Source: Clostridia bacterium (GTDB lineage: Bacteria > Bacillota > Clostridia > Christensenellales > CAG-138). Taken from it: a stretch of DNA of 64,000 bases. Below the pieces are notes generated by a model. That model worked only from the letters and a program-made list of their open reading frames with translations. It had not been told where the DNA came from and searched no databases. Each line of letters opens with the position of its first letter. Position 1 is the first letter of the stretch. The stretch covers positions 17,270 through 81,269 of the forward strand of contig JAFYHI010000052.1 in the NCBI GenBank assembly GCA_017539215.1, given 5' to 3'. Of the stretch, positions 1 through 64,000 are shown in pieces. The position numbers were made by a program, and so were the translations under genes.

Positions 1-219
1 CGCAATTGCGCCGGAGAGCGGAACGTGCTCGCGCCGCGTGCCGGAGGTCGGCTTTATCACCCCCGCGATAATGCCTATCAGCGTGGATTTGCCGGCGCCG
101 TTCGGGCCGACAAGCCCCAGCGCCTCGCCCGCGTGAAGGTCAAGGCTGACCCCGTCAAGCACGCGCTCGCGCCCGCGCTCCATTACTATGCTGTCAAGTG
201 AAAGTACGGTTTCGTTCAT
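1..219 (-). CDS. ABC transporter ATP-binding protein, N-terminal fragment (gene continues beyond left window edge)
   Basis: Own reverse-strand translation from ATG (complement of 217-219): [53 protein letters not shown]..., with Walker [10 protein letters not shown]. Absent from the ORF track because there is no stop inside the window. Confidence 0.85.
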
Positions 220-284
220 ATCGTAAAAGGCGGAGCCGACCGATCGCGCGGCCGGCCCCAAGTCGGAAACGAGTTGAAATGAGC

Positions 285-2096
285 TTAATTGAACAGGAAC
301 ATCCTGCCCAGAGTCCCGGTAAGGTTTTGAAGCATACCGTCGAAGATTTCGCCTATCTCGTCAAGAGTTTTGTCCGAGACGTCGGTGGGGGAGACCGTGG
401 GTGCTTCAACGCCGCTGCCCTCGGTCACGCGGGCGGTGATCTCTGCTTTTGCTATGTCGCCCGCATCGTCGTCCTCACCCGGGGTGTACGTTATCTTATG
501 CACCATGGCGTCGCCCTCGGCCTCGGAGTCGATAACGATGCTCATCCCGCCGTCCGCCATGCGCAGGTTTATCCTGCCGGCGTGGGTGCCGAGCGCGGAC
601 TCCTTCGTCAGATCGAGCGCGATCCCGCATACCGCGAAATCTTCACCGTTCATCCTTTCGATAATGGTCCCGTCAAGGCTCGTATCGGTCTTTGAAACGT
701 CAAGCTGCACGGAATCGACGAATTCCTCGCCGCCGTAAACGGTCACGTTCTCGATATAGGTGCGGTCAAAGGTCTTGCCGCCCGTCGCCATGGACTTGAG
801 CGTGTCAATGGAAACGCGGGCCTCGTCGGTGATAAAGCGGTGGGATACAAGCTCGCTGCCGTCCGCAAGCACCTGAAGCTTAAAGTGCGCGTCTGCAAGC
901 TCGTTTGCAAACCTTTCGGCGTTCACGCGCAGGAATTCGGGCAGGGTCGCGGGGGTCTCGGGGCCGTCCGTGTCGTCGTCTGCCGACTCGCTCAGGCTGA
1001 TGACCGCCTCATATACCGGGGCGAGCTTTTCCGCAAGATAGCAGCCGTCCCTGTCCAGAATATCGGCCATGGCATTGAAGGCCTTTTCAAGGTCCTCGGC
1101 GGACGGCGTCACGGTGTAGCGGTCAAAAACGCCGTCCCAGGTCCCGCCGAAAAGCTTGTCTGAAGCCTTGCGCTCCACCTCGGTATTCTCACGCGTGGAG
1201 GCCTTGGCAAGCGCCGCCAGCAGCTCCATGACCTCGCGGCGGGTCTTCTGCTCGTCCAAGGGCTCAGTATCGAGCTTTTCGAAAGAGGCGGGATCAAACC
1301 CGTCGGCTTCCTCGGCAAGCTTGCCCATAAGCGCCTGAATGCCTATCGTATAGTACTTATCGTCAAGCTGGGGCACATACAGGCCCAGCGTTTCGTCCGT
1401 GCGGGTCACGGTAGCGTCAAGCAGGGGATTGCCCTTGAACTCAACGCCAAGACGCATGTTCGTGCTGTCGGCGCCGCAGTCCAGATCGATGCCCGCATTC
1501 ATCCGTTCAAGCAGAGAGGATATCACCGTGGTCTCGCTGAAAAGCCCCGCAAGCCCGTCCGACGAGGACTCTATCCCGGCGGTCAGGTCGATATGCGCTT
1601 TCACGTCCCTGCTCGCGCGCACTTTGTCCTGCGCGTCGAACACGCTGTCAAGAGCGCGCTCAACCTGCGCCTTTTCGGCCAGGGCCAGCTTTATCCTCGA
1701 AGGAGGCAGCAGCTTTGCATACGCGCCCGTAAAGTACAGCGCCGCACATGCGCCCAGTATCAGCAGCGCCGCAATGGCGATTATGAGCCCCGCCTTGGAC
1801 TTGCGCTTCTTCGGCGCGGCCTCCGCTGCGGAGGACTTGCCGTCCGCAGGTTTCATGCCGTCCGCAGGACTGCCGTCCGCAGGACCCGCAGACCCGCCGT
1901 CCGCAGGACCCGCAGGCTTCCCGCCGTTCGCAGGACCCGCAGAGTTCATGCCGTCCGCAGGACCAGCAGACCCGCCGTCCGCAGGACCCGCAGAGTTCCC
2001 GCCGTCCGCAGGACCCAAGGGGTACTTCTCCCCGCAAACGGGGCAGAACAGAGCGGCGTCCTCCAGAGGCTCACCGCAGTTGGGGCAGTATTTCAT
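285..2096 (-). CDS. zinc-ribbon membrane protein with Gly/Pro/Ala/Asp repeat linker and large extracytoplasmic domain (function unknown)
   Basis: 603 aa. N-terminal CPNCG...CPVCG zinc ribbon, GPADGG-type repeats, one TM helix ([21 protein letters not shown]), and a C-terminal domain of about 420 aa with no motif I recognise. SD AAGGAGG lies 8 nt upstream of the ATG. Same strand as, and 66 nt upstream of, the ABC ATPase gene. Confidence 0.75.
1838..2016 (-). repeat. in-frame tandem repeat inside the zinc-ribbon protein gene
   Basis: The plus strand shows reiterated ccgtccgcaggaccc(g/a)cag units. They encode about 8-9 imperfect copies of GPADGG(S/N)A ([43 protein letters not shown] ...). Confidence 0.8.
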
Positions 2097-2295
2097 AGAC
2101 TTTACCTCCTTTTATGGGTTTACAACAGCATATTAATGCAAGCCCCGCCGCTTGTCAATAAATGGCCCGCAACTTTTACCGGGATTTTACATTCCCCGCT
2201 TTTTCCGGATGAAAGCGGCGAAAAAACGCCCGTCCCGGCGAAGGCCCGCGAAACGGCTTTACACGCATTTTACGGAAGGTTTCGAATGCACGCTG

Positions 2296-2324
2296 TTGAA
2301 AAACGCCCGTCTTGGTGATATAAT
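2296..2324 (+). promoter_or_regulatory. predicted SigA-type promoter with extended -10; the transcript would be leaderless or nearly so
   Basis: TTGAAA (2296-2301), 17-nt spacer, TGaTATAAT (-10 hexamer 2319-2324). The ATG of the downstream ORF is at 2331, only 6 nt after the -10, and there is no SD. Confidence 0.5.
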
Positions 2325-2330
2325 ATTTTT

Positions 2331-3770
2331 ATGGAAGACATGACTGAAACCAAACCCGATAAGGGCCGGGCGCTTCGCGGCGTGCTGACGGCGCTGATAC
2401 TTGCAGGCGCGCTTGCCGTTTTCATACTCTGGGGCCTTACCGAAAGCACGCTTACCGTGCCGGGCGCCGCCGTTGCCGCGGCAACGCTGTGCCTTTTCGC
2501 GCTGGGGCTCGTGCTGTGCCTGCCGGGCGCTGTGCGCTTTTTCTCCGGAGAGGAGAAGGTTCGCCGCCTTGCCGCCTCGGGCGACCGTTCCGGCGCAAGG
2601 CGCCGCCTGCATCCCGTGTTCGGGGTAATGCTCACGCTGCTTGCCGCAAGGTTCATTTTGATAGCCGTCGCGTACGTTTTCGGGCGCATATTCTCGGACG
2701 TGCACGGGTCGGTCTTTTCGTCGCTTAAGGATATCTGGCTAAAGCTCGATACCGACGCCCCGCACTACTTCTCGATAGCCGAAAACGGCTATGTCACCTC
2801 GGGGGACGAAATGTACTCGCTGGTGTTCCTGCCGCTGTTCCCTGCGCTTATCCGCGCGTTCAACTTCGTTTTCAAAGACAGCTTCACATCCGCTTTCATA
2901 ATCAACACGCTCTGCTCCTGCGGGGCCGCCGCCGTTATCTACGAGCTGGCCCTTCACGATGCCGGCAGGCGCACGGCGCGCCTTGCCGTGGTGTTCGCGT
3001 TTGCGCTGCCCGCCGCCATATTCTACGCCGCGCCCATGAGCGAGGCGCTGTTCCTGCTGCTGACGGCCTCGGCGCTCTTGGCTGTCAGGCGCGAGCGGTT
3101 CCTGCTTGCGGGGCTCCTGGGCGGGCTTGCCGCTTTCACGCGGTCGCCCGGGGCAATACTCATCGTGCTGTATGCCGCTGAGGCCGCGGCCTGCGCCGTG
3201 CGCAAAAAACGCTCGGGCACGCTGAACGCGCTGTTTGCCGTAAAGCTTGCCGCGGGCGCGCTGCTGCTGCTTTCGGGCACGTTCGGGTACCTGCTCATAA
3301 ACAGGCTCGTTTTCGGCGACTGGTTCAAATTCGTCGAGTTCCAAAGGGATATCTGGTATCAGCAGCCTGCGTTCTTCTTCGACACCGCCGCCCTGCAGAC
3401 GGATATGTTCTTTTCCACCGTGGGCGTCGCCAACGATGAGGCGCTCGGCCTGTGGCTGCCGAACCTGCTTTACATCGGCGGAGCCCTGCTCGTGTTCGCG
3501 CTGTCGGCAAGGACGCTGCGCACCTCGTATGTGCTTTATTTTGCCGCATACTTCGCCGTGGTATGCGGGGCTTCGTGGCTGCTTTCAGCCCCGCGCTACC
3601 CTACCGCGCTCGTCGTGCTTCCGCTTGCGCTCGCGCATCTGTGCGACAGCCGCGACGACGGCGTTGCGCTGGGCCGCGCCCGCGCAAAGGCGGCAATAGC
3701 CGTTTCGGTCCTGCTTGTGGGCCAGGTCGCTTATATCATTATGTACACGGCGGATTACTGCATATACTGA
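2331..3770 (+). CDS. polytopic membrane glycosyltransferase, PIG-V-like mannosyltransferase family (GT-C fold)
   Basis: 479 aa with many hydrophobic helices. The motif DAPHYFSIAENGY ... LVFLPLFPALIR resembles the D-x-x-HY-x-IA-x-x-GY / FFPL signature of the PIG-V family. An alternative ATG at 2340 is possible. Confidence 0.6.
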   Translation: MEDMTETKPDKGRALRGVLTALILAGALAVFILWGLTESTLTVPGAAVAAATLCLFALGLVLCLPGAVRFFSGEEKVRRLAASGDRSGARRRLHPVFGVMLTLLAARFILIAVAYVFGRIFSDVHGSVFSSLKDIWLKLDTDAPHYFSIAENGYVTSGDEMYSLVFLPLFPALIRAFNFVFKDSFTSAFIINTLCSCGAAAVIYELALHDAGRRTARLAVVFAFALPAAIFYAAPMSEALFLLLTASALLAVRRERFLLAGLLGGLAAFTRSPGAILIVLYAAEAAACAVRKKRSGTLNALFAVKLAAGALLLLSGTFGYLLINRLVFGDWFKFVEFQRDIWYQQPAFFFDTAALQTDMFFSTVGVANDEALGLWLPNLLYIGGALLVFALSARTLRTSYVLYFAAYFAVVCGASWLLSAPRYPTALVVLPLALAHLCDSRDDGVALGRARAKAAIAVSVLLVGQVAYIIMYTADYCIY

Positions 3771-3814
3771 TACCGCCTGTCGGTTCGGCTTTGCGCCGGG
3801 AAAGGATCTTTGAT

Positions 3815-4570
3815 ATGCTGCTTTACAGTATCGCGCTTTTAAGCTACCCCTACGCGTCAAGGGCCGTGGGGTCCATGCCAAGCCGCTACACGTTCCTGCT
3901 GCTTGCCGCGCTTGCCGTGATGGTGCTGGGCATGTTGGCCCAGGTCGGCGTGCAGAACACTTTCAGCAAATACTCCCAAATGCGCGCCATGTCGGGGCTT
4001 ACCGCGTCGGAGGTCGCAAAGGAGCTTTTGCGCAGCAACGGCAGCTCAGTTCAGGTGCGCCCCACCGGCGGCGCCCTGACCGACAACTATAACCCCAAGG
4101 CGGGGTGCGTTTCGCTCAGCCAGTCGGTCTATTCGTCAACGAGCGTCGCCGCAATAGCCGTCGCCGCGCACGAATGCGGGCACGTTATGCAGTACCAAAA
4201 CGGTTACGCCGCGATCAAGCTGCGCAATGCGCTGCTGCCCGCTGCCAACATCGGTTCAAGGTTCTCGTATTTGCTGGTGATACTCGGCATCTTTATGGGT
4301 TCGTTCGGCTACACGGTCAGCATGATAGGCGTGGTGCTGTTCGGCGCGGTGCTGCTGTTTCAGCTTCTGACCCTGCCGATAGAGCTTGACGCATCAAGGC
4401 GCGCCCTGGATATGCTGAACGCCGGCGGCTACATTGCGATAGGCGAGGAGGAGTCCGCCGCCAAAAAGGTGCTCCGCGCCGCCGCGTTCACATACGTCGT
4501 CGCAGTGCTTTCCGCCGCGATAAGCTTCTTAAGGCTCCTTGCCATCGCGCAGTCCAACCGCCGCCGCTGA
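3815..4570 (+). CDS. putative neutral zinc metallopeptidase (Zn_peptidase_2 family), membrane protein
   Basis: HExxH motif (AAHECGHVMQ) and TM helices at both ends, the architecture typical of this family. I chose the start at ATG 3815 because of SD AAAGGA 8 nt upstream. The ORF-track start at 3452 overlaps the upstream gene and adds an Arg/Ala-rich non-protein-like extension. ATG 3875 is an alternative. Confidence 0.75.
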   Translation: MLLYSIALLSYPYASRAVGSMPSRYTFLLLAALAVMVLGMLAQVGVQNTFSKYSQMRAMSGLTASEVAKELLRSNGSSVQVRPTGGALTDNYNPKAGCVSLSQSVYSSTSVAAIAVAAHECGHVMQYQNGYAAIKLRNALLPAANIGSRFSYLLVILGIFMGSFGYTVSMIGVVLFGAVLLFQLLTLPIELDASRRALDMLNAGGYIAIGEEESAAKKVLRAAAFTYVVAVLSAAISFLRLLAIAQSNRRR

Positions 4571-4587
4571 GCTGACCTCAGCCCATT

Positions 4588-4617
4588 GCTCTCCGCCTGA
4601 CGCGGGGAGCTTTTTTT
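4588..4617 (+). terminator. rho-independent terminator
   Basis: Stem gctctccgc / gcggggagc (one G-U pair), loop ctgac, followed by TTTTTTT (4611-4617). Confidence 0.7.
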
Positions 4618-4625
4618 GAATCGTG

Positions 4626-4703
4626 CCCGCCTCCCGCGCCGGATCCGGGAAGGCATAAACGAGCCGCCTCCCACGCGGGCATAATCGCACCCGCCTCCCG
4701 TGC
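4626..4703. repeat. three imperfect direct repeats of CCGCCTCCC-containing 14-mers in a terminator-flanked spacer
   Basis: cccgcctcccgcgc (4626-4639), gccgcctcccacgc (4663-4676), cccgcctcccgtgc (4690-4703). Their reverse complement reads GGGAGGCGG (SD-like). Confidence 0.6.
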
Positions 4704-4723
4704 TGGCGCCCGCACACACAAAA

Positions 4724-4746
4724 CCCCCCGAAGCAGCTTCGGGGGG
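4724..4746 (-). terminator. rho-independent terminator of the NlpC/P60 gene (A-run on the other side, possibly bidirectional)
   Basis: Stem ccccccgaag / cttcgggggg with loop cag(c). On the minus strand it is followed by TTTTGTGTG. Confidence 0.55.
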
Positions 4747-4763
4747 TCTTGACTGTCGATGGT

Positions 4764-6521
4764 TTAGCTTCCGAATATCCTGTACGCGCAGTAGAAGGTC
4801 TGGCGCCAGTAATTCTTGTTGTAGGTGCGGTAGACTATCTTGCCCTCGTTGGAGGAGGCGTCGACCATGTAGCCGCCGCCTACGGCAATGGCAACGTGCC
4901 CGCTGTAGGTGCCCATCTTGTAGACTATGACGTCGCCGGCCTTTATGTTGGACATGGAGCCGATCCTGGGGTACCTGTTGGTGGTACGCCATTGGTACGA
5001 GGTCATATAGCTTTGCTGTACGCCTGCCTTGTTAAGGCACCAGTACACAAAGCCCGAGCAGTCGAACGCATCCGGCCCCTTTGCGCCGCGCACATACGGG
5101 CAGCCCAGCTTGCTCTTTGCAATGCGGATAAGATTGTTTATCTTGTCCTGCGTCGAGCTTGACGGCTTGGGCGTCGCCGTGGGCTTTACCGTGGGCTTTG
5201 CCGTGGGCTTGGGCGTCCTTGTGGGCTTTGCCGTGGGCTTGGGCGTGGTGCCGGGTCTGGGCGTCCTTGTGGGTTTGGGCGTCCTGGTAGGCTTGGGAGT
5301 GGGCGTGGGCTTGGGAGTGGGCGTGGGAGTCGGCGTTGCGGAGGCGGGCATATCGGCCCTCTTCGCGTCGTCTGAGAAGAGCTTTTCAAGCGTCTCCTTT
5401 GCGACCTTGCCGTCCACGGTCAGCTTGTTGTTCTTCTGGAACAGCTTGACCGCATTCTCCGTGACCTCGCCGAAATAACCCGTGATCTCCCTGCGGAGCA
5501 TGTAATTGAGCTTATACAGGCGGGTCTGTATCCTCTCAACGTCGTCGCCGCTCATGGTCAGCTCAAGCTTGTTGTACTTGGCGTCGTCGCTCATCAGCGC
5601 GATCCTCGTGGCGGGGCCTATATGCCCGTCGACGATTATGTCGTTCCTGCCCTGAAAACGCTTTACGGCATTGACGGTGTCCTTGCCGTACTTGCCGTCG
5701 GGCTTGGTTGAAAGATAACCCAGGTCAAACAGCTTGTTCTGGTACTGTTCAACGTCCTCGCCCGTGGAGCCTATGTAAAGGGAATTGGGGACCGCGTCCT
5801 CATAATACAGGGCTTCCTTGGTCTGAGAACCGACCATGCCGTCCACTTCCAGATGGTTCTTCTCCTGGAAGCTCCTGACGGCGGTTTCCATCGACTCGTC
5901 AAACTTGTTGTCCGTGACCTCTTTAAGGTAGTCCAGCTCGTAAAGACGGTCTTTCATGGCGGCGATATCGGTGCCTTCGTCGCCCAGACTTGCCATGTAA
6001 AGCCTTGCGGAATTCGACATCAGCAGCGAATAGTCCGCCTCTCTGATCTCGCCTGTTACCTCAAGGCCGTTCCTGCGCTGGAAGGCCTTTGTCGCCTCCT
6101 GGGTTATGGGGCCGAAAACGTTGGTGGGTTCATCGTAGTCCATATAGTTCAGCTCCATAAAACGCTGCTGAATATCTATGACCACGTCGTTCTTGTCGCC
6201 CTTTGTCAAATGCAGGGGGACGGGGGTGGGAGTGGGATCCGGCGTTGCGGTGGGGACCGGAGTGGCGGTGGGCGTCGGAGTGGGTACCGGCGAAGGAACA
6301 AGTACGGTATCCTCGGTGGGAGTGGGATCCGTTTTATGTGCAGCTCCCGAAAGCTTCGGAATGAAAATGCAGGCAAGCACTATCGCCGCAATAAGGCCGC
6401 CGGCGCCTAAAAGGAAGGGCAGCAGATGCCGCTTCACATATTTGAACGCCGTTGCAAACCTGCATGAGATACCGTCGAAAAGGTCCCCCATGAAGGCTTT
6501 CAGCCTATCGGTGAACTTCAA
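4764..6521 (-). CDS. cell-wall hydrolase: N-terminal TM anchor, Pro/Thr linkers, multiple peptidoglycan-binding (PG_binding_1-like) repeats, C-terminal NlpC/P60 domain
   Basis: The C-terminus [23 protein letters not shown] ... [16 protein letters not shown] gives the NlpC/P60 Cys and His. There are at least four repeats of the form V..FQ..N.L..DG..G..T. Two TPTPTP linkers are present. Start placed at TTG 6521 because a perfect SD GGAGGTGAT sits at 6534-6526. The ORF-track start at 6536 lies inside that SD. Confidence 0.8.
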
Positions 6522-6593
6522 GCGTATCACCTCCAATCGAAAAATATGAAGTCATTATAGCACATTCGGCTGAAAAAGTGAATGAATATATTG

Positions 6594-6616
6594 AAAAAAC
6601 AGCCCTTGTCGGGCTG
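6594..6616 (-). terminator. rho-independent terminator downstream of pth
   Basis: Stem cagccc / gggctg, loop of 5 nt, followed on the minus strand by TTTTTT (complement of 6594-6599). Confidence 0.6.
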
Positions 6617-6707
6617 TTTCGGGGCAGTTTTTACCGATTTTTCATAATTCAGATGACACGATGTCGGCGTCAAACGCCGTTTTCGGACGGTTTCCGGTTA
6701 GCACCGT

Positions 6708-7394
6708 TCACTCGCCGTCCGCCGGTTTTTCGGTGTTTTTGCGGGGATTGTTCTTGCCCTTGTGGTTGTATTTGGCCTGCGCGTCCTGCATGCGCCCCGC
6801 AACGATAAGCTCCACAGCGGACGCGGCGTCTTGGAGCGCGGAGGCTACAAGCGGCCTCTCCTCCTCTGAAAAAGGCCCCAGAACGTGGCCTATCATGCCG
6901 TGCTCGGCGCCGCCGATGCCCACCCTCACACGGGGGAAGTCGTCAAACCCAAGCTGATACACTATGCTCTTCATGCCGTTGTGGGTGCCGGCGGAGCCTT
7001 TTTCGCGCATACGCAGGGTGCCGACGGGTATGTCGGCGTCGTCGTACACCACGATAAGGCGGCTGTGCCCGACTTTATACCAGTTCAGAAGGTCGCGCAC
7101 GGCAAAGCCCGAATTGTTCATAAAGGTCTCGGGCTTGGCCAAAACCACCTTCTCGGAGCCTATGCGCCCCTCGCCGAATACGGACCTGAAATTGTGCCGG
7201 CGGATATCTATCCCGTGCCGCTCTGCCAGCACGTCAAGCGCCATATAGCCCGCGTTGTGGCGGGTGCCGGCATACTCCCTGCCGGGGTTGCCCAGGCCGA
7301 CTATCACAAACATACCTTCATACTCTTCGGGGGTGAAGCGCACCTCACCGCCGTCCTTCTTGAAAAGATCCCTGATGGCGTTAAAAAGCTTCAT
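6708..7394 (-). CDS. pth: peptidyl-tRNA hydrolase
   Basis: FVIVGLGNPGREYAGTRHNAGYMALDVL matches the Pth N-terminal signature. The N-terminal extension of about 27 aa could be real or the start could be at Met28 (7313). Neither start has a good SD. Confidence 0.9.
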   Translation of the reverse strand: MKLFNAIRDLFKKDGGEVRFTPEEYEGMFVIVGLGNPGREYAGTRHNAGYMALDVLAERHGIDIRRHNFRSVFGEGRIGSEKVVLAKPETFMNNSGFAVRDLLNWYKVGHSRLIVVYDDADIPVGTLRMREKGSAGTHNGMKSIVYQLGFDDFPRVRVGIGGAEHGMIGHVLGPFSEEERPLVASALQDAASAVELIVAGRMQDAQAKYNHKGKNNPRKNTEKPADGE

Positions 7395-7440
7395 AATAAA
7401 ATTCGGACGGGCGTACGAATCAGCTCGGCCGCCCGTCCGA
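7395..7440 (-). terminator. rho-independent terminator downstream of buk
   Basis: 11-bp perfect stem tcggacgggcg / cgcccgtccga (7403-7413 / 7430-7440), followed on the minus strand by ATTTTATT. Confidence 0.65.
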
Positions 7441-7450
7441 TAAGTTCAAA

Positions 7451-8533
7451 TCAGCCGAGGTACTCCTTGGGCTGCTCCTCGCCGGAGAGCACGCGCACCG
7501 CGCCTGCCGCCAGCGCGGACAGCTCGCCCTCGCCGGGGTACACGAACACGGGCGCTATAAACTCGGAGTGCTCGACAAGGTACTCGGAGAGCGCCTTGCT
7601 GTAAGCGATGCCGCCCGTGATGAGCACGGCGTCGACCTCGCCGCAGAGCGCGGCGGCCATCGCGCCGATGTTCTTGGCGATATTGTAGGCCATCGCCTCG
7701 TAAACGAGCTTCGCGCGCTCGTCGCCGGCCTCGATCATCTTCTCCACGTCTATCGCGGAGTTGGTGTTGAAATACGCCATGAGGCCGCCGCGGCCGGCGA
7801 TCAGCTTGTAGATCTCCTCACGGGTGTAGCCGCCGTCGTAGATGAGGTCGGCGAGCTGCTTTGCGGGGAGAGCGCCGCAGCGCTCGGGGGTGAAGGGGCC
7901 TTCGCCCTCCATGGCGTCGGTGACGTCGACGATGACGCCCTTCCTGTGCGCGGCAACGGATATGCCGCCGCCCAGGTGCGCCACGACGAAGTTGTGCTCC
8001 TCGTACTTCATGCCGTTCAGCCTGCAGTGGTAGCGGCAGACGGATTTCTGATTGAGGCAGTGGAATATGCAGCCGCGGCGGATCTGGGGAAGACCGGTCA
8101 CGGCGGCGACCTCGTCGCGCTCGTCAACGGTGACGGGGTCGACGATGAAGCTGGGCTTGCCGTAGGTCTCGCCGAAAGCGCGGGCGATAACGCCGCCGAG
8201 CATGGAGGCATGGCGCTGCGCGCTGGGCAGGTTCTTGAGGTCGTCCATCAGCTTGTCGTTGATGGTGTAAACGCCGCTCTTCAGCGGACGGACTATGCCG
8301 CCGCGCCCGACGAAGGCGTCCATCTCGGAGAGCTTGTAGCCGTGCTCCTCGATAAGCTGCTCGACCAGGTCCATACGCATGTCCTTCTGGTCGTGTATGG
8401 CGGCGAACTTCGAAAGCTCCTCCTGGCTGTGACGCACGGTGCCCTCATACAGCATCTCATAACCCTCGTAAACGCCCACCTTGGTGGAAGTGGACCCGGG
8501 GTTGATCGCAAGTACGCGATATTTCGGTTCCAT
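7451..8533 (-). CDS. buk: butyrate kinase
   Basis: 360 aa. The N-terminus YRVLAINPGSTSTKVGVYE and overall similarity to the acetate/butyrate kinase (ASKHA) family at the typical Buk length. SD AAGGAGA is upstream. Confidence 0.9.
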   Translation of the reverse strand: MEPKYRVLAINPGSTSTKVGVYEGYEMLYEGTVRHSQEELSKFAAIHDQKDMRMDLVEQLIEEHGYKLSEMDAFVGRGGIVRPLKSGVYTINDKLMDDLKNLPSAQRHASMLGGVIARAFGETYGKPSFIVDPVTVDERDEVAAVTGLPQIRRGCIFHCLNQKSVCRYHCRLNGMKYEEHNFVVAHLGGGISVAAHRKGVIVDVTDAMEGEGPFTPERCGALPAKQLADLIYDGGYTREEIYKLIAGRGGLMAYFNTNSAIDVEKMIEAGDERAKLVYEAMAYNIAKNIGAMAAALCGEVDAVLITGGIAYSKALSEYLVEHSEFIAPVFVYPGEGELSALAAGAVRVLSGEEQPKEYLG

Positions 8534-8633
8534 AAACTTTTCTCCTTTCGGATAAGTATTGTTTCCAAATAATTATTATACCGCCCGCGGCGTGCGTTGG
8601 CAAATATATTCGGTCCTCCTGCGCGGCGGCCCG

Positions 8634-9512
8634 TCAGCCGTTCCGCTTTTCAAGGCCCTCGCGCCCCAGCTCCCTCGCGTACTGAAAAATGTACTGCTGT
8701 ATAATGCCGGAGTACTCGCCCAACGCGTCAACGGCCTCGTAAAGCTCGGCCTTTGCCGCCTTGTTCCCGTCAAAGAAGAGCGCCTTCATCGCGCGGTCTA
8801 TCCACACGTCTATCGGGAAGGCGTCGCTGTGCTGCAGCGAAAACAGCAGCACGCAGTCGGCTACCTTCGGACCGACGCCCGAAAAACTCAAAAGCTCCGC
8901 TCTCGCTTCCGCAAGGCTCATATCGCGCAGCGCCTCAAGGCGGTATCCGCCCGCCACGCGCTCCGCCGCGGCCTTTATAAACGGGGCGCGGTACCCCGTG
9001 CCAAGGGCATAAAGCTCCTCTTCCGTCAGCGCCGCTATGCGCTCCGGCGTCGGGAACGCGAACAGCGTTTGGCCCATGAATTCAAGCGGCTCGCCGCATT
9101 TTTCGCAAAGCCGTGCGACTATGCCCGATATGCGCTTTATGTTGTTGTTCTGCGATATTATAAAGGAAATGAGCGCCTCGAACGGCTCCTGATTGAACAC
9201 CCTTATGCCGTGCGCCGCAGGGAAGCACACCGCAAGCCGCGGGTCCTTAATGACGCGCGCCTCTATCCCGGCGTAGCCGCGCCCCAGGTCAAGATAATGC
9301 GCCCACATGGCGGCGGAGGCGGGGGAGGCCCCGGTTACGATAATGCTGTCGCCCTCCTGCGTCAAAAGCGCGGGCTCGCCGCGCACCACGCCAAGCTGCC
9401 CGCCCATAAAGGGACGCCAGCGGAACGCCTGCCCGCAGGAACAGCTTTTTTCAAGATCGAAGCAGTCTATGCCGCGGAATATCACCGCGCCGTTTTCTAT
9501 CTTTATGTCCAT
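8634..9512 (-). CDS. ogg: 8-oxoguanine DNA glycosylase / HhH-GPD family base-excision glycosylase (Ogg-type)
   Basis: 292 aa. An N-terminal OGG-like segment (CGQAFRW) plus the HhH-GPD core FSGVGPKVADCVLLFSLQHSDAFPIDVWI. Confidence 0.8.
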   Translation of the reverse strand: MDIKIENGAVIFRGIDCFDLEKSCSCGQAFRWRPFMGGQLGVVRGEPALLTQEGDSIIVTGASPASAAMWAHYLDLGRGYAGIEARVIKDPRLAVCFPAAHGIRVFNQEPFEALISFIISQNNNIKRISGIVARLCEKCGEPLEFMGQTLFAFPTPERIAALTEEELYALGTGYRAPFIKAAAERVAGGYRLEALRDMSLAEARAELLSFSGVGPKVADCVLLFSLQHSDAFPIDVWIDRAMKALFFDGNKAAKAELYEAVDALGEYSGIIQQYIFQYARELGREGLEKRNG

Positions 9513-9597
9513 GGTTCGATTGTACCATCCTGAACGAAACTGTCAAGCCCGGGCGAGTTTTTCCTTAAAATATATAGCTTTTATTCTCGAATCGCTA

Positions 9598-9626
9598 TTG
9601 ACACGGCGAAGGTTTTAGTGTAATAT
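9598..9626 (+). promoter_or_regulatory. predicted SigA promoter of the rplU-prp-rpmA operon
   Basis: TTGACA (9598-9603), 17 nt, TAATAT (9621-9626). Confidence 0.65.
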
Positions 9627-9718
9627 AGGTCGGTAAGCCGCTCCATGTCGGTTATAAGCCGCGCTCTTTCGGGCGCGCACCGCAGCTTGGGCGAGATCTG
9701 TTAAGGAGGAGTTTCCGA
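9627..9718 (+). ncRNA. 5' leader of the L21 operon (candidate L21 ribosomal-protein leader)
   Basis: 5' UTR of about 90 nt between the promoter and the SD AAGGAGG, containing a GC hairpin cgcgc-tctttcgg-gcgcg. An L21 autoregulatory leader is known in Bacillota. I cannot verify the consensus by eye. Confidence 0.4.
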
Positions 9719-10024
9719 ATGTACGCTATTATCGTTACCGGCGGTAAGCAGTACAAGGTCGAGCAGGGCGACGAGATCCTCGTTGAAAAGCTCGACGCCG
9801 AGGTTGGCGCTCAGGTCGATTTCGACGTACTGATGATGGCTGACGGCGACGCCGTAAAGGTCGGCAAGCCCTATGTCGAGGGCGTTTGCGCCAAGGCAGA
9901 GGTCGTTGAGCACGGCAAGGGCAGGAAGGTTATCGTCTTCAAGTACAAGCCCAAGAAGAATATTCGCAAGAAGCAGGGCCATCGCCAGCCGTACACCAAG
10001 GTCAGGATCCTTTCCATCGGTTAA
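9719..10024 (+). CDS. rplU: 50S ribosomal protein L21
   Basis: [25 protein letters not shown] is a canonical L21 N-terminus. Confidence 0.97.
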
Positions 10025-10036
10025 GAGGGTCACGGT

Positions 10037-10369
10037 ATGACCACGGTTACCGTCAACTACAGGTGCGGCAGGCCCGCAGGGTTCAGGGCAAAAGGCCACA
10101 CGGGCTATGCGTCCTCGGGCGAGGATATAGTCTGCGCGGCGGTATCGGCCCTTACCCAGACAGCGTATCTCGGCCTTGCCGAATACGTCGGCGGCGTCAC
10201 CGCCGAACAGTCCGACGGCGAGCTTCGCGTTTCCCTCTCCGAGGCGTTGAGTCCGGAGGGGCAGAGGGCGGCGGAGCTGATACTCGGGACCATGCTCCTG
10301 GGGCTTGGTTCCATTGAGGAAAATTATAGTGACTATCTCAAAATCGTAAAGAAGGAGGTCAAGGCTTAA
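10037..10369 (+). CDS. prp: ribosomal-processing cysteine protease Prp
   Basis: 110 aa located between rplU and rpm[25 protein letters not shown] carries the His/Cys dyad typical of Prp (YsxB). Confidence 0.9.
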
Positions 10370-10370
10370 T

Positions 10371-10661
10371 ATGTTCAAATTCGATCTTCAGCTTTTTGCA
10401 CATAAGAAGGGCGTAGGTTCTTCCCGCAACGGTCGTGAAAGCGAATCCAAGCGTCTGGGGCCCAAGCGTGCAGACGGTCAGTTTGTCCTCGCGGGCAACA
10501 TTCTCGTCAGGCAGCGCGGTACTCATTTCCATCCCGGCGCCAACGTCGGTATCGGCAAGGATGATACCCTCTTCGCCAAGGTCGACGGCGTGGTCCGTTT
10601 TGAGACTAAGCACGGCGGTTACAAGTGCGTAAGCGTCTATGAAAAGGAAGAGATCGCGTAA
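10371..10661 (+). CDS. rpmA: 50S ribosomal protein L27 (with Prp-cleaved N-terminal extension)
   Basis: [24 protein letters not shown]: the Firmicute pro-sequence ending in FA followed by the HKK L27 core. Confidence 0.97.
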
Positions 10662-10678
10662 GCGGTGAACGTATCTCA

Positions 10679-10706
10679 GGGCAGCTCCTCGGGGCTGCCC
10701 TTTTTT
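10679..10706 (+). terminator. rho-independent terminator of the L21-L27 operon
   Basis: Stem gggcagc(tcc) / (ggg)gctgccc followed by TTTTTT (10701-10706). Confidence 0.8.
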
Positions 10707-10937
10707 GCGCGCTTTGAAGCACGCGGCGTTTCGGCGTGCGCGGGCCGCAGGAACCGTTGTCGCAGGTTTGACACATTATTCTGTTTTCAGCAAGAAAATA
10801 ATTTACGAAATTCAGAGTACAACAAATAAACTTATACAGCAAAATCGACTCATCGCTGCAGAAAAAACACGGATATTTTTCTTATTTTTCTATATCTGAG
10901 TCCAAGCGGGTTAAATAAATTTCAATGAAAAAAACTA

Positions 10938-10966
10938 TTGCCTAAACGATGTATATACAGTATAAT
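10938..10966 (+). promoter_or_regulatory. predicted SigA promoter
   Basis: TTGCCT (10938-10943), 17 nt, TATAAT (10961-10966), within an AT-rich intergenic region. Confidence 0.55.
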
Positions 10967-11024
10967 ATAGCCACAAATAAGGCGGGCTTGTGTCAGCCCG
11001 TGTATAAAACAGGAGGATAACATA

Positions 11025-12839
11025 ATGACCAGGAAACTCTTAAGCCTGCTCGTCGCGGCGCTCATGGTGCTTGCGCTCGTTCCCATGGGCGCGGCTGCAA
11101 GGGGCGATGCGGCTCATCGCAGCGGCACCCGTGCGGCGGCCGTTCCCACCAGGGACGTTGACGTAGACGGTTCGCTTCTCTTCGAGAACTTCGACGGTGA
11201 CAATCTGACCAACCCCAACTGGTGGACCTACAATGCCGACGGTAACACCGCCACTTCCGGCAGCTACGACTTCTCCAACTGGGTCTGGATGACCTATGGC
11301 GAGGGCAGCGCATACAGCGGCACCGATGTATTTGCTTCGTTCTCCTATTACAGCGGCAGCTCATGGACTCAGGACAACTGGCTTGTAACTCCGGATCTTA
11401 CCATCCCCTCCACAGGCTACTATTTCAGCGTTTATGTAAAGGCATACAACGCCTCCTACCGCGATAAGCTCTCCATACTCGTCGGCGAGTACGGCGTGGC
11501 TTATGATGATGAGTCCATCGATACCACCGCATGGACGGTAGAGATCCCCCTCACGCAGGTTCCCGCGGACTGGACGCAGTGGACGGTCGATCTTTCCGCC
11601 TATGCCGGCAAGACCATTGCGATAGCCATGCGCCATGCCGACACCGATATGTGGGCAGCTCTCGTTGACGACGTCAACGTCGGCCTCACCGGCAACCCGC
11701 CGCCCACTCCCGAACCCACTCCCGAACCCACTCCCGAACCCGATCTTGGCGATCTTGTCGAGGGTTATTACTTCGAAGAGGGCTCCAATGCCGAGGACTT
11801 CACCTTCATCGATAAGGACGGCGACGGCTTCAACTGGGAGTGGCAGGAGACCCTTCCCGAAACCGGCCAGATGACTCCCTACGAGGGCGAAGGTCTCATC
11901 TACTCCGCCTCCTATGATAACGATGCGCAGGCGCCGCTGACCCCCGATAACTGGGCGATCTCTCCTGCGGTCACCCTGCCCAACGAGACCGCGGCCGTCA
12001 CCCTTTACGCCAAGGGCCAGGATGAGAGTTACGCGGCCGAGAATTTTGCCATCTACTGCGGCGCCACCGCCGATCCCGACCAGATGACCAAGGTCGGGGG
12101 CGACTTCACCGCCACCGGCGAGTACGTCAAGTACATGGCCGATCTCACCGCGTATGCGGGCCAGACCGTTTACATTGCCGTCCGTCACTATAACATAACC
12201 GATATGTTCTTCCTCAACGTCGACCAGGTTGAGGTATGGGGCACCGCTTCCGAGGAGCCTCCTGTAACCACCCACACCGTAACCTTCGTTGACGGGCTCA
12301 CGAACGAGCAGATCGAACAGGTCGTCGTCATTGACGGCGATGCTGCCACGGCTCCCGATGCACCCGAGCATGAGGGTTACCACTTCACGGGTTGGGACGT
12401 TGACTTCTCCAACGTAACGAGCGACCTCACGGTCATGGCGCTTTACGAGATCAACCAGTATCTCGTGACCTTCGTCGACTGGGACGGCAATGTTCTTGCC
12501 AAGGATTACGTCAACCACGGCTCCGCCGCTGTGCCTCCCGCCGATCCCGAGCGTGAGGGCTATACCTTCATCGGTTGGGACGTTGACTTCTCCAACGTCA
12601 CCGGCGACCTCACCGTCACCGCCATGTATGAGGAGAACGAAGTACCTCCCACTGTCCTCATCGGCGACGTCAACTGCGACGGCGTCGTGACCGCGTCCGA
12701 TATCTCCTCGCTCTTTGCCTACGTTATGAACGCAGGCTCGCTCTCCGAGCAGGCTCTGCTTAACGCCGACATCGACGGAAACGGCACGGTCAACGCGACC
12801 GACGCAAGCCTCCTTGCCCAGATGGTATTCGGCGCATAA
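11025..12839 (+). CDS. secreted dockerin-containing protein with two cleaved-adhesin/choice-of-anchor-J-like domains and two Listeria-Bacteroides (Flg_new) repeats
   Basis: Signal peptide MTRKLLSLLVAALMVLALVPMGAAA. Two paralogous domains of about 170 aa (DNWLVTPDL..., DNWAISPAV...) are joined by a PTPEPTPEPTPEP linker. Two repeats of the type H/Y-x-VTFVD...EGY-x-F-x-GWDVDFSNVT-x-DLTV. C-terminal type I dockerin GDVNCDGVVTASD ... ADIDGNGTVNATD. SD AGGAGGA. Confidence 0.85.
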   Translation: MTRKLLSLLVAALMVLALVPMGAAARGDAAHRSGTRAAAVPTRDVDVDGSLLFENFDGDNLTNPNWWTYNADGNTATSGSYDFSNWVWMTYGEGSAYSGTDVFASFSYYSGSSWTQDNWLVTPDLTIPSTGYYFSVYVKAYNASYRDKLSILVGEYGVAYDDESIDTTAWTVEIPLTQVPADWTQWTVDLSAYAGKTIAIAMRHADTDMWAALVDDVNVGLTGNPPPTPEPTPEPTPEPDLGDLVEGYYFEEGSNAEDFTFIDKDGDGFNWEWQETLPETGQMTPYEGEGLIYSASYDNDAQAPLTPDNWAISPAVTLPNETAAVTLYAKGQDESYAAENFAIYCGATADPDQMTKVGGDFTATGEYVKYMADLTAYAGQTVYIAVRHYNITDMFFLNVDQVEVWGTASEEPPVTTHTVTFVDGLTNEQIEQVVVIDGDAATAPDAPEHEGYHFTGWDVDFSNVTSDLTVMALYEINQYLVTFVDWDGNVLAKDYVNHGSAAVPPADPEREGYTFIGWDVDFSNVTGDLTVTAMYEENEVPPTVLIGDVNCDGVVTASDISSLFAYVMNAGSLSEQALLNADIDGNGTVNATDASLLAQMVFGA

Positions 12840-12869
12840 GGCGCAAAAGAAAAACCAAAACGACATGAC

Positions 12870-12903
12870 AAAGGCTCCGCGGCAGCGCCGCGGAGCCTTT
12901 TGT
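12870..12903. terminator. bidirectional rho-independent terminator between convergent genes
   Basis: 12-bp perfect stem aaggctccgcgg / ccgcggagcctt, loop cagcg, with a T-rich tail on both strands. Confidence 0.75.
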
Positions 12904-12928
12904 CACGTCCCGCTGTTGTGTTTTCCGA

Positions 12929-13516
12929 TCAGCTTATCAGCGATTTCACGAATATCTCGATACCGATGCAGATGAGTATCACGCCGCCGAGCACGGACGC
13001 CTTCCACGAAAGGCGCGTGCCTATCCTGCGGCCCAGCAGCAGCCCCGCGATGCATATCGCAAACGTGACCGCCGCGATCATCAAGGCGCAGACGAGAGCG
13101 TGTGTAAGATCGTATTCCGACACCGTGAACCCCACGGACAGCGCGTCTATGCTTGTGGCAACGCCCTGCACGAGCAGCGCCCAAAGCCCAACGGCGGGCT
13201 TTTCGGCGGGGGAGCTGCGCTGCTTCATCCCCTCGTACACCATTTTGCCGCCTATCGCAAGCAGCATTATCAGCGCCGCTATGGGTATGTACCTTGCCGT
13301 TTTTTCAAACGCGCTCACCATGGTGTGCACCAACAGCCAGCCTATCATGGGCATGAGCGCCTGGAAAAACGCGAATACCCCGGCAATGCCGCAGGTCTTT
13401 GCGCGGCTCATGCCGGGCTCGTTAAGCCCGTTTGCAAGCGACACCGAAAAGGCGTCCATCGCCAGACCCACGCCCAAAAGCGCGCTCGTCAAAAAGAAAC
13501 CCATCGTCCATTCCAT
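12929..13516 (-). CDS. mntP: manganese efflux pump MntP
   Basis: 195 aa, six hydrophobic helices, with duplicated DUF204 halves (GLAMDAFSVSLANG and ATSIDALSVGF). SD GAAGGAAA is upstream. Confidence 0.85.
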   Translation of the reverse strand: MEWTMGFFLTSALLGVGLAMDAFSVSLANGLNEPGMSRAKTCGIAGVFAFFQALMPMIGWLLVHTMVSAFEKTARYIPIAALIMLLAIGGKMVYEGMKQRSSPAEKPAVGLWALLVQGVATSIDALSVGFTVSEYDLTHALVCALMIAAVTFAICIAGLLLGRRIGTRLSWKASVLGGVILICIGIEIFVKSLIS

Positions 13517-13519
13517 AGC

Positions 13520-14665
13520 TTATTTTCCTTCGTTCCCGGCCGGGGCAGCGGCTTTTGCGCCCCTGTCGGGGAACACGAACTTCCTTTGCAGTATAAAGCT
13601 GAACGGGTACAGCACCGCCTGCACCACAAGCTGAGCTATCCACAGCGGCATGCCCTTGGAGTCGGCAACGAGCGCAAGCAGCCCGTAGTTTGCTATGAGC
13701 ATACCGATTATCACGGTGTAAAACCTAATGAGCGCCGTGCGGTTGGAGGTCTTAAACACCACCCGCATATTCAGCAGGAAATTGACGAACGAGCTGACCG
13801 CCCTTGCGATTATCAGCGCAACAAGGTGCGTGTCCGCCATCAGCCCGAATATCGGCAGGGCATACATTCCCGGAGCGGTCTCGACGGCCTGCGGCAGGCT
13901 TTTGAACACCGAGGCCAGTATCAGCAGCAGGCTGTAGTCAATAAGCAAACAGCTGAACGATGAAAGCATGAACACGAATATCATCTTGTAAATAAGCCAT
14001 GAATCCTTGAACAGCCTGAAATGCGAGCTGCGGTTGCCGGCGATGTAAACCGTGTCGATGGGCGCCTCGATTATCTTAATGTGCTGTTTTGCGGCAAACA
14101 GAAGCTCCGCGATCTCATAGTCGTAGCGTTCGCCCTTTATCTCCAAAAAATCCTTTATGCGCTTTACCGAAAATGCCCTCAGCCCGGACTGGGTGTCGTA
14201 CACGCGCACGCCGGAGGTCACGGCAAACACGCTGCGGGTTATGGCGTTGCCCCAGCGGCTCCTGAACGGAACATGCCCCGAAAAATGCCTGCTGCCTATG
14301 ATAAAGGCGTCCGGATCGTTTTTCCACGCGCTCATCACGGTCAGGGCGTCGCGGGTCAGGTGCTGCCCGTCCGCGTCTATCGTAAGTATGCCGTCGTCCT
14401 CGCGGCAGATCCCGCTTATGTATTCAAACGCGGTCTTCAGCGCGCGGCCCTTGCCGCGGTTAAGGCAGTGGCGTATCACGGTTACGCCGGAGTATTCCTT
14501 TTCGAGTCTGCGAAAAATGCCGGCGTAGGCGGCGCCGCTCCCGTCGTCCACCACAATAAAGCGGTCGTCGCCGGAGGCAAGCCCATCTATCACGCCGAAC
14601 AGTTTTTCGTCGGGCCTGTATGCGGGAATAACTATAAACATCTGCGGATCTTTTCCTGTCGTCAC
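13520..14665 (-). CDS. bifunctional glycosyltransferase family 2 / GtrA-like membrane protein
   Basis: N-terminal GT2 (FIVIPAYRPDEK, VVDDGS, IDADGQH) and a C-terminal GtrA-like domain of four TM helices. GTG start 14665 overlaps the PBP2 stop (GTGA). An ATG at 14641 is an alternative. Confidence 0.8.
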   Translation of the reverse strand: MTTGKDPQMFIVIPAYRPDEKLFGVIDGLASGDDRFIVVDDGSGAAYAGIFRRLEKEYSGVTVIRHCLNRGKGRALKTAFEYISGICREDDGILTIDADGQHLTRDALTVMSAWKNDPDAFIIGSRHFSGHVPFRSRWGNAITRSVFAVTSGVRVYDTQSGLRAFSVKRIKDFLEIKGERYDYEIAELLFAAKQHIKIIEAPIDTVYIAGNRSSHFRLFKDSWLIYKMIFVFMLSSFSCLLIDYSLLLILASVFKSLPQAVETAPGMYALPIFGLMADTHLVALIIARAVSSFVNFLLNMRVVFKTSNRTALIRFYTVIIGMLIANYGLLALVADSKGMPLWIAQLVVQAVLYPFSFILQRKFVFPDRGAKAAAPAGNEGK

Positions 14666-17217
14666 GGTATCAGCTCGTTAACGCCGGCAAGCGTCTCCGA
14701 GGCCCGCGAATTGAGCTTGGTGAAGTAGTAGGTCAGCACGTCTTCTACAGCCCCCGCCGAGGACGAGCCCGAAAGCCCGTTCGGCACGCATACGACTATC
14801 GCAATGTCGGGGTCGTCGTTGGGCGCAAAAGCCACGAACCAGCTTGTGTTCTGCACGTCTATCGTAACGCCGCCGACCTGCGCGGAGCCGGTCTTGCCGC
14901 TGGTCAGCTCAAGATAGCCCATCTCGTCGTATTCACGGCTGAACGCCTGACCCGCAGTACCGCCGTCCTCGGGAGAAACGACGCCCTTCATGCCCTGGCG
15001 TATCGCATCCCAATAGGACTCCGGCGCCTCTATCTTGTTAAAAACCGTGGGCTTGGTCTGCAGTATCGGGCTGCCCTCGGGCGACGTCACGGAGCCGACT
15101 ATATGCGCGTCGTACACGGTGCCGCCGTTGGCTATCGCCGCAACGTAGCGTACTGCCTCAATGGGCGTGACCAGCATTATGCCCTGGCCTATGCCGGCCC
15201 TGATCGTGTGAGAGGCCTTCCATTGCAGCTCGGTCAAAAGCGAGGTTATCTCGCTGTCCCAGCCCTGCGCGCGGGAGATGCCGTCGGGTATGCCCAGGTG
15301 TTTTGAAAGGGTCTGGCGCACGTCGCCGCCCTTGCCCTTCAGCGTTCCGTCCTGCAGGACCATAAGGTCCTGAGCGCATTTTGAAATGGCTTCCTCGTCT
15401 ATCTCCACCCCGCGGATGTTCTGGTAGCCCGTCAGCAGCCTGCAAAGGCTCCTGTAAACGAGCAGGGGAATGGAGGTATCCTGGTCGTTGTATGCGCGTG
15501 TGTTGTCGTACATGGCGGCCTGCCCGCCGACTATGCCGCGGGTCTCGCCCGTAAGCTCTATATTGGTCTTGGAGGTAAAGCCGAGTTTTTCCGCCCACGA
15601 AACGAGCTTGTCGATGCCCAGCCTGTACGCCACCTCATAGAAATAGTAGTTGCACGAATTGGTAAGCGCCCTGCTTATGTTCTGGTCCTGATGACGGGCG
15701 GGGTTGGTGGTCCAGCACTTGGCCTTGGTGTCCACCTCCTCGCCGGTCTCTTCGTTAATATAAACGTAGGGGGAGTTGTCGCTTATGGTCTCGTCAAGGC
15801 CTATCGCGCCCTCCATAAGCCCCGCAAGCCCCGTGCACATTTTGAATATGGAGCCCGGAGCCAGCTTCATTGAAATGGCCTTGTTCCTTGCGGGGGTGGT
15901 GCGGTCGGCAAAGTCGCCGTCCACATCCGGGTCGCCGTACAGGTACAGCGCCTGTTCGTCCGTCAGGCCGTCTATAAACCAGTTCGGGTCAAAGCTGGGG
16001 TAGCTTGCCATTGCGCGCACCTCGCCGGTGTTCACGTCCATAACAATTATCGCGCCCGTCTCTGCCAGGTCTATCTTGCCGTATTTTTCCTCATACTCGG
16101 CGTACTGCTCCGCGGGCACGCCGTCGCCGTTGGGGTATATCCTCGAAAGCTCCTTTTCGTGTATCGCGGAGATTATGTCCTTCAGCGCCTGCGCGGCAAC
16201 TACCTGCGTGGGCAGATCCACAGTCAGCGTCACGTTGTTGCCGTCGGTTGGGGGCACCACCGAAACCGTGTTCACCACCGCGCCGTTGGAGTTGACCGTC
16301 AGGTTAATAGAGCCGTGATGTTCGGTCGTGGCGCCGGTCAGGTAATCCTCCATGGTGGCCTCCACGCCCGACACGCCTATGTAATCGCTGTACGAATAGC
16401 CCTTTTCAAGCAGCGCCTCGGCGTTCTCGGCGCTCATCTTCTGGCAGTAGCCCACTATGTGCGCCACGGTCTCGCCGTAGGGGTAGCGGCGTATCGTCGA
16501 CTGCGAGGTCTGCAGCCCGGGCAGCTCTTCGGCCATCATCTCTATCTTTGCAACCACGTCAAGCGTCACGTTATAGGCTATCGTCACGGGCATATACGAG
16601 CGATAGTTGTTCAAAAGCACTTCCTGACGTATGGAAAACACCTTGCGCGCGTCCTCAAAGCTCAGCTCCTCGGGTATTGCCCAGCTCTGCCTCAGCTTTA
16701 AGTATGCGTCCTCGGCGGATATCCATGTGGACATATCGTCTTTGTCGGGCATATTAAAGCCCATCACGTTGCAGAAATTCCTGTAACGGGACTTTATGTA
16801 GGTCTCGCTCGTCACGCCGAAGTCGTAAACTATGCGGCCCGCTTCGTCCATGGTTATGTACGAGGTATCTATCACGCGGCAGCCGCCTTCTTCGATGATC
16901 CTTATCGCCTTTATAAGCGCCTCGGTGTAAACGGCGCTGTAATAGTCGGTGCGGCGGTTGGGGTTCCTCAAAAACTCCACGTTGAAACAGGCCTCGTCGT
17001 AGGCCAGCACAAGGCCGTTGCGGTCGAGTATGTCGCCGCGCTTGCCCTTTATCACCACCGACCGGGCCGAAAGCGTGCCCGCCTCCTCGGCAAAGCTTTC
17101 GCCCTGCGCGATCGTCACGCGGAAAAGCTGAAACACCAGCAGCCCCATCATGGCAAGCAGCAGCAGCGCAAGTATGATAAGCCTCGATACGGGCTTTTTT
17201 TGTCCGTCTCTTTTCAT
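14662..17217 (-). CDS. mrdA: penicillin-binding protein 2 / peptidoglycan D,D-transpeptidase (elongasome PBP)
   Basis: N-terminal TM helix, PBP dimerisation domain, transpeptidase motifs (SIFK = SxxK, KTG-S). Located directly after mreCD. Start chosen at ATG 17217 (MKRDGQKKPVSRL...) with SD AAGGGA. The ORF-track start at 17313 would overlap mreD by 28 nt. Confidence 0.85.
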   Translation of the reverse strand: MKRDGQKKPVSRLIILALLLLAMMGLLVFQLFRVTIAQGESFAEEAGTLSARSVVIKGKRGDILDRNGLVLAYDEACFNVEFLRNPNRRTDYYSAVYTEALIKAIRIIEEGGCRVIDTSYITMDEAGRIVYDFGVTSETYIKSRYRNFCNVMGFNMPDKDDMSTWISAEDAYLKLRQSWAIPEELSFEDARKVFSIRQEVLLNNYRSYMPVTIAYNVTLDVVAKIEMMAEELPGLQTSQSTIRRYPYGETVAHIVGYCQKMSAENAEALLEKGYSYSDYIGVSGVEATMEDYLTGATTEHHGSINLTVNSNGAVVNTVSVVPPTDGNNVTLTVDLPTQVVAAQALKDIISAIHEKELSRIYPNGDGVPAEQYAEYEEKYGKIDLAETGAIIVMDVNTGEVRAMASYPSFDPNWFIDGLTDEQALYLYGDPDVDGDFADRTTPARNKAISMKLAPGSIFKMCTGLAGLMEGAIGLDETISDNSPYVYINEETGEEVDTKAKCWTTNPARHQDQNISRALTNSCNYYFYEVAYRLGIDKLVSWAEKLGFTSKTNIELTGETRGIVGGQAAMYDNTRAYNDQDTSIPLLVYRSLCRLLTGYQNIRGVEIDEEAISKCAQDLMVLQDGTLKGKGGDVRQTLSKHLGIPDGISRAQGWDSEITSLLTELQWKASHTIRAGIGQGIMLVTPIEAVRYVAAIANGGTVYDAHIVGSVTSPEGSPILQTKPTVFNKIEAPESYWDAIRQGMKGVVSPEDGGTAGQAFSREYDEMGYLELTSGKTGSAQVGGVTIDVQNTSWFVAFAPNDDPDIAIVVCVPNGLSGSSSAGAVEDVLTYYFTKLNSRASETLAGVNELIP

Positions 17218-17285
17218 TCGGTCCCTTTGCCCGGGGTAAGCCGGGCTGCCTTTCCGGGGCGCAATGCCCAAACTGCCTTGCGGCG

Positions 17286-17792
17286 TTACAAGTCTATCGC
17301 TTCCTTCCTCCAAAGAGGACGGTACAGGTTATGCTTGAAGAACAGGTGCATGAGCGTGCATACGCCGCCGGTCAAAAGCAGGCATGGCAGTATGTACGTT
17401 GCAAGCGTGCGAAAATACGGTGGACGCGCCCCGACTGCGGCGGCGGCGATCAAAAACATATGCTCCTTCAAAAAAGAGCAGATCATGGCGGCGGCGGTGG
17501 GGATTATAAGGTTGTCGGCGTAGAATTTGCGGTAAAAGAACCCCGCGGCTGCGCCGGAAAGCATAAGGGCAAGCCCCGTCAGCCCCACTATTTTGCCGAA
17601 GAACAGGTCGCTCAGCAGCCCCATAAAGAAGCCCGCGGCGCCGCCCGCAAACGGCCCCGCCAGCACCCCAAGCGACACCACGAGCGCCAGCGCCATGTCG
17701 GGGTGCAGGCCGTACCTTGACAAAAGCGGGAACAGCACGTTGTCAAGGTAAAAGCACAAAAGAAGGCTCAGCGCAAGCAGCCATTTCCTCAA
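17286..17792 (-). CDS. mreD: rod shape-determining protein MreD
   Basis: 168-aa polytopic membrane protein immediately after mreC. Its TTG start overlaps the mreC stop (TTGA). Confidence 0.75.
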   Translation of the reverse strand: MRKWLLALSLLLCFYLDNVLFPLLSRYGLHPDMALALVVSLGVLAGPFAGGAAGFFMGLLSDLFFGKIVGLTGLALMLSGAAAGFFYRKFYADNLIIPTAAAMICSFLKEHMFLIAAAAVGARPPYFRTLATYILPCLLLTGGVCTLMHLFFKHNLYRPLWRKEAIDL

Positions 17793-18649
17793 TCGCCCTC
17801 ACCCCCGAACGATTTTATTATCATTACCTCCTCGATGTGCAGAAAGTCCACCGAGGGGTTTACGACTGCGTTCACGCCTGAGGCGTCGCTGTCGAGCATG
17901 ACCTCTTCAACGGTGCCGACCCTTATGCCCTTGGGGTATATGCCGCCGATGCCGCTTGTCATTATAACGTCGCCCGGCGCAAGGTCGGTCAGGTCGGTGG
18001 GCAGGTAGTAAAGCTCCATCCGCCCCGCCGCGGCGGACGTGGCGAACACGCCGCGCACCATGCAGTTGTCGCGCGTGCGCTCCACGGTCACGGCAACGTT
18101 CACCGTGGAGTCTATCACGGAGGTTATCTTGCACCAGTCGCTGCCAACGTCCGTTACCTTGCCCACAAGGCCGTCGCCGCACATAACGGGCATGCCGGCC
18201 TCAACGCCCTGACGGCGGCCCGCGTTTACCGTTATCATATCGAACCACGCCCCGTTGGACTTGCCTATGACGCCCGCGGTGACGTATTCAAAATCGCCCA
18301 CGCTGCCCGCGTAATTGAGCGACTGCCTCAGCCGCTCGTTCTCCTTCTGAAGCTCGCTGTAATCAAGCTTCAATTGCTCGTACATGGCAAGCTGCTGCCT
18401 GGCCTTTGCAAGCTCAAGGTCGGCGTCGGTCGTGTTGAATATGTTGCTGAAGAAGCCCGCGATCCCGTTGGACGCCTTGAACGCCGCCGTCTGAATGGGG
18501 CGCATCACCGTGCCCACCGCGTTTTCAAGCCAGGGTACGGTGCGCTGCCTTGCCGAAAAGAACGCCAGCGCCAACAGCAGCACCACCGCCAGTATCATTA
18601 TCAAAACAGGCTTGTTCGCAAAGAACTTCTTCAAGTTATAAGCCTCCAT
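17789..18649 (-). CDS. mreC: rod shape-determining protein MreC
   Basis: N-terminal TM helix, coiled-coil (LELAKARQQLAMYEQLKLDYSELQKENERLRQ), then two beta-barrel repeats (GMPVMCGDGLVGKVT..., GDVIMTSGIGGIYPKGIRVGTV). Start taken at ATG 18649 (MEAYNLKKFF...). The extension to 18829 runs through an AT-rich promoter region. Confidence 0.85.
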   Translation of the reverse strand: MEAYNLKKFFANKPVLIMILAVVLLLALAFFSARQRTVPWLENAVGTVMRPIQTAAFKASNGIAGFFSNIFNTTDADLELAKARQQLAMYEQLKLDYSELQKENERLRQSLNYAGSVGDFEYVTAGVIGKSNGAWFDMITVNAGRRQGVEAGMPVMCGDGLVGKVTDVGSDWCKITSVIDSTVNVAVTVERTRDNCMVRGVFATSAAAGRMELYYLPTDLTDLAPGDVIMTSGIGGIYPKGIRVGTVEEVMLDSDASGVNAVVNPSVDFLHIEEVMIIKSFGGEGD

Positions 18650-18670
18650 TGTACAAATCTCTGCTTCTAT

Positions 18671-18699
18671 ATTATAACCGCAAACGCCCCGCTTGGCAA
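18671..18699 (-). promoter_or_regulatory. predicted SigA promoter of the mreC operon
   Basis: The minus strand reads TTGCCA (complement of 18694-18699), 17 nt, TATAAT (complement of 18671-18676). It lies only about 22 nt upstream of the mreC ATG. Confidence 0.55.
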
Positions 18700-18769
18700 G
18701 TACCGCGGCATAAATATGCGCAGCATCTGTGCCATAATAAAAATAATTTAAACATTCGAGTTTACACAG

Positions 18770-18798
18770 TTGCTTTCCAATACATAACATGCTATAAT
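18770..18798 (+). promoter_or_regulatory. predicted SigA promoter (divergent from the mreC promoter)
   Basis: TTGCTT (18770-18775), 17 nt, TATAAT (18793-18798). Confidence 0.5.
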
Positions 18799-18909
18799 GA
18801 TACCAGTTAAATGTATGTTCATTCAGCAAATGGAGAGAGGATTATCCTCATCTCCGTTTGCGTGAAGTGCTGCAGAGAGAAACTGAGCTTGAAAAAGAGA
18901 GGTGCATTT

Positions 18910-19944
18910 ATGAAGAAGATTCTTTTAGTTGTATTGGTTGTGATTACTATACTTTCCACATGTTCTCTATCTCATGCAGAGACTGAATCGACCCCTATTT
19001 CAATAAACCGGCTGTTTTCAAACTATGGGGAATCTTATACGATAGCCCAAAAGCTTCGTTATAGAATGAATTGCTATGGTTATGCTCTTCAAGTTTTAAC
19101 AGGTTCCTCATTGAATCCATATAAACAGCAGCCGGGGGAGTTTGCTGATGATGGAGAAACTTTCGCGACGCTTGTATCTGAGCTTGATCAATACCTAGAC
19201 AGCAATACTTATACGGGCTCCACTTCTTTGCTGATGTTTACTAGAAAAATAATGAGCGATTTTGAAACGCTTTCTTCAACATATGGTTCCGAATGGACAA
19301 TTCAAGGCACAACAGCGAACGCTAGCGTACCAAGCGGATACAGAAAAATCGCTTTAACGATTGGGTTAGATTTTGATTTCCACTTTTATATGCGCCACAG
19401 CGACGGAACATGGTCGCATAAGATGGGAGCGAACTTGCCCACAAACAAATCGATTAATTCTGATGTTAACATTAACGACAGTAATATCGCTTCGGTTATT
19501 TCCGAAGGCGGATATGATGACGGCGCGGTTTATTTTCTCGTAAAAAAATCGGCTATCACAGACTATGCTCATCAAAATGGTCATGCATCCACCTGTGTAA
19601 AGACGGTTGCTTCTTTCAAAGATAGAGCGGGAGATATCATAAAGAAAGCAAAAAAAATAACTGGTAGTTCGAGGACGGCACGTTTTGATTATGAAGGTGA
19701 TGTTGATTACTTCTATTTCACACCAACTACTTCTGGAAACTACACGTTCACAACTTCTTTATCATCTTCGGCATATGATGCTAACATGGTGATATATGAT
19801 ACTTATGGCAACCTGATTGCAATAGATACTTCTGTAGGTAATCCAAGTATTACTATTGCATTAACAGCAGATAATAGGTATTTTGTTAAGGTATATGAAC
19901 AAGGGCAATCCGTTGTATCATATACTCTGTATTACTCACATTAA
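18910..19944 (+). CDS. secreted protein: N-terminal putative Cys-His (papain-like) hydrolase domain plus C-terminal pre-peptidase C-terminal (PPC) domain
   Basis: Start at ATG 18910 (MKKILLVVLVVITILSTCSLSHA, a signal peptide) with SD AGAGAGG. The candidate catalytic motifs RMNCYGYAL and DFHFYMRHSDGTWSHKMG are my inference. The C-terminal 90 aa (ARFDYEGDVDYFYFTPTTSGNYTFTT...YFVKVYE) look like a PPC domain. GC is about 37% in lines I counted, against well over 60% in flanking genes. Confidence 0.6.
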   Translation: MKKILLVVLVVITILSTCSLSHAETESTPISINRLFSNYGESYTIAQKLRYRMNCYGYALQVLTGSSLNPYKQQPGEFADDGETFATLVSELDQYLDSNTYTGSTSLLMFTRKIMSDFETLSSTYGSEWTIQGTTANASVPSGYRKIALTIGLDFDFHFYMRHSDGTWSHKMGANLPTNKSINSDVNINDSNIASVISEGGYDDGAVYFLVKKSAITDYAHQNGHASTCVKTVASFKDRAGDIIKKAKKITGSSRTARFDYEGDVDYFYFTPTTSGNYTFTTSLSSSAYDANMVIYDTYGNLIAIDTSVGNPSITIALTADNRYFVKVYEQGQSVVSYTLYYSH

Positions 19945-19963
19945 GCATAAGGAGGATTAAAAA

Positions 19964-20575
19964 ATGAAATCGAAAAAGATCGTCATCATCATTGTATCCC
20001 TTGCCGTTCTGCTCATTATCGGCGGCATCGTATATGCCGCAGGCATGGGTAAGCGGCTGACGAATATCTTCGTTCCCGCCGATGAGGCAGATGAATTCGA
20101 GGCGGAATTCTCCGGCTATGGCACTCAGCCGGAGCGGACTCTCGATCCCTATACCGAAATGACCACCTCCGATAAATTCAAAGCCATCGCCACGGAGGAG
20201 CAGAAGGAGCAGCTCCGGCAGACGAAGCGTTACGATTTCCTCGGTACAGTCGATCAGTATGAAAAGCGCATGCTCCAGATACTCGGCGAGATCCCGGAGG
20301 ATACCCCTTACCTTACCCGTGAAAAGGCGGTCGAGATACTTGCGGGTATCGATCCCTCGTCGTTCCCCACAGTCGACGAATTCGAATCCGCCGTCATCGC
20401 GGCTTTCAACGAATCTGCGGTCGCTCCGGAATTTGACGGAGGCAGCGGTTTCCATATCGTGGTGTATTTCACCGATGCGGAGCCGACGGGCTATATCAGG
20501 ATCCGTGCGGGCGTAGTGGATTATCACTCCCTTGCGGATGGTACCGTCGAAGTTCTTTCAAGCATCTTTCAATAA
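19964..20575 (+). CDS. membrane-anchored hypothetical protein (N-terminal TM helix, acidic extracytoplasmic domain)
   Basis: 203 aa. MKSKKIVIIIVSLAVLLIIGGIVYAAG anchor, SD AAGGAGGA, 19 nt after the preceding gene. No motif I recognise. Confidence 0.6.
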   Translation: MKSKKIVIIIVSLAVLLIIGGIVYAAGMGKRLTNIFVPADEADEFEAEFSGYGTQPERTLDPYTEMTTSDKFKAIATEEQKEQLRQTKRYDFLGTVDQYEKRMLQILGEIPEDTPYLTREKAVEILAGIDPSSFPTVDEFESAVIAAFNESAVAPEFDGGSGFHIVVYFTDAEPTGYIRIRAGVVDYHSLADGTVEVLSSIFQ

Positions 20576-20589
20576 TGACCGAGTCCCCT

Positions 20590-20612
20590 GAGGCGCTCTG
20601 CGCCTCTTTTTT
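20590..20612 (+). terminator. rho-independent terminator
   Basis: Stem gaggcgc / gcgcctc, loop tct, then TTTTTT. Confidence 0.75.
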
Positions 20613-20685
20613 ATTTGTGCGCGGGTTCACTGCCCTTGCCCGGAGTATCGTCTTCTTTTTGCCGCCCGCACCTTCCTTTCGGGGC

Positions 20686-20714
20686 TTGCAAACGGAGCAT
20701 TTATGGCCTATAAT
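20686..20714 (+). promoter_or_regulatory. predicted SigA promoter of glpK
   Basis: TTGCAA (20686-20691), 17 nt, TATAAT (20709-20714). Confidence 0.6.
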
Positions 20715-20740
20715 ATAGTATTATTGGGAGGTATATGCCA

Positions 20741-22243
20741 ATGGAAAAATATGTTCTTTCGCTCGATCAGGGCACCACAAGCTCACGGGCGATCCTATTT
20801 GACAGATCGGGAGGCATTCACGGCACCGCACAGCTTGAATTCAAACAGTATTACCCCCACGACGGCTGGGTGGAGCATGACCCCATGGAGATACTCCGCA
20901 GCCAAAAGCTGGCCATTACCGCCGCGATGGAGCACGGCGGCATAACCGCCGAAAGCATAGCCGCCATCGGAATCACCAATCAGCGCGAAACCACCGTCGT
21001 TTGGGAAAAGGCCACGGGCCGCCCCGTTTACAACGCCATAGTGTGGCAGTGCAGGCGCACCGCGGACATCTGCGAAAAGCTCATTTCCGACGGCCTCTCC
21101 GACTATGTGACCGAGCATACCGGCCTGCTCATCGACGCCTATTTCTCCGCGACCAAGATAAAGTGGATACTCGACAACGTCGAGGGCGCAAGGCAAAAGG
21201 CCGAGGCGGGCGAGCTGCTCTTCGGCACGATAGATACCTGGCTTATCTGGTGGCTCACGGGCGGCCGTGTCCACGCCACGGATTACTCCAACGCCTCGCG
21301 CACGATGCTCTTTGACATAGACAGGCTCGTGTGGGACGAACGCATCATGAACGCGCTCGACATACCCGCCTCCATGCTGCCCGTCGCGCTGCCCTCGTCG
21401 GGCGATTTCGGCCGCGTCGCGCCGGGCATCACCGGGCTCGAGTCCCTTGCCGGCATCCCCATTTCGGGCGTTGCGGGCGATCAGCAGGCCGCGCTGTTCG
21501 GACAGGCCTGCTTCTCAAAGGGTCAGGCCAAAAACACCTACGGCACGGGCTGCTTCCTTATGATGAACACGGGCGAAAAGTCCATGCGCAGCCGTAACGG
21601 CCTCGTTTCCACCATTGCGTGGGGGCTTGACGGCAGGGTCGAGTATGCGCTTGAGGGCTCCGTTTTCAACGGCGGCAGCGTTATAAAATGGCTGCGCGAC
21701 GGGCTGGGGCTTATAAAGTCCGCGCCCGAGGTAAACATACTTGCCGAGTCCGTACCCGACTCCGGCGGAGTGCTGCTTGTGCCCGCGTTCACGGGGCTTG
21801 GCGCGCCCTACTGGGATATGTACGCCCGCGGCACCATGGTGGGCATCACCCGCGGCACCACCTCCGCGCACATTGCGCGGGCCGTGCTCGACTCCATAGC
21901 CTATCAGGTGACAGACCTTATAAAGGCCATGGAGGACGACGTGGGCTTCAGGATGAAGGGCCTGCGCGTGGACGGCGGCGCTTCGGTGTCGAACATACTT
22001 ATGCAGACCCAGGCCGATATGCTGGGAGTCGAGATAGACCGTCCGCAGGTTGTGGAGACCACCGCGCTGGGCGCGGCGTACCTCGCGGGGCTTTACGTCG
22101 GCTTCTGGCGCGACCTTGACGATATAGAGATGAACCGCAAGGTCGAGCGCATCTTCACTCCGCAGATCGCCGAGGACGAACGCGCCCGCAGGTATTCCGA
22201 GTGGCAGCGCGCCGTGGCGCGTTCGAGGAACTGGGCAAACTGA
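20741..22243 (+). CDS. glpK: glycerol kinase
   Basis: [21 protein letters not shown] ... and full-length similarity to FGGY glycerol kinases. ATG 20741 is preferred over 20735 because of spacing from SD GGGAGG. Confidence 0.95.
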
Positions 22244-22602
22244 TAAAGTACAAGCAGCTTAATGGCGTAAGCATAGCGAGCTGAGCGAGCCGCAACGCGC
22301 ACGGACGCCGTGTACGAAAAATGCATGCAAATTTTGAGGAGGCGTGCGCCGCGCCACGTGGAGCGTTAAGGAAGGGCCACGGTGTGGCGCTTCCAGCGGA
22401 ATGCCGAGCAGCTATGCTGCGAAGGGTTAGGCGCGGAACTCGTCAACGCAAGCTCGTCGAACCGCTCCTGCGAGACATATCCGAGCCGGTCGGATTGGAG
22501 CGGGGATATCCGCAATAGCTTGCCAAAGACATTCCGGGCTCATAGATGCATCGCTGTAACATGTGAAAAATCATTAAAGATATTCAGAAAGGAACTATAA
22601 AC

Positions 22603-23712
22603 ATGGAAACCAGACCTTATGTAAAATGGGAACTTATCGGCGACTTCATGCGCGCGGCCTTCAAGGCCTGCGGCGTGCCCGAGGATGACGCGGCCATCTG
22701 CGCCGACGTGCTTATGGAAAGCGACCGCCGCGGCATCGAAAGCCACGGCTGCAACCGCTTCAAGCCCATCTATATCGACCGCATACGCGCGGGTATTTTG
22801 AACCCCGTAACCAATATCGAGGTCCTCCGCGAGACCCCCACCACCATGGTCACCGACGCGCACGACGGCATGGGCATGGTCGCATCCCATCATATGATGG
22901 AAAAGCTCATTGAAAAGGCAAAGACTTACGGCCTTGCGATGGGCGCAATCCGCAACTCCTCCCATTACGGCATCGCCGGCTACTGGACGACCATGGCGAC
23001 GAAGGAGGGCATGATCGGCATGACGGGCACCAACGCGCGCCCCTCCATCGCGCCCACCTTCGGCGTTGAGAATATGCTCGGCACGAACCCCTTGACCATC
23101 GCTCTGCCCACCGACGAGGAGTTCCCCTTCGTCATCGACTGCGCCACCTCCATCACCCAGCGCGGCAAGATAGAGTATTTTGCCAGGAACGGCAAGCCCA
23201 CCCCCGCCGGCATGGTAATAGGCAAGAACGGCGAGGCTCTGACCGACAGCAAGCAGATACTCGTCGATCTTACAAAGGGCAATGCGGCGCTTGCGCCCCT
23301 GGGCGGCATTAACGATGACCTCGCGGGCTATAAGGGCTACGGCTACGCCACCGTGGTGGAGGTGCTCTCCGCGGCGCTCCAGGCCGGCAGCTATATGAAG
23401 ATGCTCACCGGCGTCGACGAAAACGGCAATAAGCGCCCCTATCATCTGGGACATTGGTTCCTTGTGGTCGATCCCGACGCCTTCATGGGGCAGGAGACCT
23501 TCAAAAAGATCTGCGGCAACATACTGCGCGAGCTGCGCGCCAGCGAAAAGGCTCCCGGCCGCGACCGCATCTACACCGCAGGCGAAAAGGAGTACCTGTC
23601 CTGGCTCGACCGCAAGGACAAGGGCGTGCCCGTGGGCGAGGGCGTACAGAAGGACCTCACCACCGTGCGCGACTGGTACGAGCTGCCCTATAAATTCGAC
23701 TTCGAAAACTAA
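22603..23712 (+). CDS. Ldh_2 family (malate/L-lactate/sulfolactate-type) NAD(P)-dependent oxidoreductase
   Basis: 369 aa. Motifs ESDRRGIESHG, NSSHYGIAGYW and GGxxxxAGYKGYG are typical of the Ldh_2 family. SD AAAGGA. Confidence 0.8.
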   Translation: METRPYVKWELIGDFMRAAFKACGVPEDDAAICADVLMESDRRGIESHGCNRFKPIYIDRIRAGILNPVTNIEVLRETPTTMVTDAHDGMGMVASHHMMEKLIEKAKTYGLAMGAIRNSSHYGIAGYWTTMATKEGMIGMTGTNARPSIAPTFGVENMLGTNPLTIALPTDEEFPFVIDCATSITQRGKIEYFARNGKPTPAGMVIGKNGEALTDSKQILVDLTKGNAALAPLGGINDDLAGYKGYGYATVVEVLSAALQAGSYMKMLTGVDENGNKRPYHLGHWFLVVDPDAFMGQETFKKICGNILRELRASEKAPGRDRIYTAGEKEYLSWLDRKDKGVPVGEGVQKDLTTVRDWYELPYKFDFEN

Positions 23713-23730
23713 ACCGAAAGGAAGCATACC

Positions 23731-24906
23731 ATGGATTACGCAAAAGAGTCTCTTCGCCTGCACGGCGAATGGAAGGGCAAGATAGAGGTCAACGCGACCG
23801 TTCCAGTTAAGACCAAGGAGGACCTCTCTTTGGCATACACCCCCGGCGTTGCTCAGCCCTGTCTTGAGATACAGAAGGACGTTGAAAAGAGCTATGAGCT
23901 GACCCGCCGTCACAACCTGTGCCTCGTCGTCACAGACGGCACCGCGGTGCTGGGCCTGGGCGACATCGGCCCCGAGGCCGGCATGCCCGTTATGGAGGGC
24001 AAATGCGTGCTGTTCAAGGCGTTCGGCGGCGTTGACGCCTTCCCCCTGTGCATAAAGAGCAAGGACGTCGACGAGATAGTCAACACCATATACCTCATCT
24101 CCGGCAGCTTCGGCGGAGTCAATCTGGAGGACATCGCCGCTCCCCGCTGCTTTGAGATAGAGAAAAAGCTGAAGGAAAAATGCGATATCCCCATATTCCA
24201 CGACGATCAGCACGGTACTGCCGTCATAACCCTTGCGGGCCTTATGAACGCCGCAAAGGTCGTGGGCAAGAGCTTTGATTCGCTGAAGGTCGTCATAAAC
24301 GGCGCGGGCGCGGCGTCCATCGCCATCTGCCGCCTGCTGCTGTCCTCGGGCATTAAGGATATCACCCTGTGCGACCGCACCGGCATCATTTACGAGGGCC
24401 GCGAAAAGGGCATGAACTCCATCAAAGAGGAAATGGCAAAGGTCACGAACCGCTCCATGAAGCAGGGCGGCCTTGCCGACGCTCTTGTCGGCGCCGACGT
24501 GTTCATAGGCGTTTCCGCCCCCAACACGGTTTCGGTCGATATGGTCAGGTCCATGGCAAAGGACGCCATAGTCTTTGCCTGCGCCAACCCCACCCCCGAG
24601 ATATTCCCCGATGACGCAAAGGCCGGCGGCGCGCGCGTTATCGCAACGGGCCGCAGCGACTATCCCAACCAGATAAACAACGTGCTTGCGTTCCCCGGCA
24701 TTTTCCGCGGCACGTTCGACGTACGCGCCTCCGACATAAACGACGAGATGAAGATCGCCGCCGCCAACGCGCTTGCGTCCCTCATCTCCGACGAGGAGCT
24801 CTCCGCCGACTACATAATCCCCAAGGCGTTCGACCCCAGGGTGGGCAAGGCCGTTGCAAAGGCCGTTGCCGAGGCCGCAAGGAAGAGCGGCGTCGCAAGG
24901 CTGTAA
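23731..24906 (+). CDS. NAD(P)-dependent malic enzyme (short, MaeB N-terminal type)
   Basis: LRLHGEWKGKIEV...LSLAYTPGVAQPC..., FHDDQHGTA, and the Rossmann motif INGAGAA. 391 aa. Confidence 0.9.
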   Translation: MDYAKESLRLHGEWKGKIEVNATVPVKTKEDLSLAYTPGVAQPCLEIQKDVEKSYELTRRHNLCLVVTDGTAVLGLGDIGPEAGMPVMEGKCVLFKAFGGVDAFPLCIKSKDVDEIVNTIYLISGSFGGVNLEDIAAPRCFEIEKKLKEKCDIPIFHDDQHGTAVITLAGLMNAAKVVGKSFDSLKVVINGAGAASIAICRLLLSSGIKDITLCDRTGIIYEGREKGMNSIKEEMAKVTNRSMKQGGLADALVGADVFIGVSAPNTVSVDMVRSMAKDAIVFACANPTPEIFPDDAKAGGARVIATGRSDYPNQINNVLAFPGIFRGTFDVRASDINDEMKIAAANALASLISDEELSADYIIPKAFDPRVGKAVAKAVAEAARKSGVARL

Positions 24907-24933
24907 GCCGGTTTGGGCGAATGTATGGAGCGC

Positions 24934-24967
24934 GGTTTGTTAGCGTAAACTAACCAACCTATATTTT
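24934..24967 (+). terminator. probable rho-independent terminator after the malic enzyme gene
   Basis: Stem ggtttgttag / ctaaccaacc (one mismatch), loop cgtaaa, then TATATTTT. Confidence 0.45.
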
Positions 24968-24987
24968 CCATACGCCGTCTGTGGGTG

Positions 24988-25025
24988 TTGACAATACGCG
25001 CCGAGTGTATTAATATTATTAATAC
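24988..25025 (+). promoter_or_regulatory. predicted SigA promoter overlapped by a perfect 9-1-9 inverted repeat (candidate operator)
   Basis: TTGACA (24988-24993), 17 nt, TAATAT (25011-25016). The inverted repeat GTATTAATA-T-TATTAATAC spans 25007-25025. Confidence 0.55.
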
Positions 25026-25112
25026 GGTAACGCAGCAGCGTGCCGTGACAGCAGGCATGCCCGCATGGCCCCCCCAAGGCGGGCTGCCCGTTACTGTCGG
25101 AAAGGAATTTGT

Positions 25113-26393
25113 GTGGGTACGCTTAAACTGATAAACTTTATCATCTCGGTGGTGTTCACCGTCTGTTATCTGTATCAGTTTTTGTACGTCCCGCTTCAGT
25201 GGATACTGGCGGCAAGACAAAAGCGCAAAGCCGCGGGCATTGTCCCAAAGCCCCTTGAGGAGCTGGAGGGCAGCTATGCGGTGCTTATCTGCGCCCGCAA
25301 TGAAGAGCGCGTGATAGGCGACCTCATCGGCTGCATCAACAGGCAGACGTATAAGGACCTCAGCGTGTTTGTGCTTGCCGACAACTGCACCGACCGTACC
25401 GCCGAGATATGCCGCGGGCTGGGCGCCCGCGTGTACGAACGCAGCGACGATAAGAACGTGGGCAAGGGTTATGCGATGGACGCTCTATTAAAGAGCATTC
25501 GCCGCGACAACCCACGCGGCTTCGACGGCTACTTCGTGTTTGACGCCGACAATATGCTTCCCCCCGATTATGTCGAAAAGGTCATTCGCAAGGTGGGGGA
25601 GGGGTACGACATACTAACGAGCTACCGCAACAGCAAAAACTACGGCGATAACTGGATAAGCTCCGGCTACGCGCTGTGGTTCCTGCGCGAGAGCAGGTAC
25701 TTAAACCACGCAAGGAGCCTTCTGGGGACAAGCTGCGCGGTATCCGGCACGGGCTTCTTCTTTACCCGCAAGGTGGAGGAGGAGATCGGCGGATGGCCGT
25801 ATTTCACCCTTACCGAGGATATAGAGTTTTCCATAGAGCGCATAACGCGCGGCTATAAGATAGGCATCTGCACGGACGCGGAGGTCTTTGACGAGCAGCC
25901 CGTCAGGTTCCGCCAGAGCTGGCGTCAGCGCATGCGCTGGACAAAGGGGTATCTGCAGGTGCTGCACCGCTACGGCGGCAGGCTGCTGCGCGGCATATTC
26001 AGCGGCAGCTTCTCCTGTTTCGATATGACCATGAACATTATGCCCGCCTTCTTCCTGTCGGCGGCGTCGGTAATATCAAACGTGGTGTTCGGCATAATAG
26101 GCCTTGCGCAGGGCGGCAGCATTGTGGAGGGGCTGCTTTCCATAGGCCAGTTCTTCCTTAATATGTACCTCATACTCTTCGGCATCGGCGTCGTCACCGT
26201 TGCCACGGAGTGGAAGCACATAAGGACGAGCCCGTTCAAAAAGGTGCTGTCTGCGTTCACGTTCCCGCTGTTTATGTTCACCTATATACCCATTGCGCTT
26301 TCGTCCGTGTTTGCCAAGCCCGAATGGAAGCCCATCGAGCATTCCGTGTCCGCCGATGACATAAGCGCAAGGGTAGAAGCGGAAAGGCTGTAA
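25113..26393 (+). CDS. membrane-embedded processive family-2 glycosyltransferase (QxxRW type; polysaccharide synthase-like)
   Basis: GT2 core (VLICARNEE, DNCTD, FDADN, TEDIEFS) and RQSWRQRMRWTKG (Q-x-x-RW), flanked by TM helices. Start proposed at GTG 25113 with SD GGAAAGGA. ORF-track start is 25065. Confidence 0.75.
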   Translation: MGTLKLINFIISVVFTVCYLYQFLYVPLQWILAARQKRKAAGIVPKPLEELEGSYAVLICARNEERVIGDLIGCINRQTYKDLSVFVLADNCTDRTAEICRGLGARVYERSDDKNVGKGYAMDALLKSIRRDNPRGFDGYFVFDADNMLPPDYVEKVIRKVGEGYDILTSYRNSKNYGDNWISSGYALWFLRESRYLNHARSLLGTSCAVSGTGFFFTRKVEEEIGGWPYFTLTEDIEFSIERITRGYKIGICTDAEVFDEQPVRFRQSWRQRMRWTKGYLQVLHRYGGRLLRGIFSGSFSCFDMTMNIMPAFFLSAASVISNVVFGIIGLAQGGSIVEGLLSIGQFFLNMYLILFGIGVVTVATEWKHIRTSPFKKVLSAFTFPLFMFTYIPIALSSVFAKPEWKPIEHSVSADDISARVEAERL

Positions 26394-26410
26394 CGCTCCG
26401 CAGCCGGTTC

Positions 26411-26434
26411 CAGCCCGCATGGGCTGCCCTTTTT
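26411..26434 (+). terminator. rho-independent terminator
   Basis: Stem cagccc / gggctg, loop gcat, then CCCTTTTT. Confidence 0.6.
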
Positions 26435-26474
26435 GCACGGGAGCCAAAGCCGATCCGCGGTTTTCACCGTATAT

Positions 26475-26497
26475 AAGGCCCGTTCGGGGCCTTTTTT
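26475..26497 (+). terminator. second rho-independent terminator in tandem
   Basis: Stem aaggccc / gggcctt, loop gttcg, then TTTTTT. Confidence 0.6.
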
Positions 26498-26513
26498 ATA
26501 TAACCTCAGCACC

Positions 26514-26542
26514 TTGAATTGTGCCGCTTTTTATAGTATAAT
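26514..26542 (+). promoter_or_regulatory. predicted SigA promoter of tkt
   Basis: TTGAAT (26514-26519), 17 nt, TATAAT (26537-26542). Confidence 0.6.
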
Positions 26543-26600
26543 CAAAATGGATTCTAATGCGGGCGGCTTTGGCCGCACTAAATAATCGGAGGGTAAGTTA

Positions 26601-28574
26601 ATGGAAAAGACAGATAGAAGCGCTATCACTTCTATAAGGATGCTTGTGGTGGACGCTATCCAAAAGGCAAAGAGCGGACATCCCGGCCTTGCGATAGGCT
26701 CCGCGCCCATGGCGTACACGCTGTGGAAGGGCATGAGGCACGATCCTTCCTCTCCCGAATGGATAGGCCGCGACCGCTTTGTATTAAGCGCGGGCCACGC
26801 ATCCATGCTGCTCTATTCGCTTATGCACATATTCGGCTATCCTGTCTCCATCGATGACATCAAGCAGTTCCGGCAGCTCGGCGCAAAGACGGCGGGCCAT
26901 CCCGAGTACGGCAATATCCCGGGCATCGAGGCGACGACAGGCCCCCTGGGTCAGGGCTTTGCAATGGCGGTCGGCATGGCTATGGCGGAGCGTCACATGG
27001 CGGCCCGCTTCAACCGCGACGGGTACGAGATAATCAACAACCGCACCTACACCCTCATGGGCGACGGCTGCATGATGGAGGGCGTTGCGTCCGAGGCCGC
27101 GTCGCTTGCGGGCACTCTGGGGCTCGGCAGGCTCATCGCGCTTTACGACTCCAACCGCATCACCATAGAGGGATCCACGGACCTTGCCTTTACAGAGAAC
27201 GTGCGCGCCCGCTTCGAGGCGTACGGCTGGCAGGTGCTGGAGGTGCCCCACGGCGAGGATACCGATGCGATAGAGGCCGCCCTTGATGAGGCGCGTGCCG
27301 AGCTTGACCGCCCGTCCCTCATAATCGTTCAGACCAACATCGCCGAGGGCACCCCCAAGCAGGGCTCCGCGTCCTCTCACGGCTCTCCCCTCGGCGAGGA
27401 GAACATCGCCGCTTACAAGCAGTCCCTCGGCTGGGACTATCCCGAGTTCACCGTGCCGGAGGAGGTCTATGCCGCCATGAGCAAGCTGCGCGAGGGGTAT
27501 TCCGCGCTTCACGCCGAGCATGACGCGCTTATGCAGGGCTACAGGGCCGCATATCCCGAGCTTTACGATGAGCTTATGGCTTGGCAGAGGGGCGACCTGC
27601 CCGTGGATATCCACGATCCCGCCCTGTGGGAGTTCGACGGCGAGGCCAAGCTTGCCACCAGGAAATGCTCCGAGATAATGCTCACGCGCCTGACCGAGCG
27701 AGTTCCCAACCTCATAGGCGGTTCGGCGGACCTCGGCCCCTCCAACCTGACCTATATGAAGGCCTTCGGCGATTTTTCGGATTCCAACTATTCCGGACGC
27801 AATTTCCGCTTTGGCATACGCGAGTTCGCAATGGCCGCCATCGCAAACGGCATGGCGCTGTACGGCGGCCTGCGCCCCTACTGCGCGACGTTCCTCGTGT
27901 TCGTCGACTATATGAAGCCCGCTCTGCGCCTTTCAGCGCTTATGGGCCTCAACGTCATTTACGTCTTGACGCACGATTCCATCGGCGTCGGCGAGGACGG
28001 CCCCACCCATCAGCCCATAGAACAGCTCGATATGCTCAGGGCCACCCCCAACACCTACGTTTTCCGTCCCGCCGACGGCCGTGAGACCGCGGCGAGCTAC
28101 CTTGCCGCCATGCAGCTCCATGCGCCCGCTGTGCTTGCGCTTTCGCGTCAGGGCCTTCCCCAGATCGAGGGCACGGGCGAGGCGGCCATGCGCGGCGGCT
28201 ATATCCTGCGCGACTGCGAGGGCGAGCCCCTCGTCATACTCATCGCCACCGGCTCCGAGGTGGAGCTTGCGGTAAAGGCGGCGGAGAACATGGCCCGCGA
28301 CCGCATCCGCGTGCGCGTGGTCTCCATGCCCTGCATGGAGCTTTTCGACGAGCAGCCCGAGGAATACCGCGAGTCCGTGCTGCCTCAGCATATCCGCCGC
28401 AGGGTCGGCGTTGAGGCGCTCGGCGGCATGAGCTTCTATAAGTACATAGGGCTCGACGGCAGGCTCGTTTCGATGAAGGGCTTCGGCGCGTCCGCGCCCG
28501 GCGGCAAACTGTTCGAGCATTTCGGCATAACCTCCGAGGCGGTCGAGTCCGCCGCAAGGTCAATGATAGAGTGA
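26601..28574 (+). CDS. tkt: transketolase
   Basis: 657 aa. SGHPG, the GDGCMMEG ThDP motif and GEDGPTHQP. Confidence 0.95.
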
Positions 28575-28638
28575 TCTTCAACTGCCGTGCCGCGCTTTTG
28601 CGGCACGGCTCCATACCACCCCACGAACGGAGTAAAAA

Positions 28639-30441
28639 ATGGCATTCCCAAAGGAACTTATCCGCAATTTCAGCATCATAGCGCATATCGACCACGGCAA
28701 GTCGACGCTTGCCGATAGGCTCATGCAGCTTACCCAGACCGTTGCCGAGCGCGATATGGAGGAGCAGATACTTGACTCCATGGACATTGAGCGCGAGCGC
28801 GGAATCACCATCAAGTCCACCGCCGTCAGGATGTTCTACACGGCAAAGGACGGGCGTGAGTATATGCTGAACCTTATCGACACTCCGGGTCACGTCGACT
28901 TCACTTACGAGGTCAGCCGCGCCCTTGCCGCGTGCGAGGGGGCGGTGCTGGTAGTGGACGCGACTCAGGGCATAGAGGCGCAGACGCTTGCCAACGTCTA
29001 TCTTGCCCTTGACAACGATCTTGAGATAATCCCCGTCATAAACAAGATAGACCTGGTCTCCGCGGATCCCGAGAACGCCATTCACGAGATAGAGGATATT
29101 ATCGGCCTGCCCGCCGAGGACGCGCCGCAGATATCCGCCAAAACGGGGCTGAACGTGGGCGACGTTTTGGAGCGGATAGTCACCGACATACCCGCCCCCC
29201 GGGGCGACGCAAACGCCCCCTTAAAGGCGCTCATATTCGACAGCCTTTACGACAACTACATGGGCGCGCTTTCGTACGTCCGCGTTATGGAGGGCACGGT
29301 CCGCCCCGGCGACCGCATCCGCTTTATGCATTCGGGCAGCGAGTTCGACGTTACCGAGGTCGGCGTGTTCACCCCCAACCGTCAGCCCGTAAAGGAGCTG
29401 ACTGCGGGCGAGGTCGGGTATATATCGGCTTCCATCAAATCCGTTGCGGAGACCAAGGTGGGCGACACGATAACGCTTGCCTCAAACCCCGCGTCGGAGC
29501 CGCTTCACGGCTACAAGCAGGCAAATCCCATGGTGTTCTGCGGCATTTATCCCGCCGACGGCGCCGATTACGAGGCGCTTAAAGAGGCGCTCGACAAGCT
29601 TGTGTTAAACGACGCATCCATCTCGTACGAGCCGGAGACGTCTCAGGCACTGGGCTACGGGTTCCGCTGCGGGTTTTTGGGGCTCCTGCATATGGAAATA
29701 GCGGAGGAAAGGCTCGAACGCGAGTTCGACCTTGACCTCGTCACCACGGCGCCCTCCGTCATTTACCGCGTCATAATGCTCGACGGCTCCGTCCGCATGA
29801 TAGACAACCCGTCGAACCTCCCATCCCCCATGGAGATACAGCGCATGGAGGAGCCCATGGTCAGCGCCCATATAATGACCCCGCCCGAGTACGTCGGCTC
29901 CATTATGGAGCTGTGTCAGGACAAGCGCGGCGTATTCATAGACATGACCTATCTTGAGGAGAACCGCGTAAAGCTGACCTACCGCATGCCCTTGAATGAG
30001 ATAATATTCGACTTCTTCGACGGGTTAAAGTCCCGCAGCCGCGGCTATGCGTCCTTTGATTACGAGCTGGGCGAGTATGAAGAGAGCGACCTTGTAAAGC
30101 TCGACTTCCTCTTAAACGGCGATATGTGCGACGCGCTCTCCACCATAGTCCACCGCGACAAGGCGTACGCCAAGGGCCGCGCCGTTGCCGAAAAGCTGCA
30201 GGAGGTCATTCCCCGTCAGCAGTTCGAGATACCCATTCAGGCGGCCATCGGCGGCAAAATTATCGCCCGCGAAACGGTCAGGGCCGTCCGCAAGGACGTG
30301 CTTGCCAAGTGCTACGGCGGCGACATCACGCGCAAGAAAAAGCTGCTTGAAAAACAGAAGGAGGGCAAGAAGCGCATGAGGCAGGTCGGCACGGTCTCCG
30401 TACCCTCCGACGCCTTTATGAGCGTGCTTCGCATCAACTGA
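28639..30441 (+). CDS. lepA: translation elongation factor 4 (LepA)
   Basis: [32 protein letters not shown], and the LepA C-terminal domain ending ...[21 protein letters not shown]. Confidence 0.97.
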
Positions 30442-31583
30442 TGGCAGGGCTTTATATCCACATACCCTTCTGCAAAAGGAAGTGCCGATACTGCGATTTT
30501 ATCAGCTTCCCGGACTTCGCGCACGAGGATCTGTATTTCGTCGCGCTCATCTCGGAGATGCGCAAATACGCCCCTTTGATGCGGGGCCGCGCTTTCGACA
30601 CCGTGTTTTTCGGCGGAGGCACGCCCACGGCGTTAAAGCCCGGGCGCATCGCGGCGCTTTTGGACGAGGTCCGCAAATGCTTTGATATTTCGCCGGACGC
30701 GGAGATAACCTGCGAGGCGAACCCCGAGTCCGCGACGGAGGAAAAGCTGCGTGAGCTTTACTCCGCAGGCGTCAACCGCCTGTCGATAGGGCTTCAGAGC
30801 GCTTCTGACGCGGAGCTTTCCGCGATCGGGCGCATACACACGCGGGAGGACTTCCTGCGCGCGGCAGAAGCCGCCCGAAAGGCCGGCTTTACCAACATAA
30901 ACGCCGATGTGATGCACGGGCTTCCCGGGCAGACGCAGGAAAGCTATATAGGGTCTCTGCGGCTCGTTTCGGAGCTTGACCTTACCCATATCTCCTCCTA
31001 CGCGCTCATTCTTGAGGAGGGCACGCCCCTCTTTGATGATGTGAACGCGGGCCGGGTCACGCTGCCCGATCCCGACGATACCGCCGATATGGAGGACGCG
31101 GGCTTTGAATTCCTTGCCCAAAAAGGCTATGCGCGGTACGAGATATCCAATTTCGCAAAGCCCGGCTTCGCCTGCCGCCACAACCTGAATTACTGGGACA
31201 ACGGCGAGTATCTGGGCCTCGGACTCAACTCCCATTCGGCGCTGCGCTTAAAGGGCGACTGGACGAGGTTCCGCAACACCGACAGGCTTGACGAGTACAT
31301 AAACGAGCTTGGCGAGGGCAAGCTGCCCGTGCGTGAAACGCGAAAGATAGAGCGCGACGAGGAGATGTTCGAATCCGTAATGCTGGGCCTGCGCAAGATC
31401 GAGGGCATTTCAAGGGCTGGATTCGCGCGCCGCTTCGGCGTCGACCCGGTCGAGCATTACGCTCCCGCGGTAACGGAGCTTGAGCTTGATGGAATGCTTG
31501 AGGTGACGGAGGAGAGTATGTTCCTCACAAAGCACGGGCTCGATTTCCAAAACGAGGCGCTTATCAAATTCATGGAGCAGTGA
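30441..31583 (+). CDS. hemW: radical SAM heme chaperone HemW (HemN-like)
   Basis: YIHIPFCKRKCRYCDF (CxxxCxxC). 380 aa. Located directly after lepA, as is common in bacteria. Its start overlaps the lepA stop. Confidence 0.9.
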   Translation: MAGLYIHIPFCKRKCRYCDFISFPDFAHEDLYFVALISEMRKYAPLMRGRAFDTVFFGGGTPTALKPGRIAALLDEVRKCFDISPDAEITCEANPESATEEKLRELYSAGVNRLSIGLQSASDAELSAIGRIHTREDFLRAAEAARKAGFTNINADVMHGLPGQTQESYIGSLRLVSELDLTHISSYALILEEGTPLFDDVNAGRVTLPDPDDTADMEDAGFEFLAQKGYARYEISNFAKPGFACRHNLNYWDNGEYLGLGLNSHSALRLKGDWTRFRNTDRLDEYINELGEGKLPVRETRKIERDEEMFESVMLGLRKIEGISRAGFARRFGVDPVEHYAPAVTELELDGMLEVTEESMFLTKHGLDFQNEALIKFMEQ

Positions 31584-31587
31584 TAAA

Positions 31588-32421
31588 ATGTTAAACAGGA
31601 TCGCGGCGTTGCTTGAAAACGTACCATTTGAAAGCTGGCACCATCCAACAAAGGAGAGCTGCAATGACAGGCTCTCTGTAATGGTGAAGCTTGCGGAGTT
31701 GTTGGAACCGGAGCTCCCCAGAATACAAGAAGAAGCAATACAGGGATCCTCGCGCATTGAATACTGCAAAAGAAGCTCTTTTTATCCTCGCGGATACTAT
31801 TACCCGGATCCCTTAGCTGATATTATAGTAAGCAACGCGCCGAGGGGCAGCATAAAGAAGGAAGATCCGGGCGATGCAGAATATGCTTATTATTTTGATG
31901 AAAAGGATGAGCTTAGTTTTGTTGTTGAAAAAGAGGAGCTTATAGACCTGAACTCATATCGTACTCGTTGTGAAAAGCTGTATTCATTCAACAACATGCG
32001 CGTTGGGATCGCATTTTTACTTGATGATACTAATGCCGATCTCATACTGCTTGATGTGCTTATAGAAACAAGGAACGTCGACAGAACCGAATATGCTATA
32101 AGCTGGTACAGCGTATCCAGCGAAGGGGGGCTCCCTTTCAAGGCTGACTTTTCGGAGGTAGTTTCATTAGAAATGCTAAACGGGCTTCCGGTTAAACGGA
32201 GCGAGACCCTGTTCATAAATGAAGATTTTGCAGCTGCTTTTTTAGGTGAAGATTCAGCAGAGGATGATAACGAGTGGTTTACTATGGTGTTTGAACCTTC
32301 AACAACGGTTTATGAACTTGGTTATAATGAAAAAGGGTTTCCGGTAAGCATGAAATGCAACGGAAAACCATGCCCCATCGGACGCGTGAAAAGACCTATA
32401 CTGTCAGGAATGATGAAATGA
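31588..32421 (+). CDS. hypothetical cytoplasmic protein, compositionally foreign (low GC)
   Basis: 277 aa with no signal peptide, TM helix or motif I recognise. It starts 4 nt after the hemW stop, and its stop overlaps the next gene's start (ATGA at 32418-32421). GC is about 37% in the one line I counted. Confidence 0.6.
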   Translation: MLNRIAALLENVPFESWHHPTKESCNDRLSVMVKLAELLEPELPRIQEEAIQGSSRIEYCKRSSFYPRGYYYPDPLADIIVSNAPRGSIKKEDPGDAEYAYYFDEKDELSFVVEKEELIDLNSYRTRCEKLYSFNNMRVGIAFLLDDTNADLILLDVLIETRNVDRTEYAISWYSVSSEGGLPFKADFSEVVSLEMLNGLPVKRSETLFINEDFAAAFLGEDSAEDDNEWFTMVFEPSTTVYELGYNEKGFPVSMKCNGKPCPIGRVKRPILSGMMK

Positions 32422-33074
32422 TCAAAACGATGAAGAATAAAGCAATCGGCGTCATATTCGACCTCGACGGCACCCTGTGGGATTCGTCCTATCAGGTGGG
32501 CGTCGCGTGGCAGGAGGTATTTGACCGTTACAACGTCGGCATACCCGTAACAAAGGAGCGCATGGCGCTCATGATGGGCCGTACCGTGCCGGAGATAGGC
32601 GAGGCGATCCTCCCGCATATTGAGCCGGTAAGGCGCGCCGAGATATTAAAGGCCTGCTGCGACGAGGAGGTCGCAAGGCTTGACCGCTTCGGCGGCGCCC
32701 TTTATGACGGCGCGGCGGAGGTTTTGGCGAAGCTTGCGGAGGAATACCCGCTGTTCATCGTTTCCAACTGCGAGGACGGCTATATCCAGTCCTTCATGGG
32801 CTATCATAAGACCGCGCCATATATTAAGGATATCGAATGCATAGGCCGGACGGGCCTTCACAAGGACGGCAACATAAAGCTCATCTGTCAAAGGAACGGG
32901 CTTGAAAAGGCCGTTTACGTCGGCGATACCGAGCGCGACATGCATGCCGCGCACTCGGCCGGGCTGACGTTCATACACGCCGCGTACGGCTTCGGGCACG
33001 GGTTTCAGGCGGAGTATTCCATCGGCTCCCTGCGCGGGCTGCCCGCGGTTTTGAATAGGATTTTTAAGGAGTAA
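32418..33074 (+). CDS. HAD-IA family hydrolase (phosphoglycolate phosphatase-like)
   Basis: VIFDLDGTLWDS (DxDxT), FIVSN, VGDTERDMHAA. Start at ATG 32418 (MIKTMKNK...) with AGGA 7 nt upstream. The ORF-track start at 32355 lies inside the previous gene. Confidence 0.85.
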   Translation: MIKTMKNKAIGVIFDLDGTLWDSSYQVGVAWQEVFDRYNVGIPVTKERMALMMGRTVPEIGEAILPHIEPVRRAEILKACCDEEVARLDRFGGALYDGAAEVLAKLAEEYPLFIVSNCEDGYIQSFMGYHKTAPYIKDIECIGRTGLHKDGNIKLICQRNGLEKAVYVGDTERDMHAAHSAGLTFIHAAYGFGHGFQAEYSIGSLRGLPAVLNRIFKE

Positions 33075-33078
33075 CGCC

Positions 33079-33285
33079 ATGCGCTGTATGTGCAGAAACT
33101 GCGGCACCTACATGGTGCAGGCCGACGACGGCAAGCTCGGCTGCATCTGTCCGGAGTGCTTCACACGCTGTCGGGATTGCCTCGGCACGGATTCGGTCAT
33201 GTCCCGCGAGGAGCTCGAAAGGCTCAGGACCGATCCCGCCGCGGCAGCCATGTTTTTCGCCCCTCGCGCGGAGGACGACGAATAA
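33079..33285 (+). CDS. small Cys-rich zinc-ribbon protein (function unknown)
   Basis: 68 aa, MRCMCRNCGTYMVQADDGKLGCICPECFTRCRDCLG...: three CxxC pairs. Tightly packed between the HAD and NUDIX genes. Confidence 0.55.
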   Translation: MRCMCRNCGTYMVQADDGKLGCICPECFTRCRDCLGTDSVMSREELERLRTDPAAAAMFFAPRAEDDE

Positions 33286-33296
33286 AAGGGGGTAAT

Positions 33297-33713
33297 ATGA
33301 TCGCAGAAACGTCCTGCGGAGCAGTCCTTTATCTGATGGAAAACGGCGAGCCCAAATATGTGCTCGTCAAGAGCGCGCTGTTCGGCTTTCCCAAGGGGCA
33401 CGTCGAGGAGGGCGAGACCGAGGAGCAGACCGCCCTGCGCGAGATACGCGAGGAGACCGGCGTGCGCGCCGTGCTCGACACCTCGTTCAGGCGCGAGCTT
33501 GTTTACAAACTGCCGCGCAAGGCCGGGTACAAACGGGTGGTGCTGTTTCTTGCCGAGTGCCGCGAGGGAAGCAGACCGCGTCCCAGCCACGAAATAAAGA
33601 CGGTCGCCGCCGTTCCGTTTGACGAGGCGCTTGCGCTTTTGAAGCGGCAGTCCCTGCGCGAGGTGCTGACGGACGCCGACTTCTATATCCGCAGCGTGCT
33701 GAAAAGGCAGTAG
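33297..33713 (+). CDS. NUDIX hydrolase
   Basis: Nudix box GHVEEGETEEQTALREIREETGV. Start at ATG 33297 with SD AAGGGGG. The ORF-track start at 33090 overlaps the previous gene in another frame. Confidence 0.85.
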   Translation: MIAETSCGAVLYLMENGEPKYVLVKSALFGFPKGHVEEGETEEQTALREIREETGVRAVLDTSFRRELVYKLPRKAGYKRVVLFLAECREGSRPRPSHEIKTVAAVPFDEALALLKRQSLREVLTDADFYIRSVLKRQ

Positions 33714-33748
33714 CCGCGTCCGCGCCGCTGTACGGGCTTTGTTTGCGC

Positions 33749-33775
33749 ACCCGCCGCTTTGCGGCGGTTTTTTTA
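33749..33775 (+). terminator. rho-independent terminator
   Basis: Stem ccgccgc / gcggcgg, loop ttt, then TTTTTTT. Confidence 0.8.
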
Positions 33776-33878
33776 TGCCCTCCCGCCCAAACACAACGGG
33801 TAGGTTGACAAACCCGTTCGGTTACAATATAATGTATGCGTGGGTTTTTGCCCGCAACAAAGGCAAAGGATTTTGAGT

Positions 33879-35834
33879 ATGAGCCACGAGTATTCGGTAA
33901 GCGATATCAAGGTAATGGAGGGGCTTGAGGCGGTAAGGGTCCGCCCGGGCATGTATATAGGGTCCACGGGCTCGAGGGGTCTGCACCACCTGCTGTGGGA
34001 GATAGTCGACAACTCCGTGGACGAGGCCGCGAACGGCTTTGCGGACGCCGTGTCCGTAACGCTTGAGCGCGACGGATCCGTAACGGTAGAGGACAACGGC
34101 CGCGGCATACCCGTAGGCATTCACGAAAAGCTCGGCGTTTCCGGCGTGGAGGTGGTGTTCACTCAGCTTCACGCGGGGGGCAAGTTCGGCAATGACAGCT
34201 ACTCCTACTCCGGCGGCCTGCACGGCGTGGGCGCGTCGGTAGTCAACGCGCTTTCCGAGTGGGTCAGGGTAGAGGTCGCCACTGACGGCAGGCTCTACCG
34301 TATGGCGTTCAGAAGCTATGAGGACAAGGACGGTATGCACTCCGGCATACCCGAGGCCCCGCTTGAGGAGGTTGGGCGCACGCGCAGGCAGGGCACCAAG
34401 GTCACCTTCATGCCCGATGCGCGCGTGTTCGAGACCGTCGAAATGAATTTCGAGATAATCTCGCGCAGGCTGCGCGAGCTTGCGTACCTCAACCGCAGCG
34501 TGCGTTTCAGGCTCACGGACCTGCGAGAGCGCGGCAAACAGCAGGAGCGCGAGTATTATTTTGAGGGCGGTATCTGTGATTTTGTCAAATACCTTAACGG
34601 CGACAAGCTCCCCCTGTACCCGGAGCCCATCTTTATCTCGGGCAAAAAGGACAATATCCTGGTAGAGGTCGCCATGCAGCACAGCGACGGCTATTCCGAA
34701 AACGTGTTCTCGTACGTCAACAACATACCCACCACGGAGGGCGGCACGCATGAAACGGGCTTTCGCGCGTCGCTCACCAAGGTGATGAACGACTACTGCC
34801 GCAGGATCGGCCTCTTAAAGGACAAGGATGCGTCGCTCTCGGGCGAGGATTTCCGCGAGGGGCTCACCGCGGTCATATCGCTGCGCATGCAGAACATACA
34901 GTTCGAGGGTCAGACAAAGACCAAGCTCGGCAATACCGAGGCGCGTCCGGCGGTGGAGTCCGTTATGTACGACAAGCTCCCGCCCATTCTGGAGGACCTT
35001 AAAAATGCGGAGCTCTCCGCGCTTATAGCCGACAAGGCGGTAAAGGCCGCCAAAGCGCGCGAGGCCGCACGCCGCGCCAAGAGCATGGCAAGGGAAAAGT
35101 CAAAGCTTGAAAACGCGCCGCTCGTCGGCAAGCTTTCAAGCTGCACCGGGCGCGATCCAAAGCAGAACGAGCTGTTCATAGTGGAGGGAGACTCCGCCGG
35201 CGGCTCCGCAAAGCAGGGGCGCGACAGGCGCTTTCAGGCGATACTGCCCCTGCGCGGCAAGGTGCTGAACGTTGAGAAAAAGCGCGTGGAGCAGGTGCTT
35301 GAAAACGAGGAGCTGCGCTCGCTCATAACCGCCCTGGGCACGGGCATAGGCGAGGACTTCAACATAGACGGCCTCAAATACGACAAGGTCGTCATACTCT
35401 CCGACGCCGACCAGGACGGCGGGCATATACGGGCGCTGCTTCTGACCTTCTTCTACCGCTATATGAAGGGGCTTATAACAGACGGTCACGTTTACATAGG
35501 CCAGCCCCCGCTCTACAAGGTGCAAAAGGGGAACGACGCCTTTTACTGTCAGGACGACAAGGAGCTCGAGCGTGTCACAAAGGGTCTGCGCGGATACACG
35601 CTGCAGCGCTATAAGGGGCTTGGAGAAATGAACCCGGAGCAGCTCTGGGAGACCACAATGGATCCGCGTCACCGCACAATGGTGCGCGTCAGCATAGAGG
35701 ACGCCGCAACGGTCGAGCATCTTGTGACCCTTTTGATGGGCGACAAGGTAGCCCCGCGCAAGGAATACATCTCGGAGTTCGCCGATTTCAACAAGGACGA
35801 TACCTTCAAGGATAAGGCAAAACTCGACGTGTAA
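33879..35834 (+). CDS. type IIA DNA topoisomerase subunit B (GyrB/ParE family, GyrB-like), with no adjacent A subunit
   Basis: Start MSHEYSVSDIKVMEGLEAVRVRPGMYIGST. GHKL ATPase motifs (DNGRGIPVGIHEK, GGLHGVGASVVN), Toprim (IVEGDSAGGSAKQGRDR), and a C-terminus ending ...LDV. Confidence 0.9.
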   Translation: MSHEYSVSDIKVMEGLEAVRVRPGMYIGSTGSRGLHHLLWEIVDNSVDEAANGFADAVSVTLERDGSVTVEDNGRGIPVGIHEKLGVSGVEVVFTQLHAGGKFGNDSYSYSGGLHGVGASVVNALSEWVRVEVATDGRLYRMAFRSYEDKDGMHSGIPEAPLEEVGRTRRQGTKVTFMPDARVFETVEMNFEIISRRLRELAYLNRSVRFRLTDLRERGKQQEREYYFEGGICDFVKYLNGDKLPLYPEPIFISGKKDNILVEVAMQHSDGYSENVFSYVNNIPTTEGGTHETGFRASLTKVMNDYCRRIGLLKDKDASLSGEDFREGLTAVISLRMQNIQFEGQTKTKLGNTEARPAVESVMYDKLPPILEDLKNAELSALIADKAVKAAKAREAARRAKSMAREKSKLENAPLVGKLSSCTGRDPKQNELFIVEGDSAGGSAKQGRDRRFQAILPLRGKVLNVEKKRVEQVLENEELRSLITALGTGIGEDFNIDGLKYDKVVILSDADQDGGHIRALLLTFFYRYMKGLITDGHVYIGQPPLYKVQKGNDAFYCQDDKELERVTKGLRGYTLQRYKGLGEMNPEQLWETTMDPRHRTMVRVSIEDAATVEHLVTLLMGDKVAPRKEYISEFADFNKDDTFKDKAKLDV

Positions 35835-35841
35835 AGCAAAA

Positions 35842-35888
35842 GCCGGGAGGTCGTATCCGCATGGGGATGCGCCCTCCCGGCCCTTTTA
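35842..35888. terminator. bidirectional terminator hairpin between convergent genes
   Basis: Outer stem gccgggagg / cctcccggc with an inner atcc/ggat helix. CCTTTTAT follows on the plus strand and TTTTGC on the minus strand. Confidence 0.65.
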
Positions 35889-36497
35889 TACCCGCTCTAT
35901 GCCCGAAACGCTTATCTCGTACGCGGTGCGCTCTTCGCAGTTCCCGTCTTCAAGCTGCTTGCGGTAAATGCGCGACTGCATGCGCCCCGTCAGCGCCACA
36001 CGGTCGCCCGTTTCAAGCGCGGAAGCAAACCTTGCGTTCCTGCCCCAGGCAATGACGGGCAGGTAATCGCTTTTGCCGTAGCGCCGCGGCGCCGCGATCA
36101 GCAGGTCGGCTATCTCGCGCATAAAGGGCGTTGTGCGGTACACGACGGGCTTGCAAACGCAGCCTATCAGATAAACGTCGTTTTCGTCGGGTATGGGCTC
36201 CGTTTGAAACCGCGCGCCCCGTGCGAACACCGTCAAGACAAGGTGACGGCCCGCGCCGTCCCTCCGGTTGTAGGAGCGAAGCTGTCCGTCTATGCTGACG
36301 AACGAGCCCGCCCCGGGGAGCGCGTCAATGCCCGTCAGGAGCCTCTCCGACAACGTCACGGGCAAAACGTCCTCCGTGCCGGAGAGCCTTCGTGCCGCAA
36401 CGCGGGTCTTGTAAAACGCCTCGCCCAGCACGGTGTGGTCGTAAACGGGCGCCTCTTCCATGCGCCCCGAAAGTATGATGCTGTTTTCACTGTCCAA
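35886..36497 (-). CDS. tandem OB-fold single-stranded-DNA-binding-like protein
   Basis: Two internally similar halves of about 95 aa (…VSIDGQLRSY…LVLTVFA… and …VALTGRMQSRIY…TAYEISV…) are typical of SSB-type OB folds. Start proposed at TTG 36497 with SD AGGGGGA 8 nt upstream. The ORF-track start at 36668 adds an unlikely Arg/Pro/Ala-rich extension. Confidence 0.6.
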   Translation of the reverse strand: MDSENSIILSGRMEEAPVYDHTVLGEAFYKTRVAARRLSGTEDVLPVTLSERLLTGIDALPGAGSFVSIDGQLRSYNRRDGAGRHLVLTVFARGARFQTEPIPDENDVYLIGCVCKPVVYRTTPFMREIADLLIAAPRRYGKSDYLPVIAWGRNARFASALETGDRVALTGRMQSRIYRKQLEDGNCEERTAYEISVSGIERV

Positions 36498-36542
36498 TTC
36501 TGCGTTCCCCCTATCAGGTTTTGCGGCGGTTAATACTATGCG
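36495..36542 (-). promoter_or_regulatory. copy B of a shared promoter/leader module (see copy A at 47361-47403)
   Basis: The minus strand reads CGCATAGTATTAACCGCCGCAAAACCTGATAGGGGGAACGCAGAATTG. The spoIIIAA upstream region reads CGCATAGTATTGACCGAGCAAAACCAAGGGGGCTGTGCCAATG. Confidence 0.5.
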
Positions 36543-36628
36543 CGTCCATGCGCTTACAGAAGCGCCGCGCAAAATAATCGGCGGAGCGTCGCCCGAAGCT
36601 AGGGGGGGAGAGGCGGCGTTCACGGCGC

Positions 36629-36661
36629 AAAAAAACCGGCGCGGGAACCGCACCGGTTTTT
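36629..36661 (-). terminator. rho-independent terminator of the DUF1292 gene (A/T runs on both sides)
   Basis: Stem ccggcgcgg / ccgcaccgg (one mismatch), loop gaa, flanked by AAAAAAA and TTTTT. Confidence 0.65.
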
Positions 36662-36671
36662 GCTGCATGAC

Positions 36672-37037
36672 TTATTTATCGTCGCAGCCGCAGCCGCAAT
36701 GGTCGTGGTCGTGCTCGCAGCCGCAGTCGCAGTCGTCGCCGCAGTCGTCACAGCCGCACTCGCCGTCCATAAGCTCCTTCTCGGCTATGGCGATAAGCTC
36801 ATCCATATCCTCTTCGTCGGGGCTGACGAACTCCTCGGTCTCGCCGTCCTCGCTTACTTCAATGCGCATGATGTAAAGCTCGGTCTCTTCCTCTTCGTCC
36901 TTGGGCTCCTCGCTGTCGCTGAAGTCGGCAAGGATCGCATACTCGTTATCCTTATAGAAGAAGTACTTGACAACGTCAAGCTCAAACTCGTTGCCGTCGT
37001 CGTCCGTGAACGTCACGAAATCCCTTTCTTCGTCCAT
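36672..37037 (-). CDS. DUF1292-family acidic protein with C-terminal Cys/His/Asp-rich metal-binding-like tail
   Basis: MDEERDFVTFTDDDGNEFELDVVKYFFYKDNEYAILADF...ELYIMRIEVSEDGE matches the DUF1292 pattern. The tail is GECGCDDCGDDCDCGCEHDHDHCGCGCDDK. SD AAAGGAGA. The ORF-track start at 37184 is upstream of the SD. Confidence 0.8.
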   Translation of the reverse strand: MDEERDFVTFTDDDGNEFELDVVKYFFYKDNEYAILADFSDSEEPKDEEEETELYIMRIEVSEDGETEEFVSPDEEDMDELIAIAEKELMDGECGCDDCGDDCDCGCEHDHDHCGCGCDDK

Positions 37038-37178
37038 GATGATTCTCCTTTCAAAGTAGTATTGAAAGTTTACAGCAAACCCCGTGATTTTGCAATAGCC
37101 TTTGCGGGATTTTTTTTGACGAAAAGCAGCGCGGCGGAAGACTGTGATAATATATTGCGGAATACGGCCGAAAAAGGG

Positions 37179-37207
37179 TTGCAATTTGCAGCCGGGTTGG
37201 TTATAAT
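37179..37207 (+). promoter_or_regulatory. predicted SigA promoter of tRNA-Thr
   Basis: TTGCAA (37179-37184), 17 nt, TATAAT (37202-37207), 20 nt before the tRNA 5' end. Confidence 0.6.
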
Positions 37208-37227
37208 ATCATTCGTCGCGTGAGCGC

Positions 37228-37303
37228 GCTGGTGTAGCTCAGTAGGTAGAGCACTTCATTGGTAATGAAGAGGTAGGCAGTCCGAATCTGCTCACCAGCT
37301 CCA
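37228..37303 (+). tRNA. tRNA-Thr (anticodon GGT), CCA encoded
   Basis: Cloverleaf read by eye: acceptor GCTGGTG/CACCAGC, D-arm GCTC-AGTAGGTA-GAGC, anticodon stem CTTCA/TGAAG with loop TTGGTAA, T-arm GGCAG-TCCGAAT-CTGCT, discriminator T, CCA. Confidence 0.9.
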
Positions 37304-37307
37304 TGAA

Positions 37308-37347
37308 AACCCCGGAAACCTTTGGTTTTCGGGGTTGTTCTTTTTTT
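37308..37347 (+). terminator. rho-independent terminator after tRNA-Thr
   Basis: 13-bp stem aaccccggaaacc / ggttttcggggtt (one G-U pair), loop ttt, then GTTCTTTTTTT. Confidence 0.8.
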
Positions 37348-37366
37348 GGTGCTTTGTCAGAGACCT

Positions 37367-37414
37367 CCAAAACCCAAACCAAAACCCAAACCAAAACCCA
37401 AACCAAAACCCAAA
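37367..37414. repeat. perfect 12-bp x 4 tandem repeat (CCAAAACCCAAA)4
   Basis: Four exact head-to-tail copies at 37367-37378, 37379-37390, 37391-37402 and 37403-37414. The complementary strand reads (TTTGGGTTTTGG)4. Confidence 0.95.
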
Positions 37415-37420
37415 CGGGGC

Positions 37421-37450
37421 AAAAAAGCAGGCCTTTCGACCTGCTTTTTT
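37421..37450. terminator. short bidirectional terminator-like hairpin
   Basis: AAAAAA-gcagg-cctttcga-cctgc-TTTTTT. Confidence 0.5.
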
Positions 37451-37549
37451 GCACGAATTTACCTATTTTAGGAGCTCTTCAACAACTCGTGCGCTGCCCT
37501 GTATTTGTGAAGAAGGGCGACTGTTGCCAAAAAGCTCCAAAGCAAGCGG

Positions 37550-37578
37550 TTGAATATGATGAGCCGGTATGGTAGAAT
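37550..37578 (+). promoter_or_regulatory. predicted SigA promoter
   Basis: TTGAAT (37550-37555), 17 nt, TAGAAT (37573-37578). Confidence 0.5.
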
Positions 37579-37612
37579 CATTTTGGAAACACAGGAGTTT
37601 GGAGGATCGCTG

Positions 37613-38305
37613 ATGAAGGATGAATGCTTGATATGTAAAGCTCCGCTGGAGTACCTTGATGCAGATGTTCTCATGGAATGTGAGATCTGCCACAATAAAG
37701 AGAACAGCAAAACAAGGTGTGTGAATGGGCACTATGTTTGCAACGAATGCCATACGCAGGGGCTTGACTCTATAATCGGAAGCTGCATGATTGAAACTTC
37801 AAAGAACCCCATAGCCATTATCGAGAAGATGATGACTATGCCGTTCTGCCATATGCATGGCCCTGAGCATCACGTTATGGTCGGGGCCGCCCTGCTGACG
37901 GCATATAAAAACGCCGGCGGTGATATTGACCTGCACAGCTCTTTGGTCGAAATGATGAATCGTGGGAAGAGAGTTCCGGGCGGTGCCTGCGGATTTTGGG
38001 GAGCATGCGGAGCCGGGATCAGTTCGGGAATGTTCATATCCATTATCTCGAAGTCGACGCCTTTGGCAAAAGAGCCGTTTGCGTTGTCACACAAAATGAC
38101 CGCCAAATCACTCGGACTGATCGGCGAGGTCGGAGGTCCGCGCTGCTGCAAGAGGGATTCATTTCTGTCTATCCTTGCGTCTGTAGATTTTGTGAAGGAT
38201 CACTTTGGCGTTGAAATGGAAAAACCGGAGGTCGTATGCCAATTCTCAGCTCAGAATAATCAGTGCATAGGTAAACGCTGCCCATTTTCCATAGTGAATC
38301 ATTGA
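37613..38305 (+). CDS. Cys-rich putative metal/Fe-S binding protein (resembles DUF5714-type proteins; function unknown)
   Basis: Start MKDECLICKAPLEYL with SD GGAGGA. N-terminal zinc-ribbon-like CxxC...CxxC...CxxC, then GACGFWGACGAG, PRCCKR and CIGKRCPF. GC is lower than in neighbouring genes. Confidence 0.65.
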   Translation: MKDECLICKAPLEYLDADVLMECEICHNKENSKTRCVNGHYVCNECHTQGLDSIIGSCMIETSKNPIAIIEKMMTMPFCHMHGPEHHVMVGAALLTAYKNAGGDIDLHSSLVEMMNRGKRVPGGACGFWGACGAGISSGMFISIISKSTPLAKEPFALSHKMTAKSLGLIGEVGGPRCCKRDSFLSILASVDFVKDHFGVEMEKPEVVCQFSAQNNQCIGKRCPFSIVNH

Positions 38306-38343
38306 AATAAGTTCCCTTTTGGTGAACTTATACAATCGAAAAA

Positions 38344-38384
38344 GAATCAGCGGCGGGGCTTTCGGCCCCGCCGCGTTTTCGTTT
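38344..38384. terminator. bidirectional rho-independent terminator between convergent genes
   Basis: 10-bp stem gcggcggggc / gccccgccgc, loop tttcg. GTTTTCGTTT follows on the plus strand and a T-run on the minus strand. Confidence 0.8.
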
Positions 38385-38389
38385 GCTGC

Positions 38390-40537
38390 TTATCCCTTGT
38401 ACTCGATGCAAAGCATCGTAAGGTCGTCGAACTGTTCCGCAGTTCCCACAAACCCGCCGAGGCTCGTACGGATGTGTTCAAGCAAACCTTCGGGAGACGC
38501 TTCCTTTGCGCTGTTCAGCATTTCAAGCATACGCTCCGTGCCGAGCATATCGTGCCCGTCCGCGCCGCCCATCGCCTCGGGCAGGCCGTCCGTGTAGACG
38601 AACAGTTTGGAACCGGGCTCCATCGTGATCTCGTACTCGCGGTAAGGCACGCCCGCCATGGCGCCCACAACAAGGCCGTGCGGGTCGCGGAACAGCTCAA
38701 AAGCGCCTCCCGGCTTTTTGATGGCGGGGTATTCGTGTCCCGCGTTGGCGGCGGTCAGCCTGCCGGAGGAAAGCTCCAGCACGCCGACCCATACCGTTAC
38801 GAACATCTGCTCCTCGTTGTTGGAGCATATCGCGTCGTTGGCCCGTTTCAGTATTTCGGCGGGCGAAAGACCCATGTTCGCGTAGCTTTGCAGCATTATT
38901 TTGGAGGCCATCATGAACAGCGCCGCGGGCACGCCCTTGCCCGATACGTCGGCGATAACAAGCCCCAGGCGGTCTTCGTCTATCAGGAAGAAGTCGTAAA
39001 AGTCGCCGCCGACCTCCCTTGCGGGATCCATCACGGCGTAGATGTCAAATTCGCTGCGGTTGGGGTATGGCGGGAATATAGTGGGCAGCATGGCCGCCTG
39101 TATGCGGTTTGCAAGCGTCAGCTCGGTGCTTATGCGCTCCCTTTCGGCGGTAATGCTCTCAATATCGCTTATGTAGTTTTTCATTCGTTCGGTCATGGAG
39201 CCGAACGAGTTTGCAAGCATCTGCGTTTCGTCGCCCGTGTCAAGGTCCCACTTAAAGTCAAGATTGTCGCCCTCTATCTCGCCCACGGCCTCGGTAAGCC
39301 TGCGAATGGGCTTTACGATCCTGCGCGAAAGCGCGTACGACGCCACAAGCGCCACCGCCACCGCCGCGGCGCCCAGGCCCAGCAGCAGATATACGGCGTT
39401 CCGTATGTGGCTCCTCGCATTTTGTGAGGCCTGCTCGGTCAGCGAATCGACGCTTTCAAGCAGTTTTTTCGTGGGGGCCTCCACCGCATCACGGGTAAGG
39501 AACACCAGCATAGACCAGCCTACCGTATCCATCGGCGCGTATGAGGCATAGCTCGGCACGCCCTCAATGTTCAGCGTCATAACGCCGGAGCCGCCGTCCG
39601 CGGCCTTTGTCACAAGCTCCGAAAGCTGTGCGTCGCTTGAGCTGCGCAGGTCGTCCGAAGCCTCCGCCGCGGCAAGCACGCCGCTCTCATAGGTCGAAAA
39701 CAGCACCTGTCCGCTGCCGTTTATTATGCAGGCGTTCCCGCTTTCGCCAAGCTTAACGCTTTTTACAAGGTCCTCCATCTCATCAAGGTACATGCCCGCG
39801 CCGGCAACGCCCATAAGCTTACCGTCCGCAAACACGGGCACGCCGCACATTATACCAAGGCGCGGCGTGTGCGCGTCCTTCGTTACGGGGGTAAAGAACG
39901 GCTTGCCCGTTACGGCTGCGCCGACGTACCACGGGCGCTGCCTGGCCTCAAGCGGCATGAGCGCGCCGTTCTCGTCGAATTTCTTGCCGGAGATATAGTC
40001 CGCCTGCACCATGAAGCCCGATTCGGCAGCAAAGTAAATCGACGCGATATTGTCCGTGTGTTCGTTCACCGCCATAAGCACGTCCTGCACGTTGCCTATC
40101 AGCCCAAGCTCGGCGATAATACCCGGGTCGTCGGGGTCGGCCTCTGCGGAGTACAGCACCTGCACCGAAAGCTTGCCGTCGTTTGCGGGGTCGGGCAGGG
40201 GAACCGGCCTTGCGGAGTACGCGTCGGGGTCGGCATAAATGCTCTCCGCAACCGAGGCCACCGTTACGACGCCGCGCCGATAGTCCGAAAAGATCCCATC
40301 GGCTATATCCGCCTTCTCTGCCGCAAGCTCAAGAAGACGGTTCTGCGACTGTTCTGACATATAGTCAGATGAAGCCCTGCCGATAGTGTCGCTCAGGTTT
40401 TCATTGGACGATGAGAGCGTTTCAGATGCGTTCCTGACCGTCAGCGCAAATATCCCCGCCGCCGCCAGCAGCATGACGATAACGAGTATCACCATGGCAA
40501 AGAGTATCTTTGTCCCGAGGGACCGTGGTTTTTCCAT
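38390..40537 (-). CDS. membrane sensor phosphatase: TM - Cache-like extracytoplasmic domain - TM - HAMP - PP2C/SpoIIE-type serine phosphatase
   Basis: 715 aa. Two TM helices bracket a periplasmic-type domain of about 330 aa. A HAMP-like segment (RRIVKPIRRLTEAVGEI) follows. The C-terminal PP2C motifs are EVGGDFYDF, VIADVSGKGVPAAL, AANAGHEYP and TDGLPEA. Confidence 0.85.
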   Translation of the reverse strand: MEKPRSLGTKILFAMVILVIVMLLAAAGIFALTVRNASETLSSSNENLSDTIGRASSDYMSEQSQNRLLELAAEKADIADGIFSDYRRGVVTVASVAESIYADPDAYSARPVPLPDPANDGKLSVQVLYSAEADPDDPGIIAELGLIGNVQDVLMAVNEHTDNIASIYFAAESGFMVQADYISGKKFDENGALMPLEARQRPWYVGAAVTGKPFFTPVTKDAHTPRLGIMCGVPVFADGKLMGVAGAGMYLDEMEDLVKSVKLGESGNACIINGSGQVLFSTYESGVLAAAEASDDLRSSSDAQLSELVTKAADGGSGVMTLNIEGVPSYASYAPMDTVGWSMLVFLTRDAVEAPTKKLLESVDSLTEQASQNARSHIRNAVYLLLGLGAAAVAVALVASYALSRRIVKPIRRLTEAVGEIEGDNLDFKWDLDTGDETQMLANSFGSMTERMKNYISDIESITAERERISTELTLANRIQAAMLPTIFPPYPNRSEFDIYAVMDPAREVGGDFYDFFLIDEDRLGLVIADVSGKGVPAALFMMASKIMLQSYANMGLSPAEILKRANDAICSNNEEQMFVTVWVGVLELSSGRLTAANAGHEYPAIKKPGGAFELFRDPHGLVVGAMAGVPYREYEITMEPGSKLFVYTDGLPEAMGGADGHDMLGTERMLEMLNSAKEASPEGLLEHIRTSLGGFVGTAEQFDDLTMLCIEYKG

Positions 40538-40658
40538 GCTCAGTACCTGTTTCGTTTATTTTCATATAATTATAGCAAATCCCGCCGCAATAGTAAACAG
40601 CGCGGCCGGAAAAAGATATATTTGTATTGCAGAGGAGCGTGCGGCCCGCAAGCGGCAC

Positions 40659-40687
40659 TTGACCCGCGCACGCGAATCCTATATAAT
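40659..40687 (+). promoter_or_regulatory. predicted SigA promoter
   Basis: TTGACC (40659-40664), 17 nt, TATAAT (40682-40687). Confidence 0.6.
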
Positions 40688-40712
40688 ATGAAAAAACCAA
40701 AGGAGCAGTCAA

Positions 40713-41465
40713 ATGAAAAGCAGGTTTTCAAAGGTATTTTCGGCGCTGATCGCGGCGCTTTTGGCGCTTGTGCTGCCCTCCGCGGGGCTTGCGGACGGCG
40801 ACCTGCCCGCCGTCGGGCAGGATATTTCCGGCTTTACCTCCGTCACGTTTGAGGGGGAGCCGGTCGACGGCGGCATATTTGCGGAGTCCGACCTTACCGT
40901 CATCAACATATGGCAGCGCTGGTGCGGCCCCTGCTGGGTGGAGCTGCCCGCGTTCAAACAGCTTCACGAATACTGCTCTTCCACTCCCGAAAGCGACGTC
41001 GCCGTATGGGGCGCGCTCTATTACGGCGACAATGTCAGTCAGATACAGGAGGCGGTGGATTACGTCGCCGAGTACGGCTATAACTGGAACCATATGCTCC
41101 TTTGCGAAACGATAGAGCAGGCCGTTGCCGAGGAAGGGGGCTTATTCAAGGTGCCCCAGACGCTTTTCGTGGACAGGTACGGCATAGTCCGAATGCAGGT
41201 CCTCGGCAAGATAGAAACGTTTGAGGAGCTTTACGGTATGACCTTTGAGCTTTTGGAGGAGCTTCGCACCGAGTACTATGCCAATACCGGCGACGTGAAC
41301 GGCAGCGGCAGCGTGGATACGGCGGACGCCCTGCTTGCCATGCGCTATGCCATGAACCTTGCGGAGCTTACCCCGGGCGCCGTCACGCGCGGGGACGTCA
41401 ACCGCGACGGACGGCTTGATACCGCGGACTCCATGCTCATAATGCGCATCGGCCTGGGTATGTGA
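40713..41465 (+). CDS. secreted TlpA/ResA-like thioredoxin-fold protein fused to a type I dockerin
   Basis: Signal peptide MKSRFSKVFSALIAALLALVLPSAGLA. Redoxin core with WCGPC (INIWQRWCGPCWVELP). C-terminal dockerin duplicated loops GDVNGSGSVDTADALLAMRY and GDVNRDGRLDTADSMLIMRI. SD AAAGGAG. Confidence 0.85.
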   Translation: MKSRFSKVFSALIAALLALVLPSAGLADGDLPAVGQDISGFTSVTFEGEPVDGGIFAESDLTVINIWQRWCGPCWVELPAFKQLHEYCSSTPESDVAVWGALYYGDNVSQIQEAVDYVAEYGYNWNHMLLCETIEQAVAEEGGLFKVPQTLFVDRYGIVRMQVLGKIETFEELYGMTFELLEELRTEYYANTGDVNGSGSVDTADALLAMRYAMNLAELTPGAVTRGDVNRDGRLDTADSMLIMRIGLGM

Positions 41466-41511
41466 GTTTGGGGCAAAAACGATACTTTTTGCTCCGATTT
41501 CAAAAATCCTC

Positions 41512-41540
41512 TTGAATTATTCGCGCAAATGCTATATTAT
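41512..41540 (+). promoter_or_regulatory. predicted SigA promoter of the aquaporin gene
   Basis: TTGAAT (41512-41517), 17 nt, TATTAT (41535-41540). Confidence 0.5.
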
Positions 41541-41569
41541 ATGGGTACTACCTATAAGGAGGGAATCAT

Positions 41570-42268
41570 ATGTTCAAAAAGATCGTCGCCGAGTTCTTCG
41601 GCACACTGTTCCTCGTCTTCTTCGCCTGCGGCATCGCCAGCGTTGCCTGCAGCGGCGCGGAGGGCGCTCTGCTCAACTTCGTCATAGCTGCCGGCTTTGG
41701 CCTTGCGCTCATCGCCTGCATCTACACCATTGGCTACGTTTCCGGTTCTCACGTTAACCCCGCCGTCTCCATCGCCATGCTGATCGACGGCCGTATGGGC
41801 TTTGGTGAGTTCATCGGTTACGTCATCGCCCAGTTCCTTGGCGCCACCGCCGGCGCCGCCCTGCTTTGGGCCGTTGCCGGCAAGGATTGCTCCCTTGCCA
41901 CCAATGCTCTTCAGACCCTGCCCGAGGCTCTCGGCGGCGGTCAGGTCTCCGTCCTCGTCGGCATCATCGTCGAGGTCGTCCTCACCTGCATGTTCGTTTA
42001 CACCGTAATGGCCACCACCGCCAAGCCCGACTTCCACGGTGCGGGCATCGTAAACGGCTTTGTGCTTGCTCTTGTACATATTCTGGGCGTGTCCTTCACC
42101 GGCACCTCCGTCAACCCCGCCAGGACCTTCGGTCCCGCCATCATCAAGCTCATCCAGGGCGACGGCGCGGCTATGGCCCAGTACTGGATCTTCCTCGTTG
42201 CTCCTCTCTGCGGCGGTATCATTGCCGCGATACTTTACAGGATACTGAACAGGGCCAAGGAAGCCTGA
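41570..42268 (+). CDS. aqpZ: MIP-family aquaporin (AqpZ-like)
   Basis: 232 aa, six TM helices, two NPA boxes (SGSHVNPAVS and GTSVNPARTFG). SD TAAGGAGGG. Confidence 0.9.
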   Translation: MFKKIVAEFFGTLFLVFFACGIASVACSGAEGALLNFVIAAGFGLALIACIYTIGYVSGSHVNPAVSIAMLIDGRMGFGEFIGYVIAQFLGATAGAALLWAVAGKDCSLATNALQTLPEALGGGQVSVLVGIIVEVVLTCMFVYTVMATTAKPDFHGAGIVNGFVLALVHILGVSFTGTSVNPARTFGPAIIKLIQGDGAAMAQYWIFLVAPLCGGIIAAILYRILNRAKEA

Positions 42269-42283
42269 GTTTATTGACCGACC

Positions 42284-42310
42284 GGGGGCGCAAGCCCCCT
42301 TTTTATTTTC
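42284..42310 (+). terminator. rho-independent terminator
   Basis: Stem gggggc / gccccc, loop gcaa, then TTTTTATTTT. Confidence 0.8.
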
Positions 42311-42345
42311 GCCGGAATGTGTTATAATGGTAAACGGATAAACTC

Positions 42346-43626
42346 GTGAAAGGACGCAAAGCCTTGAAAAAGCGTTTTCGCAGGAAAAGATACAAGGGCC
42401 GCCGCAGCTCGCTGTCAGCCAGCAACTGGGGCCCCATAGTCAAGCTGCTGCTTACCGTCGTCGGTACGCTTGCGGGCCTGGCGCTTTTGGCGCTTGCCGT
42501 CATGGTTGTGCTGGAGGCCGTTTTCCACATAGACACGCCTCTTCCGCCGGACGGCATTGTGGCAAAGGCGGCAAAGCTCTTTTCGCACGGCGACGACGTG
42601 CTTGTCACGTCGCCCACGCCGTACTACACGCCGGAGCCCACGCCCACGCCTCACCCCATGGATGAGTACGACGCTGAGGGCAGCGAGCGCGAGGTGGTCA
42701 TTCCCGCCGATATGCAGTACTACTGGTTCGGCGACCCCACATACAATAACGGCAAAATGCTGTTTACGGGCGGCAGGATAGTGGGGGACAACGTGCAGAT
42801 GTGCGGCCTTCTGGAATACGACCCCGAAGTGGGCGCCGTGAAGGAGCTGCCTGTCAAGCTCACAAACACGCACTTCATATATCCCGTGTTCAACGATGAG
42901 TGGCTCGTCTACCTTGACGCCAACAAAAAGGGCGGCGGCAATATCTGCGCCGTCCGCATGGATGACCTCGGCAGCACGCCCGCGGTCGTCAAGACCGTTT
43001 ACGTCGGTCAGCCCGAGATACGCCTGGACGGGCACTATATCTCGTGGGTCGAGCGCACGGGTACCAACCGCGACAAGCTCTTCGTCTGCGACCTTGAGAC
43101 CATGGAGACCGCCATCGTTGCGCAGTTCTCGTCCTCGTCCTACGGCACGAGTGCGCCCTATATGTCGGACGGCACGCTGATATGGGCCGCCGAGGGCACC
43201 GAACGATATGAGGACGGCCGCGTTTCCGGCGTGATAAAACACATCGACCTTGAAAGCTCCGCCATCCGCGATATCTCCGTGGATACCTACGTCCACGATC
43301 CGGAGTATAACGGCAGATATTACGCGTGGCTCGACGCGCACCACAGCGAGAACTCCACGCTTTACGTTGCGCAGGCCGCCGAGGGCAATACGCTCACGCC
43401 CGTAAGGGCGGCGGAGGGCGTCGTTGATTTCTTCATCGACGAAAACTTTATTGCCTACAGCGTGGATGAGGTCATTTACGTCTACATGTTCAATTCGGGC
43501 GAAAGCTATCGCATCACCCCCGAAAGGGAGCTGGCTCAGCTTCTTGGCGCAGGCGACGGATACGTCATGTGGATGGACGTCACCACGCGTGAGCGCGACG
43601 TGCTGAAATACGCCCGCATAGGCTGA
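42346..43626 (+). CDS. membrane-anchored protein with repetitive beta-propeller-like extracytoplasmic domain (function unknown)
   Basis: GTG start, basic N-terminus, one TM helix (LLLTVVGTLAGLALLALAVMVVL), a TPEPTPTP linker, then about 6 recurring strand motifs (…YISWVE…, …TLIWAAE…, …YYAWLD…, …FIAYSVD…, …YVMWMD…). Confidence 0.6.
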   Translation: MKGRKALKKRFRRKRYKGRRSSLSASNWGPIVKLLLTVVGTLAGLALLALAVMVVLEAVFHIDTPLPPDGIVAKAAKLFSHGDDVLVTSPTPYYTPEPTPTPHPMDEYDAEGSEREVVIPADMQYYWFGDPTYNNGKMLFTGGRIVGDNVQMCGLLEYDPEVGAVKELPVKLTNTHFIYPVFNDEWLVYLDANKKGGGNICAVRMDDLGSTPAVVKTVYVGQPEIRLDGHYISWVERTGTNRDKLFVCDLETMETAIVAQFSSSSYGTSAPYMSDGTLIWAAEGTERYEDGRVSGVIKHIDLESSAIRDISVDTYVHDPEYNGRYYAWLDAHHSENSTLYVAQAAEGNTLTPVRAAEGVVDFFIDENFIAYSVDEVIYVYMFNSGESYRITPERELAQLLGAGDGYVMWMDVTTRERDVLKYARIG

Positions 43627-43638
43627 TCGGGGGGCTGC

Positions 43639-44973
43639 ATGGCAAAGGAAAAGACCAAATTCGTCTGCGGCGAGTGCGGGCATGAGACCGCAAAGTGGTT
43701 CGGCCGCTGCCCCTCCTGCGGCAGTTGGAACACCCTTGTCGAAACGGCGGTCACCGCGCCGGACAGGCGTGCCAAAGTCATAACCGGTTCCGGCGCCGTG
43801 CGCCTGTCGAACGTGGAGGGCAGGGACGCCGCAAGGACCAAGACCCGCATAGGCGAGCTTGACCGCGTGCTGGGCGGCGGCATCGTTGCAGGCTCCGTCA
43901 TACTGATAGGCGGAGACCCGGGCATAGGCAAAAGCACGCTGCTGATGCAGGCGGCAGGCAACCTCCTTTCCGAGGCCGCCGTGCTGTACGTCTCGGGCGA
44001 GGAATCCAAGGCTCAGCTCAAGCTCCGCGCCGAAAGGTGCGGCGTGCCCGGGGAGCTGCTCGTTATGACCGAGACCTCCGTCTCCGCAATAGAGGCGGAG
44101 GTGGAGCGCGTCAAGCCCGCGTTCCTCATGATCGACAGCATCCAGACGATGGTTGCGGCGGAGGTCGCGTCCGCGGCGGGTTCCGTCACCCAGATAAGGG
44201 AGGTCACGGCGGCGTTAACGCGCATTGCAAAGGTTACGGGCTGTGCGGTGTTCATAGTGGGCCACGTCACCAAGGAGGGCGCGATCGCCGGTCCGCGCAT
44301 GCTTGAACATATGGTGGATACCGTGCTGTACTTCGAAGGCGACAGGCACGATGCGTTCCGCCTGCTGCGCGCGGTGAAAAACCGCTTCGGCTCCACCAAC
44401 GAGATAGGCATTTTCGAAATGCGCGGCGACGGCATGGCAGAGGTCTCTGACCCTTCCAATATGTTCCTGTCCGGCACGAACGACACGGGCTGCGCCGTCA
44501 CCTGCATCATGGAGGGCAACCGCCCGATACTCGTTGAGGTGCAGTCGCTGCTTGCCTCGTCGGTTTACGCCAACCCCCGGCGCATGGCGGCAGGCATGGA
44601 CAACAACCGCCTTATGCTGCTGCTTGCCGTGCTTGAAAGGCGCGCGGGCGTGCGCGCGGGCGATAAGGACGTTTACACCAATGCGGTGGGCGGCATAAAG
44701 GTTGACGACCGCGGGGCGGATCTTGCGATAGCCCTTGCGGTGGCGGGCTCTGTGTTTGACAAACGCCTGCCGGAGCTAACCGCCGTGATAGGCGAGGTAT
44801 CTTTGACCGGCGAGGTGCGCCCGGTCGATAGGATGTCTAGCCGTGCCGCCGAATGCGCGCGCCGCGGGTTCACCACGCTGATCGCCCCGTATTCAAGGAG
44901 CCTTCAGGCCGTGGACGGGCTGAAGGTCGTCACCGTTCGCAATCTGCGCGAGGCGATGGGCAAGCTCGTATAG
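43639..44973 (+). CDS. radA: DNA repair protein RadA (Sms)
   Basis: N-terminal zinc finger FVCGECGHETAKWFGRCPSCGSWNT, Walker A GGDPGIGKST, KNRFG motif, and a Lon-like C-terminal domain. Confidence 0.95.
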   Translation: MAKEKTKFVCGECGHETAKWFGRCPSCGSWNTLVETAVTAPDRRAKVITGSGAVRLSNVEGRDAARTKTRIGELDRVLGGGIVAGSVILIGGDPGIGKSTLLMQAAGNLLSEAAVLYVSGEESKAQLKLRAERCGVPGELLVMTETSVSAIEAEVERVKPAFLMIDSIQTMVAAEVASAAGSVTQIREVTAALTRIAKVTGCAVFIVGHVTKEGAIAGPRMLEHMVDTVLYFEGDRHDAFRLLRAVKNRFGSTNEIGIFEMRGDGMAEVSDPSNMFLSGTNDTGCAVTCIMEGNRPILVEVQSLLASSVYANPRRMAAGMDNNRLMLLLAVLERRAGVRAGDKDVYTNAVGGIKVDDRGADLAIALAVAGSVFDKRLPELTAVIGEVSLTGEVRPVDRMSSRAAECARRGFTTLIAPYSRSLQAVDGLKVVTVRNLREAMGKLV

Positions 44974-45045
44974 CATCCGAACAAAGCTCCTCTCATATAA
45001 TACCACAGGCGTATTGCCTCAATGTATTTTGTGGGAGGTTTTTTT

Positions 45046-45300
45046 ATGGCGCAAACTACGTATTCCGAGCTTAAGCGCAAGGAGATAATCAACGTTTGCG
45101 ACGGAGCGCGGCTCGGCTGCATATCGGACCTGGAGCTTGACGACTGCACGGGGCTCATCAGCGCGATAGTCGTGCCCGGCGCAGCGCGGTTTCTGGGGCT
45201 GTTCCGCGGCCCGGAGGAGCTCGTCATACCCTACTGCCGCATAGAGAAGATAGGCGACGACGTGATACTCGTCCGCGTTGAGAACGCACCGGTAAAATAA
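45046..45300 (+). CDS. YlmC/YmxH-family sporulation protein (PRC-barrel)
   Basis: 84 aa. SELKRKEIINVCDGARLGCISDLELD...IVVPG...VIPYCRIEKIGDDVILV matches the YlmC/YmxH pattern. SD GGGAGG. Confidence 0.85.
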   Translation: MAQTTYSELKRKEIINVCDGARLGCISDLELDDCTGLISAIVVPGAARFLGLFRGPEELVIPYCRIEKIGDDVILVRVENAPVK

Positions 45301-45371
45301 AAAATACATCTGGCTTTTTTCAGACGGGTGTGGTACAATATGTTGAGATGCTATGAAAGGAAGTATGCCAC

Positions 45372-45836
45372 ATGAAGTGCAGATACTGCCAATGTACCGA
45401 CAGCCGGGTCATCGACTCCCGCCCGACGGAGGACGGCACCGCCATTCGCCGCCGCCGCGAGTGCACCAATTGCGGAAGAAGGTTCACCACCTATGAAAAG
45501 GTCGAGGAGATGCCCATAATCGTCGTCAAGCGCGACGGCACAAGGGAGAACTTCGACAGCAACAAGATACTGCGCTGGGTGCGCAAATCGTGTGAAAAGC
45601 GCCCCGTCTCCGCCGCCGCCATGGACGCGCTCGTGGAGGACGTCGAAAGGGAGATAAACAATTCGCTGGAGCAGGAGGTCACGACCATCCGCATAGGCGA
45701 GCTTGTCATGAGCAAGCTCAAGGACCTTGACGAGGTCGCGTACGTTCGCTTTGCGTCGGTGTACCGCTCCTTCAAGGATATCAATACCTTTATGGAGGAG
45801 CTGAAGCTCCTTCTGGGTGACAAGGATGTCAAATAA
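45372..45836 (+). CDS. nrdR: transcriptional repressor NrdR
   Basis: MKCRYCQCTDSRVIDSRPTEDGTAIRRRRECTNCGRRFTTYE: zinc ribbon plus ATP-cone. Confidence 0.95.
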   Translation: MKCRYCQCTDSRVIDSRPTEDGTAIRRRRECTNCGRRFTTYEKVEEMPIIVVKRDGTRENFDSNKILRWVRKSCEKRPVSAAAMDALVEDVEREINNSLEQEVTTIRIGELVMSKLKDLDEVAYVRFASVYRSFKDINTFMEELKLLLGDKDVK

Positions 45837-46677
45837 CGCAGCCGCGCTTTTAAGCGCCGTTCGCCGCGACGCCGTCGTAAGGCATGAGGGCGGTGTGGGG
45901 GTCGTTATGTCCGAAAGGCTCCTGGCGGAGCCCGGGCTCAGGCACGGCTTCACAACGAGGCTCGGCGGGGTCAGCGAAGCCCCGTTTGACAGCCTCAACC
46001 TCGGCACCAACCGCCCCGAACCTTATGAAAACATACTTGAAAACTACCGCAGGCTGTGCGTAAACTACGGGCTCCGGCTTGAAAGGCTTGCGATAGTGCG
46101 GCACGAGCACGGCGTCAACATATTAAAGCTCGGCCCGGAGGACGCGGGCCGCGGCGTCACGCGGGAGCCGTTCGACTTCTGCGACGGGCTCGTTACGGAT
46201 TCTCCGCTCGTCACGCTCGTCACCGCCCATGCCGACTGCAGCGCGTTCTTCGTGTACGACGGGCGCACGCGCTCCATCGGCCTTGCCCACGCCGGGTGGA
46301 AGGGCATGTTTGGCAGGATTGGCCAAAAGCTCGTCGAAAGGCTTTCGCTCGAATACGGCGCCGACCCAAAGGATATGGTATGCGCCATTGGCCCCTGCAT
46401 CTGCGAAAACTGCTTCGAGGTCGATCTTCCGCTTGCGGAGAGCTTCGCGCGGGAGTTCGACTGTCCGGATATCTATTCCGTGCGTGAGGGCAGGCCGGGC
46501 AAGGCATACGTTGCCCTGCGCGCCGCCGCCGTCATTCAGCTTATGGACGCCGGAGTGCCGTTTGACAGCATCAGCGTTATGGATCACTGCACATTCGAGG
46601 AGCCGGAGCTTTTCTTCTCCTATAGGCGCGACGGCAAGGGCACGGGCGCAATGGCGGGCTTCATGACGCTCGATTAA
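45826..46677 (+). CDS. pgeF: peptidoglycan editing factor PgeF (YfiH/laccase-domain family)
   Basis: RHGFTTRLGGVSEAPFDSLNLG, TAHADC, HAGWKG and CIC-type motif (GPCICENCFEV). The start is ambiguous (GTG 45817 or ATG 45826) and overlaps the nrdR end. Confidence 0.85.
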   Translation: MSNNAAALLSAVRRDAVVRHEGGVGVVMSERLLAEPGLRHGFTTRLGGVSEAPFDSLNLGTNRPEPYENILENYRRLCVNYGLRLERLAIVRHEHGVNILKLGPEDAGRGVTREPFDFCDGLVTDSPLVTLVTAHADCSAFFVYDGRTRSIGLAHAGWKGMFGRIGQKLVERLSLEYGADPKDMVCAIGPCICENCFEVDLPLAESFAREFDCPDIYSVREGRPGKAYVALRAAAVIQLMDAGVPFDSISVMDHCTFEEPELFFSYRRDGKGTGAMAGFMTLD

Positions 46678-46694
46678 CGGAATAAATCCCTTCT

Positions 46695-46736
46695 CCCTGC
46701 AAAGAATATCCACATTCTTTGCAGGGAGGTTTTTTT
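46695..46736 (+). terminator. strong terminator hairpin whose 3' arm and U-tract contain the SD of the next ORF
   Basis: 13-bp perfect stem ccctgcaaagaat / attctttgcaggg, loop atccac, then AGGTTTTTTT immediately followed by ATG 46737. The SD GGGAGG is partly inside the stem. Confidence 0.7.
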
Positions 46737-47336
46737 ATGCCGGTTTCAGCATTTTTATCGCTTTCGGCCGCTCTTGCCGCGGGAAGCGGCGCTCTCGGAG
46801 CAGGTCTTGAAAGGCTCGGCGTTTCCAAAAGGGCGGCGGTGTTCTTCCTCATATCCGCCGCCGCGCTGTCGGGATTTGAGATCGCGGCCTTCGGCACGGC
46901 GTTTTTCAGCCCCGCCTGCCTGCTTTGCGCAGCGGCCGGAGCGACCCCGCTTTATTTACGGCGGGGAAGAGCGCAAAAGATCCTCGCGGCGCTGCCCGCC
47001 CTCGGCGCGGCGCTTGCCGCAGGCGCCGCGCTTGCACCCCTCTTTGCGTCGAGCCTGCCCGCCGCATACTACGCCGCCGGGCTTGCGGGGTCGCTCACCG
47101 CGTTCGTCCCGCGCGTACGCGAACGGGGCGCGGCGTTCGTCTGCGCCTGGGCGCCGATAATCGGCTCCGTCCTTGCGTACGCTTTGCCCGCTCCCTTCGG
47201 CGGCGCGCCGTTCCTCACGTTATCCGACTCCGTTTTATCCGCTCAAATCACGGGTTTTCTGTCGATTGCCGTACTGTCGTCCGCATTTTCCCGTACGCCC
47301 GTACGACGCCCTTCGGACGACTGTACGACAGCATGA
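46737..47336 (+). CDS. hypothetical Ala/Gly/Leu-rich polytopic membrane protein
   Basis: 199 aa with about 6 hydrophobic segments. SD GGGAGG is 7 nt upstream of ATG 46737. No motif I recognise. The coding call is tentative given the high-GC background. Confidence 0.45.
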   Translation: MPVSAFLSLSAALAAGSGALGAGLERLGVSKRAAVFFLISAAALSGFEIAAFGTAFFSPACLLCAAAGATPLYLRRGRAQKILAALPALGAALAAGAALAPLFASSLPAAYYAAGLAGSLTAFVPRVRERGAAFVCAWAPIIGSVLAYALPAPFGGAPFLTLSDSVLSAQITGFLSIAVLSSAFSRTPVRRPSDDCTTA

Positions 47337-47341
47337 CCGCG

Positions 47342-47403
47342 TCATAACGGCCCCGGCCCCCGCATAGTATTGACCGAGCAAAACCAAGGGGGCTGTGCCA
47401 ATG
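47342..47403 (+). promoter_or_regulatory. candidate sporulation-sigma (SigE-like) promoter and leader of the spoIIIA operon; copy A of the shared module
   Basis: TCATAAC (47342-47348), 14 nt, CATAGTAT (47363-47370). Compare the SigE-type pattern ATA-N16-18-CATAcanT. There is no SigA-like -35. Leader CGCATAGTATTGACCGAGCAAAACCAAGGGGG is nearly identical to 36542-36503 on the minus strand. Confidence 0.35.
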
Positions 47404-48288
47404 AAAACACGATTCGAAAAGCTGCTCTCGTTTCTGCCGGAACGCATCGCCCGCGCTGCGGCCTCGGCCGCAGGCGGCGCGGCGGTGGAGGAGCTGCGTC
47501 TGCGCACCGCAAGACCGCCCCAGCTCGTGTTCGCCAACGGCGACGCGTTGGCCGAGGGCGTTGTTTTTACGCCCGACGACGCCAAAGAACTGCTGGAGCG
47601 GCTTTGCCGGCACTCGGTCTATTCGCACGGAGAGGAGCTTGCAAACGGCTTTATAACCGTCGACGGCGACTCCCGCGTGGGGGTCTGCGGCAGGCCCGTC
47701 ACGGAGGGGGGCAGGGTCGTCAGGCTGACCGAGATAACGGGCTTCAATATGCGCGTTTCATACGAGGCCGTGGGCTGCGCCGAGGCGGTGATGGGCCTTT
47801 TGACGGAGGGCGGCTCGCCCGTTTCCACGCTGATAGCCGCGCCGCCGTCGGGCGGCAAAACAACGCTCCTGCGGGACGCCGCAAGATGCTTTTCGTACGG
47901 CGTCGGCGCCCGCCCCGTCAAGGTGGCGGTAGCGGACGAACGCGGCGAGCTTGCCGGGTTTATCGACGGAGCGCCCTCGTTTGACCTCGGCCCGCGCACC
48001 GACGTTATGGAGCTTTGCCCCAAGGCGGCGGCGATACCCATGCTCATACGCTCCATGAGCCCCGACCTTGTCATAACCGACGAGGTGGGCGGCGGCGCCG
48101 ACGCCGAGGCGCTCTCGGAGGCCGCGCGGTGCGGCGTCAGGGTCATTGCCTCCGCTCACGCCTCCTCGGGCGAGGAGCTGTTGGCGCGAAAGGACCTAAA
48201 GCCCATATTGAACTGCGGCGCATTTACGCGGGTGCTGCTGCTGAAAAGGAGCGGCAGCAGGCTCACCGTCTGCCCCGTGGCGCTGTGA
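47401..48288 (+). CDS. spoIIIAA: stage III sporulation protein AA (ATPase)
   Basis: About 295 aa. Walker A APPSGGKTTLLRD, Walker B LVITDEVG. First gene of an eight-gene array. ATG 47401 is preferred over GTG 47395 because of SD spacing. Confidence 0.9.
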   Translation: MKTRFEKLLSFLPERIARAAASAAGGAAVEELRLRTARPPQLVFANGDALAEGVVFTPDDAKELLERLCRHSVYSHGEELANGFITVDGDSRVGVCGRPVTEGGRVVRLTEITGFNMRVSYEAVGCAEAVMGLLTEGGSPVSTLIAAPPSGGKTTLLRDAARCFSYGVGARPVKVAVADERGELAGFIDGAPSFDLGPRTDVMELCPKAAAIPMLIRSMSPDLVITDEVGGGADAEALSEAARCGVRVIASAHASSGEELLARKDLKPILNCGAFTRVLLLKRSGSRLTVCPVAL

Positions 48289-48770
48289 GCGCGGCAAGGC
48301 TCGTTCTGGCGCTCGCCTCTGTCGCCGCGTGCGCGGCCTTCGGCAGGCTGGCGGTGTCGGAGGACCGCAAAAAGCTCAGCACGACCGAAGCGTTTTCGGC
48401 TTCGCTCCTTGAGGCGGAGCGGCGCATTCGCATAGACCGGCTCCCGCTTACGGAGCTTGCAAAGGCGATAGCCGACGAAGCCCCGGAAAGTCCCCTTCCG
48501 CAGATGCTGACGCTGATCTGCGAGGGCAGGCGCGACGCCGCCTGCGGGCTTTCGTCAATGCTCGTCCCCGCCGCGCAGACGCCCGCCGCAGAGCTTATTC
48601 GGGGCATGGGCCGGGGCGACGTCAGCGCCGAAACGCAAAGGCTTGCGCTTGCGGTGGAGCGCATTGGCGCGGCTGCCTGCAAAGCGCGCGAGCAGCATGA
48701 AAAAAGCGCGCGCCTGACAAATGCGCTCTCGCTTATGCTCGGGGTTGGCGCGGCGCTCGTCATACTTTGA
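48285..48770 (+). CDS. spoIIIAB: stage III sporulation protein AB
   Basis: 161 aa with TM helices at both ends and a GspF-like helical middle. Position in the operon. The GTG start overlaps the AA stop (GTGA). Confidence 0.8.
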   Translation: MSAARLVLALASVAACAAFGRLAVSEDRKKLSTTEAFSASLLEAERRIRIDRLPLTELAKAIADEAPESPLPQMLTLICEGRRDAACGLSSMLVPAAQTPAAELIRGMGRGDVSAETQRLALAVERIGAAACKAREQHEKSARLTNALSLMLGVGAALVIL

Positions 48771-48786
48771 TCCATGCGAGGTACAA

Positions 48787-48981
48787 ATGGGCATTGAGGT
48801 AGTCATGAAATTAGCGGGCATAGGCTTTTTGACCGCGGTCGCGTGCCAGCTTTTGAAGCAGGCGGGCCGCGAGGATATCGCCATGATGACGGCGCTTGCG
48901 GGGCTCGTCATAGTGCTTGTCACGGTCGTTTCAATGGTGGGCCAGCTGATGCAGTCCGTGCGCGGAGTGTTCGGCCTGTGA
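48787..48981 (+). CDS. spoIIIAC: stage III sporulation protein AC
   Basis: 64 aa. MGIEVVMKLAGIGFLTAVACQLLKQAGREDIAMMTALAGLVIVLV is a typical two-TM SpoIIIAC. Confidence 0.9.
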   Translation: MGIEVVMKLAGIGFLTAVACQLLKQAGREDIAMMTALAGLVIVLVTVVSMVGQLMQSVRGVFGL

Positions 48982-49379
48982 CGGCGGACCCCTTTGCGGT
49001 CGCAGGAGCCGCGGTGGTCTGTGCGCTGCTTGCGCTGTCCCTGCGCCCGTTCGGCGGCGGCCTTGCCGAAAGGACGGCGCTCGTTGGCGGGCTGATACTT
49101 CTAATGTGGGCGGCGGGAGAGATCAGCGGCGTTTTTTCCCGCATACGCGCGCTTTTGCAGCAGGCCCCGGGCTTTGACGGCGCGGCGTCGCTCGCGCTTA
49201 AAGTCACGGGCGTCGCCTACGTTGCCCAGACCGCCTCCGACCTCTGCCGCGACTGCGGCGAGGAGGGCCTTGCCTCAAAGAGCGAGCTGTGCGGCAGACT
49301 GCTTATGCTGATCGCCGTAATGCCTCAGCTTACTTCGCTTGCATCGCGCCTCATTGCCCTTGCGGAGGAACTGCTGTGA
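48978..49379 (+). CDS. spoIIIAD: stage III sporulation protein AD
   Basis: 133 aa, four TM segments. SDLCRDCGEEGLASKSELCGR resembles the conserved SpoIIIAD loop. GTGA overlap with AC. Confidence 0.85.
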   Translation: MTADPFAVAGAAVVCALLALSLRPFGGGLAERTALVGGLILLMWAAGEISGVFSRIRALLQQAPGFDGAASLALKVTGVAYVAQTASDLCRDCGEEGLASKSELCGRLLMLIAVMPQLTSLASRLIALAEELL

Positions 49380-50635
49380 CCCGCGCAAAGACCGCCGCCC
49401 TGTTCGCGGCTTTGGCGCTTGCCCTGCTTGCGGCCTTCGCCCCGCCCGCTGCGGCGCAGACCGCCCCGCCCGCGCCTTATTCGGAGGACCCGGCGCAGAC
49501 CGCCCCGCCCGCGCCTTATTCGAATGACCCGGCGTACCCGTCGGCCGAGCCGCTTGCACCGGAGCTTTCAGACGAGCTTTCCCGCCAGACGGAGCTTTTG
49601 GACCTGTCCCCGTGGGAAAGGTATTTTGCGGACGCGAAGGCGTTTTTGGGACGGAGCTTTCAAAGCGTCGACGAAGCGCTCGTGTCCCTTGCGGAGGGCG
49701 GCGGAGAGGAGCCGGGCGGCATACTTTCGGCGGCAGCAGCGGCGGCCGTGCGTGAACTGCGGCCCGCGCTCGCGTCCTGCGCCGTGCTCGTGCTCGCGGG
49801 GCTTCTGACCACGATGGCCTCGGGCGTTCCGGACGAGGGCATAAAAGGCACGCTAACGCTTGCGCTGCTTGCGGTGTGCGCCGGGGCCGCGCTCGAACGG
49901 TTCATATCGCTTGCGCACACGGCGTTTGAGGCGGTCTCTATGACTTCCGATTTTGCCGAAAGCACGCTGCCCGTCGTAAGCACGCTGCTCACGCTGACGG
50001 GCGCTGACGCGGCGCAGGGGCTTTTTCACCCGCTGATGAGTTTCTTATCCGGCACGGTGATCGCGGTAATTTCCCGAGCCGCGCTGCCTCTCTCCTGCGC
50101 CTGCGGTATGCTTCGCGCGGCGGATCCGATCGCGGGCGAGGGCAGGCTTGCGGGCCTTTCGCGGCTGATAAGCCGTGCGGTCAAATGGCTTTTGGGGCTC
50201 GTTTCGGCGGTCTATTTCGCGGTGACTCAGGTGCGCGGCCTCAACGCCGCCGCCCGTGACGGAGTGGCTGTACGCACGGCAAGATATGCCATCGACAGAC
50301 TCGTGCCCGTGGTGGGATCCATGGTCAGCGGCACGGTGGACGGGGTCATGGCATGCTCCCTGCTGATACGAAACGGCGCGGGCACGCTTGCGCTCATACT
50401 GCTGTTTTCGGCGGCGCTCAAGCCGCTTATGGTCCTGGGGTTCGGCGCTTTGAGCTTCAGAGCCGCCGCCGCGCTCTGCCGCCCCGCCTGCGGCCCGCGG
50501 GTGTACGCGCTGTATTCCGGCCTTGCGGATACGGCCTCGGAGCTGTTCGCCTGCACCGCCGCGGCGGTGCTGCTGTTAACGCTTACCCTGTGTGTGTTTC
50601 TGGCCTCGGGCGGCGCCGCCGCCGGCCTATGGTGA
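49376..50635 (+). CDS. spoIIIAE: stage III sporulation protein AE
   Basis: 419 aa with a signal peptide and a polytopic membrane domain. Position in the operon. GTGA overlap with AD. Confidence 0.85.
   Translation: MTRAKTAALFAALALALLAAFAPPAAAQTAPPAPYSEDPAQTAPPAPYSNDPAYPSAEPLAPELSDELSRQTELLDLSPWERYFADAKAFLGRSFQSVDEALVSLAEGGGEEPGGILSAAAAAAVRELRPALASCAVLVLAGLLTTMASGVPDEGIKGTLTLALLAVCAGAALERFISLAHTAFEAVSMTSDFAESTLPVVSTLLTLTGADAAQGLFHPLMSFLSGTVIAVISRAALPLSCACGMLRAADPIAGEGRLAGLSRLISRAVKWLLGLVSAVYFAVTQVRGLNAAARDGVAVRTARYAIDRLVPVVGSMVSGTVDGVMACSLLIRNGAGTLALILLFSAALKPLMVLGFGALSFRAAAALCRPACGPRVYALYSGLADTASELFACTAAAVLLLTLTLCVFLASGGAAAGLW
49453..49530 (+). repeat. 39-bp tandem duplication inside spoIIIAE (encodes AQTAPPAPYS(E/N)DP twice)
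   Basis: ggcgcagaccgccccgcccgcgccttattcggaggaccc followed by ggcgcagaccgccccgcccgcgccttattcgaatgaccc. About 2 mismatches in 39. Confidence 0.9.
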
Positions 50636-50639
50636 TAGA

Positions 50640-50804
50640 ATGCTCAGCGGATTCGTAACAAACCTGATCGCCCTGTCTGCGGGCTTTACGGCGCTGGAAG
50701 CGCTCCTTCCGGGCGGACGCGCTTCGCTTGCGGCGCGGCGATACTTCGCGCTCATAATGACCTGCGCTTTGACAGAGCCTCTGCTTGCGCTTCTGGAGGC
50801 GTGA
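50640..50804 (+). CDS. spoIIIAF: stage III sporulation protein AF, short form (N-terminal membrane hairpin only)
   Basis: 54 aa. MLSGFVTNLIALSAGFTALEALLPGGRASLAARRYFALIMTCALTEPLL resembles the N-terminal 50 aa of SpoIIIAF (…E.LLP…Y…). No C-terminal soluble domain is encoded before spoIIIAG starts. Confidence 0.65.
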   Translation: MLSGFVTNLIALSAGFTALEALLPGGRASLAARRYFALIMTCALTEPLLALLEA

Positions 50805-50805
50805 C

Positions 50806-51198
50806 ATGCAAATCCCGAACGCCGTCAAAAAACTCTCCAAAAACGCCCGTATCGCAGCGGCTGCCGCAGCGCTTCTCATCGCGGCGCTGGCGATCGCGCC
50901 TGCGCTGCGCACGGACGGAGACGCCGCTTCCGCGCCCCAAAACGAGGCCCGGCTCGAGGCCCGGCTTGAGGACATACTCGCAAAGATAGACGGCGCGGGC
51001 AGCGTGCGCGTGTTTTTGACCTGCGAGGACGCGGGCCCGTCCTCAGTATTCGGCGAAAGCCGAAGCACCGCCGTCCGCGGCGCAATAATCGTTTCGAGCG
51101 GGGCAAGGGACATCGCCGTAATGAACGCCCTGCGCGAGGCGGCGGTAAAGGCGCTTGGCCTGCCCGCGTCCTCTGTAGGCGTCTTCCCAATGGAATAA
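50806..51198 (+). CDS. spoIIIAG: stage III sporulation protein AG
   Basis: 130 aa with an N-terminal TM helix. LEARLEDILAKIDGAGSVRVFL ... VRGAIIVSSGARDIAVMNALREAVKALGLPASSVGVFPM is a typical AG ring-building domain. SD GGAGG. Confidence 0.85.
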   Translation: MQIPNAVKKLSKNARIAAAAAALLIAALAIAPALRTDGDAASAPQNEARLEARLEDILAKIDGAGSVRVFLTCEDAGPSSVFGESRSTAVRGAIIVSSGARDIAVMNALREAAVKALGLPASSVGVFPME

Positions 51199-51218
51199 CT
51201 CAAAGAAAGGTGGAACCC

Positions 51219-51743
51219 ATGGAAAAATTAAAGACAAACAAACGCTTTTTCATCGTGCTCGGCTTCGCGCTCCTGCTGCTTGCGGGGGCCGTGTTCATGG
51301 ACCTGAAGCTCGGCAAAGCCAAAACGGAGCCCGCAGAACAGGGCGCGGAGCTTTCCCCGACGGAGGCGCCGGTCAGCGCGGTCATGGCGGGGATCAACGG
51401 GTATTTCAACGAATTCCGCGACGAGCGCAGCCGCGTCCGCGCGCAGGAGATAGACTATCTGCGTTCGGTCATCAACTCCGAAAACACCGATGCAGACGCC
51501 CTTGAGGACGCCCGTGGACGGCTTTTTGAGCTGGTCTCGAACATGGAAAAGGAGTTCACCATCGAAAGCCGTATCCGCGGCAAGGGCTTTACGGATGCGG
51601 CGGCCTCGGTCAAGGACGGCTCGGCGTCGGTCGTAATAGACGGCGCGTCGCTTTCGGATGAGGAGGTGGCCCGCATACTTGACATAATCATAGCCGAAAC
51701 GGGGCTGCCCGCAAGCGCAGTCAGCATTTCTCCGGGGGCATAG
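51219..51743 (+). CDS. spoIIIAH: stage III sporulation protein AH
   Basis: 174 aa with an N-terminal TM helix. YFNEFRDERSRVRAQEIDYLRSVI and ESRIRGKGFTDAAASV..GSASVVI are typical of SpoIIIAH. SD AAAGGTGG. Confidence 0.85.
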   Translation: MEKLKTNKRFFIVLGFALLLLAGAVFMDLKLGKAKTEPAEQGAELSPTEAPVSAVMAGINGYFNEFRDERSRVRAQEIDYLRSVINSENTDADALEDARGRLFELVSNMEKEFTIESRIRGKGFTDAAASVKDGSASVVIDGASLSDEEVARILDIIIAETGLPASAVSISPGA

Positions 51744-51777
51744 GGCCAAATAAATTTTGCGGCGGCGCATTGAGTGC

Positions 51778-51806
51778 TTTACAAGGGACTAAAAATTTGT
51801 TATAAT
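51778..51806 (+). promoter_or_regulatory. predicted SigA promoter with extended -10
   Basis: TTTACA (51778-51783), 17 nt, TGtTATAAT (-10 hexamer 51801-51806). Confidence 0.6.
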
Positions 51807-51836
51807 TCAGTATCAATGTTCAGGAGGTTTTCCGCA

Positions 51837-52265
51837 ATGGATCACGATACCGAAGTAGTAACCGACATCAGCGTTACCGAAAACGGCAAGGTCGTTTTCG
51901 CACCCGACGTCGTCGCCACCATAGCCGGGCTTGCCGCGTCCGAGGTAAAGGGCGTATCGGGGCTTGCCGGCACCGTTATTGAGGGCATTTCCGGCATTTT
52001 CACCAAGAACAATATGACAAAGGGCGTGCATGTGGAGGTCGGCCGTGAAGAGGCGGCGGTGGATATCAGCATCAACGTAAAGTACGGTTCCCGCATACAG
52101 GACGTGTGCTCCGAGGTGCAGAACGCCGTAAAGTCCGCCATCGAAACCATGACCTCCCTTAAAGTTGTCGAGGTAAACGTGCTGGTCCAGAACGTCACAT
52201 TCGACGAGCCCGAGAAGCCCGAAAAGAAAAAGGACAGACCCGAGATCGAAGCGAGGGTCAGGTAA
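51837..52265 (+). CDS. Asp23/Gls24-family envelope stress response protein
   Basis: GKVVFAPDVVATIAGLAASEVKGVSGLAG...GVHVEVGREEAAVDISINVKYGSRIQDVCSEVQNAVKSAIETMT. SD CAGGAGG. Confidence 0.9.
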   Translation: MDHDTEVVTDISVTENGKVVFAPDVVATIAGLAASEVKGVSGLAGTVIEGISGIFTKNNMTKGVHVEVGREEAAVDISINVKYGSRIQDVCSEVQNAVKSAIETMTSLKVVEVNVLVQNVTFDEPEKPEKKKDRPEIEARVR

Positions 52266-52298
52266 CAGCTCCGAGTCGGAAGCGGAAAGGGGTCTCTT

Positions 52299-52880
52299 AT
52301 GAAAACCGGTTTATTAGACAGGCTGCTTCTGGGCCTTGTGCTGCTGCTGTTCATCGCCTGCATGACGGTGGTCATACTGTGCTGCATCGGCGTTATACCC
52401 GCCTCCGGCATAATCGCCATTGCAGAGGGGCTGTCAGACGGCGGCGTGCGTGCCGTGTTCCTGCGCGTGCTTATAACGGTCGTCGCCGCGGTGCTTGCTT
52501 TTGCCGCGGGCAGGCTGCTCTTTACGGGCGGCAAAAAGCGCGGGGGCGAGCAGACCCTCAATGCGTCCATGCTTTCGTCTGACGAGCACGGCTCCGCCTA
52601 TATCAGCGCGGCCTCCATCGACAGCATGGCGCAGAAATATGTAAAGGCCAACAAGTGCATTAGGGAGTGCGCCAGCAAGGTCACGGTCAACGCCGACAGC
52701 ACCGTTTCGGTTTCGCTGAAGGCGGTCGTGCTTGCGGATACCAATATTCCGGAGCTGTGCGATACCGTACGCACGGAGCTTAAAAACTATATCGAAAACT
52801 ACGCGGGCGTAAAGGTGGACAAGATCGCCTTTACGGTGGTCAACACATACACTCCCACCACCGCCGCAAGGGTCAACTGA
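52299..52880 (+). CDS. alkaline shock response membrane anchor protein AmaP-like
   Basis: 193 aa with two N-terminal TM helices followed by an Asp23-like soluble part. The position directly after asp23 is typical for AmaP. Confidence 0.55.
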   Translation: MKTGLLDRLLLGLVLLLFIACMTVVILCCIGVIPASGIIAIAEGLSDGGVRAVFLRVLITVVAAVLAFAAGRLLFTGGKKRGGEQTLNASMLSSDEHGSAYISAASIDSMAQKYVKANKCIRECASKVTVNADSTVSVSLKAVVLADTNIPELCDTVRTELKNYIENYAGVKVDKIAFTVVNTYTPTTAARVN

Positions 52881-52889
52881 GGGCAGTAG

Positions 52890-53297
52890 ATGAGCAGGAA
52901 GTCAGCAAGAGAGATCGCCATGAAAATGGCGTATGAAAAGTTTTTCAATACCGAGGACACCTATGCCACGGTGTGCGAGATATCCGGCGCGGAGGGCGAG
53001 CCCTCACCCGAGGATATCGATTTTGCAAACGGCATTGCGGACGGGATCGAAAGCAACGGCCCCGAGATAGACGCGCTCATCGCCGCCGCATCCAACGGCT
53101 GGGCGCTCGAGCGTATGCCCATGGTGGACCTTTCCATACTGCGCGTCGCCGTGTACGAGCTTATGTTCGACAAAAAAGCGCCGCAAAAGGTCATCATCAA
53201 CGAGGCCGTGCGCATAGCCGGCAAGTACGGCGGTGACGACTCGCCCCGTTTTATTAACGGCGTACTGGGCAATATCGCCCGCGCGGAAGCGAAATAA
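52890..53297 (+). CDS. nusB: transcription antitermination factor NusB
   Basis: 135 aa. MSRKSAREIAMKMAY..., ...ILRVAVYEL..., ...INEAVRIAGKYGGDDSPRFINGVLG. Confidence 0.95.
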   Translation: MSRKSAREIAMKMAYEKFFNTEDTYATVCEISGAEGEPSPEDIDFANGIADGIESNGPEIDALIAAASNGWALERMPMVDLSILRVAVYELMFDKKAPQKVIINEAVRIAGKYGGDDSPRFINGVLGNIARAEAK

Positions 53298-53300
53298 GCC

Positions 53301-54521
53301 ATGGCCGGTGAGACCGTTTTTACAGTTGCCGGCCTTAACGAGTACGCCGCGGGCGTGCTTTCAAACGATATCCGGCTGCGAAGCGTAAGGGTGTCCGGTG
53401 AAATCAGCGGCTTTAAGCGGCATTCATCCGGGCATCTGTATTTTAATTTGAAGGACAGCATGGCCGTCATACCCTGCGTCATGTTCCGTTCGCACGCTGC
53501 AAGGCTCAGGGGCGAGTTTGCGGACGGGCTGCACGTTACCGTGCACGGCTCCGTGTCCATCTACCCCAAGGACGGCAAATATCAGCTTTACGCCGACGGA
53601 ATGAAGCCGGACGGCGAGGGCGAGCTTTACAGACAGTTCCTGCTTTTGCAGCAGCGTCTCGGGCAGGAGGGCCTTTTTGATGAATCGCGCAAGCGGCCCC
53701 TGCCGCTGCTTCCCCGTGTGATAGGGGTGGCTACCAGCGAAATGGGCGCCGCCATACGTGATATTGTCACCGTGATCCGCCGCAGGTTCCCGGGCATGAA
53801 CGTGCTGCTCGCGCCCTGCCTCGTTCAGGGCGAGGACGCTCCCGCGGATATAATCGCCGCGATAAACGCGCTGCAGCGCTTCCCCGAGGTGGACGTGATA
53901 ATTGCGGGGCGCGGGGGCGGCAGCTATGAGGACCTGAGCTGTTTTAACGACGAGGGCGTGGCAAGGGCTATAGCCGCAAGCCGCGTTCCGGTCGTAAGCG
54001 CGGTTGGGCACGAGACCGATACCACCATTGCCGACTTTGCCGCAGACAGGCGCGCGCCGACCCCTTCAGCCGCGGCGGAGCTCTGCTGCCCGGTATATGA
54101 CGACCTTCTCGGCCAGACGGAGTATTTATGCTCCGTCTGCACCCGCACGGCGGAGGCGGCGCTCATATCGGCACGCAGCTCCCTTGACGCCGCAATGGGC
54201 TCGGCTGCCATGGCAAACCCGCATCACAGCATCATACTAAGGCGCGAAAGGGCTTCGGCCTGTACCGCGCTCATCAGACAGGGCGCGGCAAACGCGCTTG
54301 CCTCCTCGCGTGAAAGGCTCGCGGGGGCGTCGGCAAGGCTCGCTTCGCTCAGCCCGCGGGCGGTGCTCGAACGCGGTTACGCCATATTGACGGACGATTC
54401 TGGCGCGGTCACGGGCATAGACTCCCTCAAAGAGGGGCAAAGCATAGGCATAGTGATGGCCGGGGGCAGGGCCTCCGCATCCGTCACGGCCGTTTTCAAA
54501 GGACGGGAAAATGAACGTTGA
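53301..54521 (+). CDS. xseA: exodeoxyribonuclease VII large subunit
   Basis: 406 aa. N-terminal OB fold (VRVSGEISGFKRHSSGHLYFNLKD) and catalytic core (IIAGRGGGSYEDLSCFNDE, VVSAVGHETDTTIADF). Confidence 0.95.
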   Translation: MAGETVFTVAGLNEYAAGVLSNDIRLRSVRVSGEISGFKRHSSGHLYFNLKDSMAVIPCVMFRSHAARLRGEFADGLHVTVHGSVSIYPKDGKYQLYADGMKPDGEGELYRQFLLLQQRLGQEGLFDESRKRPLPLLPRVIGVATSEMGAAIRDIVTVIRRRFPGMNVLLAPCLVQGEDAPADIIAAINALQRFPEVDVIIAGRGGGSYEDLSCFNDEGVARAIAASRVPVVSAVGHETDTTIADFAADRRAPTPSAAAELCCPVYDDLLGQTEYLCSVCTRTAEAALISARSSLDAAMGSAAMANPHHSIILRRERASACTALIRQGAANALASSRERLAGASARLASLSPRAVLERGYAILTDDSGAVTGIDSLKEGQSIGIVMAGGRASASVTAVFKGRENER

Positions 54522-54753
54522 AGAGATCGAAAAGCTGAAGTACGAACAGGCGTTTTCGCGCCTGGAGGAGATCGTTGCCGCAATGGGCGGCGCGTCGGTG
54601 CCGCTTGATGAGCTGATGGACCTTTACGAGGAGGGCATGCGGCTTTCGGCGCACTGCGAAAAGCTGCTTAAAAGCTACGACGCAAGGCTTGAAAAGGTCG
54701 CGCGCAAGGCCGCCTCCGGTGAGGGAGACGGCACGGAAAGCGGGGAGGAGTAA
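54511..54753 (+). CDS. xseB: exodeoxyribonuclease VII small subunit
   Basis: 80 aa. YEQAFSRLEEIVAAM...LDELMDLYEEGMRLSAHCEKLL. Overlaps the end of xseA. Confidence 0.9.
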   Translation: MNVEEIEKLKYEQAFSRLEEIVAAMGGASVPLDELMDLYEEGMRLSAHCEKLLKSYDARLEKVARKAASGEGDGTESGEE

Positions 54754-55649
54754 TGGACAGGCTCTCATATGAAGAGGCAAGCGCGCGCTATGTGCGGCTT
54801 GTCGAGGCGGAGCTTGCCGCCATCCGCCGGCGCGAGGCCGGGCGCATACATCCGCGCCTGCTGGAGGCCATGTTTTACAGCATAGAGGGCGGGGGCAAGC
54901 GCATACGCCCCTGTCTTACGCTTGCCGTATGCGAAATGCTGGGCGGCAGCCTGCAAAACGCCCTGCCCATCGCCTGCGGGCTTGAAATGATACACACCTA
55001 TTCGCTCATACACGACGACCTGCCCTGCATGGACGATGACGATATGCGGCGCGGGCGGCCGTCCAACCATAAGGTGTTCGGCGAGGCCGAGGCGGTGCTG
55101 GCGGGCGACGGGCTTTTGTCGCTTGCGTTCGAGGTGATGCTCCGCGCCGCCGCGGAGTCGAAGGACCCGCGCATTCTGGCCGCCGCGTACGAGGCCGCGC
55201 AAAGGGCGGGCGCCGCCGGCATGGTCAGCGGGCAGTCCGCCGATATGGAGCTTGAGGGCGCTGTAAACCCCACGGGCGATATGCTGCGCTATGTCCACCG
55301 CCATAAGACCGCCGATATGCTCGAAGCCGCCGTTGTGGCGGGCGCGCTTACCGCGGGCGCGGACGCGGGCGTTTTGGAAAAGCTCCGCCGCTACTCTGCC
55401 GAGATGGGCCTGCTCTTTCAGATAACCGACGACCTGCTTGACGCCACGGGCGATCAGGAGCTTATGGGCAAAACGCTCGGCAAGGACGCGAAGCAGGGCA
55501 AGCTCACCTACGTCACGCTTCTGGGGATCGACGGCGCAAAGCGCGAGGCCGAGGCCGCAGAGCGCCGCGCAGAGGAGGCCATATCGGGCCTTGAAAACGC
55601 AGACTACCTTTTGCAAACCGTCCGCCGCATGCTTACAAGGAGCAGATAG
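54753..55649 (+). CDS. ispA: polyprenyl (farnesyl) diphosphate synthase
   Basis: First Asp-rich motif LIHDDLPCMDDDDMRRG and second motif FQITDDLLD. Confidence 0.9.
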   Translation: MDRLSYEEASARYVRLVEAELAAIRRREAGRIHPRLLEAMFYSIEGGGKRIRPCLTLAVCEMLGGSLQNALPIACGLEMIHTYSLIHDDLPCMDDDDMRRGRPSNHKVFGEAEAVLAGDGLLSLAFEVMLRAAAESKDPRILAAAYEAAQRAGAAGMVSGQSADMELEGAVNPTGDMLRYVHRHKTADMLEAAVVAGALTAGADAGVLEKLRRYSAEMGLLFQITDDLLDATGDQELMGKTLGKDAKQGKLTYVTLLGIDGAKREAEAAERRAEEAISGLENADYLLQTVRRMLTRSR

Positions 55650-55694
55650 CTCCGCTGAACAAATGAGAAAGGCGCCCCTTCGGGGGCTCGGCGC

Positions 55695-57551
55695 ATGATC
55701 GACATAAACGAACTTCCCATACTCTCGCGGGTGAACTCCCCGCGCGACATACGCGAACTGACGGCGGAACAGCTCGACGCACTTGCCGACGAGATACGCC
55801 GCTATCTCGTTTCGGTCGTTTCCGAAACGGGCGGGCATCTGGCGTCAAACCTCGGCGTGGTGGAGCTGACGCTTGCCCTGCACCGCGTTTTCGATTTCGA
55901 GACCGACCGTCTGGTCTTTGACGTGGGCCATCAAAGCTACGTCCATAAGCTTTTGACGGGTCGCAAGGAGGGCTTTCCGCGTCTTCGGCAGAGGGGCGGG
56001 CTTGCCGGCTTCCCCAAAACCGGCGAGAGCGTTTACGACGCATTCAACACGGGCCATTCCAGCACCTCCGTTTCCGCCGCGATAGGCATCATGCGCGCGG
56101 ACGCAATGGCGGGGGTCAGGCGTTCGGTCGTCGCGCTCATAGGCGACGGCGCTTTGACGGGCGGTATGGCTTACGAGGCGCTCGACGACGTGGGCCGTCA
56201 GAAGCTGCCGCTGATCGTGGTGCTGAACGACAACGAAATGAGCATCTCGGGCAACGTGGGCGGCATGGCAAGGCATCTTGCCAAGCTTCGCACCGCGCGC
56301 GGGTACAGGGGCTTCAAGCGCCGTTTTTCCAACGTGCTGCAGCGCATCCCGGTCATAGGCAAGTCCGTGAATTCGGGGCTGGAGCGGCTGAAAAACCGCA
56401 TCAAATACTTTGTGCTTCCGAACGTGCTGTTCGAGGAGCTGGGCTTTACGTACCTCGGCCCCATTGACGGGCATGATACCGAGGGGCTCATAAATGTGCT
56501 GACGCACGCAAAGCAGATGGATTCGCCCGTGGTAGTGCATGCCGTCACCAAGAAGGGGCGCGGGTATGAGCCCGCCGAGAAGAACCCTGAAAAGTTCCAC
56601 GGCATAGGCAAATTCAACGCCGAAACGGGCGAATCGCGCTCGTCCTTCGGCAACTCCGCCGTATTTGCGGAGGAGCTTTGCTCCCTTGCCGAGAGCGACG
56701 GGCGCATCGCCGCGATAACCGCCGCAATGGCCTCGGGCACGGGGCTGACTGCGTTTCAGCAGCGGTTCCCCGAAAGGTTCTTTGACGTGGGCATTGCCGA
56801 ACAGCACGCCGTCACAATGGCGGCGGGCATGGCGATAGCTGGGGCAAAGCCCGTGTTCTGCGTGTACTCGTCGTTTCTGCAAAGGGCGTACGATCAGCTT
56901 CTGCATGACGTCTGCCTGCAAAACCTCAACGTCGTATTCGGCATAGACAGGGCCGGCCTCGTGGGCGCCGACGGCGAGACCCACCACGGCATTTACGATA
57001 TCGCCTATCTGCTGTCCCTGCCCAATATGAAGATATTCTCACCCTCGTCGGCGCAGGAGCTGCGCGCATGCCTTCGCTATGCGCTGACGGAGAACGATTC
57101 GCCCTGTGCCATACGCTATAACCGCGGCATGCTTCCGGAGCGCGAGCTTCGCGGGAACGTGCTTTCGTGGGAGTGCATAAAGCCCTTCCGCAGCGTGTGC
57201 GTAGCTGCGTCCGGGCGCATGGTCAAGCCCGCCGAGGAGGCGCTTGAGGGCCTTAACGCGGGTCTGTGGAATGCCCGCTGCATCCGTCCCATGGACGAGG
57301 CCGCGCTTGAAGTGCTGTCGCACGCGCATTTCGTGTTTACCGTGGAGGACGGCATTTGCACCGACGGGCTTGGCGCGCAGGTAGCCGCATGGCTCTCGTC
57401 GCACGGCAGCGGGGCTTCGGTCATACCGCTCGGCGTGCCGAACCGCGTTATCGAGCAGGGCTCGGTCGCGGAACAGGATGAAGAATGCGGCATTACCGCC
57501 GCCGCAATAAGGGAGGCAGTTATGGCCAGAATGGGAGGCATCTATGCCTAA
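55695..57551 (+). CDS. dxs: 1-deoxy-D-xylulose-5-phosphate synthase
   Basis: 618 aa. GGHLASNLGVVELT, DVGHQSY.HK, GDGALTGGMAYEAL. Confidence 0.95.
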   Translation: MIDINELPILSRVNSPRDIRELTAEQLDALADEIRRYLVSVVSETGGHLASNLGVVELTLALHRVFDFETDRLVFDVGHQSYVHKLLTGRKEGFPRLRQRGGLAGFPKTGESVYDAFNTGHSSTSVSAAIGIMRADAMAGVRRSVVALIGDGALTGGMAYEALDDVGRQKLPLIVVLNDNEMSISGNVGGMARHLAKLRTARGYRGFKRRFSNVLQRIPVIGKSVNSGLERLKNRIKYFVLPNVLFEELGFTYLGPIDGHDTEGLINVLTHAKQMDSPVVVHAVTKKGRGYEPAEKNPEKFHGIGKFNAETGESRSSFGNSAVFAEELCSLAESDGRIAAITAAMASGTGLTAFQQRFPERFFDVGIAEQHAVTMAAGMAIAGAKPVFCVYSSFLQRAYDQLLHDVCLQNLNVVFGIDRAGLVGADGETHHGIYDIAYLLSLPNMKIFSPSSAQELRACLRYALTENDSPCAIRYNRGMLPERELRGNVLSWECIKPFRSVCVAASGRMVKPAEEALEGLNAGLWNARCIRPMDEAALEVLSHAHFVFTVEDGICTDGLGAQVAAWLSSHGSGASVIPLGVPNRVIEQGSVAEQDEECGITAAAIREAVMARMGGIYA

Positions 57552-58353
57552 AAGAGCCGACGTACTGCTTGTGGAGCAGGGCGGCGCGCAAAGCCGCGAA
57601 CGCGCAAAGGCCCTTATTATGGAGGGGGTCGTCTATTTCGGCGAGGTCAGGGTGAACAAAGCCTCCGACGCCTTTCCCGACGGCGCGGTACTGACCGTAC
57701 GCGAGGATCCGATACCCTTCGTTTCACGCGGGGGGCTAAAGCTCGACAAGGCCGTGCACAGGTACGGGATAGACCTTCGCGGCCGCGTCTGCGTGGACGT
57801 CGGCGCGTCGACGGGCGGCTTTACGGACGTAATGCTTCAAAACGGCGCGGCGCACGTTTATGCTGTGGACGTGGGTTACGGTCAGCTTGACTGGCGGCTG
57901 CGCTGCGATGAGCGCGTCACCTGCATGGAGCGCCGCAATGCCCGCGAAATGACGTCGGACTGGTTCGAAAAAACGCCCTCGTTCGCCTCGTGCGACGTTT
58001 CGTTCATATCCATCTCAAAGATACTGCCCCGCATGTTCGACGTGCTCGAGCCGGGCGGCAGGGCCGTGGTTTTGGTCAAGCCCCAGTTCGAGGCGGGGCG
58101 CTCCAAGGTCGGCAAAAACGGCGTCGTGCGCGACGCGGCGGTGCATCTTGAGGTGCTGACGGGCGCCGCAAAAAACGCGGCGGAAATGGGCTTTCGGTTG
58201 CTGGCGCTCGACTTTTCGCCCATTACCGGTCCCAAGGGCAATATCGAGTTTTTAATGTATCTGGCTAAAGAAACGGGGGATTCCCCCGATATTGAAAGCG
58301 AGGCGGCGCGGGTCGTTGCTTCGGCGCATGAGGAGCTTGGCATAAAGGCATGA
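57544..58353 (+). CDS. tlyA: TlyA-family rRNA (cytidine-2'-O)-methyltransferase
   Basis: An S4-like N-terminus plus an FtsJ-like methyltransferase (DVGASTGGFTD, SFISI, LVKPQFE). Confidence 0.9.
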   Translation: MPKRADVLLVEQGGAQSRERAKALIMEGVVYFGEVRVNKASDAFPDGAVLTVREDPIPFVSRGGLKLDKAVHRYGIDLRGRVCVDVGASTGGFTDVMLQNGAAHVYAVDVGYGQLDWRLRCDERVTCMERRNAREMTSDWFEKTPSFASCDVSFISISKILPRMFDVLEPGGRAVVLVKPQFEAGRSKVGKNGVVRDAAVHLEVLTGAAKNAAEMGFRLLALDFSPITGPKGNIEFLMYLAKETGDSPDIESEAARVVASAHEELGIKA

Positions 58354-59153
58354 AGCTTGTATTTTTCACAAACCCCAACAAGCCCCGCGCACGCGAGCTG
58401 ATGACGGAGCTTGCGCAGACCGCACGCAAAGCGGGCGTGGAGTGCGTCTCCGCGGCGGACGACGATGAGCTTTGCCGCGTGCTCGCGGGCCCGGGCCGGG
58501 ACGCGTTCTGCGTCGTGACGCTCGGCGGCGACGGCACCATCCTTCGCGCGGTGTCGGCGGCGTCGCCCCTGGGCATACCGGTGCTCGGCGTAAACATGGG
58601 CCGGGTCGGCTTTTTCAGCGAGATAGGCACCGACGGCTTTGAGGCGGCCCTTTCAAAGCTGAGCCGCGGCGACTACACCGTGGAGCATCCTTCGATGCTT
58701 GCCTGCACGGTCAACGGAGAGCCCTGCGGCGAGTGTCTTAACGATTTTGCCGTGCACAGGCAGGAGCTTTCGTCCATCACCCAGCTTGAGCTTGCCGTGG
58801 ACGGCGACGAAATAGGCGACGTTATGGCGGACGGGCTCATAGTTGCGACGCCCTCCGGCTCCACAGCCTATACCATGAGCGCGGGCGGGCCGGTCGTCGC
58901 GCCCAGGCTCGACTGCATACTCGTCACACCCATCTGCCCGCATTCGCTTACCGTGCGCCCCATAGTCGCAGGCGCCGATTCCGCCGTGACCGCGGTCATC
59001 AAGTGCGACTGCCGGTTAAGCCGCGACGGGCAAAATGTGCGCGTGCTGCACGCGGGCGACAAGGTGACCGTCGAAAAGTCCCGCCGCACGGCGCATTTTA
59101 TACGGCTTGAAAAGCGCAACGTGTTCAGGCTCATACGCGAAAAGCTCAAGTGA
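58350..59153 (+). CDS. nadK: NAD+ kinase
   Basis: GGDGT motif (VVTLGGDGTILRA), NxGxxGFL-type (VNMGRVGFFSE), and TPSGSTAY. ATGA overlap with tlyA. Confidence 0.95.
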   Translation: MKLVFFTNPNKPRARELMTELAQTARKAGVECVSAADDDELCRVLAGPGRDAFCVVTLGGDGTILRAVSAASPLGIPVLGVNMGRVGFFSEIGTDGFEAALSKLSRGDYTVEHPSMLACTVNGEPCGECLNDFAVHRQELSSITQLELAVDGDEIGDVMADGLIVATPSGSTAYTMSAGGPVVAPRLDCILVTPICPHSLTVRPIVAGADSAVTAVIKCDCRLSRDGQNVRVLHAGDKVTVEKSRRTAHFIRLEKRNVFRLIREKLK

Positions 59154-59180
59154 GCCCGCCCCGCATCGAAAGGGAAAAAT

Positions 59181-60866
59181 ATGCTCGAAAGACTTATAAT
59201 CGAAAACGTCGCTTTGATCGACCGGCTCGACCTTGAGCTGGGCCGCGGGTTCACCGTGCTGACGGGCGAGACCGGCGCGGGCAAGTCCATCATTATCGAC
59301 GGTATAGAGCTGGTTTTGGGCGGGCGCGGCAGCCGCGAGCTTATCACCCACGGCAAACAGAAATGCCGCGCGGAGGCTGTGTTCGATATCGGCGGCGAGC
59401 CTCAGGCGCAAAAGGCCCTTGAAGAGCTCGGCATTGAGGCCGAAGACGGCGTCGTCACCATCATGCGCGAGCTTAACGTAAACGGCAAAAGCACGGCGCG
59501 CGTCAACGGCGTGCTGCTGCCCGTTGCAATGCTCAAAACGCTTACGGGCTGTCTTGCGGACATACACGGTCAGCACGAGCATCAGTCCCTGCTTGACGAC
59601 AAAAACCATCTGGGCGTGATAGACGCCTATGGCGAAAAAAGCATCGCTCCCGCCGCCGCACGCACCGCGGAGCTTTACGGCAGGTACGCCGCCGTACGGC
59701 AAAAGCTCAACGCCGGATTCATGTCCGAGGCGGAGCGCGAGCGCCGTATAGATATATTGAAGTATCAGATAAACGAGATCACGACCGCCTCCCCGAAAGC
59801 GGGGGAGGAGGAGAGCATAAAGGAGGAGCTTACCCTGCTCACCAATGCCGAACGCATAGCGGACGCATTGAGCGAAGCGGGCGGTGCGCTGGGCGGCGAG
59901 CCGGGCGCGGTGTCGCTTTTGAAGCAGGCCGCGGATGCGCTTTCGGGCGTGGCGGGGTTCTCCAAACAGTATGAGGAGCTGTCGGGCCGTCTTCTCGACC
60001 TGTATTATGAGGTGGAGGATGCCTCATACACCGTACGCGACCTGCGGCTTTCGGCCGAGTTCGACCCGAAGCGCATCGACGAGCTTGAGGGCAGGCTCGA
60101 CGTGCTTGACGGATTAAAGCATAAGTACGGCCGTACGGTCGGCGAGGTGCTCGAGTTTGCCGCCGCCGCACGGCGCGAGCTTGATTCGCTCACATCCGGC
60201 GCCGAGCAGCGCGAAAAGCTGCAGGCCGAAAAGGCCGCGCTGGAGGCCGAATACTTTTCCGCCGCGGCGGAGCTTACGGACGCGCGCAAAAAGGCAGCAG
60301 GCGAGCTATGTGCGCTTGCCCGCGAACAGCTCACGGCCCTCGGTATGAAAAAGGCCCGCATCAGCGCGGAGTTTTCCGCGCCCGAGTCCCCCGAACCGCG
60401 TGAAAACGGTATGGATGAGGTCAGGCTGCTGCTCTCGGCTAACGAGGGCGAGCCGCTTAAATCCCTCTCAAAGGTTGCGTCCGGCGGCGAGCTTTCGCGC
60501 ATAATGCTGGCGCTCAAAACCGTTATCACGGACGCCGACGGCATACCCACGCTCGTTTTTGACGAGGTCGACACGGGCATCAGCGGGGCCGCCGCAAACA
60601 CCGTGGGCCTCAGGATGAAGCATATCGCCGCCCGCCATCAGGTGCTGTGCGTAACGCATCTGCCCCAGATAGCCGCCTTTGCGGACACGCATTTTGCGGT
60701 GTCCAAGCATGAGGAGGACGGAAGGACCGTAACAAGGGTAAAGCGGCTCGAAGGGGCGGAGCGCCCCGCCGAGCTTGCCCGCATAATGGGCGCGGAGGGC
60801 GATATTTCGGCCGCCGTTTCGCATGCCGAAGAGCTGATAAAAAAAGCCTCCGAAGCCGTTTTGTGA
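59181..60866 (+). CDS. recN: DNA repair protein RecN
   Basis: 561 aa. Walker A GETGAGKS, a long coiled coil, the SMC signature SGGELSR, and Walker B LVFDEVD. Confidence 0.95.
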   Translation: MLERLIIENVALIDRLDLELGRGFTVLTGETGAGKSIIIDGIELVLGGRGSRELITHGKQKCRAEAVFDIGGEPQAQKALEELGIEAEDGVVTIMRELNVNGKSTARVNGVLLPVAMLKTLTGCLADIHGQHEHQSLLDDKNHLGVIDAYGEKSIAPAAARTAELYGRYAAVRQKLNAGFMSEAERERRIDILKYQINEITTASPKAGEEESIKEELTLLTNAERIADALSEAGGALGGEPGAVSLLKQAADALSGVAGFSKQYEELSGRLLDLYYEVEDASYTVRDLRLSAEFDPKRIDELEGRLDVLDGLKHKYGRTVGEVLEFAAAARRELDSLTSGAEQREKLQAEKAALEAEYFSAAAELTDARKKAAGELCALAREQLTALGMKKARISAEFSAPESPEPRENGMDEVRLLLSANEGEPLKSLSKVASGGELSRIMLALKTVITDADGIPTLVFDEVDTGISGAAANTVGLRMKHIAARHQVLCVTHLPQIAAFADTHFAVSKHEEDGRTVTRVKRLEGAERPAELARIMGAEGDISAAVSHAEELIKKASEAVL

Positions 60867-60925
60867 CAGAATAAACAGGCTCTCCGCTCCGAAGAATAAA
60901 CGGGATGATTCTTTTGGAGCGGTGT

Positions 60926-62107
60926 ATGCATTTGATTTTCAGCAGAATAAAACCCTTTGCCGCAAAAAGCGCGGCTCTTGTACTGGCGTTCGCGCTGTTT
61001 GCTTTCGGGCACGGCGGGGCTATGCAGGCCCTGCGCGCCTGCCCGGACAAGGTTTGGGCAGCAGACCGCGCGGAGCTTTACCGCAAACTGGGCTTCAGCG
61101 GCGCTTGGGCGGCCGAGGCGTCGGCCTCCTCCGACGAAACGCTCCCTCCGCAGGCAGGGTTCAGGCTGTTCGGCCTTATCACGGCAAAAAAGGTCGGCAC
61201 GGTGATAGAGGAGCGCAGGTCCGTGTTCCCCGGCGGCGAAGCTGTGGGCATATCGATACGCACCCGGGGGGTGCTCATAGTCGGCTTCGGCTCCGACTCC
61301 GGCAACAGCCCCGCGTACCGTGCAGGCCTGCGTCCGGGCGACGTGGTGATCTCAGTCAACGGCGCGGACGTCGATTCGGCGGAGCAGATAACCGCTCTTA
61401 TGAGCAGCGCGTCCTCACGCGTGACGGCGCTTCGCGGGGGCAAAACAATGGAGTTTACCGTGGAGCGCGGCGAAGACGGCTCGGCGCTGGGCGCATGGGT
61501 GCGCGACAGCACGGTGGGCGTCGGGACGCTTTCGTTCTATAATGAAGAATACTGCGCCGCGCTTGGGCATTCGGTCACGGACGCCGATACGGGCAGGCTG
61601 CTTCAGGCCAAGACCGGCGCGCTCGTTTACGCAAAGGTGCTTGGCGTGGTGCGCGGCAGCCGGGGCGCGCCCGGCGAGATACAGGGTACGTTCGGCGCGT
61701 CAAGCCCCGAGGTCGGTCGGGTGTTTGCCAACACGGAGCTTGGTGTTTTCGCCTCGGTCACGGGGGAGCTTCCGCAAAAAAGCGCCATGCCCGTAGCCTT
61801 TCCCGATGAGGTGCACGAGGGGGAAGCCGTGCTTCTGTCAAGTGCGGACGGTGCGCTTCGGGAGTATTCCTGCCGCATAGTCAAGGCCGTGCGCCAGTCG
61901 TCGCCCGCCGCAAAGGGCCTTGTCATAGAGGTGACGGACGAGCGGCTTATATGCCTGACGGGCGGCATAGTGCAGGGCATGAGCGGGTCGCCCGTCATTC
62001 AGGACGGCAGGCTTGCGGGGGTCGTGACGCATGTTTTCGTAAACGACCCGAAAAAGGGCTACGGCGCATACGCCTACTGGATATTAAAAGCAATGGAGGG
62101 AAGCTGA
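60926..62107 (+). CDS. spoIVB: SpoIVB peptidase (S55 family, PDZ-containing sporulation signalling protease)
   Basis: TM/signal at the N-terminus, PDZ domain (AGLRPGDVVISVNG), and the serine protease motif GIVQGMSGSPV. Position between recN and spo0A. ATG 60926 has SD GGAG. ATG 60905 is an alternative. Confidence 0.9.
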   Translation: MHLIFSRIKPFAAKSAALVLAFALFAFGHGGAMQALRACPDKVWAADRAELYRKLGFSGAWAAEASASSDETLPPQAGFRLFGLITAKKVGTVIEERRSVFPGGEAVGISIRTRGVLIVGFGSDSGNSPAYRAGLRPGDVVISVNGADVDSAEQITALMSSASSRVTALRGGKTMEFTVERGEDGSALGAWVRDSTVGVGTLSFYNEEYCAALGHSVTDADTGRLLQAKTGALVYAKVLGVVRGSRGAPGEIQGTFGASSPEVGRVFANTELGVFASVTGELPQKSAMPVAFPDEVHEGEAVLLSSADGALREYSCRIVKAVRQSSPAAKGLVIEVTDERLICLTGGIVQGMSGSPVIQDGRLAGVVTHVFVNDPKKGYGAYAYWILKAMEGS

Positions 62108-62901
62108 TGAACAAATACCGGACCCTGACCCACAGGTGCCTGTATCTGGGCCGCATCGACAGCTATATCTCGGAGCTTGCGGAACGCTTTTCGCGCTATG
62201 CGCCGCTTGAGCTTCTCGAGGCGGAGGGGCAGAAGGACCTTTTGAAAAAATGCTATGAGTTCGAGCCGATGCTCATTTTGACCCGCGGCGAACCCGATAA
62301 GCTTGCTGCGCTTATGGAATGCGCGGACGATATCTGCTTTCGCCGTGCGGTGTGCATAGTGCTTGCTCCGGCGGAGAGCATCGGTGCGGTAAGGCTCGGC
62401 AGCGAGTCCGTCGTTACCGGGGTCGCCCCCTGCGTGTGGGATCCCGACGACGATATCATTGAGCTCATGCGCGTGTATCGGCGCAGCCTCAAGCTGGGCT
62501 TAAACATCAAAACGCTGTCGGACAGCATGCCCATCGTCACCGACCTGACCTGGTATGACACGGGCCGCGACAGCCTTGTACAGCGCGCAGCCATTTCGGA
62601 CAAGCTTGCGCGGCTTGGGGTAAGGCCGGAGCTTGCGGGGCATAAGTACCTGATCGCGGCGATAGCGCTGCAAAGCGCCGCAAGGATGGCTCCGGAGCCG
62701 ATAAAGCTTTACAGGCGCGTCGCCGCCTATTACAGCACCACGCCGCTTGCGGTCGAAAAGGCCGTGCGCTACGCCATAGAGAGCGCGTGGGTCACGGGCG
62801 ACATATTCTATCAGCAGGAGCTGTTCGGCATGACCGTCAGCGAGGACAGGGGCAAGCCCACCAATGCGGAGTTCATCGCAAGGCTTGCGCTCGATCTGTA
62901 A
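62107..62901 (+). CDS. Spo0A-like regulator: conserved Spo0A C-terminal DNA-binding domain with a degenerate (pseudo-)receiver domain
   Basis: 264 aa. The C-terminal part has GHKYLIAAI, TTPLAVEKAVRYAIESAW and GKPTNAEFIARLA (Spo0A_C hallmarks). The N-terminal part lacks the acidic pocket and the phospho-acceptor Asp (RCLYLGRID; PMLILTRGEP). ATG 62107 overlaps the spoIVB stop by 1 nt. The ORF-track start at 61951 lies inside spoIVB. Confidence 0.8.
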   Translation: MNKYRTLTHRCLYLGRIDSYISELAERFSRYAPLELLEAEGQKDLLKKCYEFEPMLILTRGEPDKLAALMECADDICFRRAVCIVLAPAESIGAVRLGSESVVTGVAPCVWDPDDDIIELMRVYRRSLKLGLNIKTLSDSMPIVTDLTWYDTGRDSLVQRAAISDKLARLGVRPELAGHKYLIAAIALQSAARMAPEPIKLYRRVAAYYSTTPLAVEKAVRYAIESAWVTGDIFYQQELFGMTVSEDRGKPTNAEFIARLALDL

Positions 62902-62947
62902 ACCGTGAAATCGGGCGAAAGCCCTTACCCGAAAAGGAGATAAAACT

Positions 62948-64000
62948 ATGAAAAAGAGAGCAGCTATAATCGTGCTTGACAGCGTAGGCATAGGCAGCCT
63001 GCCCGACGCGATAGAGTTCGGCGACGCCGGCGCGCATACGCTTGGGCATGTTTACGCCTGCCGCGGCATGAAGATACCCCATATGCTGCAGATGGGCCTT
63101 GGCAATATCAAGGGCTCCATGCTGCCCCGGGTAATGCTGCCTTCCGCCGCTTACGGCAGATCGCTCGAGGTCACAAAGGCAAAGGACACCACCTCCGGAC
63201 ATTGGGAGATGGCGGGCTTTCCCATGGATGTGCCGTTCCGCACTTATCCCAACGGCTTCCCGCAGGAGATAATCGGGGAGTTTGAACGCAGGACGGGCCG
63301 CCGCGTGATAGGCAACGAAGTCGCCTCCGGCACCGAGATAATACAGCGCCTCGGGGACGAGCACGTCAGGACGGGCGCGCTCATAGTCTACACCTCGGCC
63401 GACAGCGTGTTCCAGATCGCCGCGCACGAGGGCGTCGTGCCCCTGGAGGAGCTTTACCGTTACTGTGCAATTGCGCGTGAAATGCTCGTCGGCGACAACC
63501 TCGTCGGGCGAGTCATCGCACGTCCGTTCGTGGGCAAAGACGGCGTTTACACAAGGACGGAAAACCGCCGCGACTACGCGCTTGAGCCCATGGGCAAAAC
63601 CATACTCGACGGGCTTTGCGAGCGCGGCATGGACGTTGTGGGCATTGGCAAAATAGAGGATATATTTGCTCATCGGGGCATAACCACGGTAGACCATACC
63701 AAGAACAACCCCGACGGCATCGAGGCCACCATACGCTTCCTTAAAGAGGGCAGGGGGGACTTTATTTTCACGAACCTTGTCGATACCGACATGCTCTACG
63801 GCCACCGCAACGACCCGGAGGGCTACGCGAAGGCGCTTGAGTATTTCGACGCCAAGCTGCCCGAGATACGCCGTTCAATGACGCGCGGCGACCTTCTCAT
63901 TATCACCGCCGACCACGGCTGCGACCCGTGCTTCCCCGGCACCGACCACACCCGCGAGTACATACCCGTACTTGCCGCCATAGGCCATGGCAAACCCGCG
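62948..64000 (+). CDS. deoB: phosphopentomutase (5' part; continues past right window edge)
   Basis: Own translation from ATG 62948: [35 protein letters not shown]...TSGHWEMAG...[15 protein letters not shown]... SD AAAGGAGA. The frame is open to the window end, so it is absent from the ORF track. Confidence 0.9.

Follow-up and report, generated by a model that had tools for sequence, protein, structure and literature searches.

What becomes of Spo0A when the receiver domain through which it is switched can no longer be phosphorylated? Asp phosphorylation is stated to activate Spo0A in all endospore formers (2024 review; PMC11210211), and work on how sporulation entry evolved asks which kinases or relay proteins feed the Spo0A Asp (PMC6136694). 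We analysed a 64,000-nt stretch of Clostridia DNA (the window) in which the gene at the spo0A locus, here spo0A*, encodes a protein with a recognizable Spo0A output domain and no canonical phospho-acceptor. We conclude, with a probability of about 0.65, that spo0A* is a vertically inherited positional orthologue of spo0A with a pseudo-receiver domain, and that its product is most likely a DNA-binding regulator that works independently of phosphorylation.

By synteny, spo0A* is the positional orthologue of spo0A (Table 1). The gene order nadK-recN-spoIVB-spo0A*-phosphopentomutase-like gene is kept in 14 of 15 related species, the fifteenth locus ending before recN, and the order recN-spoIVB-spo0A is common to the window, to a sister group of loci with an Asp-bearing Spo0A, and to Dehalobacter. 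The recN anchor is 60-73% identical by tblastn inside the clade and 41-46% identical to its next relatives. Full-length hhalign comparisons match the profile of the spo0A* family to canonical Spo0A at E 7e-41 and, in register, to sister-group Spo0A at E 6e-24. The spoIVB stop codon (TGA, 62105-62107) overlaps the spo0A* start codon (ATG, 62107-62109), with GGAGG at 62095-62099, an arrangement by which spo0A* appears to be translationally coupled to spoIVB. The catalytic-motif segment of SpoIVB, GMSGSP, is invariant across 16 family genomes, and the gene has a dN/dS of 0.13-0.33. Elsewhere in the window spoIIIAA, AB (a weak match), AC, AD, AE, AG and AH are each an intact ORF by NCBIfam or Pfam match. 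The window holds no kinase gene paired with spo0A*. The original prediction, made from the DNA letters, had placed the gene at the spo0A locus, coupled it to spoIVB through TGATG and called the spoIIIA operon, spoIVB and ymxH intact-looking, and all of this stands.

Table 1. Features of the spo0A* locus and its surroundings; all coordinates are positions in the 64,000-nt window.
Feature	Position	Strand	Description and basis
ymxH/ylmC-family sporulation gene (context)	45022..45300	+	TIGR02888 78.2 bits, cutoff 44.2; intact ORF
spoIIIA operon, sporulation-machinery context marker	47395..51743	+	NCBIfam and Pfam matches: AA, AB, AC, AD, AE, AG, AH
recN, upstream synteny anchor	59181..60866	+	ORF; tblastn to related loci
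Promoter-like element, conserved, 3' of recN stop	60869..60898	+	GAATA, 18 nt, AAGAATA
spoIVB	60926..62107	+	393 aa; alternative start 60905; Peptidase_S55 E 1.9e-68, TIGR02860 302 bits
Junction spoIVB/spo0A*	62095..62109	+	Shine-Dalgarno GGAGG within spoIVB 3' end; TGATG stop/start overlap
spo0A* gene	62107..62901	+	264-aa Spo0A orthologue with pseudo-receiver domain; ORF and translation, Pfam, full-length hhalign, synteny
Pseudo-receiver domain, predicted (βα)5 fold	62107..62502	+	aa 1-132; AF2 model, Foldseek, profile search
G15-R16 replacing Mg2+-binding acidic pair DD	62149..62154	+	all three hhalign runs agree
T59-R60, end of strand 3	62281..62286	+	R60 most likely equivalent of phospho-acceptor Asp
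A87 replacing strand-4 Thr/Ser	62365..62367	+	three profile alignments; family census V22, A20, T11, S4
C109 replacing strand-5 Lys	62431..62433	+	three profile alignments; family census K25, R8, remainder varied
Linker motif MPIVTDLTWYD, family-specific, conserved	62527..62559	+	aa 141-151
Spo0A_C DNA-binding domain	62593..62892	+	aa 163-262; PF08769 82.3 bits, E 2.8e-23
Recognition-helix segment TTPLAVEKAVRYAIESAW	62737..62790	+	canonical TT(P/A)SRVERAIRHAIEVAW; aligned to 1lq1, 1fc3

The C-terminal half of the protein is a Spo0A_C domain. Foldseek places it with the Spo0A effector structures 1lq1 and 1fc3 (TM 0.76-0.81, identity 33-39%), and phmmer matches it to 1fc3 at E 2.6e-15. The recognition helix reads LAVEKAVRYAIE here against canonical SRVERAIRHAIE, the Glu and second Arg being kept and the first Arg replaced by Lys; the family consensus is AVEKAIRYAIE, a change of ER to EK relative to the nearest Asp-bearing relatives. 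Given this shift from SRVER to LAVEK, binding of the spo0A* product to 0A boxes (TGTCGAA) is not assured; the 10 copies of TGTCGAA found in the window, against 6.4 expected, are not a significant enrichment. The isolated DNA-binding domain of Spo0A binds its targets without phosphorylation, since it is the unphosphorylated receiver that is inhibitory (PMC3485338). The linker between the two domains is variable in canonical Spo0A (PMC3485338), whereas the spo0A* family has W149 and D151 without exception and strong conservation of MPIVT (linker dN/dS 0.17), in a segment that AF2 models with pLDDT below 50.

The N-terminal half is not recognized as a receiver by sequence models. The Response_reg model (PF00072) gives no Pfam match on the spo0A* protein even at E<=10, Spo0A_C being the sole domain found, and the match to TIGR02875 is confined to the C-terminal domain, its 71.9 bits falling short of the cutoff of 200. 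Nor does an HMM of 17 canonical Spo0A receivers find a significant match in the family: most loci give none and the best (L004) reaches 7.8 bits and E 0.011. Likewise, a phmmer search with the N-terminal domain against 1.84 billion representatives returned just three matches, two of them short fragments and one probably spurious. PDB receivers are reached only through a family profile of the N-terminal domain, which matches RR468, CheY and YycF at E 0.03-0.06. The labels attached to relatives in databases differ: one is listed at IMG as 'response regulator, stage 0 sporulation protein A', and NCBI uses 'Spo0A C-terminal domain-containing protein'.

The predicted structure is that of a receiver. 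In the full-length AF2 model, strands at residues 9-14, 34-39, 56-60, 82-87 and 105-108 are each followed by a helix, and a model of the domain on its own has a pLDDT of 91.6 and a pTM of 0.86. When this domain model was compared with the PDB by Foldseek, the top 50 matches were all receiver domains (TM about 0.65-0.76, rmsd about 3 Å). These models indicate that the N-terminal half of the protein adopts a CheY-like receiver fold, consistent with the receiver-like periodicity that had been read from its sequence.

All five residues of the canonical phospho-site (the DD pair, acceptor Asp, Thr and Lys) are absent from the window protein in profile alignments, and no alignment puts an Asp at the acceptor position. 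The acceptor is aligned with R60 (codon 62284-62286) in three of four profile alignments, namely those of the family with canonical Spo0A, of the family with the sister group, and of the N-domain profile with RR468 (D53); T59 takes this position in the N-domain-only hhalign alone. R60 is the final residue of strand 3 in both AF2 models. The equivalent of the acceptor Asp is thus most likely R60 rather than T59, and neither is acidic. With five residues missing and Arg (or Thr) at the phosphorylation site, the domain falls among the pseudo-receivers, or aspartate-less receivers, as described in PMC12632262.

Across the family the picture is more graded. Gly15 is nearly invariant, and no member has the first Asp of the DD pair. 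Among 69 distinct family sequences, position 60 is Glu in 31, Asp in 8, Arg in 7, Val in 7 and Pro in 5, with other residues in the rest, so that 61 are Asp-less at this position. With Asp in eight members and Glu in 31, some relatives might still answer a phospho-donor or act as phosphomimics. The original prediction is therefore upheld for G-R at strand 1, Ala at strand 4, the missing strand-5 Lys and the identity of the C-terminal domain. Its choice of Thr59 as the acceptor equivalent was right in that the residue there is neither Asp nor Glu and probably wrong by one position, T59 moreover not being conserved in the family; and the phospho-site loss that it described is complete in the window protein and not uniform among the relatives.

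It is conceivable that the phospho-switch has moved to a non-canonical site, such as E62, D64, the D112-D116 cluster, or a Ser, Thr or Cys modified by another type of kinase. T59 and C109 do occupy the site of the former pocket, and strand 5 is followed by an acidic stretch, DPDDD, with the nearly invariant D116. However, T59 and C109 vary in the family, D116 is at the start of helix 5 and outside the pocket, and the missing DD pair and Lys imply that there would be no receiver-type catalysis. We regard a relocated switch as very improbable.

The spo0A* protein belongs to a coherent family. The clade consists of uncultured Clostridia of at least 16 species, with Christensenellales as the closest named relatives rather than the Oscillospiraceae first suggested. 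Contigs from at least three independent ENA assemblies encode the identical protein, and 10 within-species variants differ at 6 sites only, none of them a key position. Beyond the species there are about 60 relatives at 34-82% identity; PF08769 stands alone in 63 clusters of about 265 aa. The family members, 15 GTDB species representatives among them, all come from MAGs of uncultured organisms, chiefly of ruminant rumen and gut origin. A sequencing or assembly artefact, which had been named as one way in which the case might fail, can be rejected on the recurrence of the protein in independent assemblies, the 10 near-identical variants and the 60 or so relatives. A receiver hidden upstream by a mis-set start is likewise rejected: the DNA upstream codes for SpoIVB in a different frame, alignment of the family N-termini begins at Met1, and the ATG has a Shine-Dalgarno sequence before it.

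With the sister group as root, a neighbour-joining tree recovers the family as a single clade borne on a long stem. Its basal branch has D, E, S or A at position 60 and its main clade mostly E; several independent replacements have occurred, among them R in the subclade of the window. The long stem would also fit a history in which a canonical, phosphorylatable spo0A elsewhere in these genomes drives sporulation entry and has left the spoIVB-linked copy free to diverge into an auxiliary regulator. Additional copies do occur: among 118 spo0A-positive genomes two paralogues were reported in 10 and two or three in 11 (Galperin et al., 10.1101/2022.02.25.481979), and many Spo0A_C proteins with odd N-termini are encoded away from spoIVB in gut Clostridia MAGs. 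Yet the divergent gene occupies the ancestral locus in 16 of 16 genomes, the very place at which the sister group has its Asp-bearing gene. In addition, no assembly of a family species (n=15) recurs among the best 80 of 149 GTDB matches to GKPTNAEF or IRYAIExAW, which, with motifs so restricted and MAGs incomplete, is a weak test for a second spo0A. On this evidence we consider a division of labour between two copies unlikely.

The pseudo-receiver is kept by purifying selection, with a dN/dS of 0.29 between the window and locus L084 (dS 0.73) and of 0.11 between L008 and L012, compared with 0.08 for the Spo0A_C domain. These values reject pseudogene decay, and with it the earlier suggestion that the switch is decaying. 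A less drastic form of this idea is that spo0A* is a relic in a non-sporulating lineage, where it serves a function outside sporulation or decays slowly. Spo0A is present in 32 of 42 non-spore-forming Clostridia, and these retain many other sporulation genes (10.1101/2022.02.25.481979); the nearest named relatives of the clade include Christensenellaceae, and described Christensenella species are reported to be non-spore-forming (PMC11536998); and 0A-box autoregulation is gone from the locus (see below). However, purifying selection together with intact ORFs in about 60 clusters excludes outright decay, and genes that serve sporulation only are intact, including spoIVB with its catalytic motif in 16 species, spoIIIAA-AH and ymxH. 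A relic seems to us less probable still than a second copy.

The regulatory setting of spo0A* has changed along with its receiver. In the 16 family genomes spo0A* either overlaps spoIVB or follows it by no more than 33 nt, as against gaps of 121-125 nt in the sister group and 54-976 nt at other syntenic loci. Exact 0A boxes (TTCGACA) are present in three of the four sister-group gaps, and most other canonical loci checked, which serve as positive controls, contain 0A boxes and/or sigma H- or sigma A-like motifs. In the window no intergenic region precedes spo0A*, and the gene lacks a promoter region with 0A boxes of the kind that serves autoregulation. Relative to its nearest Asp-bearing relatives, the clade has lost the spoIVB-spo0A intergenic region together with its 0A boxes. 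A regular-expression scan of the last 400 nt of family spoIVB genes, which covered sigma H- and sigma A-like motifs rather than 0A boxes and would pass over non-consensus internal promoters, found no conserved promoter of these types, with isolated single matches in 2 of 16 sequences. A generic scan for sigma-70 promoters and terminators round the locus gave nothing above shuffled sequences.

Upstream of spoIVB, 12 of 14 family sequences carry G[ACT]ATA no more than about 10 nt from the recN stop codon, and the other two keep just TATA or AATA. About 17 nt further on comes AAAAACT or AAGAATA; the corresponding sequence in the sister group is GAATA...CTTAATA. Read against what we take to be the sigma F/G consensus, this short motif resembles a forespore-type -35 element with an A-rich -10, and we infer that it may be a sigma F/G-like promoter. 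In C. difficile and B. subtilis, spoIVB is sigma G/F-dependent (PMC3789822).

Taken with the fold, these observations suggest how the locus may have arrived at its present state. The metal-binding pair would have been lost at the base of the clade, by replacement of the first Asp with Gly, and the acceptor Asp would have become Glu or been retained in many lineages, to be replaced later several times independently. The lineage of the window would have ended with Arg60, Ala87 and Cys109, the domain persisting as a folded and selected module. With its phospho-site missing, the spo0A* product should not be switchable by a phosphorelay or by orphan kinases. Its activity would instead be set by the amount made. 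The gene, having lost the region with its own promoter and 0A boxes, now appears coupled to spoIVB, which a conserved, putatively forespore-type promoter precedes. Additional control may come from partners that bind the pseudo-receiver or the MPIVT..W.D linker, which is conserved.

It is possible, although we hold it only tentatively and think it somewhat doubtful, that these rumen and gut Clostridia form spores with spo0A* as their only spo0A, and so run endospore development with a non-phosphorylatable Spo0A. An autoregulated gene gated by kinases or a phosphorelay would then have turned into one for a constitutively competent regulator, its level fixed through an operon with the forespore protease gene spoIVB, and Spo0A might be working in the forespore and not before division. 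If true, this would show that the sporulation decision can be wired without two-component chemistry, and the clade would be a natural exception to the rule of Asp phosphorylation, one in which the pocket, the 0A-box region and the separation from spoIVB have all gone.

Two further consequences follow for how such genes are studied and counted. The family offers a natural series, from D through E to R, V or P, for the study of how a receiver turns into a pseudo-receiver. MAGs are widely scored for sporulation potential by whether they carry spo0A (for example PMC11536998), and spo0A* will there be either missed, as it lies below the TIGR02875 cutoff, or tallied as an ordinary Spo0A. Pseudo-receiver censuses based on PF00072 would miss it as well, the receiver being too diverged for Pfam detection.

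The closest comparison is with the sister-group Spo0A of Christensenellales-like MAGs (L047, L059, L062 and L077). These loci share the synteny of spo0A*, have the phosphopentomutase-like gene downstream at 68-72% identity, and carry GAATA upstream of spoIVB as the family does. Unlike spo0A*, they keep the acceptor Asp (in DMLMP) and the strand-4 Thr, and L062 gives a full-length match to TIGR02875 (175.6 bits). The first Asp of the pair is already gone in this group (N-D or H-D), as is the Lys (Met or Leu). Canonical Spo0A of B. subtilis and C. difficile (TIGR02875; 1QMP, 1FC3, 1LQ1) has the same layout of receiver fold, linker and Spo0A_C at the same chromosomal place after recN-spoIVB, with an effector domain 33-39% identical to that of spo0A*. 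In contrast, spo0A* has all five phospho-site residues replaced, a receiver unmatched by sequence (71.9 against 200 bits for TIGR02875), no promoter or 0A-box region of its own, an overlap with spoIVB, a recognition helix of the form LAVEK..Y instead of SRVER..H, and a conserved linker where the canonical hinge is variable.

Atypical regulators such as ChxR, HP1043/HsrA, GlnR and the Streptomyces proteins BldM and WhiI (PMC4395418, PMC12632262) resemble the spo0A* product in joining a receiver fold without catalysis to a DNA-binding output, and WhiI and BldM also in belonging to a developmental (sporulation) pathway. Where the acceptor Asp has been replaced, Glu most often takes its place, in atypical regulators (26%; PMC4395418) as in the spo0A* family (31 of 69). 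The spo0A* product differs in that its output domain is Spo0A_C, for which we found no reported pairing with a pseudo-receiver, and in that its receiver is invisible to Pfam. In keeping with the original prediction, which knew of no such Spo0A, an Asp-less Spo0A was not found in the literature searched, most subscription journals being outside its reach, and a 2025 review of pseudo-receivers does not mention Spo0A.

The functional precedent comes from the laboratory. Phosphorylation-independent Spo0A mutants of B. subtilis carry receiver deletions of the sad67 type. The output of such mutants, like the isolated Spo0A DNA-binding domain (PMC3485338), works unphosphorylated once the inhibitory contact of the receiver is removed. 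Whereas these are laboratory constructs, spo0A* encodes a natural, conserved, full-length protein with a predicted receiver fold.

The spo0A orthologue of the window follows spoIVB (Peptidase_S55, E 1.9e-68; TIGR02860, 302 bits), which is itself preceded by recN. The spoIVB TGA and the spo0A ATG have one base in common (TGATG, 62105-62109), and GGAGG lies 7 nt 5' of the ATG, within spoIVB. Together with the spoIIIAA, AB (weak match), AC, AD, AE, AG and AH genes and a YlmC/YmxH gene, this bears out the locus described in the original prediction. Most of the recognizable spoIIIA proteins fall short of the respective NCBIfam cutoffs (AA 256 versus 281, AE 121 versus 247, AG 41 versus 148), and no SpoIIIAF was identified in the spoIIIA region; judged by such scores, the sporulation proteins of this lineage are generally divergent. 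Spo0A_C is the sole Pfam match in the spo0A product (residues 163-262, 82.3 bits), with no match to Response_reg even at E<=10, and the match to the NCBIfam Spo0A equivalog, confined to the C-terminal domain, reaches 71.9 bits where the cutoff is 200.

An AlphaFold2 model of the full-length protein, computed from an alignment of 33 members of its family (its full-length relatives), has five strand-helix units followed by a disordered linker (residues 140-151) and a helical C-domain. Foldseek searches of the PDB pair the C-domain with the effector domain of Spo0A (1lq1 and 1fc3; TM 0.76-0.81, 33-39% identity) and the N-domain with receivers, among them Spo0A-N (1qmp). Modelled alone (pLDDT 91.6, pTM 0.86), the N-domain has receiver domains as all of its 50 best PDB matches, with 136 matches at E<=1e-3. 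The N-terminal half is predicted to be a receiver fold without a phospho-site. At the sequence level this kinship is apparent from profiles alone: the family N-domain profile matches RR468, CheY, YycF and AdeR at E 0.03-0.06, response regulators making up most of the 21 matches listed, and hhalign places the N-domain in register when the full-length family is aligned with canonical Spo0As from the GTDB loci (E 7e-41) or with the nearest Asp-bearing relatives (E 6e-24).

The profile alignments concur in putting G15-R16 in the place of the acidic pair, A87 in that of the strand-4 Thr/Ser and C109 in that of the strand-5 Lys. We take R60 as the equivalent of the acceptor Asp because three alignments place it there (one favours T59), it closes strand 3 in both AlphaFold2 models, and most relatives have Glu or Asp at position 60. 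The original prediction had chosen Thr59, one residue off, but was correct that no acidic residue occupies the site, and its claim that every phosphorylation-site position is substituted holds with either residue. We regard it as exceedingly improbable that a phospho-site exists at a non-canonical position.

Sequencing or assembly error is excluded, since the identical protein is encoded 3' of spoIVB on contigs from at least three independent ENA assemblies and belongs to a conserved family. Ten variants from within the species vary at six sites and leave the key positions untouched. Searching 5.8 billion proteins found 63 clusters, nearly all full-length (~265 aa, 34-82% identity), each with PF08769 as sole domain and none from a cultured organism; NCBI labels family proteins 'Spo0A C-terminal domain-containing protein'. 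In GTDB, at one genome per species, full-length members occur in 15 species, every one of them represented by a MAG. Where a source is given, it is mostly the rumen or gut of buffalo, sheep or goat; the dockerin protein of the window fits a cellulosome-associated, fibre-degrading rumen organism. Nei-Gojobori dN/dS for window versus L084 (82% identical, dS 0.73) is 0.29 in the pseudo-receiver, 0.17 in the linker and 0.08 in the DNA-binding domain, and the pseudo-receiver value is 0.11 for L008 versus L012. By these ratios the pseudo-receiver is under weaker constraint than the output domain, yet the constraint is clear and the domain therefore not decaying, contrary to one earlier suggestion.

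Coordinates of the features discussed (window positions unless prefixed; L-numbers denote the GTDB loci compared)
Feature	Position	Strand	Description
spo0A ORF	62107-62901	+	264 aa
Linker motif MPIVTDLTWYD	62527-62559		conserved across family, predicted disordered
Promoter-like element 5' of spoIVB	60869-60898		conserved motif after recN stop
spoIIIA genes	47395-51743	+	
YlmC/YmxH gene	45022-45300		
Membrane sensor	38390-40537	-	715 aa; dCache, HAMP, PP2C (SpoIIE-type) phosphatase domain
Small ORF	37303-37575	+	(TKTQ)n tandem repeat (…SKTQTKTQTKTQTKTQTG…), 5' of DUF5714 gene
Secreted protein	11025-12839	+	Cleaved_Adhesin repeats, Listeria-Bacteroides repeats, type I dockerin
Sister-group spo0A (example)	L062:9656-10441		
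Glu-bearing near-canonical Spo0A	L061:1279-2091; L065:244-1029; L026:649-1422		other gut Clostridia MAGs
Spo0A_C loci not adjacent to spoIVB	L020, L024, L083; L021, L028, L039, L076		
Spo0A_C loci not adjacent to spoIVB, further	L027, L030, L033, L034; L055, L057, L080		

The order nadK-recN-spoIVB-spo0A-phosphopentomutase-like gene is found in 14 of the 15 family loci (L018 is cut short before recN, and L008 before nadK), with RecN 60-73% identical to that of the window. The next relatives, a sister group comprising L047, L059, L062 ('Christensenellales bacterium') and L077, have the same locus layout and RecN of 41-46% identity. In their Spo0As the Thr is kept, as is the acceptor Asp (DMLMP), and TIGR02875 matches the protein of L062 over its full length (175.6 bits); the acidic pair is already N-D or H-D and the strand-5 Lys already Met or Leu. 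On sequence these too are pseudo-receiver Spo0As by strict definition, despite the acceptor Asp and their 0A boxes. The entire family qualifies as a pseudo-receiver family as defined in PMC12632262, most members being aspartate-less: among 69 distinct sequences, position 60 is E in 31, D in 8, R in 7, V in 7 and P in 5, position 87 is V in 22, A in 20, T in 11 and S in 4, and position 109 is K in 25 and R in 8. In a neighbour-joining tree rooted on the sister group the family sits on a long stem, and almost all members carry Gly15. The basal branch has D, E, S or A at position 60, and the main clade chiefly E, accompanied by K109; across the tree this position has also changed independently to R/K, V, P and M/I. 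In the subclade that unites the window protein with the family proteins P0002 and P0003, R60 and A87 go with C or Y at 109. The window protein ranks among the most degenerate members. It looks as if metal binding was lost first, followed by Asp to Glu and then free drift.

Related variants occur elsewhere. The Glu-bearing Spo0As of L061, L065 and L026 (ELMLP, ELLLP, ELVLP) have lost the second Asp of DD and retain the T/S and K-P positions, that of L061 still being at the NCBIfam cutoff (200.8 bits); they point to Asp to Glu as an initial step taken repeatedly. At the spoIVB locus of L031, L048 and L082 (Candidatus Spyradocola and a Christensenella MAG), which has an extra gene between recN and spoIVB, Spo0A has the acceptor Asp (DAVLP or DCAMP), no acidic pair and a weak receiver match (12-16 bits). 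Away from spoIVB, the MAGs of gut Clostridia, Clostridium sp. CAG:138 and Christensenellaceae among them, encode many other Spo0A_C proteins with weak or no N-terminal receiver match, their scores against the canonical Spo0A receiver HMM grading from ~170 bits to 0.

The organism may be a spore former: none of the 16 genomes (the window and the 15 GTDB species) has a broken SpoIVB, GMSGSP is invariant and dN/dS is 0.13-0.33, and the window keeps the spoIIIA operon and ymxH. Against a firm conclusion, non-spore-forming Clostridia also keep Spo0A and many sporulation genes (10.1101/2022.02.25.481979). The sporulation genes nevertheless weigh against the regulator having been retained in an asporogenous lineage, which we consider quite improbable. 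Some genomes carry two spo0A paralogues, according to the same study, and the window gene could be an auxiliary copy alongside a canonical spo0A. We think this rather unlikely; in a weak test for a second copy, no assembly occurred twice among the best 80 of 149 GTDB loci.

Loss of the phospho-site goes along with rewired regulation. In each of the 16 family genomes the start of spo0A either overlaps the spoIVB stop or follows it within 33 nt, and a Shine-Dalgarno sequence lies within spoIVB or just 3' of it. Sister-group loci have 121-125 nt between the two genes, and other syntenic loci 54-976 nt. Exact 0A boxes (TTCGACA) stand at the start of three of the four sister-group gaps, in tandem in L059, and 0A boxes and sigma H- or sigma A-like motifs were seen in Dehalobacter and other canonical loci. 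Promoter-motif scans of the last 400 nt of family spoIVB gave isolated matches only, in 2 of 16 sequences. G[ACT]ATA directly follows the recN stop in 12 of 14 family sequences, with AAAAACT or AAGAATA ~17 nt on (GAATA...CTTAATA in the sister group), an element that resembles forespore sigma F/G promoters. In C. difficile spoIVB is a member of the sigma G regulon, and in B. subtilis of the sigma F/G regulons (PMC3789822). We infer that spo0A is produced, at least in part, from the spoIVB transcript.

The linker carries a family-specific motif, MPIVT(D/E)xxW(H/N/Y)D, in which W149 and D151 are invariant and which may be a docking site; the hinge of canonical Spo0A is poorly conserved (PMC3485338). 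The recognition helix reads (L/A)AVEKAIRYAIE in the family versus the near-universal SRVERAIRHAIE. Our preferred reading, to which we assign a probability of about 65%, is a phosphorylation-independent Spo0A variant whose pseudo-receiver would be retained for its structural role, for dimerisation or for binding a partner. Control would have shifted to synthesis through the operon with spoIVB, with interactions at the conserved linker perhaps a further control point. Separately from this reading, the window encodes the 715-aa membrane sensor, a possible partner-switching input.

A recent review holds that every endospore former activates Spo0A through phosphorylation of the conserved Asp (PMC11210211), and no description of an Asp-less Spo0A was found in the literature searched; the protein would be of more interest should the clade turn out to form spores with no other Spo0A. 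The protein may be likened to aspartate-less atypical response regulators such as ChxR, HP1043 and BldM/WhiI (PMC4395418, PMC12632262, PMC4125116). It shares descent with canonical Spo0A but differs in phospho-site, curated score and autoregulatory promoter, and because it falls short of the canonical protein in all three we set it apart as a Spo0A variant rather than a plain member.
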